This document shows positions 1 through 64,000 of a stretch of 64,000 bases of DNA, in pieces. How positions within the stretch are numbered: position 1 is the first letter of the stretch; each line of letters opens with the position of its first letter. Origin of the DNA: Chiloscyllium plagiosum (Eukaryota). The stretch is taken from NCBI RefSeq assembly GCF_004010195.1, contig NC_057753.1:5131513-5195512 (forward strand), given 5' to 3'. The notes under the pieces are model-generated. The model searched no databases and was not told the origin of the DNA. It saw nothing but the letters and a program-made list of their open reading frames with translations. Position numbers and translations under genes: made by a program.

Positions 1-120
1 AGGCTCCCAAGCACTGAGGATGTCACCTAGACAGGGGACGAAACGTCTGCAACACAAATTCCCAGTTTGGCGAACAGAACCACAACAACGAGCACCCGAG
101 CTACAAATCTTCTCACAGAT
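1..120 (+). mobile_element. Penelope-like element 3' terminus (pLTR fragment) carrying a hammerhead motif
   Basis: Related to the terminal sequence that follows the GIY-YIG fragment at 29610-30140 (CTGANGATGT-ACCTAG...GACGAAA). Confidence 0.7.
11..50 (+). ncRNA. Minimal type-I hammerhead ribozyme motif
   Basis: GCA-CTGAGGA-T-GTCACCTAGACAGGGGAC-GAAAC-GTC-TGC: CUGANGA and GAAA boxes, stem II GTC/GAC plus CCT/AGG, palindromic ACGT stem III, GUC cleavage triplet, GCA/TGC stem I. Confidence 0.7.
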
Positions 121-121
121 T

Positions 122-572
122 TTATAAACCTCAATAAAGTCAGCCCTCAGCCTCTGACTGGGGAAGAAAGCCCCAGCCTGTTCACCCTCTCCTTATAACT
201 CAAAACCACCAATCCCGGCAACCTCCTTGTAAATTGTTTCCACACTGTCTGAAGTTTAATCACATCTTTCCTACAGAACAGTATGCAGTATTCTAAAATG
301 GTCTCATCAATGACTTGCACAGCTGCATCATGACATCCCAACTCCTGTACTCAGTGTTGCCACCAATGAAGGTGAGTGTGCCCAACACCTTCTTCACCAC
401 ACTGTCTCTCTGCAACACCACTTCAAGGAACAATGCGGCTGCACCCCGAGGTCTGTTTGTTCAGAAACACTCACTCGGTCCCGACCATTAATTGTATAAG
501 TCCTGCCCTGGTTTGCATAACCAAAATGCAACACCTCACATTTTGATAAATTAAACTCCATCTGCCATTGTA
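122..572 (-). mobile_element. CR1-type LINE ORF2 fragment
   Basis: Minus-strand peptides WQMEFNLSKCEVLHFG and FTRRLPGL...SYKERVNRLGL. Confidence 0.85.
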
Positions 573-902
573 ACCTGGTATTTCGAGGACGTGAAGGTTT
601 GGGAGATTCTGTCAAAGTTCTGGTTAACTTGGAGGTAATATGAAATACTTCCCAGCCTTTCCCAATTCTCTCTGCCTTCTCCCATTGAGACTAAAGCAGG
701 CTGGGTGACAGGTTTACCTTCTGTGGTGCACATCACTTGGGCCTTGTTCCAACTTAACTATTTTGGTCGCTTTTGTGGATGTTCTCTCACACCCTATTTT
801 CTGTTTTAAATCAATTTGCAGGGTATGATAAGAGGCAGATTTGTATTCGGGAAACTGAAACTCAACAGTATGTTGTAACCTGAAAATCGTCAGATTTGGA
901 AA

Positions 903-1865
903 ATGGAAGGAAAAAACACCATTCACAGTGGTGAGAAATCATACACGTGTTCTGTGTGTGGACGAGGCTTTAACCAGTCATCTGGCCTGTCAGGACATAA
1001 ATGGAGTCACCGTGGGGAGAAACCATGGAAGTGTGCGGACTGTGGGAAGGGATTCATTTCCCCATCAAGGCTGGAAGCTCATCGACGCATCCACACCGGG
1101 GAGAGACCATTCACTTGTACTGAGTGTGGGAAGGGATTCACTCAGTTGTCCCACCTGCTGTCACACCAGCGAATTCACACTGGGGAGAGGCCATTCAGCT
1201 GCTCCGAGTGTGGGAAGGGATTCACTCAGTCAACCCACCTGCTGACACACCAGCGAGTCCACACCGGGGAGAGGCTGTTCACCTGCTCCAAGTGTGGAAA
1301 GGGGTTCACAGCCTCGTCTATCCTGCTGAGACACCAGCGGGTTCACTCTGACGAGCGACCTTATAAGTGTCCGGACTGCGGGAAGTGCTACAAAAGCTCT
1401 GAGGAATTGATGTCCCATCAACGTGTTCACACTGATGAGAGACCGTTCAGATGCTCTCACTGTGGGACAGGATTCAGGTTATCATCACATCTCACTGTCC
1501 ATCAGCGAGTTCACACTGGGGAGAGGCTGTTCACCTGCTCTGAGTGTGGGAGGGGATTCAGTGAATCATCTACCCTTCTGAGACACCAGCTTGTCCACAC
1601 CAATGAGAGATTGTTTAAATGCCCAGACTGCGGCAAGTGCTACAAAAGCTCTGGAGACCTGATGTCCCATCAACGCATTCACACTGACGAGAGGCCGTTC
1701 AGATGCTCTCACTGTGGAACTGGGTTCAAGCACTCATCTCACCTCACTGTCCACCAGCGAATTCACACCGGGGAGAGACCATTTACTTGTTCACAGTGTG
1801 GGAAGGGATTCACTCAGTCAGCTCATCTGTTAAGACACCAGCAAGTTCACAAGCAGTTACAGTGA
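903..1865 (+). CDS. C2H2 zinc-finger protein, 11 tandem fingers, no visible effector domain
   Basis: 320-aa ORF with 11 CxxC-x12-HxxxH units and TGERPF-type linkers; splice-acceptor-like TTTGCAG at 815-821 upstream. Confidence 0.93.
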
Positions 1866-2797
1866 TTGGATTTGGTTTTTAATTCCGACACTAGAAGCGT
1901 TGATAACTGATAAAGAGAGAGTATTGGATAGTCTGTCTGTCCTTAAAGTTAGCAAGCCACTGGCTTATTATGATGGAACCAAAGATACTGAAGGAAGTGA
2001 ATTCCAGACGCCATGTCCTCATTTAAACAGATGATGTAAAAATAAGCCCACCAACTGCAGGTCAGTTGGTGAAACTTCAGTGCTTCGGAAATTGCGAGAA
2101 ACGATTTAGGTCAAAATTAACAGTCATGTGGACAATCACGGAGGGGAGTTACCATAGCTCTTACAAGGGAAAGCCCCATTTTAACAAACATATTGGAGTT
2201 TTTTCACAGAAGTTATGGAGCAAGCTGATCACGGCAATGCAGCTAATGCACGTGGACTTGCAGAAGGCATATGAGACAGGGAAACACACCAGATGTTGTG
2301 AGCAAAGTTGGAGCTAACGGCATAAAAGGGATAGTAGCAACATAGATACAGGAAACTCAGAGTTGTAGGTAGCGCCTTTTTCCTGGAATATTGACAGGTT
2401 TGTAGTGGAGGTCCCACGCATTTAGAGCATTTACTTTTCCTAACATATGTTGTCACTTTAAAAGCAATTTCCGTACATGTTTATCTCCAAGTATGTATCT
2501 ATTTAGTGAATATTTAATACATATTAAACAGACGAAAAAAGAAGCTGTGATAATCATGTGTCTGGACTTAGTAAACATTTGGAAATATCTTCAAAGGTTG
2601 AAGGACAATCAGCATCACATGAACCTCCTCATCAGATCCAAATATTAAAATATTCTGTTATAAACTGCCACAGAGTCAGATTGTCTCTGATGTAAACCTC
2701 AACACAGAAGAATTACAAGTTATTCCTTTCTTGGAAGGGAATACATGAATCTCTCTGCTTAGTTTCTGAGATGGCCCATAACCAATTGTCTGTCTGC

Positions 2798-3000
2798 AAT
2801 GATGTGGAGGTGCCAGTGTTGGACTGGGGTGGACAAAGTTAGAAGTCATACAACACCAGGTTATAGTCCAACAGGTTTATTTGAAATCACAAGCTTTCGG
2901 AGCACTGGTCCTTTGTCAGGTGAAGTCATGATACTGACATGAAGTGATTTCAAATAAACCTGTTGGACTACAACCTGATGTTGTGTGACTTCTGACTTGG
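2798..3000. repeat. Short foldback repeat, probably a Penelope-like terminus (family also at about 5640-5695, 7125-7240 and 40470-40740)
   Basis: Inverted arms CAACACCAGGTTATAGTCCAACAGGTTTATTTGAAATCAC / GTGATTTCAAATAAACCTGTTGGACTACAACCTGATGTTG. Confidence 0.6.
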
Positions 3001-3837
3001 TCTATCTGCAAAGCATAATTGAATCTTGCGTTTAACAGTTTTCAACCACACCACCTCCCACATGCAGAAGCCGGGTCACACGACACTCAGTGCTGCATTT
3101 GACTAATGTTTAACAATCAGTCAAGGGGTCAGTTTTGCTTCATAACAATTTCAAAACCCATAACTGCTAAGTGGTTTGGTGTGAGTGGCCTGTACAAAGC
3201 AGCAAAGTACAGCAATTTAGTGTCCTCTGCAAGGAATCAATGTCCTTTCCTTAAAACAATGAAGTAGAAATTAGATTCCTGCAACACTCTTGAGATGACT
3301 TTCAAAGAAACATCAAAAGAAGAATGTGTCCACAACTCCTGAATTGTCAAGCCAATGAACCAAGCCCACAAAGGAATTCCAGACTACTAACTTCAGCTGT
3401 TTTTTTTTGTTGGACATTGTTAATTTGGTAACACTTGGTTGTTTTTATACTACTGTGATTGCTCGATTAACATTCTCTTTATCCTTTTCAATTTGTATCT
3501 CCCCGTGCAATTTTGTGAGCTTGCTCGTGTCACAAAGTAACTCTCCCACCAAGTCTGAAAATATGTCAAATACACTCTATTTCTGATGTAATGTTTACAA
3601 TGTAATGTTTGCGGCTCTTACAAAGTCACAGAGTGTAAACAAAGGCCGTGGAGAAACACAGACATTCTTTCACTCTTTTATTAAACGACCTGCATTGACA
3701 GCTGGTGAAGACACGAAGAGAGATTAGTTTTAAAACTTGTAATTCGCTATAACATCAGTAAAATCAGTCGACAAAAGTCGTCATTGGTCTCAATCCGAAA
3801 TAGAAATCATTTTGGTTTGACTGTGTTACACTGGTGT

Positions 3838-4022
3838 CAAGATTAGAGTGGTGCTGGAAAAGCACAGCAGGTTCGGGCAAAAGCCCTTCATCAAGAATGA
3901 GCTAATTCTTGATGAAGGGATTTTGCTCAACGTCAATTTTCCTGCTCCTCGGATGCTGCCTGACCTGCTGTGCTTTTCCAGCACCACTCTAATCTCCAGC
4001 ATCTGCAGAACCCACTTTTGTC
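3838..4022. repeat. Short foldback repeat with degenerate hammerhead boxes
   Basis: GTGGTGCTGGAAAAGCACAGCAGG ... CCTGCTGTGCTTTTCCAGCACCAC inverted arms; same family as 55077-55280. Confidence 0.75.
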
Positions 4023-4339
4023 TGATATAGGCGGTTAGTCTGACCAGTTAGGGCTGCAACAGTGGTATCTTCCTGACAATGTGGACAATTGCCGAGGCAA
4101 ATTTGCCTGATCAGTCCAGCCCTACCCATCAGCGAACTGTTGGAAGTCTTAACTAAGAAATAGCACTTACGCAGCAGTAACCTGCTTCCCAGTTTGGGTT
4201 TTGGCCAGGCCCACATGGGTTCTGCCTTCAATATAGCCTTGGTCAAAAGGCAATCTTTTGTGATGGTCAAAAGAGATGAACTCAAAAGATGAGATGTGAG
4301 TGACTGATCTTAGCATCAAGGCAGCAACTCTCCTAAGGG

Positions 4340-4810
4340 GCTGGCATTAACTGCATACTTTTCTCATGCATCACCTCACACTTGTCTGGATTAAAATCCA
4401 TCAGCCATTTCTCTGCCCAACTATATCCTGCTATATCTTTGGTAACCTACCTCACTATCCACAACTCCAGCAAATTTCATGTCATCTGCAAACCAACTAG
4501 TCAAATCACCTACATTTTCATCCAAATAATTTATCTACATATATATTACAAACAACAGAGCTCCCTGCACTGATCCTGGTGGAACACAACTGGTCACAAA
4601 TCTCAGGCAGAAAATAGCTGTCCACAACTACCCTCTGGCTTCTATGATCAAACCAATTTTGTACCAATTTACCAACTTACTATGGATCCCATGCAACTTT
4701 ATCTTCTGGACCAGCCCACCTTGAGGATCTTGTCAAATGCTTTCAAAATGTCCATGTCGACAACATCCATTGCTCTACCCTGCTCAATCATATTTGCCAC
4801 TTCCTCAAAA
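4340..4810 (-). mobile_element. Degraded CR1-type LINE RT fragment
   Basis: Reverse complement of FADD and GVPxGS regions (GTCATCTGCAAAC, CACTGATCCTGGTGGAACAC). Confidence 0.7.
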
Positions 4811-4811
4811 A

Positions 4812-5125
4812 GCACAGTGGCTCAGTAGTTAGCACTGTTTCCTCACAGTGCCTGTGACCCAGGTTTGCTTCCACCCTTGGACTGGAGGTTGGAGTTTGCA
4901 TGGAGTTACCTCCCACAGTCCAAAGATGTGCAAGTCAAGTGGATTGGACCAGGCTAAATTGCCTGTGGTGTCCGGCGATGTGCGGGCGAGGTGCATTAGC
5001 CTTGGAGAAGTGCTGGATTGCAGGGTCGGGGAAGGGAGGGGTGGATCTGGGTGGGACACACTTCAGGCGGTCAGCGTGGACATGATGGCCCGAACAGCCT
5101 GCTTCCGCACTGTCGGGGTTCATAA
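4812..5125 (+). mobile_element. HE1-like SINE (degenerate)
   Basis: GCACAGTGGCTCAGT A-box-like start, TCCCACAGTCCAAAGATGTGCA core. Confidence 0.75.
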
Positions 5126-5189
5126 TGGAAGGTCTACGTTGTGTGTGTAGTTTTTTGATTTGGCATTGCTAATTAAGCCTCCCATCCCC

Positions 5190-5600
5190 GGTCCGTCGCA
5201 GCGGTAAAGTACGAGCGGAGCCTGACACATGGCGGATCGCTGACCCAGCATTCCGTGCGGGCGGGAAAGCCCCCTATCCACAAAGAGGAAGAGCGGGTGC
5301 GCAGGCGCAGTGCTGAACCGAGGACGGGGACTGCACAAGGGAGAGGGTGATGCTGGTGAATGGAGGGATGTTCCTCCCGATGCACAAGCGGAAGAGGATG
5401 AGGTCCAGCGGGCTGCTCCCGACACTTTGACGGGGAGGCATCGTTATCGTTTTTTTGCAAAACCTGGAAAAAACTTGGAAGTTTGCCCCGAGTGACGGGT
5501 CAAGTGGCTGCCTCCTACCTACAGGGGCACCCCCCCACCCCCCATGGTGTGGCTGCCATCTTTATTGAGGGCACTGGGTGGTAAGGTGCGTGCCTTTTGT
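5190..5600 (+). promoter_or_regulatory. CpG-rich promoter/first-exon-like segment
   Basis: NRF1-like TGCGCAGGCGCA at 5298-5309, YY1-like CTGCCATCTT at 5553-5562; resembles 25600-26000 in reverse orientation. Confidence 0.55.
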
Positions 5601-5696
5601 TTTTTTGTTAGGGGGCAATGTTTGGAATGACCGGGTCACAGTCCAACAGGTCTATTTGGAAGCACAAGCTTTCGGAGTGCAGCTCCTTCGCCCCTG

Positions 5697-6628
5697 CGTT
5701 TGACAGGACTTGAATGCAAAAACAGGGATGTGCTTCTTGAGGCTCTGCTCAGGCCCACGTTTGGAGTATTGTTGCACGGTTTTGGGCTCCACATTCTCAG
5801 GAAGAATGTACTGGCCCTGGAGCGTGTTCAGAGGAGGCTCGCGAGAATGGTCCCAGGAATGAAAAGCTTGACATATGAGTACCATTACATAGATTCCCTA
5901 CATGTGGAAACAGGCTCTTCAGCCCAACAAGTCCACACCAACCTTCTGAAAAGTAATCCACCCAGGCCCATTCCCCTATCCTATATTTACCCCCATATAA
6001 TGCAATTAACCTATACATCCCTGAGCACCATGGGCAATTTAGCATAGAAAATTCACCTAACCTACACATTGTGGGAGGAAACCAGAGCAGCCAGAGGAAA
6101 CCCATGCAGACACAGGGAGAATGTGCAAACTCCACACAGTCATCTGAGGCTAGAATTGAACCTGGGCCCTTGGCACTGTGCAACATCAGTGCTAACCACT
6201 GAGCCACTGTGCTGCCCCATTTGAGGTCTAGATTCAATGGAGTTTAGAAGGATGATGGGAGATCAAATTGAAACTGACAGAATTCCGAATAGCCTGGACA
6301 CAGTGGACGTTGGGAAGATGTTTCCATTGGTAGAAGAGGCTAGGATCCAAGCACACAGCCTTAGAGTTAAAGGAAGACCTTTTACAATGGAGTTAAGGAG
6401 AAACTTCTTCAGTCAGACAGCGGTGAATCTATGGATTTCATTGCCACAGAAGGTTGTGGACCCAGGTCACCGAGTATATTTAAGACTGAGATGGATAGGT
6501 TCTCGAGTATCAACGGGTTCAAGAGTTATGGGGAGAAAGTGGGAGAACAGGGTTGCGACTGAATGGCAGAGCAGACTTGATGGGCTGAATGGCCCAGTTT
6601 CTGCTCCTATGTCTTATGGTCTTAGGTA
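5697..6628 (+). mobile_element. CR1-type LINE 3' fragment interrupted by a minus-strand HE1-like SINE (about 5885-6219)
   Basis: Peptides LERVQRRLARMVPGM and EFRRMMGDQIE...NFFSQTAVNLW on either side of the SINE. Confidence 0.85.
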
Positions 6629-7240
6629 ACTAGTGGGGCAGGATCATAGAACACAGAATTTATAAGTAAAAGATCCAAATCTCATTCAACTGATGCAGTG
6701 TTTTGAACAAACCTCAATTGCTGTTAAGTCTTTAATCACTTAGAATGGGGATGCAAGTTTCAATTGATTAATATGTAAATCCCAGCATTTCTTTTAAATC
6801 ACAGCCCTGAGATACCTTAAGGTTTTATCAGTATATTAAAAAAAGATGTCTCAGCTCAGACAATGCATTAAAGGTATGAGGTTAGTGCATTGTCTGAGCT
6901 GAGATGTCACTTTTTTACTGTACAGATAAAACCTTAAGTTATCTCAGGGCTGTGGCTTGAAAGAAATTCTGGGTTTTACATATTAATCAATTGAAACCTC
7001 CATCCCCAATCTGAGTGATTAAACACTTAATATCAATCTAGGTTTGTTCCATACACCGCATCAGTTTTATGACACTTTGATCTTTTTACTATAAATTGTG
7101 TCCTATGATCCTGCCCTACTTAGCTACCTGATGGAGCATTTTCTGAATGCTTGTACTTTCAAATAAACCTGTTGGTCTATAACCTGGTGTTGTGCAATTT
7201 TTAACTTTGTCTACTCCAGTCTAACACTAGCATCTCCCCA
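6625..7240. repeat. About 500-bp imperfect inverted repeat, probably a Penelope-like terminus with inverted copy
   Basis: Arms about 6625-6870 and 6883-7130, e.g. TCTCAGCTCAGACAATGCA / TGCATTGTCTGAGCTGAGA. Confidence 0.75.
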
Positions 7241-9504
7241 TCATGGAATGACCAGCAGGACTGCCCATTGTTCAGAACGGCGACAACATGTCTATCAAGC
7301 TGCAAGAGCTTTTCACACATCACTTTATTGATGAGGCACAGCAGCAACACAGAAGGGAAGAAAAGGAACTAAATTCTTCCTTCTGAGTCGCACCACCTCA
7401 TGGGACTTGCTGTTCAATGCATCCAAAAAATTGTCGCTCTGTTCAATCACATGGAGGCTCTGAGCAGAAACTCATGACCCTCATGGGACTGCTGACAGCG
7501 ATGAGGGGCAATGTGCATCAGGGAGCATGTCCAGTCACCCTGGCCAGAAAGAGGGAATCTTCTGAATATCTCCAACCTGGACTGAGAGTTTTTTGAATTT
7601 GAAAACTCCTTTGACAGGGGCTTGAGAAAGGGATGATTTACACACAGCAAACTCAAACTGCAAGAAATGTTTGTCACTTCTGAATGTCTATCCTGGACTG
7701 ATAGTGATGGGTTTTCTGAACTTTGATTTGCAGCGCATTACAAGAGAATTTGCTGACAAGAAAATGAAACCATAAAATCTGACAGAATCACTCAATTCTT
7801 CAGGACATTGATATTATCAGTCTTTGAGGTAAACATTGAGGGCCAGTTCATTACCACTAGATGCATAACATATTTTCCTTACACCCCCTATCCACCTGCC
7901 CTACAGTGTATCTTAAATCTAGCATGCTGACAATGGGACTAGATTAATTTAGGATATCTGATTGGCATGGATGACTTGGAATGAAGGGTGTGTTTCCATG
8001 CTGTGCAACTCCATGACTCTGTCACATATTAGTTTCATGATCAACTAATGGGAATAGCTTTTTACTTCACCTAAATGTATCCTAAACCCCAGTGCGTCTA
8101 ACATTTTGCAACTCAAGTACCCCCCCCCCTTCCCCCACAAATGAATCATTCTGGTAAATCTCCTCTGCTCCCTCTCAGGGACTTTCCCATCCTTCACAAT
8201 GTGTGGCGACCCCTGGTTTGCGCAGATCCAGATGCTCTGTGTTCTTGTGCACAAAGTCATCACACCGCATGCTGACATTGTCCTCGGGCATTTCCTCAAA
8301 CGTAACTTTTTTTTTCTCTCTGACTCCAGTGTTTCTGATATCTTTCAGACTGCAGGCTCCAGCGGAAGGTTTTCAAAATGGGAACAGCAATTGTTTCAGA
8401 GATGACTGTTTGTAAGCATTCCTCGAAAGTTTCGAAGTTTTAGTGCTGCACTGTATTATCTGTGAGAGTTCCCAAACTTCAGAGTCTGGTACGGATTCTA
8501 TGCTGTGGATCTGAATCCATGTCTGTTGATGGCTCTGTTTGACCTGTACTCTCCCTGATTGCATCTATCGCTGTGCAACTTCCTCTGTCTCTAATAATGG
8601 GTGCATTGTAACTCTGTTTATTAGTTTGCTGTTACTTTGACTGAATGTATTTAAATGCTATCTGTCCACTGACCTGCTCCAAACATAGGTATTGTTCTCT
8701 GGTTTTCTACAGTCTTCCAGTTTTGAGCTGATATTGAACATAAAATTCTGCACCATTTTTAACTGCTTGTAATTCATTCTGCTCCCACTGAAAGGTTAAC
8801 TTGTTTCCTTTCGCCGCAGATTGCCTGACCCATTGACTACTTACAGAATTTGCATGCTTGATTTCAGATTTCCAGCGGCTGTGATGTTGTGCTATCGTCG
8901 TATCCCAGGCCTCCTGAGTAAGAGCTTTTCAGAAAAGGGTGGTTTTCAGCCTGTCGTGGCTGCGTTGGCTCTTGGCGAGAGTAAGACAAGCTCATCCTAC
9001 CCTTCACTAACCGGTCCAGCGCATATTGCCAAAATACAGTTGCGCACAGAGAAGAGAGTGTTTGCCTATCTTAAGTCGCTGCAGTCCGTGTGGTGAACGA
9101 GCTTCCAAAAATTCTGTTAGGTAAGAGGTTAACAGAATTTTCACCCAGAGAGGATGAAGAAGGGTGATATATATCCACATAATTAACACAGTAAATGAAA
9201 TCTGGCCAGTGTGAACTCATTGCTGAGAGGCCTGGAGATGATGGTCTTCCTGACCAGCAGCTGCTTTTATCTTGTTCGGTGGTGAGGTCAATGGGTTTGG
9301 GAGATTTGCCAAATTTTGCAGGGCATTCGATTCCTCATCACAGAATCATATTGAGGCACTTCGATTCTGTACCATGATAAAGATACTGTTCCCACTTGCC
9401 CACACTAGACCCATTGTTGCAAATGGGTGAAGTCAGTCTCCTGCTCCCCTCCCCAGTCTCTCTGTCTGGTCCCAGGGTCTTGTTCAGGCCCATTGGGTTG
9501 GCAG

Positions 9505-10340
9505 TTGAAAAGGGTGTTGCTGGAAAAGCACAGCAGGTCAGGCAGCATCCAAGGAGCAGCAGAGTCAACGTTTCAGGCGTAAGCCTGAAATTCAGAAATT
9601 CCTGATGACGGGCCTACGCCCGAAACTTGACTCTTCTGCTCCTCGGAGAAAGCGAGGACTGCAGATGCTGGAGAGTCAGCGTTCAGGGTGTGTTGCTGGC
9701 AACGCAGAGCTGATTCCTGAAGAAGGGCTTTTGCCCGAAACGTCGATTCTCCTTCTCCTTTGATGCTGCCTGACCTGCTGCTCTTTTCCAGCATCACATT
9801 TTTAAGTTCTGATCTCCAGCATGTCAGATTAGATTAGATTACTTACAGTGTGGAAACAGGCCCTTCGGCCCAACAAGTCCACACCGCCCTACCGAAGTCT
9901 CACCCATACCCCTACACATCTACCCCTTACCTAACACTATGGGCAATTTAGCATGGCCAATTCACCTGACCTGCACATCTTTGGACTGTGGGAGGAAATT
10001 GGAGCACCCGGAGGAAACCAACGCAGACACGGGGAGAATGTGCAAACTCCACACAGTCAGTCGTCTGAGGCGAGAATTGAACCCGGGTCTCTGGTGCTGT
10101 GAGGCAGCAGTGCTAACCACTGTGCCACCCTCTGCAGTCCTCACTTTCTCCCAACGCAGAGCGGGGTCAGGCAGCATCCGAGGAGCAAGGGGGGGGAAAT
10201 CGATGTTTCGGGCATTAGCCCTTTCATCAGGAATTAGGGTTGCTTCCTGATGAAGGGCTTATGCCCGAAATGTTGATTTCCCCCCCCTTGCTCCTGGGAT
10301 GCTGCCTGACCCTGCTGTGCTTTGCCAGCGCCGCACTTTT
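9505..10340. repeat. Cluster of short hammerhead-bearing foldback repeats with a nested HE1-like SINE (9824-10130, minus)
   Basis: CTGANGA-NGGGC-N4-GCCC-GAAA motifs at 9602, 9717 and 10247 (+) and about 10200-10232 (-); the SINE splits CTCCAGCAT|CTGCAGTCCTCACTTTCTCC. Confidence 0.8.
9712..9749 (+). ncRNA. Minimal type-I hammerhead ribozyme motif
   Basis: GATTC-CTGAAGA-AGGGC-TTTT-GCCC-GAAAC-GTC-GATTC: intact core, 4-bp stem II, GUC site, stem I with 4 of 5 pairs. Confidence 0.7.
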
Positions 10341-10662
10341 AGGCTCTGACTCTCCTCGCGTTCTCCCCTTTGGGACGGCAAGTTCTGCCCTCGCCTGGAG
10401 AAGGTCGGTGAACCAGCCCAGCCGCTTTCATAGTCACTCCATCCCTTTGCAAATGACCGGCTTCGATCAGCGCAATTCCTCAACCCGCCTGTGCATTTTG
10501 TTTTTGTGGGTGTGTGGGTGTGGCTGTGGGTTGTCTCTCGCTGCACAGTTCTCATTTCTAATTCATTTCACAGGGAAGGATTGGCGGCGCCGGGTCTCGA
10601 AGCCAAAGCGTCGCATTCCGGAAACCCCCTTGGCAGGACCCAAACGCCGCCAGTGTTGGAAA

Positions 10663-11616
10663 ATGCCGCGAGGGAGCGCCGCTCACCGGGCAGAGAGGCC
10701 GTGGAAGTGCGGGGAGTGTGGGAAGGGGTTCGGCTACCCCTCGCAGTTGGAAACCCACCGGCGGAGTCACACCGGCGAGAGGCCGTTCGCCTGCCGCGAC
10801 TGCGGCAAGGCCTTCACCGAATCCTCCTCCCTGCAGAAGCACCAGCGCGTTCACACGGACGAGAGGGAGTTCCAGTGCGCCGACTGCGGCAAGGCCTTTA
10901 AGAACCAGCACGCACTGAACGGGCACCTGCAGGCCCACGTCGGCTTCACCCCGTTCGGCTGCGCCCAGTGCGCGAAGAGGTTCCGGACGTCGACCCAGCT
11001 GCTGAGGCACCAGCCGGTCCACACCGACGAGAGGCCGTACCAGTGCCCGGTCTGCGGGAAGCGCTACAAGGTCGCCCGGGACCTGACGCTGCACCGGCGC
11101 GCCCACGCCGACGAGAGGCCGTACCGGTGCGCGGGCTGCGGGGCCGGCTTCAGGCGCTCCTCCGAGCTCGCCGCGCACCGGCGGGTTCACACCGGGGAGA
11201 GGCCCTTCGCCTGCTCCCAGTGCGGCCGGGCCTTCGCCCAGCTGGCCACCCTCCGCAACCACAGGCGGGTGCACTCCCAGGACCGGCCGTTCGCCTGCTC
11301 CGCGTGCGGGAAGGGCTTCAGCCGCTCGTGCACCCTGCTGACCCACCAGCGCGTGCACACCGGCGAGAGGCCCTTCCGGTGCCTGGACTGCGGCAAGTGC
11401 TTCAAAAGTTCCGGGGACCTGATGGGCCACCAGCGCGTGCACACCGACGAGAGGCCCTTCCGGTGCGCGCGCTGCGGGGCCGGCTTCAGGAGGTCCTCCC
11501 AGCTGACCGTGCACCGGCGGGTTCACACCGGGGAGAGGCCCTTCGTCTGCTCGGTGTGCGGGAGGGGGTTTAATCAAACCTCCAACCTGCTGAGGCACCA
11601 GCGGGTTCACCGGTAA
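10663..11616 (+). CDS. C2H2 zinc-finger protein, 11 fingers, extremely GC-rich CDS
   Basis: 3' part of ORF 10240-11616; ATG at 10663 (MPRGSAAHRAERPWKC) follows the acceptor-like TTTCACAG at 10566-10573; the upstream ORF extension begins in repeat sequence. Confidence 0.88.
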   Translation: MPRGSAAHRAERPWKCGECGKGFGYPSQLETHRRSHTGERPFACRDCGKAFTESSSLQKHQRVHTDEREFQCADCGKAFKNQHALNGHLQAHVGFTPFGCAQCAKRFRTSTQLLRHQPVHTDERPYQCPVCGKRYKVARDLTLHRRAHADERPYRCAGCGAGFRRSSELAAHRRVHTGERPFACSQCGRAFAQLATLRNHRRVHSQDRPFACSACGKGFSRSCTLLTHQRVHTGERPFRCLDCGKCFKSSGDLMGHQRVHTDERPFRCARCGAGFRRSSQLTVHRRVHTGERPFVCSVCGRGFNQTSNLLRHQRVHR

Positions 11617-11627
11617 CGGCAGGGGCT

Positions 11628-11905
11628 GAATCATATAATCCCCTGCAGCGTAGAAACAGACCCTCCGGCCCAACAAGTCCACACCCCATACCCTATTGTC
11701 CCTTATTTACCCCCTGACTAACGCACCTAACCTACACATCTCTGAACACTATGGGCAATCGAGCATAGCCAATTCACCCTGACCTGCACATCTTTGGATT
11801 GTGGAAGGAAACCCATGCAAACACGGGGAGTCGAAGGCTGGAATCGAACCTGGGTCCCTGGCGCTGTGAGGCAGCAGTGCAAACCATTGAGCCACCGTCC
11901 CGCCC
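11628..11905 (-). mobile_element. HE1-like SINE
   Basis: Reverse-complement A/B boxes (GGAATCGAACC, CCATTGAGCCA) and core. Confidence 0.85.
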
Positions 11906-12242
11906 CTGTTCGCATTCGTATGAGCCCCTATGACGTCCCTTTCTTCTGTCTATTCTGTCTGCAAATCTTGTTTCTGAATTTAAATCCACGTATGATCTGT
12001 GCTGGACTGACCATGAACAGACAAACAGGTCATGGCCCAGTCCTGCAACTGTACAGTGACAGGAGGAAGTCTGTTCTGTAATGCAAGGATGAGGCTGGGT
12101 ATGCTCTGAAAGTTGGTAATCTTACCTATGGACTATTTGATAGAGGGGCTGTCCCAAGCTGTCTATATCCATCAGACATTGAAGGAATCGCTCTTAAAGT
12201 AAGCTCACCTCGGGCTCTGCTCCCTGCTGTGATGAACATTCA

Positions 12243-13240
12243 GTGTCTAGTTACAAGTGGACCCCAGTTACAAGTGGAGTTCCGCAGGGATCAGTTCTGG
12301 GTCCTCTGCTTTTCGTAATTTTTATTAATGACTTGGATGAGGGAGTCGAAGGGTGGATCAGTAAATTTGCAGATGATACGAAGATTGGTGGAGTTGTGGA
12401 TAGTGAGGAGGGCTCTTGTCGGCTGCGAAGGGACTTGGATATGATGCAGAGCTGGGCTGAGGAGTGGCAGATGGAGTTCAACCCTGACCAGTGTGAGGTT
12501 GTCCATTTTGGAAAGACAAATAAGAATGCGGAATACAGGGTTAATGGTAGGGTTCTTAGTGAGGTGGAGGAGCAGAGGGATCTTTGGGTCTACGTTCATA
12601 GATCTTTGAAAGTTGCCACTCAGGTGGATAGAGCTTGTAAGAAGGCCTATGGTGTATTAGCGTTCATTAGCAGAGGGATTGAATTCAAGAGTCGTGAAGT
12701 GATGTTGCAACTGTACAGGAGTTTGGTTAGGCCACATTTGGAGTACTGTGTGCAGTTCTGGTCGCCTCACTTTACGAAAGATGTGGAAGCTTTGGAGAGG
12801 GTGCAGAGAAGATTTACCAGGATGTTGCCTGGAATGGAGAATAGGTCGTACGAGGATAGGTTGAGAGTGCTAGGCCTTTTCTCATTGGAACGGCGAAGGA
12901 TGAGGGGTGACTTGATAGAGGTTTATAAGATGATCAGAGGAATAGATAGAGTAGACAGTCAGAAACTTTTTCCCCGGGTACAACAGAGTGTTACAAGGGG
13001 ACATAAATTTAAGGTGAAAGGTGGAACGTATAGGGAAGATGTCAGGGGTGGGTTCTTTACCCAGAGAGTGGTGGGGGCATGGAATGCGCTGCCTGTGGGA
13101 GTGGTAGAGTCAGAATCTTTGGTGACCTTTAAGCGGCAATTGGATAGGTACATGGATGGGTGCTTAAGCTAGGACAAATGTTCGGCACAACATCGTGGGC
13201 CGAAGGGCCTGTTCTGTGCTGTATTGTTCTATGTTCTATG
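12243..13240 (+). mobile_element. Young 5'-truncated CR1/HER1-type LINE with uninterrupted RT C-terminal ORF
   Basis: 309-aa ORF 12243-13172 with SGVPQGSVLGP, KFADDTK and RPHLEYCVQFWSP; TTCTATG repeat tail. Confidence 0.95.
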
Positions 13241-13407
13241 TCTATTGGTGTTGATTTATAGTGAATCACTGACTGACCTGTGGACCTGTGTTTTGTGAAG
13301 TCACTCCCATATTAGATCTGAACTGTTGAATTTCTCTGATTTCATTCACATATCTCGATAAGGAATCTGTCTGCCCACATCTCAATGTATGGACAATAGC
13401 TATGGTG

Positions 13408-13540
13408 TTCCTGATGAAGGACTTTTGCCCGAAACGTCGATTTTCCTGCTCCTCGGCTGCTGCCGGACTTGCTGTGCTTTTCCAGCACCACTCTAATCTT
13501 GACTCTGATCTCCCGCATCTGCAGTACCCACTTCCGCCTA
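13408..13540 (+). repeat. Short hammerhead-bearing repeat flanked by a TATGGTGT direct repeat
   Basis: CTGATGA-AGGAC-TTTT-GCCC-GAAACGTC at 13411-13438; TATGGTGT on both sides. Confidence 0.7.
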
Positions 13541-13954
13541 ACGGTTATGGTGTGACCTAGAGTCTTGGGGAGAGGAGTGGGGGGGTTGCTAGGAATGATT
13601 GAATTGACTCACTCTGCATCTTGCGGGACCCAGACTGAGGTTTAACAAACATATGGACCCTTCAAGCCAGTCTTCAGCTGCAACTCTGCCTTCTGGAAAT
13701 GTTCCCATTATTCTTCAATTCCTTTCGTACAAAAAAAATTCTCAATTTCAATGACGGAGAATTCAGGGCGTCCCCCAATACAGAAGTCTAAGCATGCACC
13801 AGCCTTCAAGTTAAGAAATTCCTTCTTATCTCAGTCCTTAATGGTCACCCTACTATTCTGAGACTGCGACTTTCATTCTCACTTGTTCTTTTTGGTTCCT
13901 CATTCCTGGACACCAGACCTTAGGAAGGATATATTGAATGTGGGGGGAGTACAA

Positions 13955-14695
13955 TGTAGTAGCGGGTTTTGAGAAGATTTGCAGCTCAAGTTGAGGTTCT
14001 GGATGCAGGTTTGCTCGCTGAGCTGGAAGGTTTGTTTTCAGATGTTTCGTCACCCTACTAGGCTGGGCGGCACGGTGGCACAGTGGTTAGCACTGCTGCC
14101 TCACAGCGCCAGAGACCTGGGTTCAATTCCCGCCTCAGGCGACTGACTGACTGTGTGGAGTTTGCACATTCTCCCCGTGTCCGCATGGGTTTCCTCCCAC
14201 ATTCCAAAGATGTGCAGGTTAGGTGAATTGGCCATGCTAAATTGTCCGTAGTGTTAGGTAAGGGGTAAATATAGGGGTATGGGTGGTTTGCGCTTCGACG
14301 GGTCGGTGTGGACTTGTTGGGCCGAAGGACCTGTTTCCACACTGTAAAGTAATCTAATCTAATCTAATCTAACATCTTCAGTCAGCCTCCGAATGAAGCA
14401 CTGGTAGTGCAGCCCTCTTTCTATTTATATGTTTATATTTGAGTTTCCTAGGGTTGGTGATGTAATTTCCTGTGGTGATGTCATTTCCTGTTTTTTTCCC
14501 CCTCAGGTCGTGGTAAATAGGATCCAAGTCAATGTGTTTGTTGATAGAGTTCGTTGATAGGAAACTCAAACATATAAATAGAAAGCGGGCTACACCACCA
14601 GTGTTTTGTCCGGAGGCTCACTGACGATGTTACCTAGTATGGTGATGAAATTTCTGAAAACAAACCTTCCAGCTCAGCGAGCAAACCTACATTCA
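13955..14695. mobile_element. Penelope-like terminus with inverted pLTR, containing a nested HE1-like SINE (14063-14369, plus)
   Basis: Inverted copies of CTGAAAACAAACCTTCCAGCTCAGCGAGCAAACCT; the SINE has A/B boxes and a (TCTAA)n tail. Confidence 0.8.
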
Positions 14696-15779
14696 GTACA
14701 ATGTATGTTTACAAGAATGATACCTGGACTTAATGGATCAAGTTACGAGGAGAGATTATATAAATTAGGCTTGTTCTCTGAAGCGTTGAGATGATTAAGG
14801 GGTGATCTGGTTGAAGTCATCAGGATTTAACAAGAAAAGCCTGCATAACAGAGTACATAAACATAAACTATGGTTGGAGATTCAAGAAAAGGTGGGCATT
14901 GTGTGAGAATTAGGGCCAGACTGATGAGAGGCGTTATTTGGAAGCCCTTCGACACTGGAAGAGTGAGAGATATTTGGAACCATCTTCACAAATAGGAATG
15001 AACGCTGGATCAGTTGTTAATTTTAAATTTGAGAGAGATTTGGTTTTTGTTAAGCCATAGGCAGGTACGTGGAGTGAAGCAAGAGATCAGCCACTGAATG
15101 GTGGAACAGGCTGGAGGGGCTAAATCGCTCTTGTTCCTCTAATTCTTCTGTATCTCAAGCATAAGGACAGATTGCACAAGATTTCGTAACTTCCATTATC
15201 TTGTTCTGAACTTGTACAAATCAGTTCAAGGCATCACATCACATCACACTCTTTCCTCTCCCCCCCCCCCCCCCCCCCAAGTCAGATCCTAGGATGAAAC
15301 CTGTCTTGATAGATTATATGTTTTGCTAGTTGGTTACTATGGTGGTCAGTCACTGAACACATCGATAAGATGCTGCCAATGTATGTTTAATAAAAGAACA
15401 TCAAATTTTTATTACAGAAAATAATAAAATGCAAAGTGATGAAAATACATATTTGTCTGCCAAATTGAAAAAACGTTTAAAAATTTAACTGCAAAAAAGG
15501 AACAATTCAACCCGTCTTTATTCCCAGCAATATCCTTCACAGATACTCAATCCTTTAAATGGATATCAATATAAGAGGTAAGTTGGCAGATTACATGAAT
15601 ATTGGTGGTGGGGTAAATAATGAGGAGGAAAGTCTCAGACAAAATAGACTTGCTGGTCAGATGGGCTGGATTAAATTCTGAAAACTGTGAAGTAATGCAT
15701 TTTGGGAGAACTAATAAGAGAAGGGCTGGATCCGAGAAAGTACAGAGGATCAGGAGAGCTTTGGTATGTCATGTAGCAA

Positions 15780-17110
15780 AAGAGAAGGACAGCACAGGAT
15801 CGGGCACTTCAGCTCTCCAAATCTGTGCCGATCATCATGCTAAAAAAAATTGTGATATTATTCAGTCCATATCCCTTTACCCCCTCCCTATTCATGTAAC
15901 AATCCAGATGCCTCTTCACTGTTGCCAATGTACCTGCTTCCACCATCTCTTTTGGCAATGCAGTCCAGGCTCCTACCACACTCTGCATGAAAAACGTGCC
16001 TCCGTTAAACTTTCCCCCTCTCACCTTGAACCTGTGGCGCCTTGTAATTAAGACCTCAACCCTGGGAAAAAGCCTCTGACTATCCACCCTCTCGGCGCCG
16101 CTCCTAATTGTGTCCACGTCTAACAGGTCCCCTCTCAGCCGCTGTCTTTCCAGTGAAAATGATCCCAGTCTCTTTAACCTCTCTCCTCAGCCAATGCCCT
16201 CGAGCCCAGAGAACATCGTGGTGAACCTTCTCTGCACTCTCTCTCTAAAGCTTCCTTCTGGTAGTGTGGCGATCAAAACTGCACATCGTACTCCCAACTG
16301 TGGCCTAACGAGGGTTTGATAGAGCTGCAACATGGTTGGCCAACTCTTGTAGTCCATGCCCTAGCCCCAATGAAGGCAAGCATACCATACACCTTCTTAC
16401 ATCACCTTGCCTACCTGTCTTGCCACTTTTAGGGAACTGTGGACTTGCGCGCCCAGACTTGTCTGTACGTTAATGTTCCTAAGTGTTCTGCCATTTGCTG
16501 TACAATTCACCAAAAGACATGACCCACTTATCACTAGTTTCTATACATACAGACAAAAGGAGGGCACCTACTTGGACTGGGACAACACACACCTTCCTCA
16601 GACAGGCGAAACATAGACACGCAAGAGAATTCTTAGAGGCATGGCGTTCTAACCAGAACTCGATCAAAAAACACATGGATTTCGATCCTATCTACCTCCC
16701 TTGGAAAAACAAAAGACAACCGGAAATGACATCATCTGCCTTGAGAAACCAAGACCTATAAGTAGAGAGGTGGGACATACCACCAGCGCTTCACTGAAGA
16801 CTCTCACTGATGATGTTACCTAGTATGGTGACAAAATGTCTGAAAACAAAGCTTCAAGCTCAGTGAGCTAACTTACATACCTTAAAACAATTCACGCTTA
16901 AGTATGGTCCTTCTAAATGTATCACCTTGCATTTGTCTGGATTAAACTCCATCTGCCATTTCTACACCCAAGTCGCCAATCTAGCCATATCCTGTTGAAT
17001 CCTTTCACGATCGCCGGCAGTATCAGCAACTCCACTGGCTTTCAGGTCATCTGAAAACTCACTAATCAGACCACTCACCTTTTCCTCCAGATCATTTACA
17101 CATACTACAA
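15780..17110 (-). mobile_element. CR1-type LINE fragments split by a plus-strand Penelope 3' fragment (about 16500-16885)
   Basis: RVDSQRLFPRVE...VVGAWTALP on minus; Penelope peptide REFLEAW...DPIY on plus. Confidence 0.75.
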
Positions 17111-17367
17111 ACATATCCTTGAAGGCAGCATGACAGGTAAATAATGTGGCTAAGAAATCATGTGGGATACTTGCCTTTATTAGACAAGGCAGCGAATAGT
17201 ACAGCGAGGGGTTAGAATGAAGCTGAAAATAATGTTTGGCCGCAGATCAAAACTGCATGTTGTTGTGCTCACTCCACCACTGGAAGGGTGTGACTGCACT
17301 AGAAGAGAATTTCCAGGATGTTGCAGCGGTTGAAGAGAGACTAAATAGGCTGGAGTGGTTTTCCTCA

Positions 17368-17730
17368 GAGTCGAAAGTGTGGTGCTGGAAAAGCACAGCA
17401 GGTCAGGCAGCATCTGAGGAGCAGGAAAGTCAATGTTTCAGGCATTAGCCCTTCGATCTGACATAAGGAGCGGGGGGTTGGGGAAATGTGGAAACTGGTG
17501 AAATCCACATTGATGCCATGTGGTTGGAAGGTCTCAAGGGAGAAGATGAGGCGTTTTTCCTCCAGGCATCAGGTGGTTAGGGAGTGGCAGTGGAGGAAGC
17601 CCAGGACCTGCACATCCTCAGCGGAGTGGGAGGGGGGGGGGGGGGAGTTGAAGTGTTTGGCCACAGGCCGGTAGGATTGGTTGGTGCGGGTGGCCCGGAG
17701 ATGTTCCCTGAAGCGCTCCGCAGAGAAGGC
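17368..17730 (-). mobile_element. Penelope-like ORF C-terminus followed by a short hammerhead-type terminal repeat
   Basis: Minus strand reads LEEKRLIFSLETFQPHGINVDF, then GAAGGGCTAATGCCTGAAACATTGAC...CCTGCTGTGCTTTTCCAGCACCAC. Confidence 0.7.
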
Positions 17731-18867
17731 TGAGAGGGGAACCTGACTGAGCTACACAAGCTGAGGAGGGGTGTAGATAGGGAGAAACATTTCTCCTTAG
17801 TAGAGGTGTCAATGATCTGGAACACAGGTTTACACTAAGGAGCAGGAGGTTTAGCGGAAACAAGAGGAGAACGTTTTTCACTTGAGGGTGGTGGGTGCCT
17901 GGAACTCACTGTCTAAAGTGCAGTGGACATGGGAACTATCTAGACATTTAAAAGCTATTTTAGGTGAAATGCCATAGAAGATAAAACTGTGGGCCAAAAG
18001 CTGGTCAATGGGATAAGAACAATGCTTACGGACCAGTGCAGGAACAATGGGCTTTTCTTCTGTGCTATTAAAATTCTGATGAAGTTTCACTCCTACTTTT
18101 AATTTCTGACTTAACTGATGAGATCGCAAGCTTTTCATTTCAGACTTTCTGCACACTCACCACGGGATTCTCTCGACTTCCCGCAGAGAGACAGGTGAAG
18201 CCACTGACTTTTCTCAGTGAACCTTGGGAGGGCCTCAGGGCCTTTCCTCGCCCTTTCTCCTGGGACTGTCAAAGGATTAAAGACTTCCTTCCAGCCTGAA
18301 GACCCCCACAAACTAAATGACCTTCCTGGAATACCTTTCAATTCTAAACTCAACCTGTTGGCCGTCTCATTGCACTGGCGGGTCACACAGAAAACGTTAC
18401 ATTGATTTAAATTGCCAGATAACTTACTCGTCAGTTAAGTCACGCATTTTTCCTTTCGAAGCCATGTTTAAGCTCATTGTTCGAAGCTAACTTTCAGACC
18501 TCTTTAAAAAAAGCCCCTTCACAGAACCAAGATCAAAACCCATTTACCTCTACTCTGATATTCAGGTGTCCCCCCCCATAGTCATGTTAAAAACCTTCAG
18601 GTTACTCCTCCTGAATTTATTGACAGAAGAGGAACAGAATTTCTACACACTCTATTCAGAAAATGGACGGCCGAGTACATTTCTTCCCTCACACGGAATA
18701 TGTTTAACGGCACCTCCTCACTGTGGATGTGCTGGTGCCCCAGCAAGCTGGACAATTCAGGGAATTCCTTTCCCACACGGACTACAAATGAGTAGCCTCT
18801 CCATCAAACGGGATGGAGAACTAAACTCCTTTCCACATGCCTCGAATTTCCGCCGCTGCTCCCTGTT

Positions 18868-19140
18868 ATCATAGAATTCCGACAGCGTGGAAGCAGGCTA
18901 TTTGGCCTATCCGTGCCGATCCTCCGAAGAGCATCCCACCAAGGCCAACCCCACTGCCTGATCCCGGTAATTTCCCATGGCTAATTCACCTAACCTGCAC
19001 ATCCCTGGCCCGTCATACCTTTGGACTGTGGAAGGAAATCAGAGCACTGAGACACTGGGGAACGTGCAAACTCCACACAGACTGAGGCTGGAATCGAACC
19101 CGGGCCCCTGGTACCGTGAGGCAGCAATGCAAACTGAGTC
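18868..19140 (-). mobile_element. HE1-like SINE
   Basis: GGAATCGAACCCGGG B box (reverse), TGTGCAAACTCCACACAG-like core. Confidence 0.8.
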
Positions 19141-19179
19141 TTTTGTGGCTATCCTTGTGTCTTTCCAGGTTGAATGACT

Positions 19180-21980
19180 ATAGAGTCATAAGAGAATGGA
19201 ATTAGACCCTTCGGTCCAAACAGTCCATGCCAACCGCAATCCCAAACCAAACTGCACTTGGCCCATGTCCCTCCAAACCTTTCCTATTTATGTACTTATG
19301 ACCACAGTGCTCAGTGGTTAGCACTGCTGCCTCACAGTGCCAGGGACCCAGGTTCGATTCCAGCCTTTTTTTGGGGGGGGGCACTGACTATGTGGAGTTT
19401 GCACATTCTCCCCGTATCTGCGTGGGTTTCCTCCGGGTGCTCCGGTTTCCTCCCACAATCCAAAGATGTGCAGATTGGGCAACTGAGGACAGCAAATTCA
19501 CCCAAAGTGTTAGGTGCGTTAGTCAGGGCTAAATATAGGGTAGGGGAATGGGTCGGGATGGGCTACTCTTCAAAGGGTCGGTGTGGACTTGTTGGGCCGA
19601 AGAGCCTATTTCCATACTGTCAGAAATCTAATCTAATTTTATCCAAACGTCTTTTAAATGTTGCAACTGCAGCTGCATCCACCACTTCACTCCACATGTG
19701 AACTACTCTGTGTAAAAAGAAATTGCCTAGTCTTGTCTTAATCTTTCTCCTTTCACCTTAAAAATATGCCCCCTAGTCTTGAAATCCCCAACCCCCACCT
19801 GCTATTCATATCTATACCCCTCATTATTTTTCAAACCTCTATAAAAGGGCACCGCTAAACTTCCTACACTCCAGTGAAAAACGTCCCAGTCTATCCAGCC
19901 TCTCTTAATTCAAATCCTCTATTCCCAGCAAGGTCCTGATAAATCTCTTCTTAACCATCTGCAGCTTAATTAGTAGCCCTCCTATAACAGGGTGACCAGA
20001 ACTGGACATCGTATACCAGAAGAGGCCTCACCAACATCCTGTACAACCTCAACATAACGTCCCAACTCCTGTACTCAAAAGGTCTGAGCAATGAAGGCAA
20101 GCCTTCGAGCCAGCACCACCATTCATTATGATCATGGCTAATCATCCACAATCAGTGTCCTGTTCCTCACTTATTCCAATAACTCTCAATTCCACTATCT
20201 TTAAGAGGTCTATCCATCTCTTTCTTGAAAGTATCCAGAGACTTAGCCTCCGCTGCCTTCTGAGGCAGAGCATTACATATATCCACCACTCTCTGGGTGA
20301 AGAAATTTCTCCTCAAATGCCCTTTTAACCACTACATGTGATGCAAACTTCAAAGAATTTTGTACCTAATCTCACTGTTCTACAACATTGCCCAAGGCCC
20401 TACCTTTAAATGTTTAAGTCTTGTCCTTGTTTATTTGACCAAAATGTAATACCTCGCATTTATCCAAAGTTAACTCCATTTTCCACTCTTCAGCCATTGA
20501 CCCAACTGATTGAGATCTTTTTGTAATCTTAAATCATCTTCTTCAGGATCGCCAATCATGGTGTCATGACAAACTTACCGACCATGCTTTCTATATTATC
20601 ATCTAAATCATTTATATAAATGATAAACAAAAGTGGATCCAGCATCGATCCCTGGGATCCAGTTAGCAAAAACAACCGTCACTCTCGATTTCCTGTCATT
20701 AAGCCAATTCCGTATCCTATCGGCCAGCTCACCTTGAATCCCATGTGATCTAACTTTACTGATTAGTCTACCACGTGGAGCCTTGTCAACAGCTTTACTA
20801 CTGTCCAAGTAAAACAACGTCTACCGTTCTGGCCTTGTCAAATCATCTTGGTTGTTTTCTCAAAATAAAACAACAACAATCAGGTTTGTGAGACACATTT
20901 CCCTCACACAAAGCCATGCTGACTATCCCCAACCTGTACAAGTGCATAAAAAAACCCAAGCTTTCAGAATCACTTCCAACAACGTACCCACAATGAAGTC
21001 AGACTCACAGGTCTATAGACAATATGCACAGGAGTAGGCCATTCGGCCCTTCGAGCCTGCACCACCATTCATTATGATCATGGCTGATCACCCGCAATCA
21101 GTATCCTGTTCCTGCCTTATCCCCATAACCCTTGATTCCACTATCCTTAAGAGCTCTATCCATCTCTTTCTTGAAAGTATCCAGAAACTTGGCCTTCACT
21201 GCCTTCTGGGGCAGAGCATTCCATACACCCACCACTCTCTGGGTGAAGAGGTTTCTCCTCCACTCTGTTCTAAGTGGCCTACCCCTCATTTTAGAACTGT
21301 GTCCTCTGGTTCGGGACCCACCCATCAGTGGAATCATGCCTCCTGCGTCCAGAGTGTCCAATCCTTTAATAATCTTATACATCTCAATCAGATCCCCTCT
21401 CAGCCTTCTAAACTCAAGTGTATACAAGCCCAGTCACTCCAAAATCTTTCGACATATGATAGTCCCGCCATTCTGGGAATTGACCTCGTGAACCTACCCT
21501 GCACTCCCTCAATAGCCAGAATGTCCTTAAATTTGGAGACCAAAACTGCACACAATACTCCAGGTGCGATCTCACCAATGCCCTGTACAGCTGCAGAAGG
21601 ATCTCTTTGCTCCTATGCTCAATTCCTCTTGTTACGAAGGCCAGCAATCCATTAGCTTTCTTCACTGCCTGCTGTACCTGCATGCTTGCTTTCATTGACT
21701 GATGTACAAAAACACCTAGATCTCGTTGTATTGCTCCTTTACCTAACTTGACTCCATTTTGATAGTAATCTGCTTTCTTGTTCTTGCCACCAAAGTGGAT
21801 AACCACACATTTATCCACATTAAACTGCATCTGCCAAGCATCCGTCCACTCATTTAGTCTGTCCAAGTCACCCTGCATTCTCAATATAATTCCCAGGATT
21901 CTCCTTACATTCCTTCTTAAACAAAGGCCATCTCCAGTCATGGGCACCTCACCCGTATTTATAAGAGGATACAAACATTT
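19180..21980 (-). mobile_element. Nested CR1-type LINE fragments with a plus-strand HE1-like SINE (about 19300-19637)
   Basis: Minus ORFs 19966-20151, 20608-20817, 21098-21427 and 21414-21974 carry CR1 RT/C-terminal motifs. Confidence 0.85.
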
Positions 21981-23692
21981 GTGCAGTAATATTAATTATT
22001 AACACCAATCAGTTGAAGCCTTACTTAGACTGTACAGTCTAGGAAACAAGCTGTTCAACCCAACCAGCTTGTGATGCACTTATGCTCCACTTCAACCACC
22101 TCCCGTCTTTCTAAATCAAAATCTACTCTCTCCACTTCATAATCTCCTCTCCCTTATTTATTTGTCTCGCCTCCCGCAAAGGGATCAGGACTATTCACTG
22201 AGACCACTCCCTGTGCTGGCGAGTTCCACATTCTTACCCCCTGCTTTAGTGAGAAGGTTTCTTCCCCATTCTCTACTATATTTCCTGATGGCTGTTTAAG
22301 ATTGACACTCTCTAGTTACACTCACAACAGAAAGCATTCCCCTCTGTGTTCATAAATTTAAAGACCTCTGTGTCATCACTGGCTTAGCCAGCGAATCCAG
22401 ACCCAGCCTGTCAATCCTTTCCTGACCCAGAAATCCTGCGATCACCATGATAAACATTCCCAGATCACCAGGATAACATTCTGGAATCACCAGGATAAAC
22501 CTCCTGTGCTCCCTCACCAGTGTCTCTTAAAAGGTCAATAGCACTGCAGTGTGGGCAGAGAGATCTTTTATACTTGAGTCACAGATAATCCAAAAACACG
22601 GGTGGGAGCGGTTAAGACCCGATCTGATCTTGAAAGAGTTAGTTAAGATGCGACAGCTTAAACATTGTGTGTGAGCTAAACAGATAGGAAATGCATACAG
22701 CCTGTGACAGTGAGAATGCTCGCAGAGGTCAAACAGACTGAGGATGCAGATCGAGTGCAGGTCTCCGAAGCCGATGACAGCACCTCCTCCAGATGGTTCA
22801 CTGGAAGGTGTGGAGGGTGGCTTGAAACCAGTGGGGATCAATTCCGAACATCTTCCACGTCCAAAGTGAAAAATCTTCCCCTCGATAGCCATTGGGATCT
22901 TTACACAGTTGCGTGTGGGACGTTTATCTGGGTTGCATGTATCTTTCTCGAGGCATGTCCAGGGCAAAGAGACCAGGCCTGCGCAGTGTCAGTCAGCCAG
23001 AAAGATGCTGTGAATTATTTCCTCATCAGTGCGAAAGACAGAGAGAAAGAGAGCTATCTGATTAAGATGGAGTACATTTCTTCAGATCCTCTAAGTTCAA
23101 TGATTTCGAACAGGGCAAAAGTGAGGACTGCAGATGCTGGAACCCAGAGTTTAGATCAGAGTGGTGCTGGAAAAGCACAGCAGGTCAGGCAACATCCGAG
23201 GGGCACTGATTTGTGACAGTTCATTGCTTGGGATACCTTGCCTCCATTCCTGTGCTGCGGGATATTTCTTTAAAACAGGTGGGAGACTAACACTGGAGAC
23301 TCTCAATTCCTCCCGAATTCCCACTTCCTTCTGGTGGATAATGCCGGTGTGGATTGTCCAAGATTTGTCAGCAAGGATTCATCAACGCTTCCTCAGGGAG
23401 GTGTTAACTGAGTGGAAGTTCACAGACCACGAATCGCGGAGTTCATAATAAAGATCAACTTGGAACTGAAGTCATAGTCCCTGGCATTATTCTGAACTAA
23501 GGTCAGATGAACCATGGGGAAAGATCACAGACCGCGGTTCTCAAAGGGACACTCCGGCCCGAGGAATGCAATCAGCAACAGATCCAGAATATTACACAGG
23601 GACGATTGAAATCAGTACAAATGGCCCCTTCGCTTTCAGAATTGTTCAGTCGTGGATACGATTAACAGTAGCGTGTAACGGAATCCCGGTGC

Positions 23693-24282
23693 TCAGTTGT
23701 GACCTCTCTGGTGTACCCTCAGGTTTGCAGATTGAGTGAATCCCTTCCCACACACAGGGCAGGGGAATGGCCTCTCCCCGGTGTGAACGCGCCGGTGTTC
23801 AGTGAGGCTGCAGGTATACCTGAAACTCTTCCCGCAGAGGGGGCAGATGAAGGGCCTCTCATCGGTGTGAACCCGCTGGTGCGACAGCAGGTGGGAGGAC
23901 CGCGAGAAGCCCCTCCCGCACTCAGGGAACGTGAACGGTCTTCCCCAGTGTGAAGCCGTTGGTGGGAAATGAGGGTGGGTAACTGGGTGAATGCTTTCCC
24001 GCACTGGGAGCAGGTGAATGGCCTCTCCCCGGTGTGAACGCGCTGGTGCGCGGTGAGGCTGCCCGAGTGCCTGAAACTCTTCCTGCAGCGAGTACAGACA
24101 TAGGGATTCTCATCGAGGTGCACCCACTGGTGTTGCAGCAAGTTGGACAACCGAGTAAATCCCTTCCCGCACTCTGGGCAAGTGAACGACCTCTCCCCTG
24201 TGTGAACGCGCCGATGGGTTTCCAGCTCAGATGGGGTTGCGAAACCCTTCTCACAGTCCCCACATTTCCACAGTTTCTCCAT
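23693..24282 (-). pseudogene. C2H2 zinc-finger gene with a 1-nt frameshift after finger 4 (7 fingers if restored; finger 5 has Cys to Phe)
   Basis: MEKLWKC... four fingers in ORF 23719-24339, frameshift at about 23940, three more fingers in ORF 23693-24004. Confidence 0.85.
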
Positions 24283-25039
24283 GTTGCAGGGGTCCTTGCG
24301 AATCGACGAGTTAGACTGAAGCCTGTTACACACAGACAACTCGATGGTTTGTGTAACGGGTTAAACGCTCCACAAATCAGCACAGGAACGCACCTACACT
24401 CAGTCTGTGTGACCTGTTAAAGCTCCTTCCACAGTCAGTCCATGGGGACACTCTCACTTGGGTGTATATATGTGTCTCGCTGATGTTTGAAATCTTTTCC
24501 CTCACACAGAACCAGACAACCTCCACCTTCTGCGTTCAAGGGCTGATGATATTCCAGTCCCTGGTGAACTGCGTGACTCTGTCAGGTCTTGAGGTGATGT
24601 TCGAGTTACCTGTCTGTAAATCCTCCCACTCTAATCCCCTGTATAAGATTACAAAATGCAATCAGGACGCTCAATTCCAATTTCTGTTGAACATGTTATC
24701 CTCTCCTGCTCTCCCAAAGCTGTAAATCCACATCTCACAACTATCCCTCCTCCTTGGAGTGAAATTCAATAAAAGGTGTCCGATAATTATAGGAACAGGA
24801 GTAGGCTATTCAACCTCGGCCCTGTTCTGATATTCTTTGAGATCATGGTTGATCTGGGGCCTAACTTCCTGGGCCTTCCCTTAACAAAGATTGATCTATT
24901 TCAGATTTAAAATTAACAACTGATCTAGCATCAACCACCATTTGTGAAAGGGAGTTCCAAACCGTTTTCATCTGATCAAAACAGTCTCACCCTAATCCCC
25001 AGTGGAAATAGCTCAAACTCCTGTCTTTTCCTGCTAAGA

Positions 25040-25230
25040 CTAGATTCTCTACAGCATGGAAACAGGCCCTTCAGCCCAACAAGTCCACACCAACCCTCTG
25101 AAGAGTAACCCACCCATTTCCCTCTGACTAATGCACCATTTCCCTCTGACTAATGCAGTCGGCCAGAGTCAAACTCGGGTCCCTGGCACCGTGAGGCAGC
25201 AATGCTAACCACTGAGCCACCGTGCCACCC
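25040..25230 (-). mobile_element. HE1-like SINE, internally deleted
   Basis: GCTAACCACTGAGCCACCGTGCC start (reverse) and GGAAACAGGCCCTTCAGCCCAACAAGTCC tail. Confidence 0.8.
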
Positions 25231-25599
25231 AATTGATTTGGGCAAAACAATGAGGGGCATCGATAGGATAGACAGGAAGAAATTTCTCCCCCTTGATGGA
25301 GAGATCAATGACTCTGGGGTGGGGTGGGGTGAGGTGAGGTGGGGGTTAGCAGGTTCAGAGAGGGACGTGAGGAGAAACCTTTCGGTCTGGAGCTAGTTGG
25401 GAATCTGGAACCTCAGTACCTGACAGGGTGGAAGAGAAAGAAACCCTCGTAACATTTAAGGAAGTATTTAGATGTGCACTTGCCACGCCAAGGCTTTGGG
25501 ATGCGAGTGCAGTCGTTAGATGGCTGTTTCGGACTGGCGCAGGGTCGATGGGCTGAACGGTCTTCGTTCCTTGTACCAGCTGATCCGCGCGGCTCTTAT

Positions 25600-26000
25600 T
25601 CATTGTCCCTGACCCAGTGGGCGGCCCGCGCATGCGCCCTGCTCCACCTTGCCCCCAACAAAGATGGCAGCAGAGACTTCACGCTGCACCCCCGCGACCC
25701 AACAAAGATGGCGGCTATTACCCTAGGAACGGGGAGGGGGTGAAAGTCTCCCCCGTTACCGGCTGGCGAGGGCTTCCTGCAAACAAAACGCCGCCGAGGT
25801 TCCTGTTCATGGACTGCACAGTTAACACGCGATGTTTACGAAGCGTTCCGCAACTCAGTCGCTCCGCCTCATAAATCACCTTTTGCGGATCCGAGGAGAA
25901 GCCCGCCCCCCCGTCGCCATCGTCACGCTCCGCGCATGCTCCGTACGGTGGTGGCCGCCGCGCCTGCGCATGGATCTCCTCGTTCGGAGGACAGGGGTAA
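25600..26000 (-). promoter_or_regulatory. CpG-island promoter, probably for the minus-strand ZNF
   Basis: GCGCATGCGC at 25628-25637, AAGATGGC (YY1) at 25661 and 25705, GCGCCTGCGCA at 25960-25970, GC box; about 1 kb upstream of the acceptor at 24639-24640. Confidence 0.65.
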
Positions 26001-26057
26001 TTCACTGGCGCAAGGACTGCTGGGTATGAACCTGCAATTCCTTCATCAAATTATTAC

Positions 26058-27195
26058 AATTAGATTCCCTACAGGCCCTTCAGCCCAACAAGTCCACACT
26101 GAACCGAAGAGTAGCCCACCATTATTCTACATTTACCCCTGACTAATGCGCCTAACCTGAACACTATGGGCAATTTAGATTACTTACAGTGTGGAAACAG
26201 GCCCTTTGGCCCAACAAGTCCACACCGACCCACCGAAGCGCAACCCACCCAGACCCATTCCCCTACATTTACCCTTTCGACTAACACTACGGGCAATTTA
26301 GCATGGCCGATTCACCTAACCTGCACATTTTTGGACTGTGGGACCCAGAGGAAACCCACGCAGACACGGGGAGAATGTGCAAACTCCACACAGACAGTTG
26401 CCCGCGGCTGGCATCAAACCTGGGTCCCTGGTGCTGTGAGGCATCAACGCTGACCACTGAGCCACCTTGCTGCCCCACCGCATTCTACTTTGTTCTAAAC
26501 TTGTAGGGTGAACGCAACGGTGTGGGAGGGACCTGTAAGAAAATTAGTCAGCTTTCACCATTGGTAAATTGGAGTGAAACCCTCTGAGAAGTAATAGAGT
26601 CATAAAGATGTACAGAAAAAACAGACCACTCAGTCCAACTCGACCATGCCCACCAAATATCAATCCTGAAAAAGGTTACACCAGAAATATCGACTTCTCC
26701 GCCTCCTGATGCTGCCTGGCTTGCTGTGTTCTTCCAGCCTCCTGCCTGTCAACCAAATATCCTAACCTAATCTAGTCCAATTTGCCAACATTTGACCCAT
26801 ATCCTTCTAAATCTTTCCTACTCCCTTGGCGTGGCATGATAGCTCAGTGGTTAGCACTGCTACCTTACAGCGCCAGGGATGCAGGTTCAATTCCAGCCTT
26901 GGGTGACTGTCTGTGTGGAGTTTACAGATTCTCTCCACACCCCTCCACCCCGTCTGCATGGGTCCCCTCCGGGTGTTCGGCTTTCCTCCCACAGTCCAAA
27001 GATTTGCAGGTTATGGTGGATTGGCAAAGCTAAGTTGACCCTAGTGTTTAGGGGTGTGCAGGTTAGGTGCAGTAGTCAGGGGTAAATGTAGCGTAATAGG
27101 GGATAAGGGTCTCGGTGTGATACTCTTCAGAAGGTCAGTGTGGTCTTGCTGAGCCAAAGGGCCTGTTTCCACCCTGAAGGGATTGTATGATTCTC
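26058..27195. mobile_element. HE1-like SINE copies (26058-26478 minus, composite; 26826-27195 plus) among CR1 3' fragments
   Basis: A/B boxes and shared SINE core. Confidence 0.8.
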
Positions 27196-28517
27196 TATTC
27201 AGATATCCATCCAGCTGCCTTTTAAGTGTTGTAATTGTACAAGCCTCCACCACTTCCTCTGGCAGCTCATTCCATACATGCACCACCTTCTGAATGAAAG
27301 CATTGCCCCTTGGGTCCCCTTTAAATCCTTCCCCTCTCACCCTGAACCTAGGCCTCTCATTCTGGCCTCTCATCCCAGGGAAAAGACCTTATCTATTTAC
27401 CTATCCATGCTCCTCATGATTCTATCAACTAATGCGATAATAATTTGTTTTTCTCTGCAGTGGGCAAAATTCACTGTTTAATACCTACCTGATTTTCTCT
27501 GATTATGCAGTGTGACCTTTCCTTCTATCATTCAATGTACAAAGGATGAATTGTACCACACAGAACCTCACAGATGAGTGACTATGCCCATCGTCATTGT
27601 CAGATGGACAAGACATTGATGAGGTCACACCTGGAATATGGTATGCGGTTCTGGTCACCTTATCTGAGGAAGATTGTTCTTGCTATCGGGGGAGTACCAG
27701 CTCGGGATGGCGGGACTGAAATATGAAGAGAAATTGCATCAGTTAGGATTGTATCACTGGAGTTTAGCAGAAAGAGGGGTAAGCCTGTGGAATTTACTTT
27801 CATTGAAAGCAGTTGAGGCTAAAACATGATGTGTTTTCAGGAAAGCGGTGGATATAGCTCTTGTGGCTGAAGGGACTTTTGTTCATTCACTCATGGGACT
27901 TGGATGTTGCTGGCTGGCCATCAGTTGTTGCCTATCCCTAGTTGTCCCTGACAAGGTGCTTCTTGAGCCACTGCAATCCATGTGCTGTAGATAAGGAATC
28001 TGGGGGGGGGGAGGCAGGATTGGGGTAGTGGGCATGATGATCAGTATGATGGTCATACTGAATGGCAAAGCAGGCACGAGGAATTGAATGGCCTACTCCT
28101 GTCTTTGATATTTCTTTGGCCAACCTAGCCTGAGTCAGGGTCACTGGGATGTGGAGTGGAGGAGAATCACAGCATTTAACACTGACTAATTCACACCAAA
28201 GGATGGTGAAAGGGGTACAATAAATAAACATTTCCACTTTTGGTGAAAATCAGTATGATCTCTGAGGTAGAATGAAAGATGGACAGGAAAGATTCATGAT
28301 TTGGAGATGCCGGTGTTGGACTTTGTCTATTTATCCTATCCATGCCCCTCATAATTTTGTAAACCTCTATTCTTCACTATCCTCTCTACCTGCGACTCCA
28401 CTTTCAAGGAGCTATGAACCTGCACTCCAAGGTCTCTTTATTCAGCAACACTCCCTTGAACCTTACCATTAAGTGTATAAGTCCTGCTAACTTTTGCTTT
28501 CCCAAAATGCCGCACCT

Positions 28518-29060
28518 CACACAGAGGAGAGGCTGTTTACTGTTCTGTGTGAGAGAAGGGATTCACTATCATATAACCTGTGTACAGTGAGTTGAGATGA
28601 TCATTTGAACCCAGTCCCGCAGTGGGAGCACGGGAACAGTCTCTAGTCAGGATGTACAAGTTGATGGATATTTACTCCCTGGAATTGTTTTTGCACTTCC
28701 TGTGTTATCAGCATTTAACAGGTCTCGCACCAGTATTGCTGATATGTGATCAAGTTCCAATACTCAGAGTTGGTGAATGGTCTCTCACCAGTGTGGATTT
28801 GCTGGTGTGTAGTGATTTAAGATGATCGCTTGAACCCTTCCCCAAAGCTGAACTGTCCCCCATAAGTGTGTACATGTTGATGGGACATCATGTCTCTGGA
28901 ATATTTATAGAATTTTCTGCAATTTGGGCATTTAAAAGGTCTCATCACTATTACCACACTGGTGTCTGACCACGTGGGTTGCCTAAGTAAATCCCTTCCC
29001 ACACGTGGAGCAGATAAACTGCTTCTCTGCAGTGTGGCTGCCTTGATGTGCATCCAGATG
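28518..29060 (-). pseudogene. Heavily decayed C2H2 zinc-finger pseudogene with a short inverted piece
   Basis: Minus peptide RPFKCPNCRKFYKYSRDMMSHQHVH; 28518-28582 reads HTEERLF on plus. Confidence 0.75.
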
Positions 29061-29609
29061 TAGTGTTAGGCTCAGAAATGATAACTTCAAATCAGCCCAT
29101 TAATGGTAACTGTTAAGGGTTAATTAGGCGTGACAATGAGCAATTAAAGTGGCAACGTACATGAGAAACAGGCCTAATGCAAAACAGCCTGATCTTGAGG
29201 GTTGGTGTGAACCGTCTGCTTGTGTGGTCTACGAGGAGCCACCTGGACTTGTTTTTATTTTTAACCTAGTTTTGTGGAAATGTACTGGAGTTATTATGAA
29301 AAGGTGATACAGGTCATAGTCAGAATAGTATTGATATCAGGGACTTATTGAACTTTTCCCATCAGACCAAGGACTTTCAGCATTGGGCAGGGGTTCCTGA
29401 ACCAGTGCCGTGTGGAAACTGAGATAGAACTCCAAATCACTGAGTAGCCCCTAACAGACAGCAAGCTGTCTGTTGACTATGTCTAAGCTTGTTTGAGCTA
29501 ATAGACTCATTCATTAGTTTGCATCTATGTAAAGTAGATTAAGCTAATGAATTTGCTTCACATCAGAGCTCACATGTCTTGTATTCATTTTGATCAGATC
29601 TGACAGAAT

Positions 29610-30140
29610 CCCCCAACACACTAAAACAGCAGCTCATGAACTTGAAAGACACTGTACTGACAACAAGCAAAACTAATGCCATTTACAAAATACCTTGTAA
29701 GAACCGTAACAAACATTACATTGGACAAACAGGCAGAAAACTAGCCACCAGGATACATGAACACCAACTAGCCACAAAAAGACATGATGAGGAAGGACAC
29801 CACTTCAACTGGGACAACACATCCATCCTAGGGCAAGCCAAACAGAGATACGCATGAGAATTCCTAGAAGCATGGCATTCCAACCAGAGCTGTATCAACA
29901 AACACATCGACTTGGACGCCATTTACCACCCTCTGAGAAAAAGAACCAGAAATTACATCACCACAGGAAATGGCGTCACCACAGGAAATTACATCACCAA
30001 CCCAAGGAAACTGAAACACATAAATAGAAAGCGGGTCACTAACACCAGTGTTTAACCGGAGGCGCACTGATGATTGTGCATAGTATGGTGACGAAATATC
30101 TGAAAACAAACTTTCTAGCCCAGTGAGCAAACCTACATTC
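29610..30140 (+). mobile_element. Penelope-like element 3' part: GIY-YIG endonuclease and terminus with a degenerate hammerhead
   Basis: NAIYKIPCKNRNKHYIGQTGRKLATRIHEH; CTGATGA...GACGAAATATC at 30067-30100. Confidence 0.9.
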
Positions 30141-31889
30141 AGAATCCATTAGACACTTTCAGCTTAACAATGCACTTGATGCTGCAAACAGGGCCGGAGC
30201 AAAACGTCCAAGATGGAGAAAGGCGAAGAGGAAAACCAAGAGACAAGTTCCCTCGAACACATTGGCTGGAGAGCAAATGATCAAAATGATTCCCAGAAGA
30301 TACATTCACCTCAATATATAGCTAATTTATTAGCTTAATCTACTTAATATATGTGCACAATGAGTGAAACTATTAGTTTACACCACTTTATACATATTAG
30401 TTTGCATGAGTCTTACTGCCTTGTCTTCAGGCTGGAGACTTTGGATGGCTGCTCATGGCCTAGTATGCCTCTTTAGTACTCCTACCTTTGAACCGTGTAC
30501 ACTGCAGCTTAGCAGGGGTACTTGATTTGAAAGATCAAATGTTGGTAGAGGGTGCCTCCTAGCCTGGTCCCAGTGTTCTGGATGGTGGCTAAATTAGTTC
30601 CTTTTAAAACAAAACCCACAGGCAAGAGTAATTATCTAATACTTTGATTTCATTGGATATTGACAAAAATTGACAACAACAGACTTAAACGTTTCTTCCG
30701 TGTCCAGCTTCAACAGTGTTGTCGTGCTGACATATTTCATTAATGGCCAATTAATTTCTTCCCAAACAACCTATCTCACTTTCGAATGATACAAACCCAC
30801 CCAGACTGTTTCCATTAGCTCTTGTGTCAAATTAAGATTTAAATTTATTTGCCCTTTAAAATTCAATTGAATGTCCCATTTCATGTTTGAACTCGCAACG
30901 AGTCAATCCCAATTTCAGGAAGAATTATGTCCAGGCTTGGTGGTTTTAAAGAGTGCTCTGATTGTGATTTTTCTCAGTTCCAGGTTCTTCTATTTTCAAA
31001 GACTTTGTCTCCCCAAGACTTTCAGCTCCCTTGCAATGTTCTTGAAACCTGTATAAAACCAACAACAACAAAAAAAAAGAAATCCTCTGTGGCTCTGGAA
31101 GATGCCCAGTTGGTTAATAATATCCATTTAAAACATCTACCACACAGGAGTTGTGTGAGAAAATTTTTAAAACTGTCAGCAGGAAGAGTCGACTTTGTTG
31201 GTTTCAGAGGGGCACAGCCCAGTCACCAGGTGACACCATGTCATATTTTCACGTATTCAGTTTTAAAATACTGTTAAAAGTCTTCTGATATCCTCAAACT
31301 GGCATTTTAAATTTCTAATGTCTTAAAGAAAACCTTTCTCGTTCTTTCTTTTAAGGCCACCTTTAAAAAAAATGAGTCAACAGCAAAAAACATTTCTCGT
31401 TCCAAATTCTGAGTTCAAATTAAATGTCTTCCATAAAAGTTTCTCTGTTTTAAGAACAAGCAAAGCCATGTTTTTTCTTCACAACAACTTGTCTACAGCA
31501 GTATACAAAATAATTTTTTTTAAACTTTTCAATGAAATAAGATTTCAAAGTTTTGAATCAATAATATTTCCAGACTACTCCTTATTTTAACATTGATTTC
31601 AGTCGAATGTAAGAAATAATCTCATTATAACTGTGATAGGAACTTGGTGAAAGCAATCCAATTTGCACAGAGGGCTTCTTTAACTTCAGCGGAGGAAAGG
31701 GACATGTTGATCTTTTCCCTCACTGTGCCTCAGGGTTCTACTCCTTTGTCTGCCCCTTCCAGCTCCTATCTGACATTGCACACTTGTTTTATCTCACTAC
31801 TGTACACAGGAATGGAACAGCTGGAGGGAGACACTGTTAGCTACATTCTCAAGGTTACATGTCTTGTCTTTGAAGGTAACAGTCCCAAC

Positions 31890-32260
31890 TGAATTGAACT
31901 GAATTGAATTTATTGTCATGTGTACCGAGGCACAGTGAAAAGCTCTGCCTTGCGATCAATACAGGCAGATCACCGAGTTAAGTCGCATAGATAAGTAAAC
32001 AGCGGCAAAAACAACAAGATGTACAGGCAAATGTTATGAGTTTGTGAATCCATTCAGTATTCTAACAACAGTAGGGTAGAAACTGTTACAAAACTGGCTG
32101 GTGCGTGTTGTCAGGCTTCTGTACCTTCTCCCCGATGGTAGAGGTTGTAGAAAAACATTGCCGGGGTGGGATGGATCTTTGAGAATGCTGGCGGCCTTTC
32201 CTTGGCAGCGGGCCTGGGAGATGGATTCTACCGATGGGAGGTTGATCTTTTGTAGATTTT
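31890..32260 (-). mobile_element. Rex1/Babar-like LINE 3' fragment (related pieces at about 33350-33660 plus and 36700-36985 minus)
   Basis: KDPSHPGNVFLQPLPSGRRYRSLTTRTSQFCNSFYPTVVRILN. Confidence 0.7.
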
Positions 32261-32329
32261 GTCTCTCAGCTTTTGATTTTCTCCATTTGATAATTATATT
32301 CAATTGAAATTACCTTCCCAAAATTCCAA

Positions 32330-32835
32330 TTTTCCCCATTCTCACATTTATCTAAATTAAACTCCATCTGCCACTTCTCAGCCAATTGGCCCACCTGATC
32401 AAGATCCCATTGTACTCTGAGGTAACCTTCTTCGCTGTCCACTACACCTCCAATTTTGGTGTCATCTGCAAACTTGCTCACTATACCTCTTATGCTCACA
32501 TCGAAATCATTTATATAAATGATGAAAAGTAATGGACTCAGTACCGATCCTTGTGGCACTCCACTGGTCACAGGCCTCCAGTCTGAAAAACAACCCTCCA
32601 CCACCACCCTCTGTCTTCTACCTTTGAGCCAGTTCTGTATCCAAATGGCTAGTTCTCCCTGTATTCCTTGAGAACTAACCTTGCTCACCAGTCTCCCATG
32701 GGGAACCTTGTTGACCACCTTACTGAAGTCTATACAGATCACATTTACTGCTCTGCCCTCATCAATCCTCTTTGTTACTTCTACAAACAACTCAATCAAG
32801 TTTGTGAGACACAACTTCCCACGCACAAATAGTTC
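32330..32835 (-). mobile_element. CR1-type LINE RT fragment
   Basis: CLTNLIE...IDFSK...KVPH...SGVPQGSVLSP...KFADDTK. Confidence 0.9.
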
Positions 32836-33689
32836 TTGCACTGGGACAATATGAGGAGGGCATTCAGCAGAATACATTGTTTGGACCACAACACCCTTGG
32901 TTTGCTTGGGAAACTACTTCCTCTCTACAGTCCTTCTTGGCATGGAGTAGCCCCTTGGGATCTGTTCCAAATCCCTACAAACACTGTGAAGACCCAACCC
33001 AGCCAACCGGTTCACTAGCACACATGATTAGAGGACCATTCCGGGACACAGAATGTTTCCCCAGGTATCCATCTTCTTCTTGAAGATTTTGTTCAAGAAT
33101 GGGCTCAGTGCTCCGGGTACTCCAGTTTCCTCCCACAATTCAAAAGATGTGCAGGTTACAGTGGATTGGCTGTGCTGAATTGCCCATAGTGTTAAGGGAT
33201 GTGTAGGTGAGGTACATTAGTCAGGGGTAAATGTGGGCTAACAGGGTAGGGGAATGGACCTGGGTAGGATACTATTCGGAGGGGTCAGTTTGGACTTGTT
33301 GGGCCGAAGGGCCTGTTACCACACTGTAGGGATTGTATGATTCTAAGACTCTGCTCACAGCACCCCGTCTATAATCTCTTCCAACTTCTTCCCTCGGGCA
33401 GAAGATACAAAAGCTTGTGCACACACACCAAAAGATTCAAGAACAGCTTCTTCCCTGCCTGTATTAGACTAAACATTAATTAAATGTTACATTTAACGTT
33501 GATCTCGTTGTTTGTGCACCTCCTCTGCAGCTGTAACATGGTGTTTCTCGCTCTGTTCTATTACCCTTATTCAATTTGTATGGTATGATATGCCAGGACT
33601 GCATGCAAAGCAAAACTTTTCACTGTACCTAGGTACATGCAACAATAATAATTCAAATCAAAGATGTGTTGTTTGACTAACAACACGTG

Positions 33690-34770
33690 CATAGAGTCAT
33701 AGAGAGATGTACAGCACGGAAACAGACCCTTCGGTCCAACCCGTCCATGCTGACCAGATATCCCAACCCAATCTAGTCCCACCTGCCAGCACCCGGCCCA
33801 TATCCCTCCAAACCCTTCCTATTCATATACCCATCCAAGTACCTCTGAAATGTTGCAATTGTACCAGCCTCCACCACTTCCTCTGGCAGTTCATTCCATA
33901 CCCGCACCACCCTCTGTGTGAACAAGTTGCCCCTTAGGTCTCTTTTATATCTTTCCCCTCTCACCCTAAACCTATGCCCTCTAGCACTTCACTAATTTAT
34001 TAGTTTAATCTATTTAACATCTATACAAGCTAATGAGTGAATCTATTAGTTTACGTCACTTCATACATATGCAAACTGAGGAGTTTTCCTGCCTTGTCTT
34101 CAGGCTAGGGGCTTTGGATGAGTGGCACTTGGAGCTCTATCTCAGACCCATGTCACGAGTCTCATGAACCTCCATCCAATGGCCTGACCGGGGAAGTCCA
34201 ACAAGTGCACTGAAGTCCCCAGTATTAATACTACTCAGGCTAGGATTAAAGACAGGATTCTTGGCAGTGTGGAGGAACAGGGGGATCTGGGTGTGCAAGT
34301 ACATAGATCCCTCAAAGTTGCCACCCAAGTGGATAGGGTTGTTAAGAAAGCATATGGTGTTTGGGCTTTCATTAACAGGAGGATCGCGTTTAAGAGCTGC
34401 GAGGTTTTGCTGCAGCTCTACAAGTCCCTAGTGAGGCTACACTTGGAATATTATGTCCAGTTCCCAGGGCAGGATTGACTGGGATGAGGAGTCATAGTTT
34501 GAAGATATTAGGAGGATGGTATAAAGGAGACGTCAGAGGTAGGTTCTTTATGCAGAGAGTTGTGAATGCATGGAATGTGTTGCCAGCTGTGGTGGTGGAC
34601 GCACAGTCATTGGGAACATTTAAGCGACTCTGGTCATGCACATGGATGGCAGTGAGTTGCAGGGTGGGTCGGTTAAGTTACTATATTTTACATTAGGATT
34701 AAATCTCAGCACAACATCATGGGCCAAAGGGCCTGTTCTGTGCTGTACTTTTCTGTGCTCTATGTTCTAG
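33690..34770. mobile_element. CR1-type 3' fragments (33690-33985 minus; 34245-34770 plus)
   Basis: FTQRVVRVWNELP; EEQGDLGVQVHRSLKV. Confidence 0.8.
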
Positions 34771-34864
34771 GATTTTCCTTACCTTTCCAGGTCATTCCAT
34801 TGTGAAGAAAATAAGGTGAAAATATCCCCTGGTGGCTCTGTCTTATCTACACTGGTTCCCACAG

Positions 34865-35826
34865 TGTTATGGACTAGGCCAGACCAGTCAAAACATTCTG
34901 AAGCAGTCAGCCCAGACCATAACTTTGCTGTTTGTTTCAGTAAGTGTACAGTGAAAATTACCCGGAGTAAGTTAACTAGGTTGACTACCAGGTTTTAAAA
35001 CAGACAAAAATTTATTCACAAAATTACAGAATGAAATACAAAGAACAGAATCCCCACAGAATTCAGACTATCCCAAACTAGGCTGAATGATGCTGTTCCG
35101 AAAATACACAACAGTCCCAGTAAACAAACCCCTTAAACATAGGGTAAAACTGAAACAGAGGCTTACGGGTCGAAGTTAGAAGGGCAGAAGGAGAGAGAGT
35201 TCAGCAGCCTGTTTCACACACACACAGCTCCTGCTGCACTTAACTAAAGTTCCGAACTGAACTGCTCAGCTAGCGAGCTGGCCACGTCCCCTTCACCATA
35301 CAGGCTGCTTTTAAAACGTAAAAGCTTTGCCCTAATGATTAGATTCCCTACAGTGTGAAAACAGGCCCTACGGCCCAACAAGTCCACACCGACCCTCCGA
35401 AGAGCAACTCACCCAGACCCATTCCCCTACACCGAACACTACGGGCAATTTAGCATGGCCAATTCACCTGACCTGCACATCTTTGGACTGTGGGAGGAAA
35501 CCGGAGCACCCGGAGGAAACCCACGCAGACACGGGGAGAATGTGCAAACTCCACACAGTCAGTCAGTCAGTCGCCCGAGGCGGGAATTGAACCCGGGTCC
35601 ATGGCCCTGTGAGACAGCAGTGCTAACCACTGAGCCACCGTGCTGCCCCACCAATGTCTCATCTGTTTACATATAAACAAAAGGCCTCTCAGTAAGCCCT
35701 TTTATCTCTCTACTGCTTCAACCGATTCGAAGCCCGGACTGTTTCAGGACCCCTCTGAAAAACACCAAGGACACAGTATCCTTGAGAAAAGGAACGGCTT
35801 TTAGAAAAAGGACCCGCTTTGTGACA
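34865..35826. mobile_element. Probable solo LTR with a nested HE1-like SINE (about 35337-35650, minus)
   Basis: TGTTAT...GTGACA termini with CAG on both flanks; a related terminal sequence occurs in reverse at about 45890-46160. Confidence 0.55.
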
Positions 35827-35919
35827 CAGACCATCAAGTTATGCAGTTACTTCCCAGACAAAACAGTATTTTTCCCCCCACCAGGCCTGTTTTCATGTAT
35901 TTTTCCACAATTGCTTATT

Positions 35920-36600
35920 GTCATGTCCAATTAACCATGAATCCAGCCCTATCCCCAGAAATGGAAACAGATGTTGAGGAAGGGAAGGGAGGAATCGGAG
36001 ATGAACCTGGTTTAGGTGATAATCTGGTGGAAATTGGAAGCAAAATGGATACGTTTTCTTCCAGATCAGAATGAGAGAGGGAAGCATGATGTACTGGAGG
36101 AAGGAGTTGTGGGGAAGGCACTGAGCAAGATTGGAACACGCTCCCTACAAAGAGACGGGCGTAACTGGGACCCACGTGGGTGCCCATGGCCACACCTTTA
36201 ACCCGAAGAATGAGAAAGGAGTCAAGGGAGAGGCTGTTCGAATTGTGGAGGAGCTCAGCCAGGCAGAGAAGAGTGGTGACGGGCGGGGAGGGTTCAGCCC
36301 TTCCTTCCAGTCAGAAGTGGAGAGTCCCGAGGCCATCCGGACATGGGACGGACAGATGAGGGGATTGCACATTCATGGGGGAAGAGAAGGCAGCCCCGTG
36401 AACTAGAAAATCTGAAACCAACCCATTATTGTCAGAAGACTCGCGGATGTAAGTGGGGAGGGACTGGACGGCGGGGGAGAAAAACAAAATTGAATCAAGG
36501 TAGGACGAAACAGGTTACCTGAGGTAAGGAAGTTGGAAACGTGGGTTTGCCCGGCCAGTCCTGTTTGTGGAGTCTGGGGAGAAAGTAGAAGCAACTTTCA
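35920..36600 (-). mobile_element. Penelope-like reverse transcriptase fragment
   Basis: AMGTHVGPSYARLFVG motif and a downstream FLGI-like motif. Confidence 0.75.
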
Positions 36601-37864
36601 GGGATGATGGGCTGGGAAGCTCTCAGGGAGATTTTGTTCTGATTTTGTTTTCTTTATTACTGTCACGTGTGACAAGTTGTGCGTGCTGTACAAAGTGGAT
36701 CAGGGTAATAGAGCAGAGTGCGGAATATCGATCACGGTGTTACGGAATCATAAGAAGGCGCAGAGAGAGATCAGCACTAACATTTGAGAGGTCTATTTAG
36801 AAGTCCGATAACAACAGGGAAGAGGCTCTTCTTGAACCTGTTGGGTGCGTGTACTCAATCTTTTATATCTTGTGCTGGACAGGAGAGAAGGGGGAAGGGA
36901 GGATAACTGGAATGAGAGGGTCTTATGGTGGCTGCCTTCCCGAAGCAGCAGGAATTGCATGTGGAGTCAATGGATGGAAGGCTGGAAGATCCCAATTGAG
37001 GAGAATTCCTCCTTCCCCACCCTGACCTGCTGACCTAGGAACGCATGACCTCCGACCTTGTGGCCTGTGACCTGGTTGCCCCAGAACTCTTGGCCTTGGA
37101 ACACCTGGCGTCGCACAGACCTGAGGAGGCCTCTTGGCACAGCATGGCAGTCCCTTGGTCTGGCGTGGCAGCCTCTTGGCCCAGCATGGTGGTCTTCGGG
37201 CAGTCTTTCAGCCTGGCGTAGTGTCCTCTCGGCCCGGTGTGGCGATCTCCCAGTGGCCGATGCGTGGTGAACTTGGGGTGGTATGTGGCGGTCTCTCAGC
37301 CTGGCCTGGTCTCGGTGTGGACTTCCAGTCTCAGGGACGCAAGGTGCCAACATGGACTGGGTCAGAAGACTGTTTTTCTGTACTTTTTTCCCCCAATTTA
37401 TAACTTATTCCTAAATCTACAATGCTGAGCATTTTTTCACTTCTCTATTTTGCCATGAACTGTAACCGAAAAAGCTGTACCCGGAGAACTTTGTACCTAA
37501 GGTGGGACCATAAGTAGCGACTTGCACACTTCTCACTGTATTCATTTGACTACGTGTGACAATGAAGCAAATTCTAATTAAGCATGGATTGCTTTTAGCA
37601 CAGCCTACCCACTCGCAGAAGTATGGCCACATCACAAACAACAAAACCAGAAGTTATTGGAAATCTCAGCATCTGTTGGGGGGAGGGGCGGGGGGAGAAT
37701 CAGTGTTAACGTATAAGGTCCATCCTGCAGAATGGGTTCCTGATCCCAAGACGTTAACTCTGATTTCTCTGGACGGATCCTGCCAGACCTGCTGAGTTAA
37801 TCTGGCAATTTCAGTTTCTCTTTCTGATTTCCAACATCCATAGATTTTTCAGTTTTGTATTGTC

Positions 37865-38985
37865 ATAGAGTCATGGAAACAGACCCTTCGGTCCAACCTG
37901 TCCATGCCGACCAGATATCCCAACCCATTCTAGTNNNNCTTTGTCTATTTATCCTATCCATGCCCCTCATAATTTTGTAAACCTCTATAAGGTCACCCCT
38001 CAGCCTCCGACGCTCCAGGGAAAACAGCCCCAGCCTGTTCAGCCTCTCCCTGTAGCTCAAATCCTCCAACCCTGGCAACATCCTTGTAAATGTTACAGCA
38101 CATATACCATTATGACTAATTCAGCTTCTCTACTGTGCTGGCTTGGCACCCCTGTTTACTCGCTCCTTTCATATCTATCTCTAACTTTCTGGGCTACATC
38201 TCCACATAGAACATCGAACATTCCAGCGCAGTCCATGCCCTTCGGCCCTCGATGTTGTGCCAAACTGTGGAACCAATCTGAAGCCCATCTCACCAACACC
38301 AAGCAATCTACTACTGTTGCCCTTTCTACTCTCTGAGTAAAGAAACTATCTCTGATGTCTGTCCTCTATCTTTTACCTCTCAGTTTAAAGCTATGTCCCC
38401 TTGTGCTAGCCATCACCATCCAAAGAAAAAGGCTCTCACTGTCCACCCTATCTAACCCTTTGATCATCTTCTTTGTCTCAACTAAGTCACCTCTCAACCT
38501 TCTTCTCTCTAACGAAAACAGCCTCAAGTCCCTCAGCCTTTCCTCATAAGACAGAGCCATAGAGCCATGGAGTCATACAGCACAGAAGCCGACCCTTTGG
38601 TCCAACTTGTCCATGCCGACCAGATATCATAAACTAATCCAGCCCCATCTATTGGGACTTGGCCTATATCCCTCTAAACCCTTCCTATTCATGTATCCAT
38701 TCAGATATCTATGAGACGTAGTAATTGTACTGGCCTCCACCATTTCCTCTGACAGTTCATTCCATACATGCACCACCCTCTGTGTGAAATATTTGCCCTT
38801 TTAAATCTTTCCCCTCTCATCTTAAACCTATGCCCTCTAGTTCTGGGCTCCTCCTCCTTGCCTATTTACCCCATCCATGCCCCTCATGATTTTATAAACC
38901 TCTATAAAGCTACCCCTCAGTCTCCGACACTCCAGGGAAAACAGCCCCAACTTGTTCAGCCTCTCCCTGTCGCTCAAATCTGAGG
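37865..38985 (-). mobile_element. Several CR1-type 3' fragments (4-N gap at 37935-37938)
   Basis: LSYRERLNRLGLFSLERRRLRGDLIE; LSYEERLRDLRLFSLERRRLRGDL. Confidence 0.85.
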
Positions 38986-39545
38986 CCTGTGTCCATTACA
39001 GTTCAGATGAATGAGAGAAGATCTTGAATGGGAAGGGTTCAGAGAGATGTGGGCCAAATGCTGGCACGTGGGACCAGATCAAATTAAGATATCGGGTGGG
39101 TGCGGACGGGTTGGACTTCAGGGTCTGTATTTGTGCTGTATGACTCCATGTTATTGAGATGGAGATATCCTGAGGGGAGGGGACAGGATGGAGGCTGAGG
39201 GGATATCACCCAAAGTTGGGCACTAAGAACCAGGGGACACAGTTAATAAACAAGCAAGAAAAAGGTGAGATTTTCACCCTCTCTATAAAGGATCGCGAAT
39301 CTTTGTACATCGATCCACGGGGGCAGAATCACTGAATGACACTGATAGATTTTTACCAAGTGAGTTAAAGGCTAATTGGGTGGGGGTGGGGGAGTGGGGG
39401 TTGCGGTTACATCAGGAGTTTAGATCACAATCAATTGGTCCATACCTTTCGGATTAAGTTCGAGGGGAGGGCTGGCCTACTCCTGCTATTGCTGCTCAGA
39501 CTTCCCTTTCTCCCCCCTCAGAGGTAGACTGGTGTATATCCATCA

Positions 39546-39832
39546 CCCTGTGTTACTGACTGTGTCTGTACTGATGTTAATCCAGCTCCCTCACAATGTC
39601 ACTCAGTAACCCCTCTCCCCCCAGAGCCCTGTGTTACTGACTGTGTCTGTACTGATGTTAATCCAGCTCCCACACACTGTCACTCAGTAACCCCTCTACA
39701 CCCAGCGCCCTGTGTGACCAACTGCATCTCTAATGATGTTAATCCAGCTCTCTGACACAATCAATCAGTAACACCTCTCCCCTCCAACCCCCGTGTTACT
39801 GACTGTATCTGTACTGATGTTAATCCAGCTCC
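39546..39832. repeat. 81-bp minisatellite, about 3.5 units
   Basis: CCCTGTGTTACTGACTGTGTCTGTACTGATGTTAATCCAGCTC-type units start at 39546, 39627, 39708 and about 39789. Confidence 0.9.
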
Positions 39833-40021
39833 CAAAAGATCTTCCCTCCATACCGGGCAACATCCTAGTAAATCTCCTCTGCACCCTTTCCAAGGCTTCT
39901 ACATCCCTTCTATAGTGCGGTGACCAGAAATGTACACAACACTCCGTGTGTGGCCGCACCAGAGTTGTGTACAGCTGCAACATGACCTCATGGCTCAGAA
40001 ACCCAATCCCTCTACCTCCTC

Positions 40022-40345
40022 TGCGCGGCACGGTGGCTTAGTGGTTAGCACTGCTGCCCCACAGCACCAGGGACCCAGGTTCAATTCTAGCCTCGTGCGA
40101 CTGTCTGTGTGGAGTTTGCACTTTCTCTCCGTGTCTGCGTGGGTTTCCTCCGGATGCTTTGGTTTCCTCCCACAGTCCAAAGATGTGCACGTTAGGGTGA
40201 TTTGGCTATGCTAAATTGCCGGCAGTGTTAGGTGCATTAGTCAGAGGGAAATGGGTCTGTGTGGGTTACTCTTCGGAGGGTCGGTGTGGACTTGTTGGGC
40301 CGAAGGGCCTGTTTCCACACTGGAGGGAATCTCATCTAATCTACC
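40022..40345 (+). mobile_element. HE1-like SINE
   Basis: GGCACGGTGGCTTAGTGG A box, GGTTCAATTC B box, CTAATCT tail. Confidence 0.9.
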
Positions 40346-40739
40346 AATGAAAGCTATCTCTTCCCTCACCATCCCACTTCCTTTTCTTCAGCACAAATAC
40401 CGATCTGCTTTTAGTCCTAATGAAGAGTCAACGGGCTCGAAAACTTAACCCAGCTTTCTCACCAAGTTTAAAAATCACACACCACCAGGTTGTAGTCCCA
40501 ACAGGTTTATTTGGAAGCACTAGCTTTCGGGGGAGGCTGTTCCTTCGTTTTAATCTAAGATTGTTTACTATATCACATCCCCCTGACACTGGAATCCTTT
40601 TGCTATAAATTCTGTGTCTCAGGGTATGGTTCCACAACAGGCAGCAGTGCACCGAAAGCTAGTGCTTCCAAATAAACCTGTTGGGGCTATAACCTGGTGC
40701 TGTGTGACTCTTAGTCCACCCCAGTCCAACACTGGCTCC

Positions 40740-40940
40740 TCACGTCATTGCTCCTCTAGGCCCGCCCCCTTCATTCCCTCCCATTGGTTGGAGGACTGAC
40801 CCCAGCACCGCCCCCTTTTCCTCACGATTGGCCTGCGCCTTCCGTCAATCGTCCAGGTCGGCGAGGCGCGCGGGCATGCGCAGCGCGGAGTTGCTACCTG
40901 AACGACTGGGCGCATGCGCAGCCGCCATTTCCTTGTTTAC
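40740..40940 (+). promoter_or_regulatory. CpG promoter of the downstream ZNF
   Basis: GC box at 40759-40768, two ATTGG (reverse CCAAT), NRF1 GCGCATGCGCA at 40910-40920, YY1 GCCGCCATTT at 40921-40930. Confidence 0.7.
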
Positions 40941-41515
40941 CTGAACAGTTGGGTCAGTTGCTCTGTCTCCAGTAGAATGAGCTGGAGATAAGTGGACAAT
41001 ATCTCTGGGGGATTTTAGCCCAAGAAGGAGGATGAGAGGGAGGTAGAGAGAGGGAGGATCTGTAACTTGCAGGGATCAAGAGAAGAGGATATTCCACAGA
41101 AACTGGAATTGTCTGTTTAATGAATTCTCTGCCTCACTGACAGTGAACTGTTTGGTCATCTCCTGTCACAGGGACTAGAAGAGGAGGGCTCACATCAAGG
41201 AAACCCAAACGAAACATCAGATCTGACAGAGTCGCTCCATCCATCAGGAGCTGAGCATCACCGGCCTCCGATTGTGGAAGGAGGAACGTTTGTCTCTTTT
41301 GTCTCTGAGGGTGTAGATTTCAAACATCAGCGTGACTGGAAACGCAGAAACGCACATGAATGAGGGTGTTCGAGTGAAATGACTGTGGAAAGAGCTTTAA
41401 CCGGTCACGCAGTCTGAAAACAAAAATTGCATGTTTACAGCAGGGAGGAACTCTCTGTCTGGACAAGGGTTCAACTGCTCCTTCAGTTTGGAGGGACACA
41501 AAGGCCCTGTAGACC

Positions 41516-42445
41516 ATGGGGAAGCCACGTAAAAGTGTGAAGCGTGGGAAGGGATTCAGAGGTCCATCCAAGGTGGATGGTCATCAGCGCAAAACCACTG
41601 GGGAGAGGCCATTCATCTGCTCCACGTGTAACAAGGGATATCCTAGTCTGTCCGGTTTATGTATCCACCGGAGAACTCACTCCGGGGTGAAATCGTACGT
41701 CTGTGACACGTGTGGTATGGGATTTGCTTATTCATCCAGTTTACATGTACATCAGCGAATACATACTGGGGAGAAGCCATTCACATGTTCCAAGTGTGAA
41801 AAGAAATTTGCTCATTTATCCAGCTTCCAGGTACACCAGAGGGCTCACACCGGGGAGAAGTCATTCATCTGCCCCAAGTGTGGTAAGCGATTTGCTCATC
41901 CATCTGGTTTACGTACGCACAAGAAGGTTCACATTGGGGAGAAACCATTCACCTGCTCTGATTGTGGGAAGGGATTCACTCAGTCATTCAGGTTACAACA
42001 ACACCAGAGAATTCACACCAGGGAGAATCCATTCATGTGCTCTGAATGTGGCCGGGGATTCGCTGAGTCATCCACCTTACATAAGCACCAGAAAGCTCAC
42101 ACTGAAAAAAAACCGTTCGCCTGCCCTGACTGTGAAAGGAGATTCTCTTGGTTAACCAACTACCAATCACACCGGGGTACTCACACTGGCAGAAGCCCGT
42201 TCACCTGTTCTGACTGCGGGAGGAGATTTGCTCATTTTTCCAAGTTCTGTGAACACAGGAGAACTCACACTGGAGAGAGACCGTTCATCTGCCCTGACTG
42301 TGGGAAGGGATTCGCTCAGACGTCCACTTTGCATGTGCATCAGAGAACTCACACTGGAGAAAGGCCATTCACCTGCCCCAAGTGCAGGAAGAGATTCACT
42401 CAGGTTTCCAGCTTATATCAACACCGGAAAAGGTGTGCGAAATGA
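41516..42445 (+). CDS. C2H2 zinc-finger protein, 9 C2H2 fingers plus a terminal C2HC finger
   Basis: 309-aa ORF; acceptor-like TCCTGTCACAG at 41161-41171. Confidence 0.92.
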   Translation: MGKPRKSVKRGKGFRGPSKVDGHQRKTTGERPFICSTCNKGYPSLSGLCIHRRTHSGVKSYVCDTCGMGFAYSSSLHVHQRIHTGEKPFTCSKCEKKFAHLSSFQVHQRAHTGEKSFICPKCGKRFAHPSGLRTHKKVHIGEKPFTCSDCGKGFTQSFRLQQHQRIHTRENPFMCSECGRGFAESSTLHKHQKAHTEKKPFACPDCERRFSWLTNYQSHRGTHTGRSPFTCSDCGRRFAHFSKFCEHRRTHTGERPFICPDCGKGFAQTSTLHVHQRTHTGERPFTCPKCRKRFTQVSSLYQHRKRCAK

Positions 42446-43476
42446 TGCACTCAGTCATCCGATCTGCTGAGGGATGAGCACGTTCATGAGTGACTGAAGG
42501 GGGTTGAACGGCTTGTACAATATACTTTATCATGTGTATATTTAGATTGCCATTATTGAACAGGATGTACTTGCTTACATAAGGTTCTAATCTTCTGGTT
42601 TGAAGATTGCAGATAGTGGAATGTAGTATATTGATCACAAAAAGATATTTCCAATCCAGATCATTAAGGGTTGATTGGACATGGCAATAAGCCACTGATG
42701 GAGAATGGAAAGGCAAGTGAAAACTGCCGGTTTTGGAAGAAGAAGGCCTCAGCGTAAGAATAGGCTGGTTTGAAGCAACAGTGAGACATGTTTTTGACCA
42801 CCAAGCACAGAGGAATGCTTGGGAGAAGTACTCAGAAGAGGCAACTCAGCATATTTGATTCAATTTGGTTTGTTGATTTTGTCACACGGACACCGAAATG
42901 CATTGTTTTGCGTACTAGTCAGGCAGAACATACCATTTGTAAGAATATTAGGGGCAAAGAGAACAGGATGCAGAATGTAGTGTTACAGCTGCAAAGATGC
43001 TGCAGAGACGGACAGATCAACATTAAAATTAAAATAACATAAAATCAAGTAAATTATTAACACTGGGGACTTTTCCCAGTTCTTTCGACGTCACCACCAG
43101 ACTGGGTTCACAAGCGGTGCCATGGAAGTTGAGGTTGAGCTCCATGTGCCAGCCATCTCCAGGGTTCTCAAGGGTGACAGGATATAAGACTCCCTTGCTT
43201 GGATATATCTAAAGTAGTTTAAGTTATTAATTTTTGTTGAAATCTATCTGAAGTGTTGTAAGTTAACAATGATTAGATTACTTTATATATATTAAGTGAC
43301 CAAAGCTAATAGATTTCTGTGATGCACTAGTCTCAGCGGGCATGTCATACCCAGTTCTGGCGGGACACGTTTCGGACACGTAGGCGAAGCATTAGAGAGG
43401 GTCATCGCTTATTACAACATGAAAAGAGACTCTTTGGCTCCTCGTGCCCAAAACAATCATCAAGTAGCTCCCTCAT

Positions 43477-43815
43477 CGGCACAGTGGCTCAGTGGTTAGC
43501 CTCACAGCGCCAGGGACCCGGGTTCGATTCCAGCCTTGGGCGACTATCTGTGTGGAGTTTGCACATCCTCTCCCCGTGTCTGCGTGGATTTCCTCCGGGT
43601 GCTCCGGTTTCCTCCCACAATCCAAAGATGTGCAGGTTAGCGTGACGTGTTGCCCATTGTGTTGAGAGATGTGTAGGTTAGGTGTATTAGTCAGGGGTAA
43701 ATGTAGGGTAATAGGGGTAGGGGGAATTGGTCTGAGTGGGTTAGTCTTCGGAGGGTCAGTGTAGACTTGTTGGGCCAAATGGCCTGTTTCCACGCTGTAG
43801 GGATTGTATGATTCT
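43477..43815 (+). mobile_element. HE1-like SINE (equivalent copy at 51525-51870 in the duplicated block)
   Basis: A/B boxes; matching flanks in both blocks. Confidence 0.85.
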
Positions 43816-44302
43816 GATCCCATTTCCCAGCATTTGGTCCGCAGCATTGTCTCCCATGCTACTTCAAGTAATCATCTAAATATTTCTTAAAATGTTGTGC
43901 TGAATCCTGCGTCTACGCAGTGAGTGACAGGCACCTGCCACCCTCTGGCTGAAAGTATTTCTCCTCGAATCCCCTCTGATTCCTGCTCCTTTTGTTTTGT
44001 GGATCTACGTCACCTTGTTGTTGATCCTGTCCTTAAAAGGGAGAAGTTGCTTCCTATCATACCTATCTCTGCCTCTCATAATTTTGTAGCTCTCAGTCAG
44101 GTCCCTCCTCGATCTTCTCTGCTTCAAAGGAAACACCAGAACTTATTGAGCCTCTCTTCATAGTTATATTGCTGCATCACAGGAATATCTTAGTGAATCT
44201 CCGCCGCAGCCTCTCTAATATAGTCACGGCTGTTTGCTCAAGCCACTTGGGAGGGTTTAAACTAGTTTGGCTGTGGGGTGATATTCAAAGCAATAGGGAG
44301 AC

Positions 44303-45135
44303 CTAAGACCATAAGATATAGGAGTGAAAGTAAGGCCATTCGGCCCATTGAGTCCACTCTGCCATTCAATCATGGCTGATGGGCATTTCAACGCCACTTA
44401 CCCGCACTCTCCCCGTAGCCCTTAATCCCTTGCGACTTCAAGAATTTATCGCTCTCTGCCTTGAAGACATTTAACGTCCCGGCCTCCACTGCGCTCCGCG
44501 GCAATGAATTCCACAGGCCCACCACTCGCTGGCTGAAGAAATGTCTCCTCATTTCTGATTTAAATTGACCCCCTCTAATTCTAAGGCTGTACTCGCGGGT
44601 CTTAATAACCCCCTTGACGGAAACAAATTCCCAGTGTCCACCCTTTCTAAGCCATCTTGTAAGTTTCTATTAGATCTCCCCATAACCTTCTAAACTCTAA
44701 TGAAGAGAAGGTCGAGGACTGTTGAGAAGTTATTGCGAGTAAGTTAAATAGTGAAGGCCGTGTTGGTAATCCTAGTATGAGACAGGGCAGGCAGGACCGA
44801 GACAGGAAGCAAAGGAAACTGGCTTAAACAATGCAAAAGGCCTGACAGGTAAGACAATTGAACTTGAGACATGAATGGATATGTGGGACTGGGATATTAT
44901 TGCTATTACAGAAACATGGCTGAGCGAGCGACAGGATTGGTGGCTCAGTGTTCTGGGTTACCGATATTACAGCAAGGATAGAAGGGGAGGTAAGAGAGGA
45001 GGAGGAATTGCATTTTGATTATGGAGACCATTGTGGCATTACTGAGAGAAGACACTGAAGGGTTAGTCCACTGAGTCTATATTGATCGAACTGAGAAATA
45101 AAAAGGGTGTGGTGCTGCTGTCTTTTTAACAAGGT
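44303..45135. mobile_element. CR1 3' fragment (44303-44705 minus) and endonuclease fragment (about 44800-45135 plus)
   Basis: TAAGACCATAAG tail; DIIAITETWL. Confidence 0.75.
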
Positions 45136-45399
45136 TGTTTTGACGTTGGGTCTCCTTTAAAGAGAGGTCATAGAGGCAGAGGTGCTGAGGGATCTGGGAA
45201 GAGCGTAGTTTGGCAGGGGAGGGGAATGGCCCGTTCTCCCAGTTTGGTTTAGCTGTGGCAGTCACAAGATGCTGGAGTCTAGGAAGGTTGCAAGGTTCAG
45301 CAAATGATTCCTGACTGACTTTCCCTCTGCAATCTCTTTGGCTGTTGTTCCCTCCTGCCTGTAAGAATGCTGCGCACCAGGTGCTGGGAAATGGGATCA

Positions 45400-45750
45400 G
45401 AATCATAGAATCCCTCCAGTGTGGAATCAGGCCATTTGGCCCAACAAGTCCATACTTAACCTCCAAAGAGTAACCCACCCAAACCAATTCCCCGTACCCT
45501 ATTACTCTACATTTACCCCTGACTAATTCACCTAACCTACATATCCCTGAACACTATAGGCAATTTAGCACGGCTCAATCCCCCCAGACCTGCACATCTT
45601 TGGATTGTGGGAGGAAACCGGAGCAATTGGAGGAATCCCAGACACAGGGAGAGAATGTGCAAACTCTACACGGACAGTCGCCTGAGGCTGGAATCGAACC
45701 TGAGTCCCTGGCGCTGTGAGGCAGCGGTGCTAACCACTGAGCCACTTTGT
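45400..45750 (-). mobile_element. HE1-like SINE
   Basis: Reverse A/B boxes and core. Confidence 0.85.
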
Positions 45751-46283
45751 CGATCAGAGAGTACTTGATGATTGTTTTGGGCACGATGAGCCAAAGAGTC
45801 TCTTTGCGTGCTTTAATACACGATGACCCTCTCTAATGCTTCGCGTACTTCCGAAACGTGTCCTCTTTTTTGCTAAGGGGTGTATTTATGGGGTGTTACT
45901 GAATCCGAACAGTTCCTTAGTTAAGTTGCTGTTTCGGGTCAGTTCAGTTTTCCAATACTTAGGTAATTCTAAATTCTGTTTTCTTTTGGTTGTGTTTCAA
46001 CGGTCGTGTTTAAATCTGTTCTGTTTTGCTTAAAGCCGACTGGTTTGACCAGCTGCATCACACCTGGAACACCCACTTCACATCTGCCTTTACACTAAAA
46101 AGTAAGGGTCAAGGCGACCTCCTTAACAGATTTTGAGGGTGTCTGCCGTGGTCCATGACATCACTTTGATCGTATTCTACTGTAGCCCCTTCCAATAGTC
46201 TGCAGAAGACTGAGGAACAAACACATAAAGAGATCGCAATGCAATGTGAAAAGATTAAATTGTACTATCTCTCTGGACATTAA

Positions 46284-46848
46284 TGTAATATTAAAGTGTT
46301 AAACTGTACTGTCTTTGAATGGGGATGACAGTCATGAAGCAAGGCTAATGACTCCCACTCCAATTAGACAGTCATTTGCTGCTACTCCTGCTATTGTCAA
46401 GTTAAACTATCATTGAAATGCTTTCTGGGCAGAGGTATGTTGCACCTGCATTGTCTTGGGGAATCGTCGAGTCAAGAAATTGTCTGTGTAACGATTCCCC
46501 AGGATTAGGCCATTAGCATTTGCATTATCTCTGAGGATGGATCTCATCCTGCCATTGTATCTGGGGTAATGTGAGAGTGTGAGTGACTGGGGTTTGTCTT
46601 AAGAGGCATGTGACTATGGGGGCATGGCCAGAACATCTGTTGCATTGCCAACTGACCTGTATAAACGTGGATGTGTTTTCTTTGTTTGGGGCCTCACTTT
46701 GACTTGACCTTTGTACGCCTGCGAAGAGAGTCAAAGAGGGGTCACTTAGCTTGTACAGGCTTTTGTAAACCTTAACTGTTTGCAGAAGTTGGTGTGTGCG
46801 ACTGGCATCTCATGTACAAAACCTCGGGAAAAGGGATTCCAACATACA
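46284..46848 (+). mobile_element. LTR-like segment, distantly related to the LTR at 50002-50570
   Basis: TG...CA; shares TG(T/A)AATATTAAAG start, GGCAT.TGACTATG.GG..ATGGC, TGTATAAA and CAGA.GTTGGTGTGT blocks. Confidence 0.6.
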
Positions 46849-46944
46849 AGGACCTTCCAGGTGGACTGAATAAGCGATTGTCTGAGTGTTGGTTGCATGA
46901 GACAAATGGGCCCACAAGGTAAGCTTCACCTTGATCTCTCAGTT

Positions 46945-47167
46945 GCGCTCGCGCTCTCTCTTGCTCTGTCTCATTCTCTCTCTTGCTCGCTCTTTCTCGC
47001 TCTCGCTATCTCTCTCTCTTGCTCTCGCTCTCGCTCTATCTCTTGCCATCTCCCTCTCTTTTGCTCTCTCCCTCTCTTTTGCTCTCTCGCTCTCTTTTGC
47101 TCTCTCGCTCTCTTTTGCTCTCTCGCTCTCTCTCTCTCTCTCTCTCTTTCTTTCTCTCGCTCTCTCT
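46945..47167. repeat. (CT)n-rich compound microsatellite
   Basis: CTCTCG/CTCTTTTG units. Confidence 0.95.
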
Positions 47168-47169
47168 AA

Positions 47170-50001
47170 ATTGACCACTCAGACGACCTCTCATCCTCTG
47201 GGACTTGGTTGTGATGGAATCTTTGAGGTCACTGTCACACTTACGCACCAACGAGTCGCTTTCTGCGAAGCTGGGTTTTAACTGGGTTTCAGAACAGTTA
47301 AATCTGGGTTAGAGTCCCAGGGTCGAATTGGTGTTAGCGTCCCAGAGTTAAAAAGGAGTTGGAGTTCTTTGGTGGGGAGCGGGGGGGGGGTATCGAAAAG
47401 GGGTTGGAGTCCTCTAGTGGGGAGATTTGAGGGTCCAGAGCAAAACAAAAGAATAAACAATTTGGTACTTCTTAAAATTGTTGACTTTATCCCCCACACC
47501 TCCCCTGAGAAGTACTTTTAGGACGACATGGCGTCACCGGGAAAAGGGGGAGAAAGTGGAGCTGGTCCCCTCGGGTCCCGACAGTAAAGTGCATTGACTG
47601 CCGGGGAAGCTTTGTCTGGGTTTTTGTGCTGTGAACTCCATGCTGCAAGTCCACCTTCTGGGAAAGGAGGAGCGGCTGGACTGCAGCACCACGTGGTCCG
47701 CTGCGAGGCTTTTCTCTTTTTGTGGGTGTGATTTCATCGTGAGGCAACAACTGGTCTGTCTTTCCTTCATGGCCTCGCCCGGCAATGGGGTGGCGTTCCT
47801 CGGTCCGGTTTCCGCCGAGCTGAGGATGTGTCAGTGATCGTATTGTGCACCAGGCGCTGTGGGGTCCGTGGAGCTTTGGGAATCTTGGACCAATGCTTGG
47901 GTTTTTGTTCCTGTGTGCCGTGGTGGTTGATATGGAGTAGGCAGGTCTGATCTATTTTTGGTCCAACTCTGATGTAGATCTTTTGGGGGCCACCTCCTCC
48001 ATCTTTTTGACTCCTCATTTTTCATTTCACGGATCGTCTCCAAGTGAACTGAGAGGGGTTCTCAAATGTGCACGTTTCCCCCCCCCCCCGTATTAAAATG
48101 AGAGGAACTCTGACCAAAGGCTCTTCAAAACAAAAACGAGAAACACTGACATTAAGGTTGTACTAATACTTGGGTCAAAAAAAGGGCATTTCAGCGTAAG
48201 TTGTGCCATGATGTGAGTGTTTGATATTTAAATATTGTGGTTTGTGAAAATACCGGTTCCGAAAATCCTTTTAAGTGACTGTTTTGCCTTGTTTGAATCA
48301 GGATCTCAATTCAGTGTGTTTTGTGCGCTATGTCATACGCCCGGTTTGTTTTTACATTGAAATTGTACAACATTAGGTCCTTATCAAACTTGGAACCTTA
48401 ATACAGAGTGCCTTGAGCCTCTGATTTGTTTGAAATTTTACAGTGCCTGTTTCAAAAAAGAAACTATTGTGTCAGTGGTCATGCTTTAGCCAGCTGAGAG
48501 TATTGTATTAAAATATCTTTGCTGCTGTGTTTTTTAATGCAGAGTGTTCACACAAAAAAAACCACAAGAGTGCAGTTTTAGTTTGATGTTTTGTGAAGAC
48601 TTTAGCGGCTGAGCTGTTTAAATTCTTTCAATTATTGTCAAGACTTCATTGGCCCCCTTCCTATTGCAAATTCAAAGAACGTTGATCTCTACCAAAGTTT
48701 CCACTGTAATCCCGACTGTTTTATTTGGAAAGTTTCATTTGGAGGACATATTTTAATATATTCTGCATTGTGTTTCCCATGAATATTTGAGATTTCAATC
48801 TGAACTGAAACTGCCTCTTAAATGGTTAAAGCGCAGGAAACATTTTGCCGTTTTCTTGCTGTTCCAGATTTTTGAAATAACTTTTCCTGACAGTTTTCAC
48901 GTCCGCCAAATATTAACTTGTTAAAGGAAAATAATCTTTGAATAACCCGAAGGAGGTTCCTGAGGGTTTGATTTTAGGACCATTGATTGTTGTTTTATAT
49001 TTGACTGAATTGTTTAGGCAGTACAATGTGCAAGTCTATGGGTTGTATAAAACTTGATAATGTCATAAAATCGTGAGCAGAGTAACATTCTTCAAGAATT
49101 CAAAGGATGTTCAAATAGGCAGACACAATTTAGTGCAGTAAAATGTGTGACTGTCTTCATACTGATAACCGCCTTGGCAAGGAAGGAATGAGAGAGGAAA
49201 TGCAAAGATGCTTTCAGGAGCTAACATTGTCTCTAGAGTTTCCTCATTCGCAGGTAAAGCACGCCTTCGGACCACCGCCTGCCCATCCATAACCTGATCC
49301 AACGGATTCAATCGGCTCCCCAGTCATGAGCACGAAAAGTGAAGAAGCTAACAACAGTGAAGAGGAGGTTGGTATGCTTTTTGTCAGTGGCCTTCCTATG
49401 GACATCAAACCACGTGAGCTTTACCTTCTCTTCTGACTATTTAAGGGATATGATGGTTCATGAACATCACAATATCCAGTTAACCTTGTTACATTTGACA
49501 GCAGAACAGGAGCAGAAGCAGCAAATAATGCTGCGTTCACCTAGCCTACTGCTGCTGCAGCTGCTGCACCACACACTCAGATGCGCTAGTATCCTCCATC
49601 TGAAGCAAGTCCACAAGGATGGAAGTCTCATCAGTTTTGTGAAGCATTGCCCTTATCCACCAATTCAGATTTCTCCATGGAGTGATGCACAAGGACAGAT
49701 TGAATTTTGTTTTCAGTTTGAAGGAGGTTTTGGAGAACTGGCTCATTTCCACTCGACTTGGAGGGGAGTGGAGTGGTCACTAAGGACTGCGGATTTAAGA
49801 ACTTTACCGGTGAACCTTTTTTCCTCGTGGGAGGCTCCTGGGAATCCTTTGGGCTAGTGATTTTTGTTGTTATAATCGTTGTATGTTGCGTATCAATAAC
49901 TTGCTTAAGTATTGGCTGTAGGATTCTTATCAATAAATTGTTAGTGCCTTTCTCATTTCCCCCATCAAGACGGTTATCCACGGAATGATAAAAGGAGGGA
50001 A
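47170..50001 (+). mobile_element. Degenerate internal region of a non-autonomous LTR/ERV-like element
   Basis: Integrase-like DFIGPLP at 48642-48662, hydrophobic env-TM-like tail at 49758-49988, polypurine tract AAAAGGAGGGAA at 49990-50001. Confidence 0.5.
49326..49643 (+). pseudogene. RBPMS2: Processed (intronless) RBPMS2-like pseudogene with an internal deletion
   Basis: One frame reads [101 protein letters not shown], matching the recalled RBPMS2 RRM start and C-terminus. Confidence 0.9.
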
Positions 50002-50570
50002 TGAAATATTAAAGAGCTAACTTGCTCAGCTGACCTGCAAGAAATTGAATGCCGTGGGGGTAAGGTGGTGTGACTTTGGCTTATAGCTGGAATGTGGGAG
50101 GTTTACACAGCCATTTCCTTGCCATTCAGGGATGATCTACATTTTCATCCAGAAATCAATAAGAACATTACAGTTGGAATCTGACTACTCCCCTCCAGTT
50201 ACAAAAATCAAACACTTGGCAACAGATTTGACCATCAAGGGATGATTTGCTTTACACTGTTTCTGGAGGTGGGGTGTTCGCTGTATTGTATCTGGAGGGG
50301 CATTTGACTATGAGGGGATGGCTGAGGGTTGTCTTGCGGGCAGTACTGACTATGATGTTGAGAGTTTTGTATAAAGCAAAGACTGTTCCCTTTGTTCAGA
50401 GAGAGATTTTTGCCACGACCCCTTAAGCTGTGCGAGGTGTGTGCTAAAGGCTCCTCCAGAAAGCTTGTATTGTACTGTACTTAATAAATTTGGTTGCCTG
50501 TTCACAGACGTTGGTGTGTTGTAGTTCCATCAAGGGTGTAAGAATCTCAAGAGTAAAAGAACCTAATACA
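50002..50570 (+). mobile_element. 3' LTR of an ERV-like element
   Basis: Starts TG right after the PPT, contains TATAAA (about 50370) and AATAAA (about 50483), ends TACA. Confidence 0.75.
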
Positions 50571-51750
50571 CAAATTTTTGCAAACTTCATCACGTGTATA
50601 ATTAGCTTGCCATGATTGAACAGGATGGACCTACTTATGTAAGATTCTGATTATCTGGTTTGAAGATCACAGAGAGTGGAATGTAACGTATAGATCACAA
50701 AGTGATATCTCCAGTCTAGATTATTAAGGGTTAATTGAACATGGCAATAAGCTATTGATGAAAAGCAAGTGGAAACCGGCTGTTTCGCAAGGAGGTGGCC
50801 TTGGTGTGAGAACAGCTTCATTTGCAACAACAGTGAGACTTGTTTCCGACCACCAAGCACAGAGGAATGCTTGGAAGAAGTACTCAAGAGGCAGTTGAGC
50901 ATGTTTGATTGAATTTGGTTTATTATTTCTGTCACATGGACTGAGATACAACGAAAAGCATTGTTTTGCACACTATTCAGACAGATCATACCATACATAA
51001 GCCCATCGGGGGGAAAGAGAACAGGATGCAGAGAGTCGTGTTACAGCTGCAGAGAAAGAGCAGAGACCGAGAGATCGACGTTAAAATTAAAATAATGTAA
51101 AATCAAGTATATTAACACTGGGGACTTCTCTCATTTTTTCCGACTTGACCATTGGACTAGGTTCATAAGCAGTGCCGTGGAAGTTGAGATTGAGCTCCAA
51201 GCGCCAACCATCTCCAGGCTTCTCGAGGGTGAAACGACGTGAGACTCCCTTGTTTGGATATATCTAAAGTAGTTTAAGTTATTAATTTTGTTGAAATCTA
51301 TCTAAAGTAGTGTAAATTAATAATGATTAGATTACTTTATGTATATTAAGTGACCAAAGCTAATAGATTTCTGTGACGCGCTAGTTTGGTCTCAGGGGAC
51401 ATGTCATACCCAGTTCTGGGGGGACACGTTTCGGAAGTACATGAAGCGTTAGAGAGGGTCATTGCTTATTACAGCACGAAAAGAGACTCATCGTGCCCGA
51501 AACGATCATCACGTAGCTCCCTAATCGGCATGGTGGCTCAGTGGTTAGCACTGCTGCCTCACAGCGCCAGGGATCCGGGTTCGATTCCAGCCTTGGGCGA
51601 CTGTCTGCGTGGAGTTTGCACATCCTCTCCCTGTGTCTGCGTGGGTTTCCTCCGGGTGCTCGGGTTTCCTCCCACAGTCCAAAGGTGTGTGGGTTTGCGT
51701 GATGTGTTGCCCGTTGTGTTCAGGGATGTGTAGGTTAGGTGCATTAGTCA

Positions 51751-53236
51751 GGGGTAAATGTAGAATCATAGGGCAGGAAGAATTGGTCTGGGTTTGTTAC
51801 TCTTTGGAGTGTCAGTGTGAACTTGTTGGGCCAAATGGCCTGTTTCCAAACTGTGGGGATTCTATGATTCTGATTCCTGTTTCCCAGCACTTGGTCTGCA
51901 GCATTGTCTCCCAAGCCACTTCATGCAATTACCTAAGTATTTCTATCAATACTGCATTTACGCAGTGAGTGTCAAACACCTACCACCCTCTGGCTGAAAC
52001 AATTCCTCCTCAAAGCCCCTCTGAACAGCTTTTTTTAAAAATCTGCGTCCCTTAGTCGATCCTGTCATTAAAAGGGAAAAGTTTTTTTCCTCTCATACCT
52101 ATCTCTGCCTCTCATAATGTTGTAGATCTCAGTCCATAAGACATGGGAGTGGAAGTAAGGCCATTTAATCATGGCTGATGGGCATTTCAACTCCACTTAC
52201 CCGCACTCTCCCCATAGCTCTTAATTCCTTGCGAGTTCAAGAGTTTATCACTCTCTGCCTTGAAGATGTTTAATGTCCCCGCCTCCACTGCGCTCCGTGG
52301 CAATGCGTTCCACAGGCCCACCGCTCTCTGGCTGACGAAATGTCTTCTCATTTCTGTTTTAAATTGACCCCCTCTAATTCTAAGGCTGTGCCCACGTCCT
52401 AGTCTCCCCGGCTAATGGAAATAACCTCCCAGCGTCCACCCTTTCTAAGCCATGCATTATTTTATAAGTTTCTATTAGATCTCCCCTCAACCTTGGGGTA
52501 AATGTAGAATCATAGGGCAGGAAGAATTGGTCTGGGTTTGTTACTCTTTGGAGTGTCAGTGTGAACTTGTTGGGCCAAATGGCCTGTTTCCAAACTGTGG
52601 GGATTCTATGATTCTGATTCCTGTTTCCCAGCACTTGGTCTGCAGCATTGTCTCCCAAGCCACTTCATGCAATTACCTAAGTATTTCTATCAATACTGCC
52701 TTTACGCAGTGAGTGTCAAACACCTACCACCCTCTGGCTGAAACAATTCCTCCTCAAAGCCCCTCTGAACAGCTTTTTTAAAAATCTGCGTTCCTTAGTC
52801 GATCCTGTCATTAAAAGGGAAAAGTTTTTTCCTATCATACCTATCTTTGCTTCTCATAATGTTGTAGATCTCAGTCCATAAGACATGGGAGTGGAAGTAA
52901 GGCCATTTAATCATGGCTGATGGGCATTTCAACTCCACTTACCCACACTCTCCCCATAGCTCTTAATTCCTTGTGAGTTCAAGAGTTTATCACTCTCTGC
53001 CTTGAAGATGTTTAATGTCCCCGCCTCCACTGCGCTTCGTGGCAATGCGTTCCACAGGCCCACCGCTCTCTGGCTGACGAAATGTCTTCTCATTTCTGAT
53101 TTAAATTGACCCCCTCTAATTCTAAGGCTGTGCCCACGTCCTAGTCTCCCCGGCTAATGGAAATAATCTCCCAGCGTCCACCCTTTCTAAGCCATGCATT
53201 ATTTTGTAAGTTTCTATTAGATCTCCCCTCAACCTT
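51751..53236. repeat. Near-identical tandem duplication, about 743-bp unit
   Basis: 51751-52494 is repeated at 52495-53236, both starting GGGGTAAATGTAGAATCATAGGGCAGG. Confidence 0.9.
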
Positions 53237-56200
53237 CTAAACTCCGATGAATACAATCCCAGGATCCTCAGCTGTTCATTGTATGTTAGGCCTACCATTC
53301 CAGGGATCATCCATGTGAATCCCCGCTGGACACGCTGCAGTGCCAGTATGTCCTTCCTGAGGTGTGGGGCCCAAAATTGGACACTGTATTCTAAATGGAG
53401 CCGAACTAGAGCTCTATAAAGTCTCAGAAAGACATCGCTGCTTTTATATTCCAATCCTCTTGAGATAAATGACAATATTACACTTGCTGTCTTCACCACG
53501 GTCTCAAGCTGCAAGTCAATCTTTAGAGAATCCTGGACTAGCACTCCCAGATCCCTTTGTACATTGGCTTTATGAATTTTCTCACCGTTTAGAAAATAGT
53601 TCATGCCTGAATTCTTTTTTCCAAAATGCAAGACCTCACATTTGCTCATTTCCTGGACCATTCTCCTAAACTGTCTGAATCTTTCTGCAGCTTCCCCACC
53701 TCCTCAGAACTACCTGCCTGTCCACCTAACTTCATATCATCGGTGAACTTCGCTAGAATGCCCCCAGTCCCTTCATCCAGCTCATTAATATATAAAGTGA
53801 ACAGCTGCAGCCCCAACACTGAACCCTGCGGGACACCACTTGTCACCAGCTGCCATTCTGAAAAAGAACCATTTATCCCAACTCTCTGCCTTCTGACAGA
53901 TGGCCAATCCTCAGTCCATGCCAATAGCTCACCTCAAACACCATGGGCCCTCACCTTACTCAGCAGCCTCCCATGAGGCACCTTATTAAAGGCGTTTTGG
54001 AAACCTTATTAAAGGTTTCCCTGGTCTAACCTAATTGTTACCTCTTCAAAGAATTCTAACAGGTTTGTCAGGCACGACCTTCCCTTACTGAATCCATGCT
54101 GACTTATTCTAACTTGACCGTACACTTCCAAGAATTTAGAAATCTCATCCTCAACGATGGATTCTAGAATTTTAACTACAACTGAGGTTAGGCTAATTGG
54201 CCTATAATTTTCCATCTTTTGTCTTGATCCTTTCTTGAACAAGGGGGTTACAAACGCGATCTTCCAATCATCTGGGAATTTTCCTGACTCCAGTAATTTT
54301 TGAAAGATCAGAACCAACGCCTCCACTATTTCCTCCGTCACCTCCCACAGAACTCTAGGATGTAGCCCATCGAAGCCTGGAGATTTATCAATTTTTAGAC
54401 CTTTTAGCTTTTCTAGCACTTTCTCTTTTGTAATGGCTACCATACTCAACTCTGCCCCTTAACTCTCCTTAATTGTTTGGATATTACTCATGTCTTCCAG
54501 TGTGAAAACTGACACAAAGTACTTGTTAAGTTCTTCAGCTATTTCCTTATCTCCCATCACTAGCCTTCCTGCATCAATTTAGAGTGGCCAATTTCTACTT
54601 TTGCCTCTCGTTTGTTTCTTATGTATTGAAAGAAACTTTCACGATCATTTCTAATATTACTGGCTAGTTTACCTTCATATTTAATCCTCTCCTTCCTTAT
54701 TTCTCTCTTTGTTATCCTCTTTGTTTTTGTAGCCTTCCCAATCTTCACACCCCTGTCATTACCCTTATTTAACTGTAACACCATTCCATCTGACAATGCC
54801 TTCTCTCTTTCAAACTGCAGACTGAACTCTACCATATTATGATTGCTGCCTCCTAAGTGTTCCCTTACTTTAAGATCTTTTATAAAGTCTGGCTCATTAT
54901 ATAGCATGAAGTCCAGAATAGCCTGCTCCCTTGTGGGTTCCATCACAAGCTGTTCCAAAAAGCCATTCTGTAAGCATTCCATGAATTCCCTTTCTTTGGA
55001 TCCACCGGCAACATTACTCACTTAGTCAATTTGCATATTGAAGTCCCCCATGATCACCGTGACCTTGCCTTTCTGAGAGAAAGTGAGGACTGCAGATGCT
55101 GGAGATCAGAGCTGAAAATGTGTTGCTGGAAAAGCGCAGCAGGTCAGGCAGCATCCAGGGAACAGGAGAATCGACGTTTTGGGCATGAGCCTGAAGAAGG
55201 GCTCATGCCCGAAACGTCGATTCTCCTGCTCCTTGGATGCTGCCTGACCTGCTGCGCTTTTCCAGCAACACATTTTCAGCCCTTGCCTTTCTGACATGAC
55301 CTATCTATTTCCTGGTACATTTTGCACCCCAGTCCTGGCCACTGCTGGGAGGTCCGTACATAGCTCCCATTATGGGTTTTTGTCTTTATGGTTCCTCAAC
55401 TCCACCCAGACGGACTCCACATCATCTGACTCCATGTCATTCAGTGCCATAGATTTAATTTCATTCTTAACTCACAAGGCAACCCTGCCCCCTCTGCCCA
55501 CCTCCCTGTCTTTTCGATAAGTTGTAAATTCTTGGATGTTTAACTGCCAGTCCTGAACCCCCTGCAACCACGTCTCTGTGATGCCTACCACATCATAATC
55601 ATTTACAATGATTGCTGCTGTTAATTCATCTACTTTGTTACGAATACTATGAGCATTCAGGTAAAGCACCTTAATACTAATTTTTCTTATCCTCATGATT
55701 TCCATCACCTCTAGTAGTATGTCCTAAGTAATTCTTCCTTTTTTGTTTTATTTCTAGTCTGCCTAGAACTTTAGCTCTGCTCACATGCTAACCTGCTGCT
55801 TACTTTCTACTTGACTCCATACTCCCTGTTGCTTTCCCTTTCCCCTCCCCCCCACCGACTCACAAGTTTGAAGTCCTAGTGACCACCCTATTGATCCTTT
55901 TCACCAGAACGCTGGTTCCAGATCGGTTCAGGTGGAGGCCGTCCCATCGGTACAGATCTCCCCAGTTCCAAAACTGATGCCAATGTCCCATGAAATGGAA
56001 TCCCTCCTTCCCACACCAATCTCTTAGCCACGTGTTTACTTCCCTAATTCTCTGTTCCCTATGTCAATTAGCACGTGGCTCAGGCAGTAATCCAGAGATT
56101 GTGACCCTCGAGGACCTGTTCTTCGATTTTGTTCCTCGCGCTTGATAATCCCCAAACAGATCCTCCTTCCTAGCCTTGCCGATGTTGTTAGTGCCAACGT

Positions 56201-56503
56201 GGACCGCAACAACTGGATCCTCTCCCTCCCGCTCCAATATCCTTTCAAGCCAGTCAGAGATGTCCTACACCCTGGCACCGGGCAGGCAACACACCATGAG
56301 GGACTCCCGATCCGGCTCACAAAGGATACTATCTGTCCCCTAATTAGAGAATCCTTATAACAACTATTTGTCTTTTTGCTCCTCAGCTTTGAATGGCCTT
56401 CTGCGCCATGGTGCGGTCGTCAGCTGGCACATCCTCCCCATAGCCCTTTTCTCATCCATATTGGGGAGCAAAAGTCTCCTACCTGTTGGACAAGGTCAAG
56501 GGC
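52875..56503 (-). mobile_element. Long CR1-type LINE with SGNH-esterase ORF1 remnant, APE endonuclease and RT (disrupted)
   Basis: ORF1 motifs VHVGTNNI and DLYRWDGLHLN; ORF2 YLNAHSIRNK...GITETWL, NYRPISLTS and GVPQGSVLG. Confidence 0.92.
55077..55280. mobile_element. 204-bp hammerhead-bearing foldback insertion with a 14-bp TSD
   Basis: CCTTGCCTTTCTGA at 55063-55076 and 55281-55294; CTGAAGA-AGGGC-TCAT-GCCC-GAAACGTC at 55191-55218. Confidence 0.88.
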
Positions 56504-56574
56504 TGGTCCCTTCTCCATCTTCTCTGCTTCAAAGAAAAGGCCAGAGCTTTATTGAGCCTCTCTTCATAGTTTGA

Positions 56575-59500
56575 AGTAGTCTGTTTGCAGGCAAAGGGAC
56601 CTCCGGCAAGTGGGAGGCCTTTAAAAGTGAGATAGCTAGAGTTCAAGGTCTATATGTTCCTGTGGGGGTGAAAGGCAAGGTTGACAGGAATCAGGAACCC
56701 TGGATGACAGGAGATATTGAGGCTTTGGCCAGAAAAAAAGGAGGAGATGTGGCTCAGGTACAGGCAGCTGAGATCAAGGGAATCCCTGGAGGTATATAAG
56801 GGATACAGGAGTTTACTGGAAATCAGGAGGGCGAAAGGGGGGACACGAGACAGCCTTGGTTGAGAAGATTAGGATGAATCCAAAGAGGTTCTTACATTTA
56901 TTAAAGACGAAAGAATAACTAGGGAGAGAATAGGGCCCCTCAAGGATCAAAGTGGACATAGATGTGTAGAACCGCGGGAGATGGGTGAGGTCATCAATGA
57001 ATATTTCTTCTCTGTGTTTTCCATGGGGGTTTGTGTGGGGGAGTGAGCGTGGGGGATGAGTGTGACNNNNNNNNNNNNNNNNNNNNNNNNNNNNNNNNNN
57101 NNNNNNNNNNNNNNNNNNNNNNNNNNNNNNNNNNNNNNNNNNNNNNNNNNNNNNNNNNNNNNNNNNNNNNNNNNNNNNNNNNNNNNNNNNNNNNNNNNNN
57201 NNNNNNNNNNNNNNNNNNNNNNNNNNNNNNNNNNNNNNNNNNNNNNNNNNNNNNNNNNNNNNNNNNNNNNNNNNNNNNNNNNNNNNNNNNNNNNNNNNNN
57301 NNNNNNNNNNNNNNNNNNNNNNNNNNNNNNNNNNNNNNNNNNNNNNNNNNNNNNNNNNNNNNNNNNNNNNNNNNNNNNNNNNNNNNNNNNNNNNNNNNNN
57401 NNNNNNNNNNNNNNNNNNNNNNNNNNNNNNNNNNNNNNNNNNNNNNNNNNNNNNNNNNNNNNNNNNNNNNNNNNNNNNNNNNNNNNNNNNNNNNNNNNNN
57501 NNNNNNNNNNNNNNNNNNNNNNNNNNNNNNNNNNNNNNNNNNNNNNNNNNNNNNNNNNNNNNNNNNNNNNNNNNNNNNNNNNNNNNNNNNNNNNNNNNNN
57601 NNNNNNNNGGTGAGTCTGACAGTGGGGTTGTGTGCGGGCGGTGAGTCTGACAGTGGGGGTGTGTGCGGGCGGTGAGTCTGACAGTGGGGGTGTGTGCAGG
57701 GGGAGTGAGCGTGATGGTGGGGGAGTGTGACCTGGGGACTTGGGGAAGTTAGTGGTGATATCTTGAGGACAGTCCATATTGCAGTCAAGGAGGTGTGGAT
57801 GTATTAAGGTGGATAAATCTCCTGGTCCTGACCAGATCTAGCCAAGAACACTGCAAGTGGCAAGAGAAGAAATTGCAGGGGCCCTGGCTGGGTGAGGTCC
57901 CGGAAGACTGCAGGGTAGATTTGAGCTATAGGGAGAGGCTGAACAGGCTGGGGCTGTTTTCCCTGGAGCGTCAGAGGCTGAGGGGTGACCTTATAGAGGC
58001 TTATAAGATCATGAGGGGCATGGAAAGGATAAATAGATAAAGTATTTTCTCTGGGGTGGGGGAGTCCAGAACTAGAGGGCATAGGGTTAGGGTGAGAGGG
58101 GAAAGATATAAAAGAGACCTAAGAGGCAGCTTTTTCACACAGAGGGCGGCACGTGCATGGAATGAGCTGCCAGAGGAAGTGGTGGAGGCTGGTCCAATTG
58201 CAACACTTAAAAGGTATTTGGATGGGTATATGAATAGGAAGGGTTTGGAGGGATATGGGCCGGGTGCTGGCAGGTGGGACTAGATTGGGTTGGGATATCT
58301 GGTCGACATGGACGGGTTGGACCGAAGGGTCTGTTTCCGTGCTGTACATCTCTATGAATGTTGTGCCATTGTTCAAGGAGGACTGCAAAGAAAATTCTGG
58401 GAACTATAGACCAGTAAACTTAATGTCTGTGGTGGTAAATTACTTGAGAAGATTCTGAGAGATAAGATGTACATGCATTTGGAAAGACTGGGTTTGATTA
58501 GGAGTAGTCAGCATGGCTTTGTGTGCGGATGATCATGCCTCACAAATTTGTTCGAGTTGTTTGATGAAGTGACCAGGAAGTTTGACGAAGGCAGGGTGGT
58601 AGATGTAGTCAATATGGCTTTCAGTAAGGCCTTTGAGAAGGTTCCACATGGTAGGCTGCTCTGGAAGGTTATATCACATGTAATCCAAGGCGAGCTGGTG
58701 AATTGGATACTCAGTTGGCTTGACAGTAGGAAGCAGATGGTAATAGTGAAAGGATGCTTATTGGACTAGAGGCCTGTGACTAGTGGAGTGCCTCAGGGGT
58801 CAGTGCTGAGTCCATTACTGTTTGTCATCTATATCAATGATATAGATGAGAATGTACGAGGCATGATTAGTAAGTTTATCGATGACACTAAAATACATGG
58901 TAATGTGGGCAGTGAGGAAGGTTGTGAGAAATTGCAGCTGGACCTTGATCAGCCGGGTAAGTGAGCCAAAACCTGGCAAATGGAGTTTAATATAGATTAG
59001 TGTGAGGTCTTGTGTTTTGAAAAGTTATGTCAAGGTAGGAGTTTCATGGTGAATGGTCGGGTCTTAAGGAGTGTAGTGGAACAGAAGGATCTTGGAGTTC
59101 AGGTGGACAGTTCTCTGAAAGTGGAGTCACAGGTAGACAGGGCAGTGAAGAAGGCTTTTGGTACACTGGCTTTCATCAGTCAGGGCATTGAGTATAGAAG
59201 TTGGGAAGTTATGTTGCAGTTATACAGGATGTTGGTGTGTATTGTGTTCAGTTTTGATCACCTTGCTATAGGAAGGATGTTATTAAACTGGAAAGAGTGC
59301 AGAAGAAATTTACAAGCATGTTGCCAGGACTCAATGGTCTGAGTAATAGGGAAAGGTTGGACAAGTTCGGATTTTATTCTTTGGATCGTAGGAGACTGAG
59401 GGGGGGATGCTATAGAGGTGTATAAGATCACGAGAGGCATGGAAAGGGTGAATGCACTCAATCTTTTTCCCAGGGTTGGGGAATTGGGGACTAGTGGGCG

Positions 59501-59780
59501 TCAGTTTAAGGTTAGAGAGTGGAAAGAATTAAAGGGAACCTGAGGGGCAACATTTTTACACTGAGGGTAGTACACATATGGAATGAGCTGCCAGCAGGAG
59601 TGGTTGAGGTAGGTACATTACCAACATTTAAAAGGCATTTGGACAAATACATAGATAGGAAAGGTTTAGAAGGATATGGACCAAGTGCAGGGAATTTAGG
59701 TTAGTGTTAATGGACATTATGGTCTGCATGGACCAGTTTGGGACAAAGGGCCTGTCTCCGTGCTGTCGGACTCTATGACT
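56575..59780 (+). mobile_element. Nested plus-strand CR1-type LINE fragments
   Basis: NYRPVNLMSVV, FSKAFEKVPH, SGVPQGSVLSP and WNELP motifs. Confidence 0.85.
57020..57730. repeat. GT-rich tandem repeat (31-bp unit visible) flanking an assembly gap (N at 57067-57608)
   Basis: GGTGAGTCTGACAGTGGGG.TGTGTGCGGGC repeated at 57609-57700. Confidence 0.8.
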
Positions 59781-60089
59781 CTGATTTTGATTGGGAGAAG
59801 CTATTTGCAGCCAAAAGGATGTCTGGGAGGTGGGAGGCTTTCAGAAGTGAGTTAATGAGTGTTTAGGGCTAGCAATGTTCCTGTTAGAGTGAAATGTAAG
59901 GCTGGCATCAGGAGGGAACCTTGATTCCTGGAAGTTACTGAAGCCCTGGTCAAGAGAAAGGCATTTGGGATCAAGTGAATTCCTTGAGGAGTACAGAAGG
60001 TGTCGGAGTAGACTTGAGAGAGACATCAGGAGGGCCAAAAGGGGACTCTGATCTCCAGCATCTGCAGTCCTCACTTTCTCTTGGCTATC

Positions 60090-61430
60090 TACCTTAGTGA
60101 GCGACATTATCTCTGCCTCTCATGATTTTAAAGATCTCAACAAAGTTTCCGACACACCAGGGAAGAAAATCCAAACTCTCCTTATAACTCAAACCTTCCA
60201 GTCTCGGTAGCATCCTAGTAAATCTTCTCTGCACTCTTTCTTGTTTAAGAAGGTCCTTTCTATAGTAGGGTGACCACAATTGCCGCAGTACTCCAAATGT
60301 GGCTTCACCAACATTTTGTACAGCTGCAATAAGACACCCCAACTCCTAACTGGTCTAATTAGCAAGTTTGCGGATGACACAAAGATCGTTGGAGTTACGG
60401 GTAGTGAGGAGGATTGTCAGAGGATGCAGCAGGTTATAGATCAGTTAGAGGCATGGGCAGAAAAATGGCAGCTGGAGTTTAATCCGGACAAATGTGAAGC
60501 GATACATTTTGGATGGTCAAATACAGGTGGAAATTATACAGTGAATGGCAGAACCCTTAGGCGTATTGACATGCAGAGGGATCTGGGTGTGCAGACCCAC
60601 AGATCACTGAAGGTGGTAGTGCAGGAAAGGCCCATGGCATGTGTGCCTTCATTGGAAGGGGCATTGAGTATAAAGGCGGACAGGTTATGCTGCAGCTTTC
60701 TAGAACTTTAGTTCGGCCACACTTGGAATATTGCGTACAGTTCTGGTCACCACACTATGCTTCAGACTGGAAATTATGAGGCTTTTTGTTCCCAGGGTGG
60801 AGGGGTTAATTACTAGGGGACTCAGGCTCATGGTGCGGGGTGGAAACTTTAAAAAAGAGAGGTAGGAAGCTTAAAAGAGATGTGCGAGGCACTTTTTTTT
60901 TACAGAAAGGTGTGTGTCTGGAATGCACTACCAGAGGAGGTGGTGGACACAATTGTAGCATTCATGAAACACCTGGATGAAAACACGAATAGGAAGGGAA
61001 TAGAGGGAAACAGATCCTGGAAGTGAAGACAGCTTTAGTATGGAAGGGCAAAATGCGACAGAGCAGGCTTCGAGGGTTTGTTTCTGTGCTGTATTCTTCT
61101 TTGCTCTCCATCGCTTTTCCCCATGGTAATGGAGTTTAAAACTAGAGGGCATAAGTTTAAGGTGAGAGGGGAGAGACACGAAAGGGGGATTTTTTTTTTC
61201 CACACAGAGAGTGGTGAGTGTTGGAATGGACTGCCAGAGGTCATGGTGGAAGCGAGTACGATTTTGTCATTCAAGAAACATTTAGGTGGGTATATGGACG
61301 GGATAGGAATGGAGGGATACGGATCAAATGCAGGCAAATGGGATTAGTTTAATTGTGAAAACTGGGTGACATGCATAAGTTGGGCCGAAGGGCCTGCTTG
61401 CATGATGTAGACCTCGTTGAGTCTATGACA
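60090..61430. mobile_element. CR1-type fragments (60090-60345 minus; 60350-61430 plus)
   Basis: SKFADDTKIVG...WQLEFNPDKC; ERVQRRFTRMLP. Confidence 0.8.
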
Positions 61431-62214
61431 GCGAAGTAACAGTCCACACAGCTCTTAGTCAGGATGGCGTGTGGCTTGAAGGGGAACCTCTAGATGGTGG
61501 TATTCCAATGAAAATGCCAGCTTGTCCTTCTAGATGGCAGAGGTCACAGTTTTATAAGATGCAGGAGAAGGATTGTTGGTCAATTTTGGCAGTCCTTCTT
61601 CTAGACAGTCCACAGTGCGGCCTGTGTGTGTCAGTGTTAGAGTGAATATCAAAGGTGGTGGTTAGAATCAGATTTACAGAATTGTTACAGTGCAGAAGGA
61701 GGCAACGTGCCTGTGTGAGCTCTGAGAGTCTCACTGAGTGCTATTTTCCTGCCCACTACCCGTAACTTTGCACTTTGATGCTTTTCAAATAACTGTCTCA
61801 TTCTCTTTATGAATACCTTGATTGAAGCTTCCAAATTGAAGTATCAATTAACTGGGCTCCTTTCTTCTGTATGGGGTTGAGTTTCGGGAATGCGGTTGGT
61901 GCAGCTGTTATCTGTGCGATCAGGGAGTATTCTACTGTACTCCCAATTTTAGACAGTGGACAGACTTTGGGGAGAAGGGAGGGAAGCGAATTACCACAGA
62001 ATTCCCATCTCTGAGAAAGAAAGTCATTGCTGTATCAGCTGTAGTTGGTTGGATGGAGGACACAAGCGTGAGGAAGTTCTGGCATCCACAACAATCTTCC
62101 TTTGTGTTCGGGATTGCTCGAACAAGTGGACTGTTTTCACCCTGATTCCCATTGACTTCACGGTTACATGTAGCCTTGTTGTTAAGGGGAGTCACTCTCA
62201 CCTCACTTCAAGAA

Positions 62215-62500
62215 TTCAGCTGAAAATGTGTTGCTGGAAAAGCGCAGCAGGTCAGGCAGCATCCAAGGAACAGGAGAATCGACGTTTCGGGCAAATTCAG
62301 CTCCCAGGATATGCAGGTCCTGGGCCTGCTCCACCGCCAAACCAATACCACCTGACTCCTGGAGGAAGACTGCCTCCCATTTAACTCCCCACTCCCTTGT
62401 GCCACCTCCTCATTCCTGATTAAGAGCTTATGCTTGAAACGTCGATTCTCCTGCTCTTCAGATGCTGCCTGACCGGCTGTGCTTTTCCAGCAACACTCCT
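62215..62500. repeat. Hammerhead-family foldback arms separated by a spacer of about 120 bp
   Basis: GCTGAAAATGTGTTGCTGGAAAAGCG...GACGTTTCGGGC and a degenerate CTGATTA...GAAACGTCGATTC. Confidence 0.7.
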
Positions 62501-62624
62501 CGACCAGTTTTGGACCAGGTCTATCACGAGGTCAGCAGCTGAGTGGCCTTGGTGGAATCTGAACAGAAAGCCCAGTAAGCAGGTTATTGCTAAAAAATGC
62601 TTCACAGAACTGCCAAAAGTCGGG

Positions 62625-63405
62625 TGACAGTGCTGCCTCACCGCAACGGAGGTGCAGATTGGATTCCAGCCTCAGGGGACTGTCTGTGTTGGAGTTTGCA
62701 AATTCTCTCCGTATCTTCATGGGTTTCCTCCGGGTTCTCCGGTTTCCTCCCACAGTCCAAAGCTGAGCTGATTAGGTGGATTGGCCATGCTAAATTGACC
62801 AGGAGGTCCAGGGATGTGCAGGCCAGGTGGATTAGCCATGGGAAATGTGGGATTATAGGGGGAGATAAGGGGGTTTGGTTTGGCTGGGATGCTCTTCAGA
62901 GGGTTGGTGTGGACTCGAGGCTCTGAATGGTCTACTTGCACACTGTCAGAAATCTATAATTCAATGAATTCCATTTTCCATCAGTTTGCTGATGACCGGA
63001 ATTAGACCAAAGAAGCAGTTATTGCTTTAATTGCCACTAGTGGGGACATCTCGAAATAGGATACACTATTGTGGGCGGCACGGTGGTACAGTGGTTAGCA
63101 CTGCTGCCACACAGTGCCAGAGACCCAGGTTCAATTCCCGCCTCAGGTGACTGACTGTGGGGAGTTTGCATGTTGTCCCTGTGTCTGTGTGGGTTTCGTC
63201 CGGGTGTTCCGGTTTCCTCCCACAGTCCAAAGATGTGCAGGTCAGGTGAATTGGCCATGCTAAATTGCCTGCAGTGTTAGGGAAGGGGTAAATGTAAATG
63301 TAGGGGTTGGGGTATGGGTGGGTTGCGCTTCGGCGGGTCGGTGTGGACTTGTTGGGCCGAAGGGCCTGTTTCCACACTGTAATGTAATGTAATCTAATCT
63401 AATCT
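62625..63405 (+). mobile_element. Two HE1-like SINEs (62625-62960 degenerate; 63072-63405 well preserved)
   Basis: A/B boxes, (TCTAA)n tail. Confidence 0.85.
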
Positions 63406-63894
63406 ATTTACAGAATAGAGGGAAGGACATTTGCTTATCCGAGGAAAGGGAAGGTCTGGAATTCCCTACCCAGAGAATTGTGGAAGGTAGATCACTGGCA
63501 GAAATTAAAGAGGATTTAGATAGATTATTGAATGTCAGGGTGTTGAGGGATATGAGGAACTGGCAAAAAAGTGAAGTTGAAGCTTGGGGTAAGTAGGCCT
63601 TGATCTTTTAAAATAGCTTGAGAGGATGAATGACCCAAGCCTGCTCCTATTTCCCTGTTCATTCCAACTCCCTGTGAAAGGAATTTGCAAACTCCCTCAC
63701 TTTTAGTCCAGGATAGAAATTCGAAAGACCCAATATTTTTTTCATGGGTGGAAGTTGCTGTGCACAAATCCTCCCCTTCTAACCCGCTGTCAAAGCAGTT
63801 CCCAGCTGCAGTTTCTAACTGGGGTCTTGGGGATGGGGGGCATGTTCCTGTCTCAAGGTTCCGCCCTTTGTCCCTTTAAATCCCACCCTCGGTC

Positions 63895-64000
63895 CTTCCA
63901 GCTCCAGCGCCGGCGAAGCGCATGCTTCGCACCGCTGTCCAGTCCCGCCCCTTCATTGACTCCGATTGGTTGGAGGACCAGCGCTGTCCTCCGGTCCTCC
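63895..64000 (+). promoter_or_regulatory. Start of another ZNF-type CpG promoter, truncated by the window edge
   Basis: CCCGCCCCTTCATT...ATTGGTTGGAGGAC matches 40761-40796; GCGCATGC at 63918. Confidence 0.6.

Follow-up and report, generated by a model that had tools for sequence, protein, structure and literature searches.

RBPMS2 sequence within an LTR element

The window, a 64,000-nt stretch of the Chiloscyllium plagiosum genome, contains spliced host RBPMS2 sequence at positions 49298-49834, within an LTR element (Table 1). This cargo is flanked on both sides, in the same orientation, by pieces of one LTR-element family: a pol remnant upstream, and an env tail, a polypurine tract and an LTR downstream.

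Table 1 Features of the window copy. Percentages are nucleotide identities; L numbers are loci of the same genome.
Feature	Positions	Strand	Basis and remarks
5' LTR, type B	46240..46832	+	76% to both L082 LTRs, weak similarity to own 3' LTR; terminal bases deleted together with the greater part of the primer-binding site
Primer-binding site remnant and ERV leader	46833..47460	+	46833-46940 85% to insert-free ERV L118
(CT)n-type microsatellite	~46924-47170		Interrupts the ERV leader
Non-coding interior common to type-B copies	47454..48125	+	47454-47750 widely shared, likely a 5' gag region (putative)
AT-rich block, deleted lineage only	48126..49147	+	619 candidates, best 83%
Two joined ERV pol remnants (integrase region)	49148..49277	+	78-91% to insert-free ERVs L117, L121, L122 and L123; rve and Integrase_H2C2 there
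5' spacer, short remainder of its gag-region piece	49278..49297	+	Longer by ~150 nt in early copies, part of this from the RT of the ERV itself
RBPMS2 mRNA, 5' UTR end and exons 1-4	49298..49531	+	85% to parent mRNA 339-579; start codon ATG 49326; stops 49434, 49461
RBPMS2 mRNA past the 255-nt deletion: exon 6 end, exon 7 and ~190 nt of 3' UTR	49532..49834	+	83% to parent mRNA 835-1163; stops 49542, 49587
ERV env tail (transmembrane helix and cytoplasmic tail region)	49835..49989	+	Runs on into env in 7 of 30 loci, the insert-free ones; env ectodomain family PF22307 upstream of the tail in L120
Polypurine tract	49990..50001	+	Sequence; the same tract precedes the 3' LTRs of other copies
3' LTR, type Aw, AATAAA at 50483	50002..50570	+	Nearer to insert-free ERVs than to own 5' LTR

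A sequence-only reading of the window had recognised an RBPMS2 frame at 49326-49643 with four in-frame stops, and both the frame and the stops were confirmed. The best protein match of this frame is a shark RBPMS2 (E 2e-34), its PDB matches are RBPMS/RBPMS2 RRMs, and it aligns to RBPMS2 residues 1-74 and to the C-terminus. The claimed absence of introns held against the parent gene, as this copy of a multi-exon host gene spans five exon joins (1/2, 2/3, 3/4, 6/7 and 7/8). The internal deletion, previously put at roughly 85 codons, measures 255 nt, which is exactly 85 codons and in frame. There is no run of eight A between 49300 and 50010, in line with the reported lack of poly(A). As for the sequence after the frame, the polypurine tract and the LTR were correctly placed, but the stretch 49648-49834, which had been taken for env, is RBPMS2 3' UTR; the env tail begins only at about 49835.

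The parent RBPMS2 gene was located, using an exon that the copies lack, as one strong locus on contig C40 (G000:C40). It has eight used exons spread over ~106 kb; each of its seven introns is of the GT-AG kind, and its frame has 194 residues. Within 170 kb around this gene, no match to the LTR or interior of the element was found with window 47000-50600 as the query.

The window copy itself carries LTRs of two types. Positions 46238-49933 are colinear with type-B copies, and from 49828 onward the sequence resembles L118 (83% identity over 49828-50570). Reverse transcription yields matching LTRs, so the mismatched pair makes post-insertion recombination likely: the window copy probably inserted as a type-B element and later exchanged its 3' end for the one of an insert-free relative, via the shared env tail. 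No target duplication was found at the two outer ends of the copy. Contigs from sequencing runs X1 and X7 span the recombination join, which is thus not an assembly error. Of note, two other loci combine a type-Aw 3' LTR with another upstream LTR, as the window copy does (C in L176, B in the insert-free L119), apparently a recurrent replacement of the 3' end by this LTR type.

The surroundings of the element were also inspected. A C2H2 zinc-finger frame of 310 residues lies 3.8 kb upstream on the same strand (41513-42445, +) and is a possible read-through source. LINE remnants (minus-strand RT and endonuclease-like frames) occur at 44020-45863 and 51422-55723, and in these same intervals each flank of the element has SINE-like copies in inverted orientation.

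No run containing this stretch is recorded as RNA. Contigs from X1 (type guessed to be RNA) and X15 (type unknown), near-identical to the window copy, tile 47422-50336, and 50550-50817, outside the LTR, has zero depth. One 805-nt piece from X1 differs from the window at the stop at 49461 and at five other places, and could be an allele or a close relative. From X19, the one recorded RNA run, of which 2% was read, we recovered 46 reads, mostly 90-95% alike and so mostly derived from other copies. Nine of them have a terminal poly(A) at 50504-50506, shortly past the AATAAA of the LTR, and some family members are thus polyadenylated within the LTR; the window copy is likely transcribed as well. 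An 894-nt contig from X7, a run from another organism, matches at 95%, a similarity clearly beyond the 81-84% seen between copies, which suggests that the contig represents the same insertion in a relative. Two deleted copies (P0123 and P0132) appear in the NCBI annotation as RBPMS2-like proteins that start in the upstream viral remnant.

A dispersed family and its order of decay

A DNA search of the 3.56-Gb genome returned 596 candidates, and 39 other scored matches span nearly the whole query at 81-84%, on dozens of contigs. The sequence-only reading had proposed, as a check for capture followed by amplification, a search for multiple copies sharing the same insert and deletion junction; there are hundreds, dispersed and with identical joins. 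A 32-nt pattern across the deletion join hit 260 sites at ≤3 mismatches, against 0 for the control. Tried on 23 deleted copies that had been obtained with other queries, this pattern recovers 12, so the number of deleted copies is at least 260, and about 500 is a fair estimate. The deletion join is identical in all 30 loci that were fetched.

The copies fall into three classes: those with the full coding sequence (mRNA ~288-1165), a branch without 825-1008, and the deleted class to which the window belongs. About 35 copies are early, lacking either the 255-nt deletion or its companion 5' deletion. The early-only 5' spacer has 38 matches, and each of the 30 that were fetched carries RBPMS2 mRNA. 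Locus L143 has the 255-nt deletion and still keeps the 5' spacer, which sets the order of events. It had been proposed that the deletion was part of the capture; the existence of full and intermediate forms does not support this, and places the deletion later, in one lineage. Nor did the ATGCT microhomology suggested at the deletion hold up, because the parent and seven of eight readable full-length copies read T/C-ACT and not GCT at this place; the exact microhomology amounts to 1 nt (3 of 4 at best), and ATGCT was rejected.

The tree of copies is star-like, with five nodes at support ≥80 and tip branches of 0.07-0.10. Given this poor support, the order was taken from the nested deletions and not from the tree. 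The full coding sequence came first, after which a side branch lost the C-terminus. The 255-nt deletion followed (intermediate L143), then the loss of the 5' spacer with the gain of the 1-kb AT-rich block, and finally the main burst, in which the interior, flanked at first by type-A LTRs, likely came to lie between LTRs of types B and C that have different primer sites.

The AT-rich block (48126-49147) is absent from all seven insert-free ERVs and all 12 early copies, and is ~240 nt longer in some copies (L018). Among 11 loci picked by this block, two lack the RBPMS2 cassette. Its source was not found in two genome searches, which gave element-like copies only (4 of the 42 matches of one search were examined), and it has neither a notable Rfam match nor a long frame. 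It may be a second captured host sequence.

Traces of movement after capture are present in the copies. A 4-bp target duplication matching at three or four of its four positions was seen in 14 of 20 scorable elements, with a chance match of ~5% each; nine of 29 elements were unscorable. The LTRs of 14 pairs are 0.10-0.17 apart. The LTR pairs and target duplications indicate that the element moved after capture, and the LTR divergence together with the star-like tree points to an old burst. The family thus shows the paired LTRs, TG..CA ends, short duplications and dispersed sites of a non-autonomous ERV, although the window copy does not. Some early copies are clustered 50-130 kb apart (G000:C26:40839585, 40889384 and 40951693; C5:119764262-119890765); two copies, L147 and L151, both end at mRNA position 997, and local duplication after insertion is possible.

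Type-A LTRs are found in 11 of 12 early copies, the remaining one being without its 3' end. For 31 deleted copies, the 3' LTR is of type C in 22, B in five, A in one and Aw in two, and is missing in one, shares that may be biased since 19 of these copies were chosen from the best pattern matches. The cargo therefore occurs in three LTR/primer-site types. The type-A primer site fits tRNA-Ser(GCT) and that of type C fits tRNA-Ser(AGA), both tRNAs being called by ARAGORN. The type-B site fits a third motif with 55 sites, putatively tRNA-Leu; ARAGORN called no tRNA gene for it in the one locus fetched. As LTR types and primer sites differ, the interior likely swapped them by recombination with other ERVs.

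Origin of the cargo and alternative explanations

Seven of 30 loci found with the env tail are insert-free, and in the five of these that were scanned, RNase H, integrase or env families were detected. Among ranked PDB matches, the RT of L123 is closest to that of MLV (7e-26, against 2e-18 for foamy virus and 4e-11 for Ty3), and the env of L120 matches fusion proteins of the gamma-retrovirus/filovirus type. With an MLV-type RT, a separate RNase H, an integrase, an env with a gamma-type TM and a 4-bp duplication, these relatives are, as judged from sequence, broken class I (gamma/epsilon-like) ERVs.

Comparison with these loci indicates that the cargo replaces most of env and the end of the integrase. 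The mRNA and env have 8 nt in common at the 3' join, TGGGAGGA, exactly in four of the seven insert-free loci and with one mismatch in the other three, as would be expected from template switching. On the 5' side the sequence is a mosaic: the integrase breaks off at 6 nt that also occur in a gag-region piece (seen in one locus, L123), then come ~60 bases and a piece from the RT of the virus itself (73-78% to L117), which joins the mRNA at an imperfect similarity of 9-10 nt. Microsimilarity is thus found at the switch points on both sides, the 5' joins resting on one or two decayed insert-free loci. Multiple switches within one particle have been described by Tan et al. (PMC5131818).

We consider it very probable that a class I ERV copied a spliced RBPMS2 mRNA by template switching, and that the resulting gene-less element then reached at least 260 sites with the aid of helper proteins. 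The shared joins, the insert-free ERV relatives, the 8-nt microhomology and the absence of poly(A) support what the sequence-only reading had suggested, namely that an LTR element captured the sequence and was then amplified. The RBPMS2 mRNA would have been co-packaged with viral RNA, presumably in the germ line or oocyte, and taken into the genome of an ERV of the shark lineage during reverse transcription, with switches from integrase to the gag piece (6 nt), from the RT piece to the mRNA (imperfect 9-10 nt) and from the mRNA to env (8 nt). The gene-less product would then have been mobilised in trans by the proteins of a helper virus.

It is very unlikely that a LINE retrocopy, or read-through from a provirus in the RBPMS2 gene, brought the sequence into a provirus that the ERV machinery only amplified and trimmed. 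LINE remnants are abundant in this genome, and later deletions, which are common in the family, could have erased a poly(A) and a target duplication. However, no examined copy reaches past parent mRNA position ~1168, so that the captured sequence ends ~1.8 kb short of the first AATAAA of the parent, and the insert, which terminates in the 8 nt common to env, stands in place of ERV sequence and is no addition to it. We found neither an A tail, nor a 3' end at the poly(A) site, nor an insert-specific target duplication, the signs expected of a LINE-made processed pseudogene. The lack of element matches around the parent gene also speaks against this alternative. As a sole cause, a LINE retrocopy or read-through is largely refuted. 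There is next to no chance that the copies reflect segmental duplication or assembly error: a few matches are indeed located on small contigs, and there is some clustering, but the copies are only 81-84% alike and lie on dozens of contigs with their own target duplications, and independent runs tile the window copy, including the stretch from cargo through env to LTR. Segmental duplication is refuted by flanks that differ between copies.

Retention of the cargo because it benefits the element, be it through its protein (oncogene-like or an RNA-binding factor of the germ line) or through a signal in its RNA, appears unlikely. It would be favored by the in-frame main deletion, by a cassette that outlived most of the viral sequence and three LTR types, by a raw dN/dS against the parent of 0.39-0.60, and by the purifying selection on crocodilian captures (PMC4299795). 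The low raw ratio is due, however, to later evolution on the parent's own branch, since early copies share 11 synonymous and one non-synonymous differences from the parent; omega on copy-private changes is 0.87-0.99 in early copies. The value of 1.46 in the deleted class probably arises because inherited changes are counted repeatedly. The 255-nt deletion cuts the RRM, 25 of 32 readable deleted copies have a stop at one common codon, none of 53 copies has an intact 194-codon frame, and UTR and coding parts have similar mutation rates. By these measures the cargo behaves as a passenger decaying neutrally (omega ~0.9-1.0 in early copies), and protein-level selection was rejected for the main burst. 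Another doubtful proposal is that the RBPMS2 piece serves as an RNA address label, taking the transcript to the oocyte germ plasm or aiding packaging; in zebrafish, the transcripts of rbpms2a are localised in the Balbiani body (PMC6049948). If true, this would explain how the cassette survived viral loss and three LTR/primer swaps to reach hundreds of copies, and transcribed copies could feed small RNAs against an ovary-fate gene.

With regard to timing, a PHTAF state is common to the copies, Rhincodon and the parent, with PHAAF in Carcharodon, Heterodontus and Callorhinchus, and a Ser-to-Cys change of the parent is absent from the copies; capture is thus likely to have occurred within the carpet-shark line. 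Dating in years was dropped, as at a rate of 7e-10 per generation (PMC10587355) a divergence of 0.05-0.09 per LTR would take an implausibly large number of generations. No RBPMS2 retrocopy from other sharks was seen among 55 short proteins or 120 of the 223 longer ones listed, a survey of annotations in which pseudogenes rarely appear.

Comparison with known systems

Acutely transforming retroviruses and RecKoRV are defective, helper-dependent genomes with non-viral sequence. The protein encoded by the shark cargo, in contrast, shows no sign of selection. In crocodilians, nectin3 in CrocERV31 and KIT-ligand in CrocERV29 (PMC4299795) are likewise spliced host mRNAs in an ERV present in several copies, and nectin3 replaces env, as the shark cargo replaces most of it. 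The crocodilian captures, however, number six and nine copies with whole frames under purifying selection, whereas the shark family has at least 260 copies with broken frames in neutral decay, in a class I ERV with several LTR types.

The LTR-mediated retroposition described by Tan et al. (PMC5131818) shares with the shark family a partial mRNA between LTR-element pieces, microsimilarity at the joins, a lack of poly(A), multiple switches and further cycles as a non-autonomous element. The cases from that work considered here are mostly young and at single or few sites, and neither sharks nor a family hundreds strong is among them. ERV-Hako/HakoP elements, which carry pieces of the SUSD6 and SPHKAP 3' UTRs (PMC11905727), are also defective and spread with a host mRNA piece, and the LTR type varies among carriers in both systems; they differ in belonging to Group II, in carrying UTR only in a handful of human copies, and in their tRNA-Trp primer and 5-6 bp duplications.

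Among the papers listed in searches of the open literature, none dealt with this RBPMS2-carrying shark ERV family. The copies are mis-annotated as RBPMS2-like genes in the case of the two NCBI proteins, and they will interfere with RBPMS2 read mapping in a model shark. This kind of capture is already known from other vertebrates, at far lower copy numbers in the literature compared here. What sets the shark family apart is its scale, which indicates that a captured host mRNA can attain hundreds of copies without protein function, its preserved series of intermediates and its serial LTR/primer swaps. One genome holds the parent, the insert-free virus and the full, intermediate and deleted forms of the capture, so that each switch and swap can be mapped; as a fossil record of how a retrovirus captured a gene in a cartilaginous fish, this series is unusually complete.

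What the first reader, a model, noticed from the sequence alone, without database searches (positions are those of the whole stretch)
55077..55280. Mobile 204-bp hammerhead foldback element with a perfect 14-bp target-site duplication
Seen: the insert interrupts CR1 ORF2 and is flanked by identical CCTTGCCTTTCTGA. It has 81-bp inverted arms (55111-55191 and 55200-55280, 3 mismatches), encodes no protein, and contains an intact hammerhead core CTGAAGA-AGGGC-TCAT-GCCC-GAAAC-GTC. Relatives occur at about 3838, 9505, 10150, 13408, 17368, 23120, 60045 and 62215. Known: Penelope-like elements carry minimal hammerheads with palindromic stem III and often insert with inverted termini; non-autonomous hammerhead retroelements (retrozymes) exist in other animals. 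Inference: an abundant, fairly recently mobile ribozyme-only retroelement family in sharks. Caveat: this copy lacks a good 5' stem-I strand, and the long hairpin would compete with ribozyme folding.
Basis: partly seen in the sequence, partly recalled or inferred. Interest (0 to 1): 0.75.

Follow-up and report, generated by a model that had tools for sequence, protein, structure and literature searches.

The report
Head-to-head Penelope insertion stub, shark-like
This 204-base mirror-image insert is two short end-pieces of a very common Penelope-like jumping gene set head to head between 14-base target repeats, likely written afresh at the landing site from both cut DNA strands, so it is probably not a self-copying ribozyme element, but such inserts are a readable record of how these poorly understood elements integrate.

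Summary
In detail: 204-bp insert, exact 14-bp target duplication, 81-bp arms with 3 mismatches, minimal hammerhead core. Both arms are the terminal repeat (pLTR) of an autonomous Penelope-like element with RT and GIY-YIG endonuclease; 45,878 exact arm matches exist in the genome. Of 41 unselected short foldbacks, lengths run 137-255 nt with varied junctions, only 2 have this junction, and 40 carry the 34-nt tail on one arm only. This junction makes about 3% of copies in both subfamilies, with the tail on either side. The hairpin abolishes the predicted ribozyme fold, and copy ends do not pile up at its cut site. They pile up 4 nt before the core, with an excess of an extra G (34 of 58), as a capped RNA start would give. 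Best reading: two run-off cDNAs, primed at the two target nicks and joined by microhomology (inferred). The layout is published; I found no paper on the one-tail rule or the extra G. This scan has noted the same thing on much other DNA (310 notes).

The parts
55063..55076 (+). Target-site duplication, left copy (14 bp)
   Evidence: single in 19 of 19 host-repeat paralogues
55077..55110 (-). 34-nt Penelope 'tail' (unit positions +95 to +128), on this arm only; its end is the outer, inferred reverse-transcription start T
   Evidence: continuous with the pLTR and with the ORF leader in parent copies
55111..55191 (-). Inverted arm: pLTR positions +14 to +94, trimmed inside hammerhead stem II; carries subfamily alleles T43/C47
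55190..55191 (.). Head-to-head junction, 2-nt microhomology shared by both arms (junction J0)
   Evidence: 184 exact and 1,035 degenerate matches genome-wide
55190..55280 (+). Sense arm: pLTR positions +4 to +94, ending at the inner, inferred reverse-transcription start S, no tail; alleles C43/T47
55191..55218 (+). Minimal type I hammerhead core (stem II 55199-55210, would cut after 55218); one stem I pair only; predicted sequestered in the hairpin
55281..55294 (+). Target-site duplication, right copy
54300..55700 (-). Host repeat interrupted by the insert: decayed LINE ORF with AP-endonuclease-like motifs (extent examined, not its true ends)
   Evidence: CR1 label recalled

Best explanation
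The insert is a one-off, dead insertion product of an autonomous Penelope-like retrotransposon: two short copies of its terminal repeat joined head to head, likely made when the element's endonuclease nicked both target strands 14 bp apart and its reverse transcriptase primed a copy from each nick. Shown: arm identity, parent with RT and GIY-YIG, target duplication, one tail per insert, varied junctions. Inferred: one copy starts at the tail end (T, +128) and the other 34 nt inside (S, +94), the two start sites described in vitro for the anole element PAc; both run to the capped 5' end of the element's RNA, 4 nt before the hammerhead core, so they are only 94-128 nt long; the two 3' ends are trimmed and anneal by microhomology, here CC. 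The hammerhead is a passenger of the parent's RNA leader and would not fold in this copy.
For: Parent: the same pLTR follows a GIY-YIG domain (L091, L193; Pfam PF01541) and precedes an ORF leader and RT motifs (L129, L189); the RT fragment's relatives mostly carry PF26215, many also PF00078 or PF01541. L190 has the same head-to-head layout, tail on one side and target duplication, with RT/EN inside both arms. Unselected sample of 100 arms: 57 lie in 41 short foldbacks, 137-255 nt, J0 in 2 of 41, exactly one tail in 40 of 41, duplication of 9-19 bp (mode 15) found in 34 of 41. J0 is 184 per 6,046 parent 32-mers in the TCAT subfamily and 1,035 per 30,677 overall, about 3% each. In 70 J0 loci the tail is on one arm in 65 (46 left, 19 right), both in 3, neither in 2. 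The allele mismatch between this copy's arms recurs at 210 loci, about 7 of the first 100 with J0 (by eye), tail on either arm. The tailless arm reaches further 5' in 18 of 40, the tailed arm in 19. Arm 5' ends: 65 of 100 within -9..+14, none between -39 and -10, 2 at the hammerhead cut +33. Extra G before +1 in 34 of 58 free junctions, p = 7e-6 (one search scored by eye). PAc cuts and extends both strands and starts at two sites bracketing the tail (PMC11167929).
Against: Arms usually match each other at the two diagnostic sites (discordant in 9 of 37, against 24.5 expected from independent templates; 2 of the 9 look like later mutations), so two different RNAs are the minority case; one RNA, one source locus, or self-priming also fit. 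Palindrome centres can be deleted after insertion, which blurs the arm-length test. Gene conversion could create mismatched arms. The extra G could be terminal addition by the RT, not a cap; many arms end 1-5 nt upstream of +1 (41 of 143 motif hits), and in that smaller, partly selected set free G was only 11 of 28. No intact full-length parent ORF was seen: the long open frames were runs of N. The RNA start was not observed.
Confidence: 0.8

Rival explanations
1. Independent non-autonomous hammerhead retroelement: a 204-bp master is transcribed, processed by its ribozyme and re-inserted by Penelope proteins.
For: Fixed-end 204-bp copies at 97-100% identity with different flanks, mostly with target duplications; J0 is the commonest single junction (about 17 of 80 loci by eye); core nucleotides are intact.
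Against: Tail flips relative to the junction (46:19); J0 occurs in both loop subfamilies in proportion to their size and in mixed form (81/14/5 of the first 100); predicted stem II pairing probability is 0 in the hairpin versus over 0.97 in the parent leader; many foldback junctions delete part of the core; no pile-up of ends at the cut site.
Confidence: 0.06
2. Still a Penelope by-product, but the palindrome arises by self-priming (fold-back) of one nucleic acid, as proposed in PMC3846280, and is then inserted; uneven centres come from later deletion.
For: Arms are concordant in 28 of 37 pairs; some junctions are perfect palindromes at the +1 site.
Against: Fold-back of a cDNA begun at T makes the tailless arm a subset of the tailed arm, yet the tailless arm is longer at its 5' end in 18 of 40 (16 by 5 nt or more) and in this copy; 210 loci have arms differing at two subfamily sites, against background change of about 1% per non-CpG site.
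Confidence: 0.12
3. A MITE (miniature inverted-repeat DNA transposon) moved by a transposase.
For: Short, non-coding, long inverted arms, many copies.
Against: Ends are asymmetric by the 34-nt tail; duplication length varies 9-19 bp; centre varies; arms are the end of an RT-encoding element.
Confidence: 0.02

Closest known systems
Inverted-pLTR insertions of endonuclease-positive Penelope-like elements (Pen2a_Av, PMC3846280; general scheme, PMC8557442 Fig. 2 legend)
   Same: Head-to-head inverted pLTR, 30-40 nt tail on one end only, target duplication around the whole unit, Inr-like motif in the pLTR.
   Different: Here the unit has shrunk to the two pLTR ends with no ORF, duplications are longer (mode 15 bp versus 8-10 bp in the rotifer examples), and tens of thousands of arms allow counting; that paper proposed self-priming, these counts favour two primings.
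PAc, Poseidon element of Anolis carolinensis (PMC11167929)
   Same: Two internal RT start sites bracketing the tail; both strands cut and extended; hammerhead at the front of the template and not needed for insertion in vitro.
   Different: This parent has a CX4CxxC linker before GIY-YIG (Neptune/Nematis type by PMC8557442); its ORF appears to start about 45 nt after the tail, not in stem II (inferred).
Minimal hammerheads of metazoan PLEs (PMC4209133)
   Same: Core, extra base between 9 and 10.1, G10.1-C11.1 pair, palindromic 15.2-16.2; that paper also notes pairs of motifs on opposite strands 100-700 bp apart.
   Different: Stem I is one pair in this copy and the motif is buried in an 81-bp hairpin.
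Non-LTR retrozymes (bioRxiv 10.64898/2026.07.22.740005)
   Same: Non-coding, PLE pLTR-related, type I hammerhead.
   Different: Retrozymes are head-to-tail tandems with a hammerhead in each unit; this is one inverted pair with one core.
LINE-1 twin priming and cap-derived 5' G (PMC4859970, passages)
   Same: Inversion made by priming from both target strands; untemplated G marking a capped RNA start.
   Different: In L1 the second primer is thought to anneal inside the RNA at variable places (recalled); here both ends sit at two fixed sites 34 nt apart.

Membership tests
EN+ Penelope-like element insertion | Arms are the pLTR of an element with RT and C-terminal GIY-YIG | tested here: met
   seen in broken copies only, no intact ORF
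EN+ Penelope-like element insertion | Inverted 5'-truncated pLTR adjacent, head to head | tested here: met
EN+ Penelope-like element insertion | 30-40 nt tail at one end | tested here: met
   34 nt; one tail in 40 of 41 and 65 of 70
EN+ Penelope-like element insertion | Target-site duplication around the unit | tested here: met
Neptune/Nematis clades of PLE | CX2-5CxxC linker before GIY-YIG | tested here: met
   CNRKKCKTC; definition in PMC8557442
Neptune/Nematis clades of PLE | RT phylogeny with reference elements | not tested
   no named reference PLE sequences held
Minimal type I hammerhead | Core nucleotides, extra base at 9/10.1, G10.1-C11.1, palindromic stem III | tested here: met
   against features in PMC4209133; Rfam no hit
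Minimal type I hammerhead | Stem I and an accessible fold in this copy | tested here: not met
   one stem I pair; stem II probability 0
Minimal type I hammerhead | Self-cleavage | not testable with these tools
   needs an in vitro assay
Non-LTR retrozyme | Head-to-tail tandem units each with a hammerhead | tested here: not met
   single inverted pair; definition
Non-LTR retrozyme | Own lineage of copies with fixed structure | tested here: not met
   no tree was built
Non-LTR retrozyme | Discrete linear or circular RNA | tested here: inconclusive
   one poly(A) single-cell run, no start or end peaks; not a fit library
MITE | Symmetric terminal inverted repeats and short fixed-length duplication | tested here: not met

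The most novel reading that the evidence does not exclude
These stubs are the Penelope equivalent of retroviral strong-stop DNA, made in pairs: a dimeric enzyme primes both target nicks in a coupled way, always one at T and one at S, copies to the capped RNA start just before the hammerhead, and either joins the two ends (giving this palindrome) or jumps to another template (giving the partial tandems that create pLTRs). One mechanism would then explain the tail, the inverted repeat and the pseudo-LTR.
Probability: 0.5. Interest if true: 0.6.

Novelty: new member of a known kind. Interest (0 to 1): 0.33.

Why it matters
As a new ribozyme element it does not stand. Its value is as evidence on an open question: PMC8557442 calls the origin of tandem and inverted PLE structures still undefined. 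Thousands of young stubs give counts (one tail per insert, duplication near 15 bp, either arm longer, occasional mismatched arms, extra G at +1) that make specific predictions for the existing in vitro PLE assay. They also matter for annotation, since they look like MITEs or miRNA hairpins (Rfam gave a weak mir-680 match below its gathering score) and would form long double-stranded RNA when read through.

Tried and rejected
Rfam scan of the window: no hammerhead family at E<=1. L091 and L148 were fetched as possible full-length tandems; L091 was three separate short insertions, and the hits behind L148 (L146, L147) were short partial tandems. Long open frames from the protein search were runs of N; no intact parent ORF was found, so whether the parent is still active is open. 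Pfam gave nothing for L190:3418-4728, the RT fragment or the host flanks; PDB gave nothing. Sequencing runs: no RNA holder listed on record. One raw RNA run (X20, poly(A) single-cell, about 2% read, species not shown to be this one) covers the repeat on both strands with no start or end peak, and X21 laid nothing; not a test of cleavage or of the RNA start. No contig spanned this locus, so its polymorphism is untested. One search dropped one locus through a de-duplication fault; one search is the corrected count. The idea that the tail always sits on one allele type (a single source locus) failed: 19 versus 8 of 30 loci, 3 unclear. Hammerhead cleavage as the cause of the short arms was rejected (2 of 100 ends at +33). 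Literature searches for twin priming with Penelope (2 off-topic papers by listing), for non-autonomous head-to-head hairpins (none), for shark Penelope (listing only) and searches found no paper on these stubs; subscription journals and repeat databases were not searchable.

Full report
Observation. The insert 55077-55280 lies between identical 14-mers. The arms are 81 nt with 3 mismatches and fold as one hairpin, z = -25.5. The hammerhead core is at 55191-55218; Rfam does not detect it. All 19 paralogues of the host repeat that I examined (of 40 scored) hold the 14-mer site once and continue into the right flank, so the duplication was made by insertion. The host is a decayed minus-strand LINE with endonuclease-like motifs; CR1 is a recalled label.

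What the arms are. I number the repeat unit from the A of ATTCC (+1) in a real copy, L088. The right arm is +4..+94; the left arm, on the minus strand, is +14..+128, so it includes a 34-nt extension; the two share CC at the junction. In other loci the same unit follows a GIY-YIG domain with a CX4CxxC linker and is followed, past the extension, by an ORF leader and RT motifs. The RT fragment has 127 relatives, the closest named ones in carpet sharks at 72-80%. So the unit is the pLTR plus tail of an endonuclease-positive Penelope-like element, of Neptune/Nematis type by the linker motif (PMC8557442, passages). Locus L190 shows the same layout at large scale: inverted tailed arm and tailless sense arm, each over 1 kb with RT/EN sequence, inside a target duplication. 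No intact full-length parent was seen.

Is the 204-bp form its own family? At first it looks so: all 40 scored of 935 BLAST candidates match end to end at 97-100%, and the 30 fetched have different flanks (one pair shares a left flank), mostly with duplications. But that search selects for likeness. An unselected sample, the first 100 of 45,878 exact matches to a 34-mer of the arm (all from the first 5.8 Mb of C1), has 57 arms in 41 short foldbacks of 137-255 nt; 2 have this junction (J0); 40 have exactly one tail, 1 has two, none has none; 34 have a duplication of 9-19 bp, mode 15. A gapped pattern gave 1,687 strand matches with many different junctions, J0 in about 17 of the first 80 loci by eye. 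J0 is 184 per 6,046 parent 32-mers in the TCAT-loop subfamily and 1,035 per 30,677 overall; these patterns differ slightly, so the 3.0% and 3.4% are approximate. Among the first 100 J0 hits, 81 are TTAT/TTAT, 14 TCAT/TCAT and 5 mixed (by eye). In 70 of the 184 exact J0 loci the tail is on the left in 46, the right in 19, both in 3, neither in 2. A master copy would fix the tail side and the alleles. J0 is best read as a favoured microhomology join.

How the palindrome forms. PMC3846280 (passages) describes inverted pLTR, one-sided tail and duplication, and proposes self-priming. PMC11167929 (parts 1-2 of 4 read) shows that the anole protein cuts and extends both strands, starts at two internal sites bracketing the tail, and does not need hammerhead cleavage. 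My counts fit priming at both nicks, one at +128 and one at +94. Fold-back of one cDNA would make the tailless arm a subset of the tailed arm; instead the tailless arm reaches further 5' in 18 of 40, the tailed arm in 19, equal in 3. This copy's arms differ at two subfamily sites; that combination occurs at 210 loci with varied junctions and the tail on either arm, while background change is about 1% per non-CpG site. Against this: arms are discordant in only 9 of 37 pairs, not the 24.5 expected of independent templates, so usually both come from one RNA or one source; later deletion and gene conversion are not excluded.

Why the arms are short. Arm 5' ends cluster at the front of the hammerhead: 65 of 100 within -9..+14, none between -39 and -10, 19 further upstream, 16 between +19 and +53, only 2 at the cut site +33. 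The parent sequence there resembles an initiator (recalled consensus YYANWYY). Among the first 100 of 7,603 copies with a non-parental base before +1, 64 have G; after removing 42 explained by the other arm, self-duplication, a second strand of the same locus or a sister family, 34 of 58 have G against 30% expected (p = 7e-6; one search scored by eye). A smaller, partly selected set was weaker, 11 of 28, or 11 of 21 without the sister family. Untemplated G marks capped starts in L1 and SVA (PMC4859970, passages), and the Drosophila element has an internal promoter in its pLTR (PMC2377424, passages). I infer that the RNA starts at about +1 and the arms are run-off copies. Compound loci, with pLTR, tail, about 45-200 nt of leader and then another pLTR, fit template jumps after run-off.

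The ribozyme. The motif has the features listed for PLE minimal hammerheads (PMC4209133, parts 1-2 of 4 read). In this copy stem I has one pair and stem II has predicted probability 0, against over 0.97 in the parent leader. Many junctions cut into the core. It is not a retrozyme as defined in bioRxiv 10.64898/2026.07.22.740005 (part 1 of 5 and passages), which needs head-to-tail units; that preprint includes one chondrichthyan, and its supplements, which I could not see, may list this repeat. RNA data were not informative.

Verdict. Real feature, known layout, a by-product of a shark-type Penelope-like element, not a new kind. The mechanistic counts are the interesting part; my searches found no paper reporting them. 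A sequence look-up of earlier notes found nothing; a word look-up found 310 notes in at least 26 genomes, and the eight shown reach a similar reading. I had reached mine before that call; those notes are not independent evidence.

Noticed in passing
window 14-43, 14621-14650, 16807-16845, 30067-30096: A second, more decayed repeat family with a hammerhead-like core and a longer stem II, probably the end of another Penelope-like element.
   Followed up: no
window 6838-6916: An unrelated 79-bp AT-rich hairpin with about 30-bp arms; weak miRNA-family matches far below gathering scores.
   Followed up: no
L032, L068, L132, L193, L221, L235, L326: A sister family with a different upstream sequence that becomes alike to this pLTR exactly at +1, suggesting that +1 is a module boundary.
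   Followed up: partly
L012, L118-L147: Compound inserts: pLTR, tail, about 45-200 nt of leader, then a jump into another pLTR; miniature partial tandems, some with J0 at their 5' end.
   Followed up: partly
L193:3358-4656: The parent's endonuclease reading frame runs through the hammerhead sequence of the 3' pLTR before it stops, so the ribozyme motif would double as coding sequence.
   Followed up: no
L009 and L012: Identical 300-bp left flanks on different contigs but different right sides: a duplication, rearrangement or assembly join at the hairpin.
   Followed up: no
window 9503-9822: Two nested or adjacent foldback inserts of the same family.
   Followed up: no
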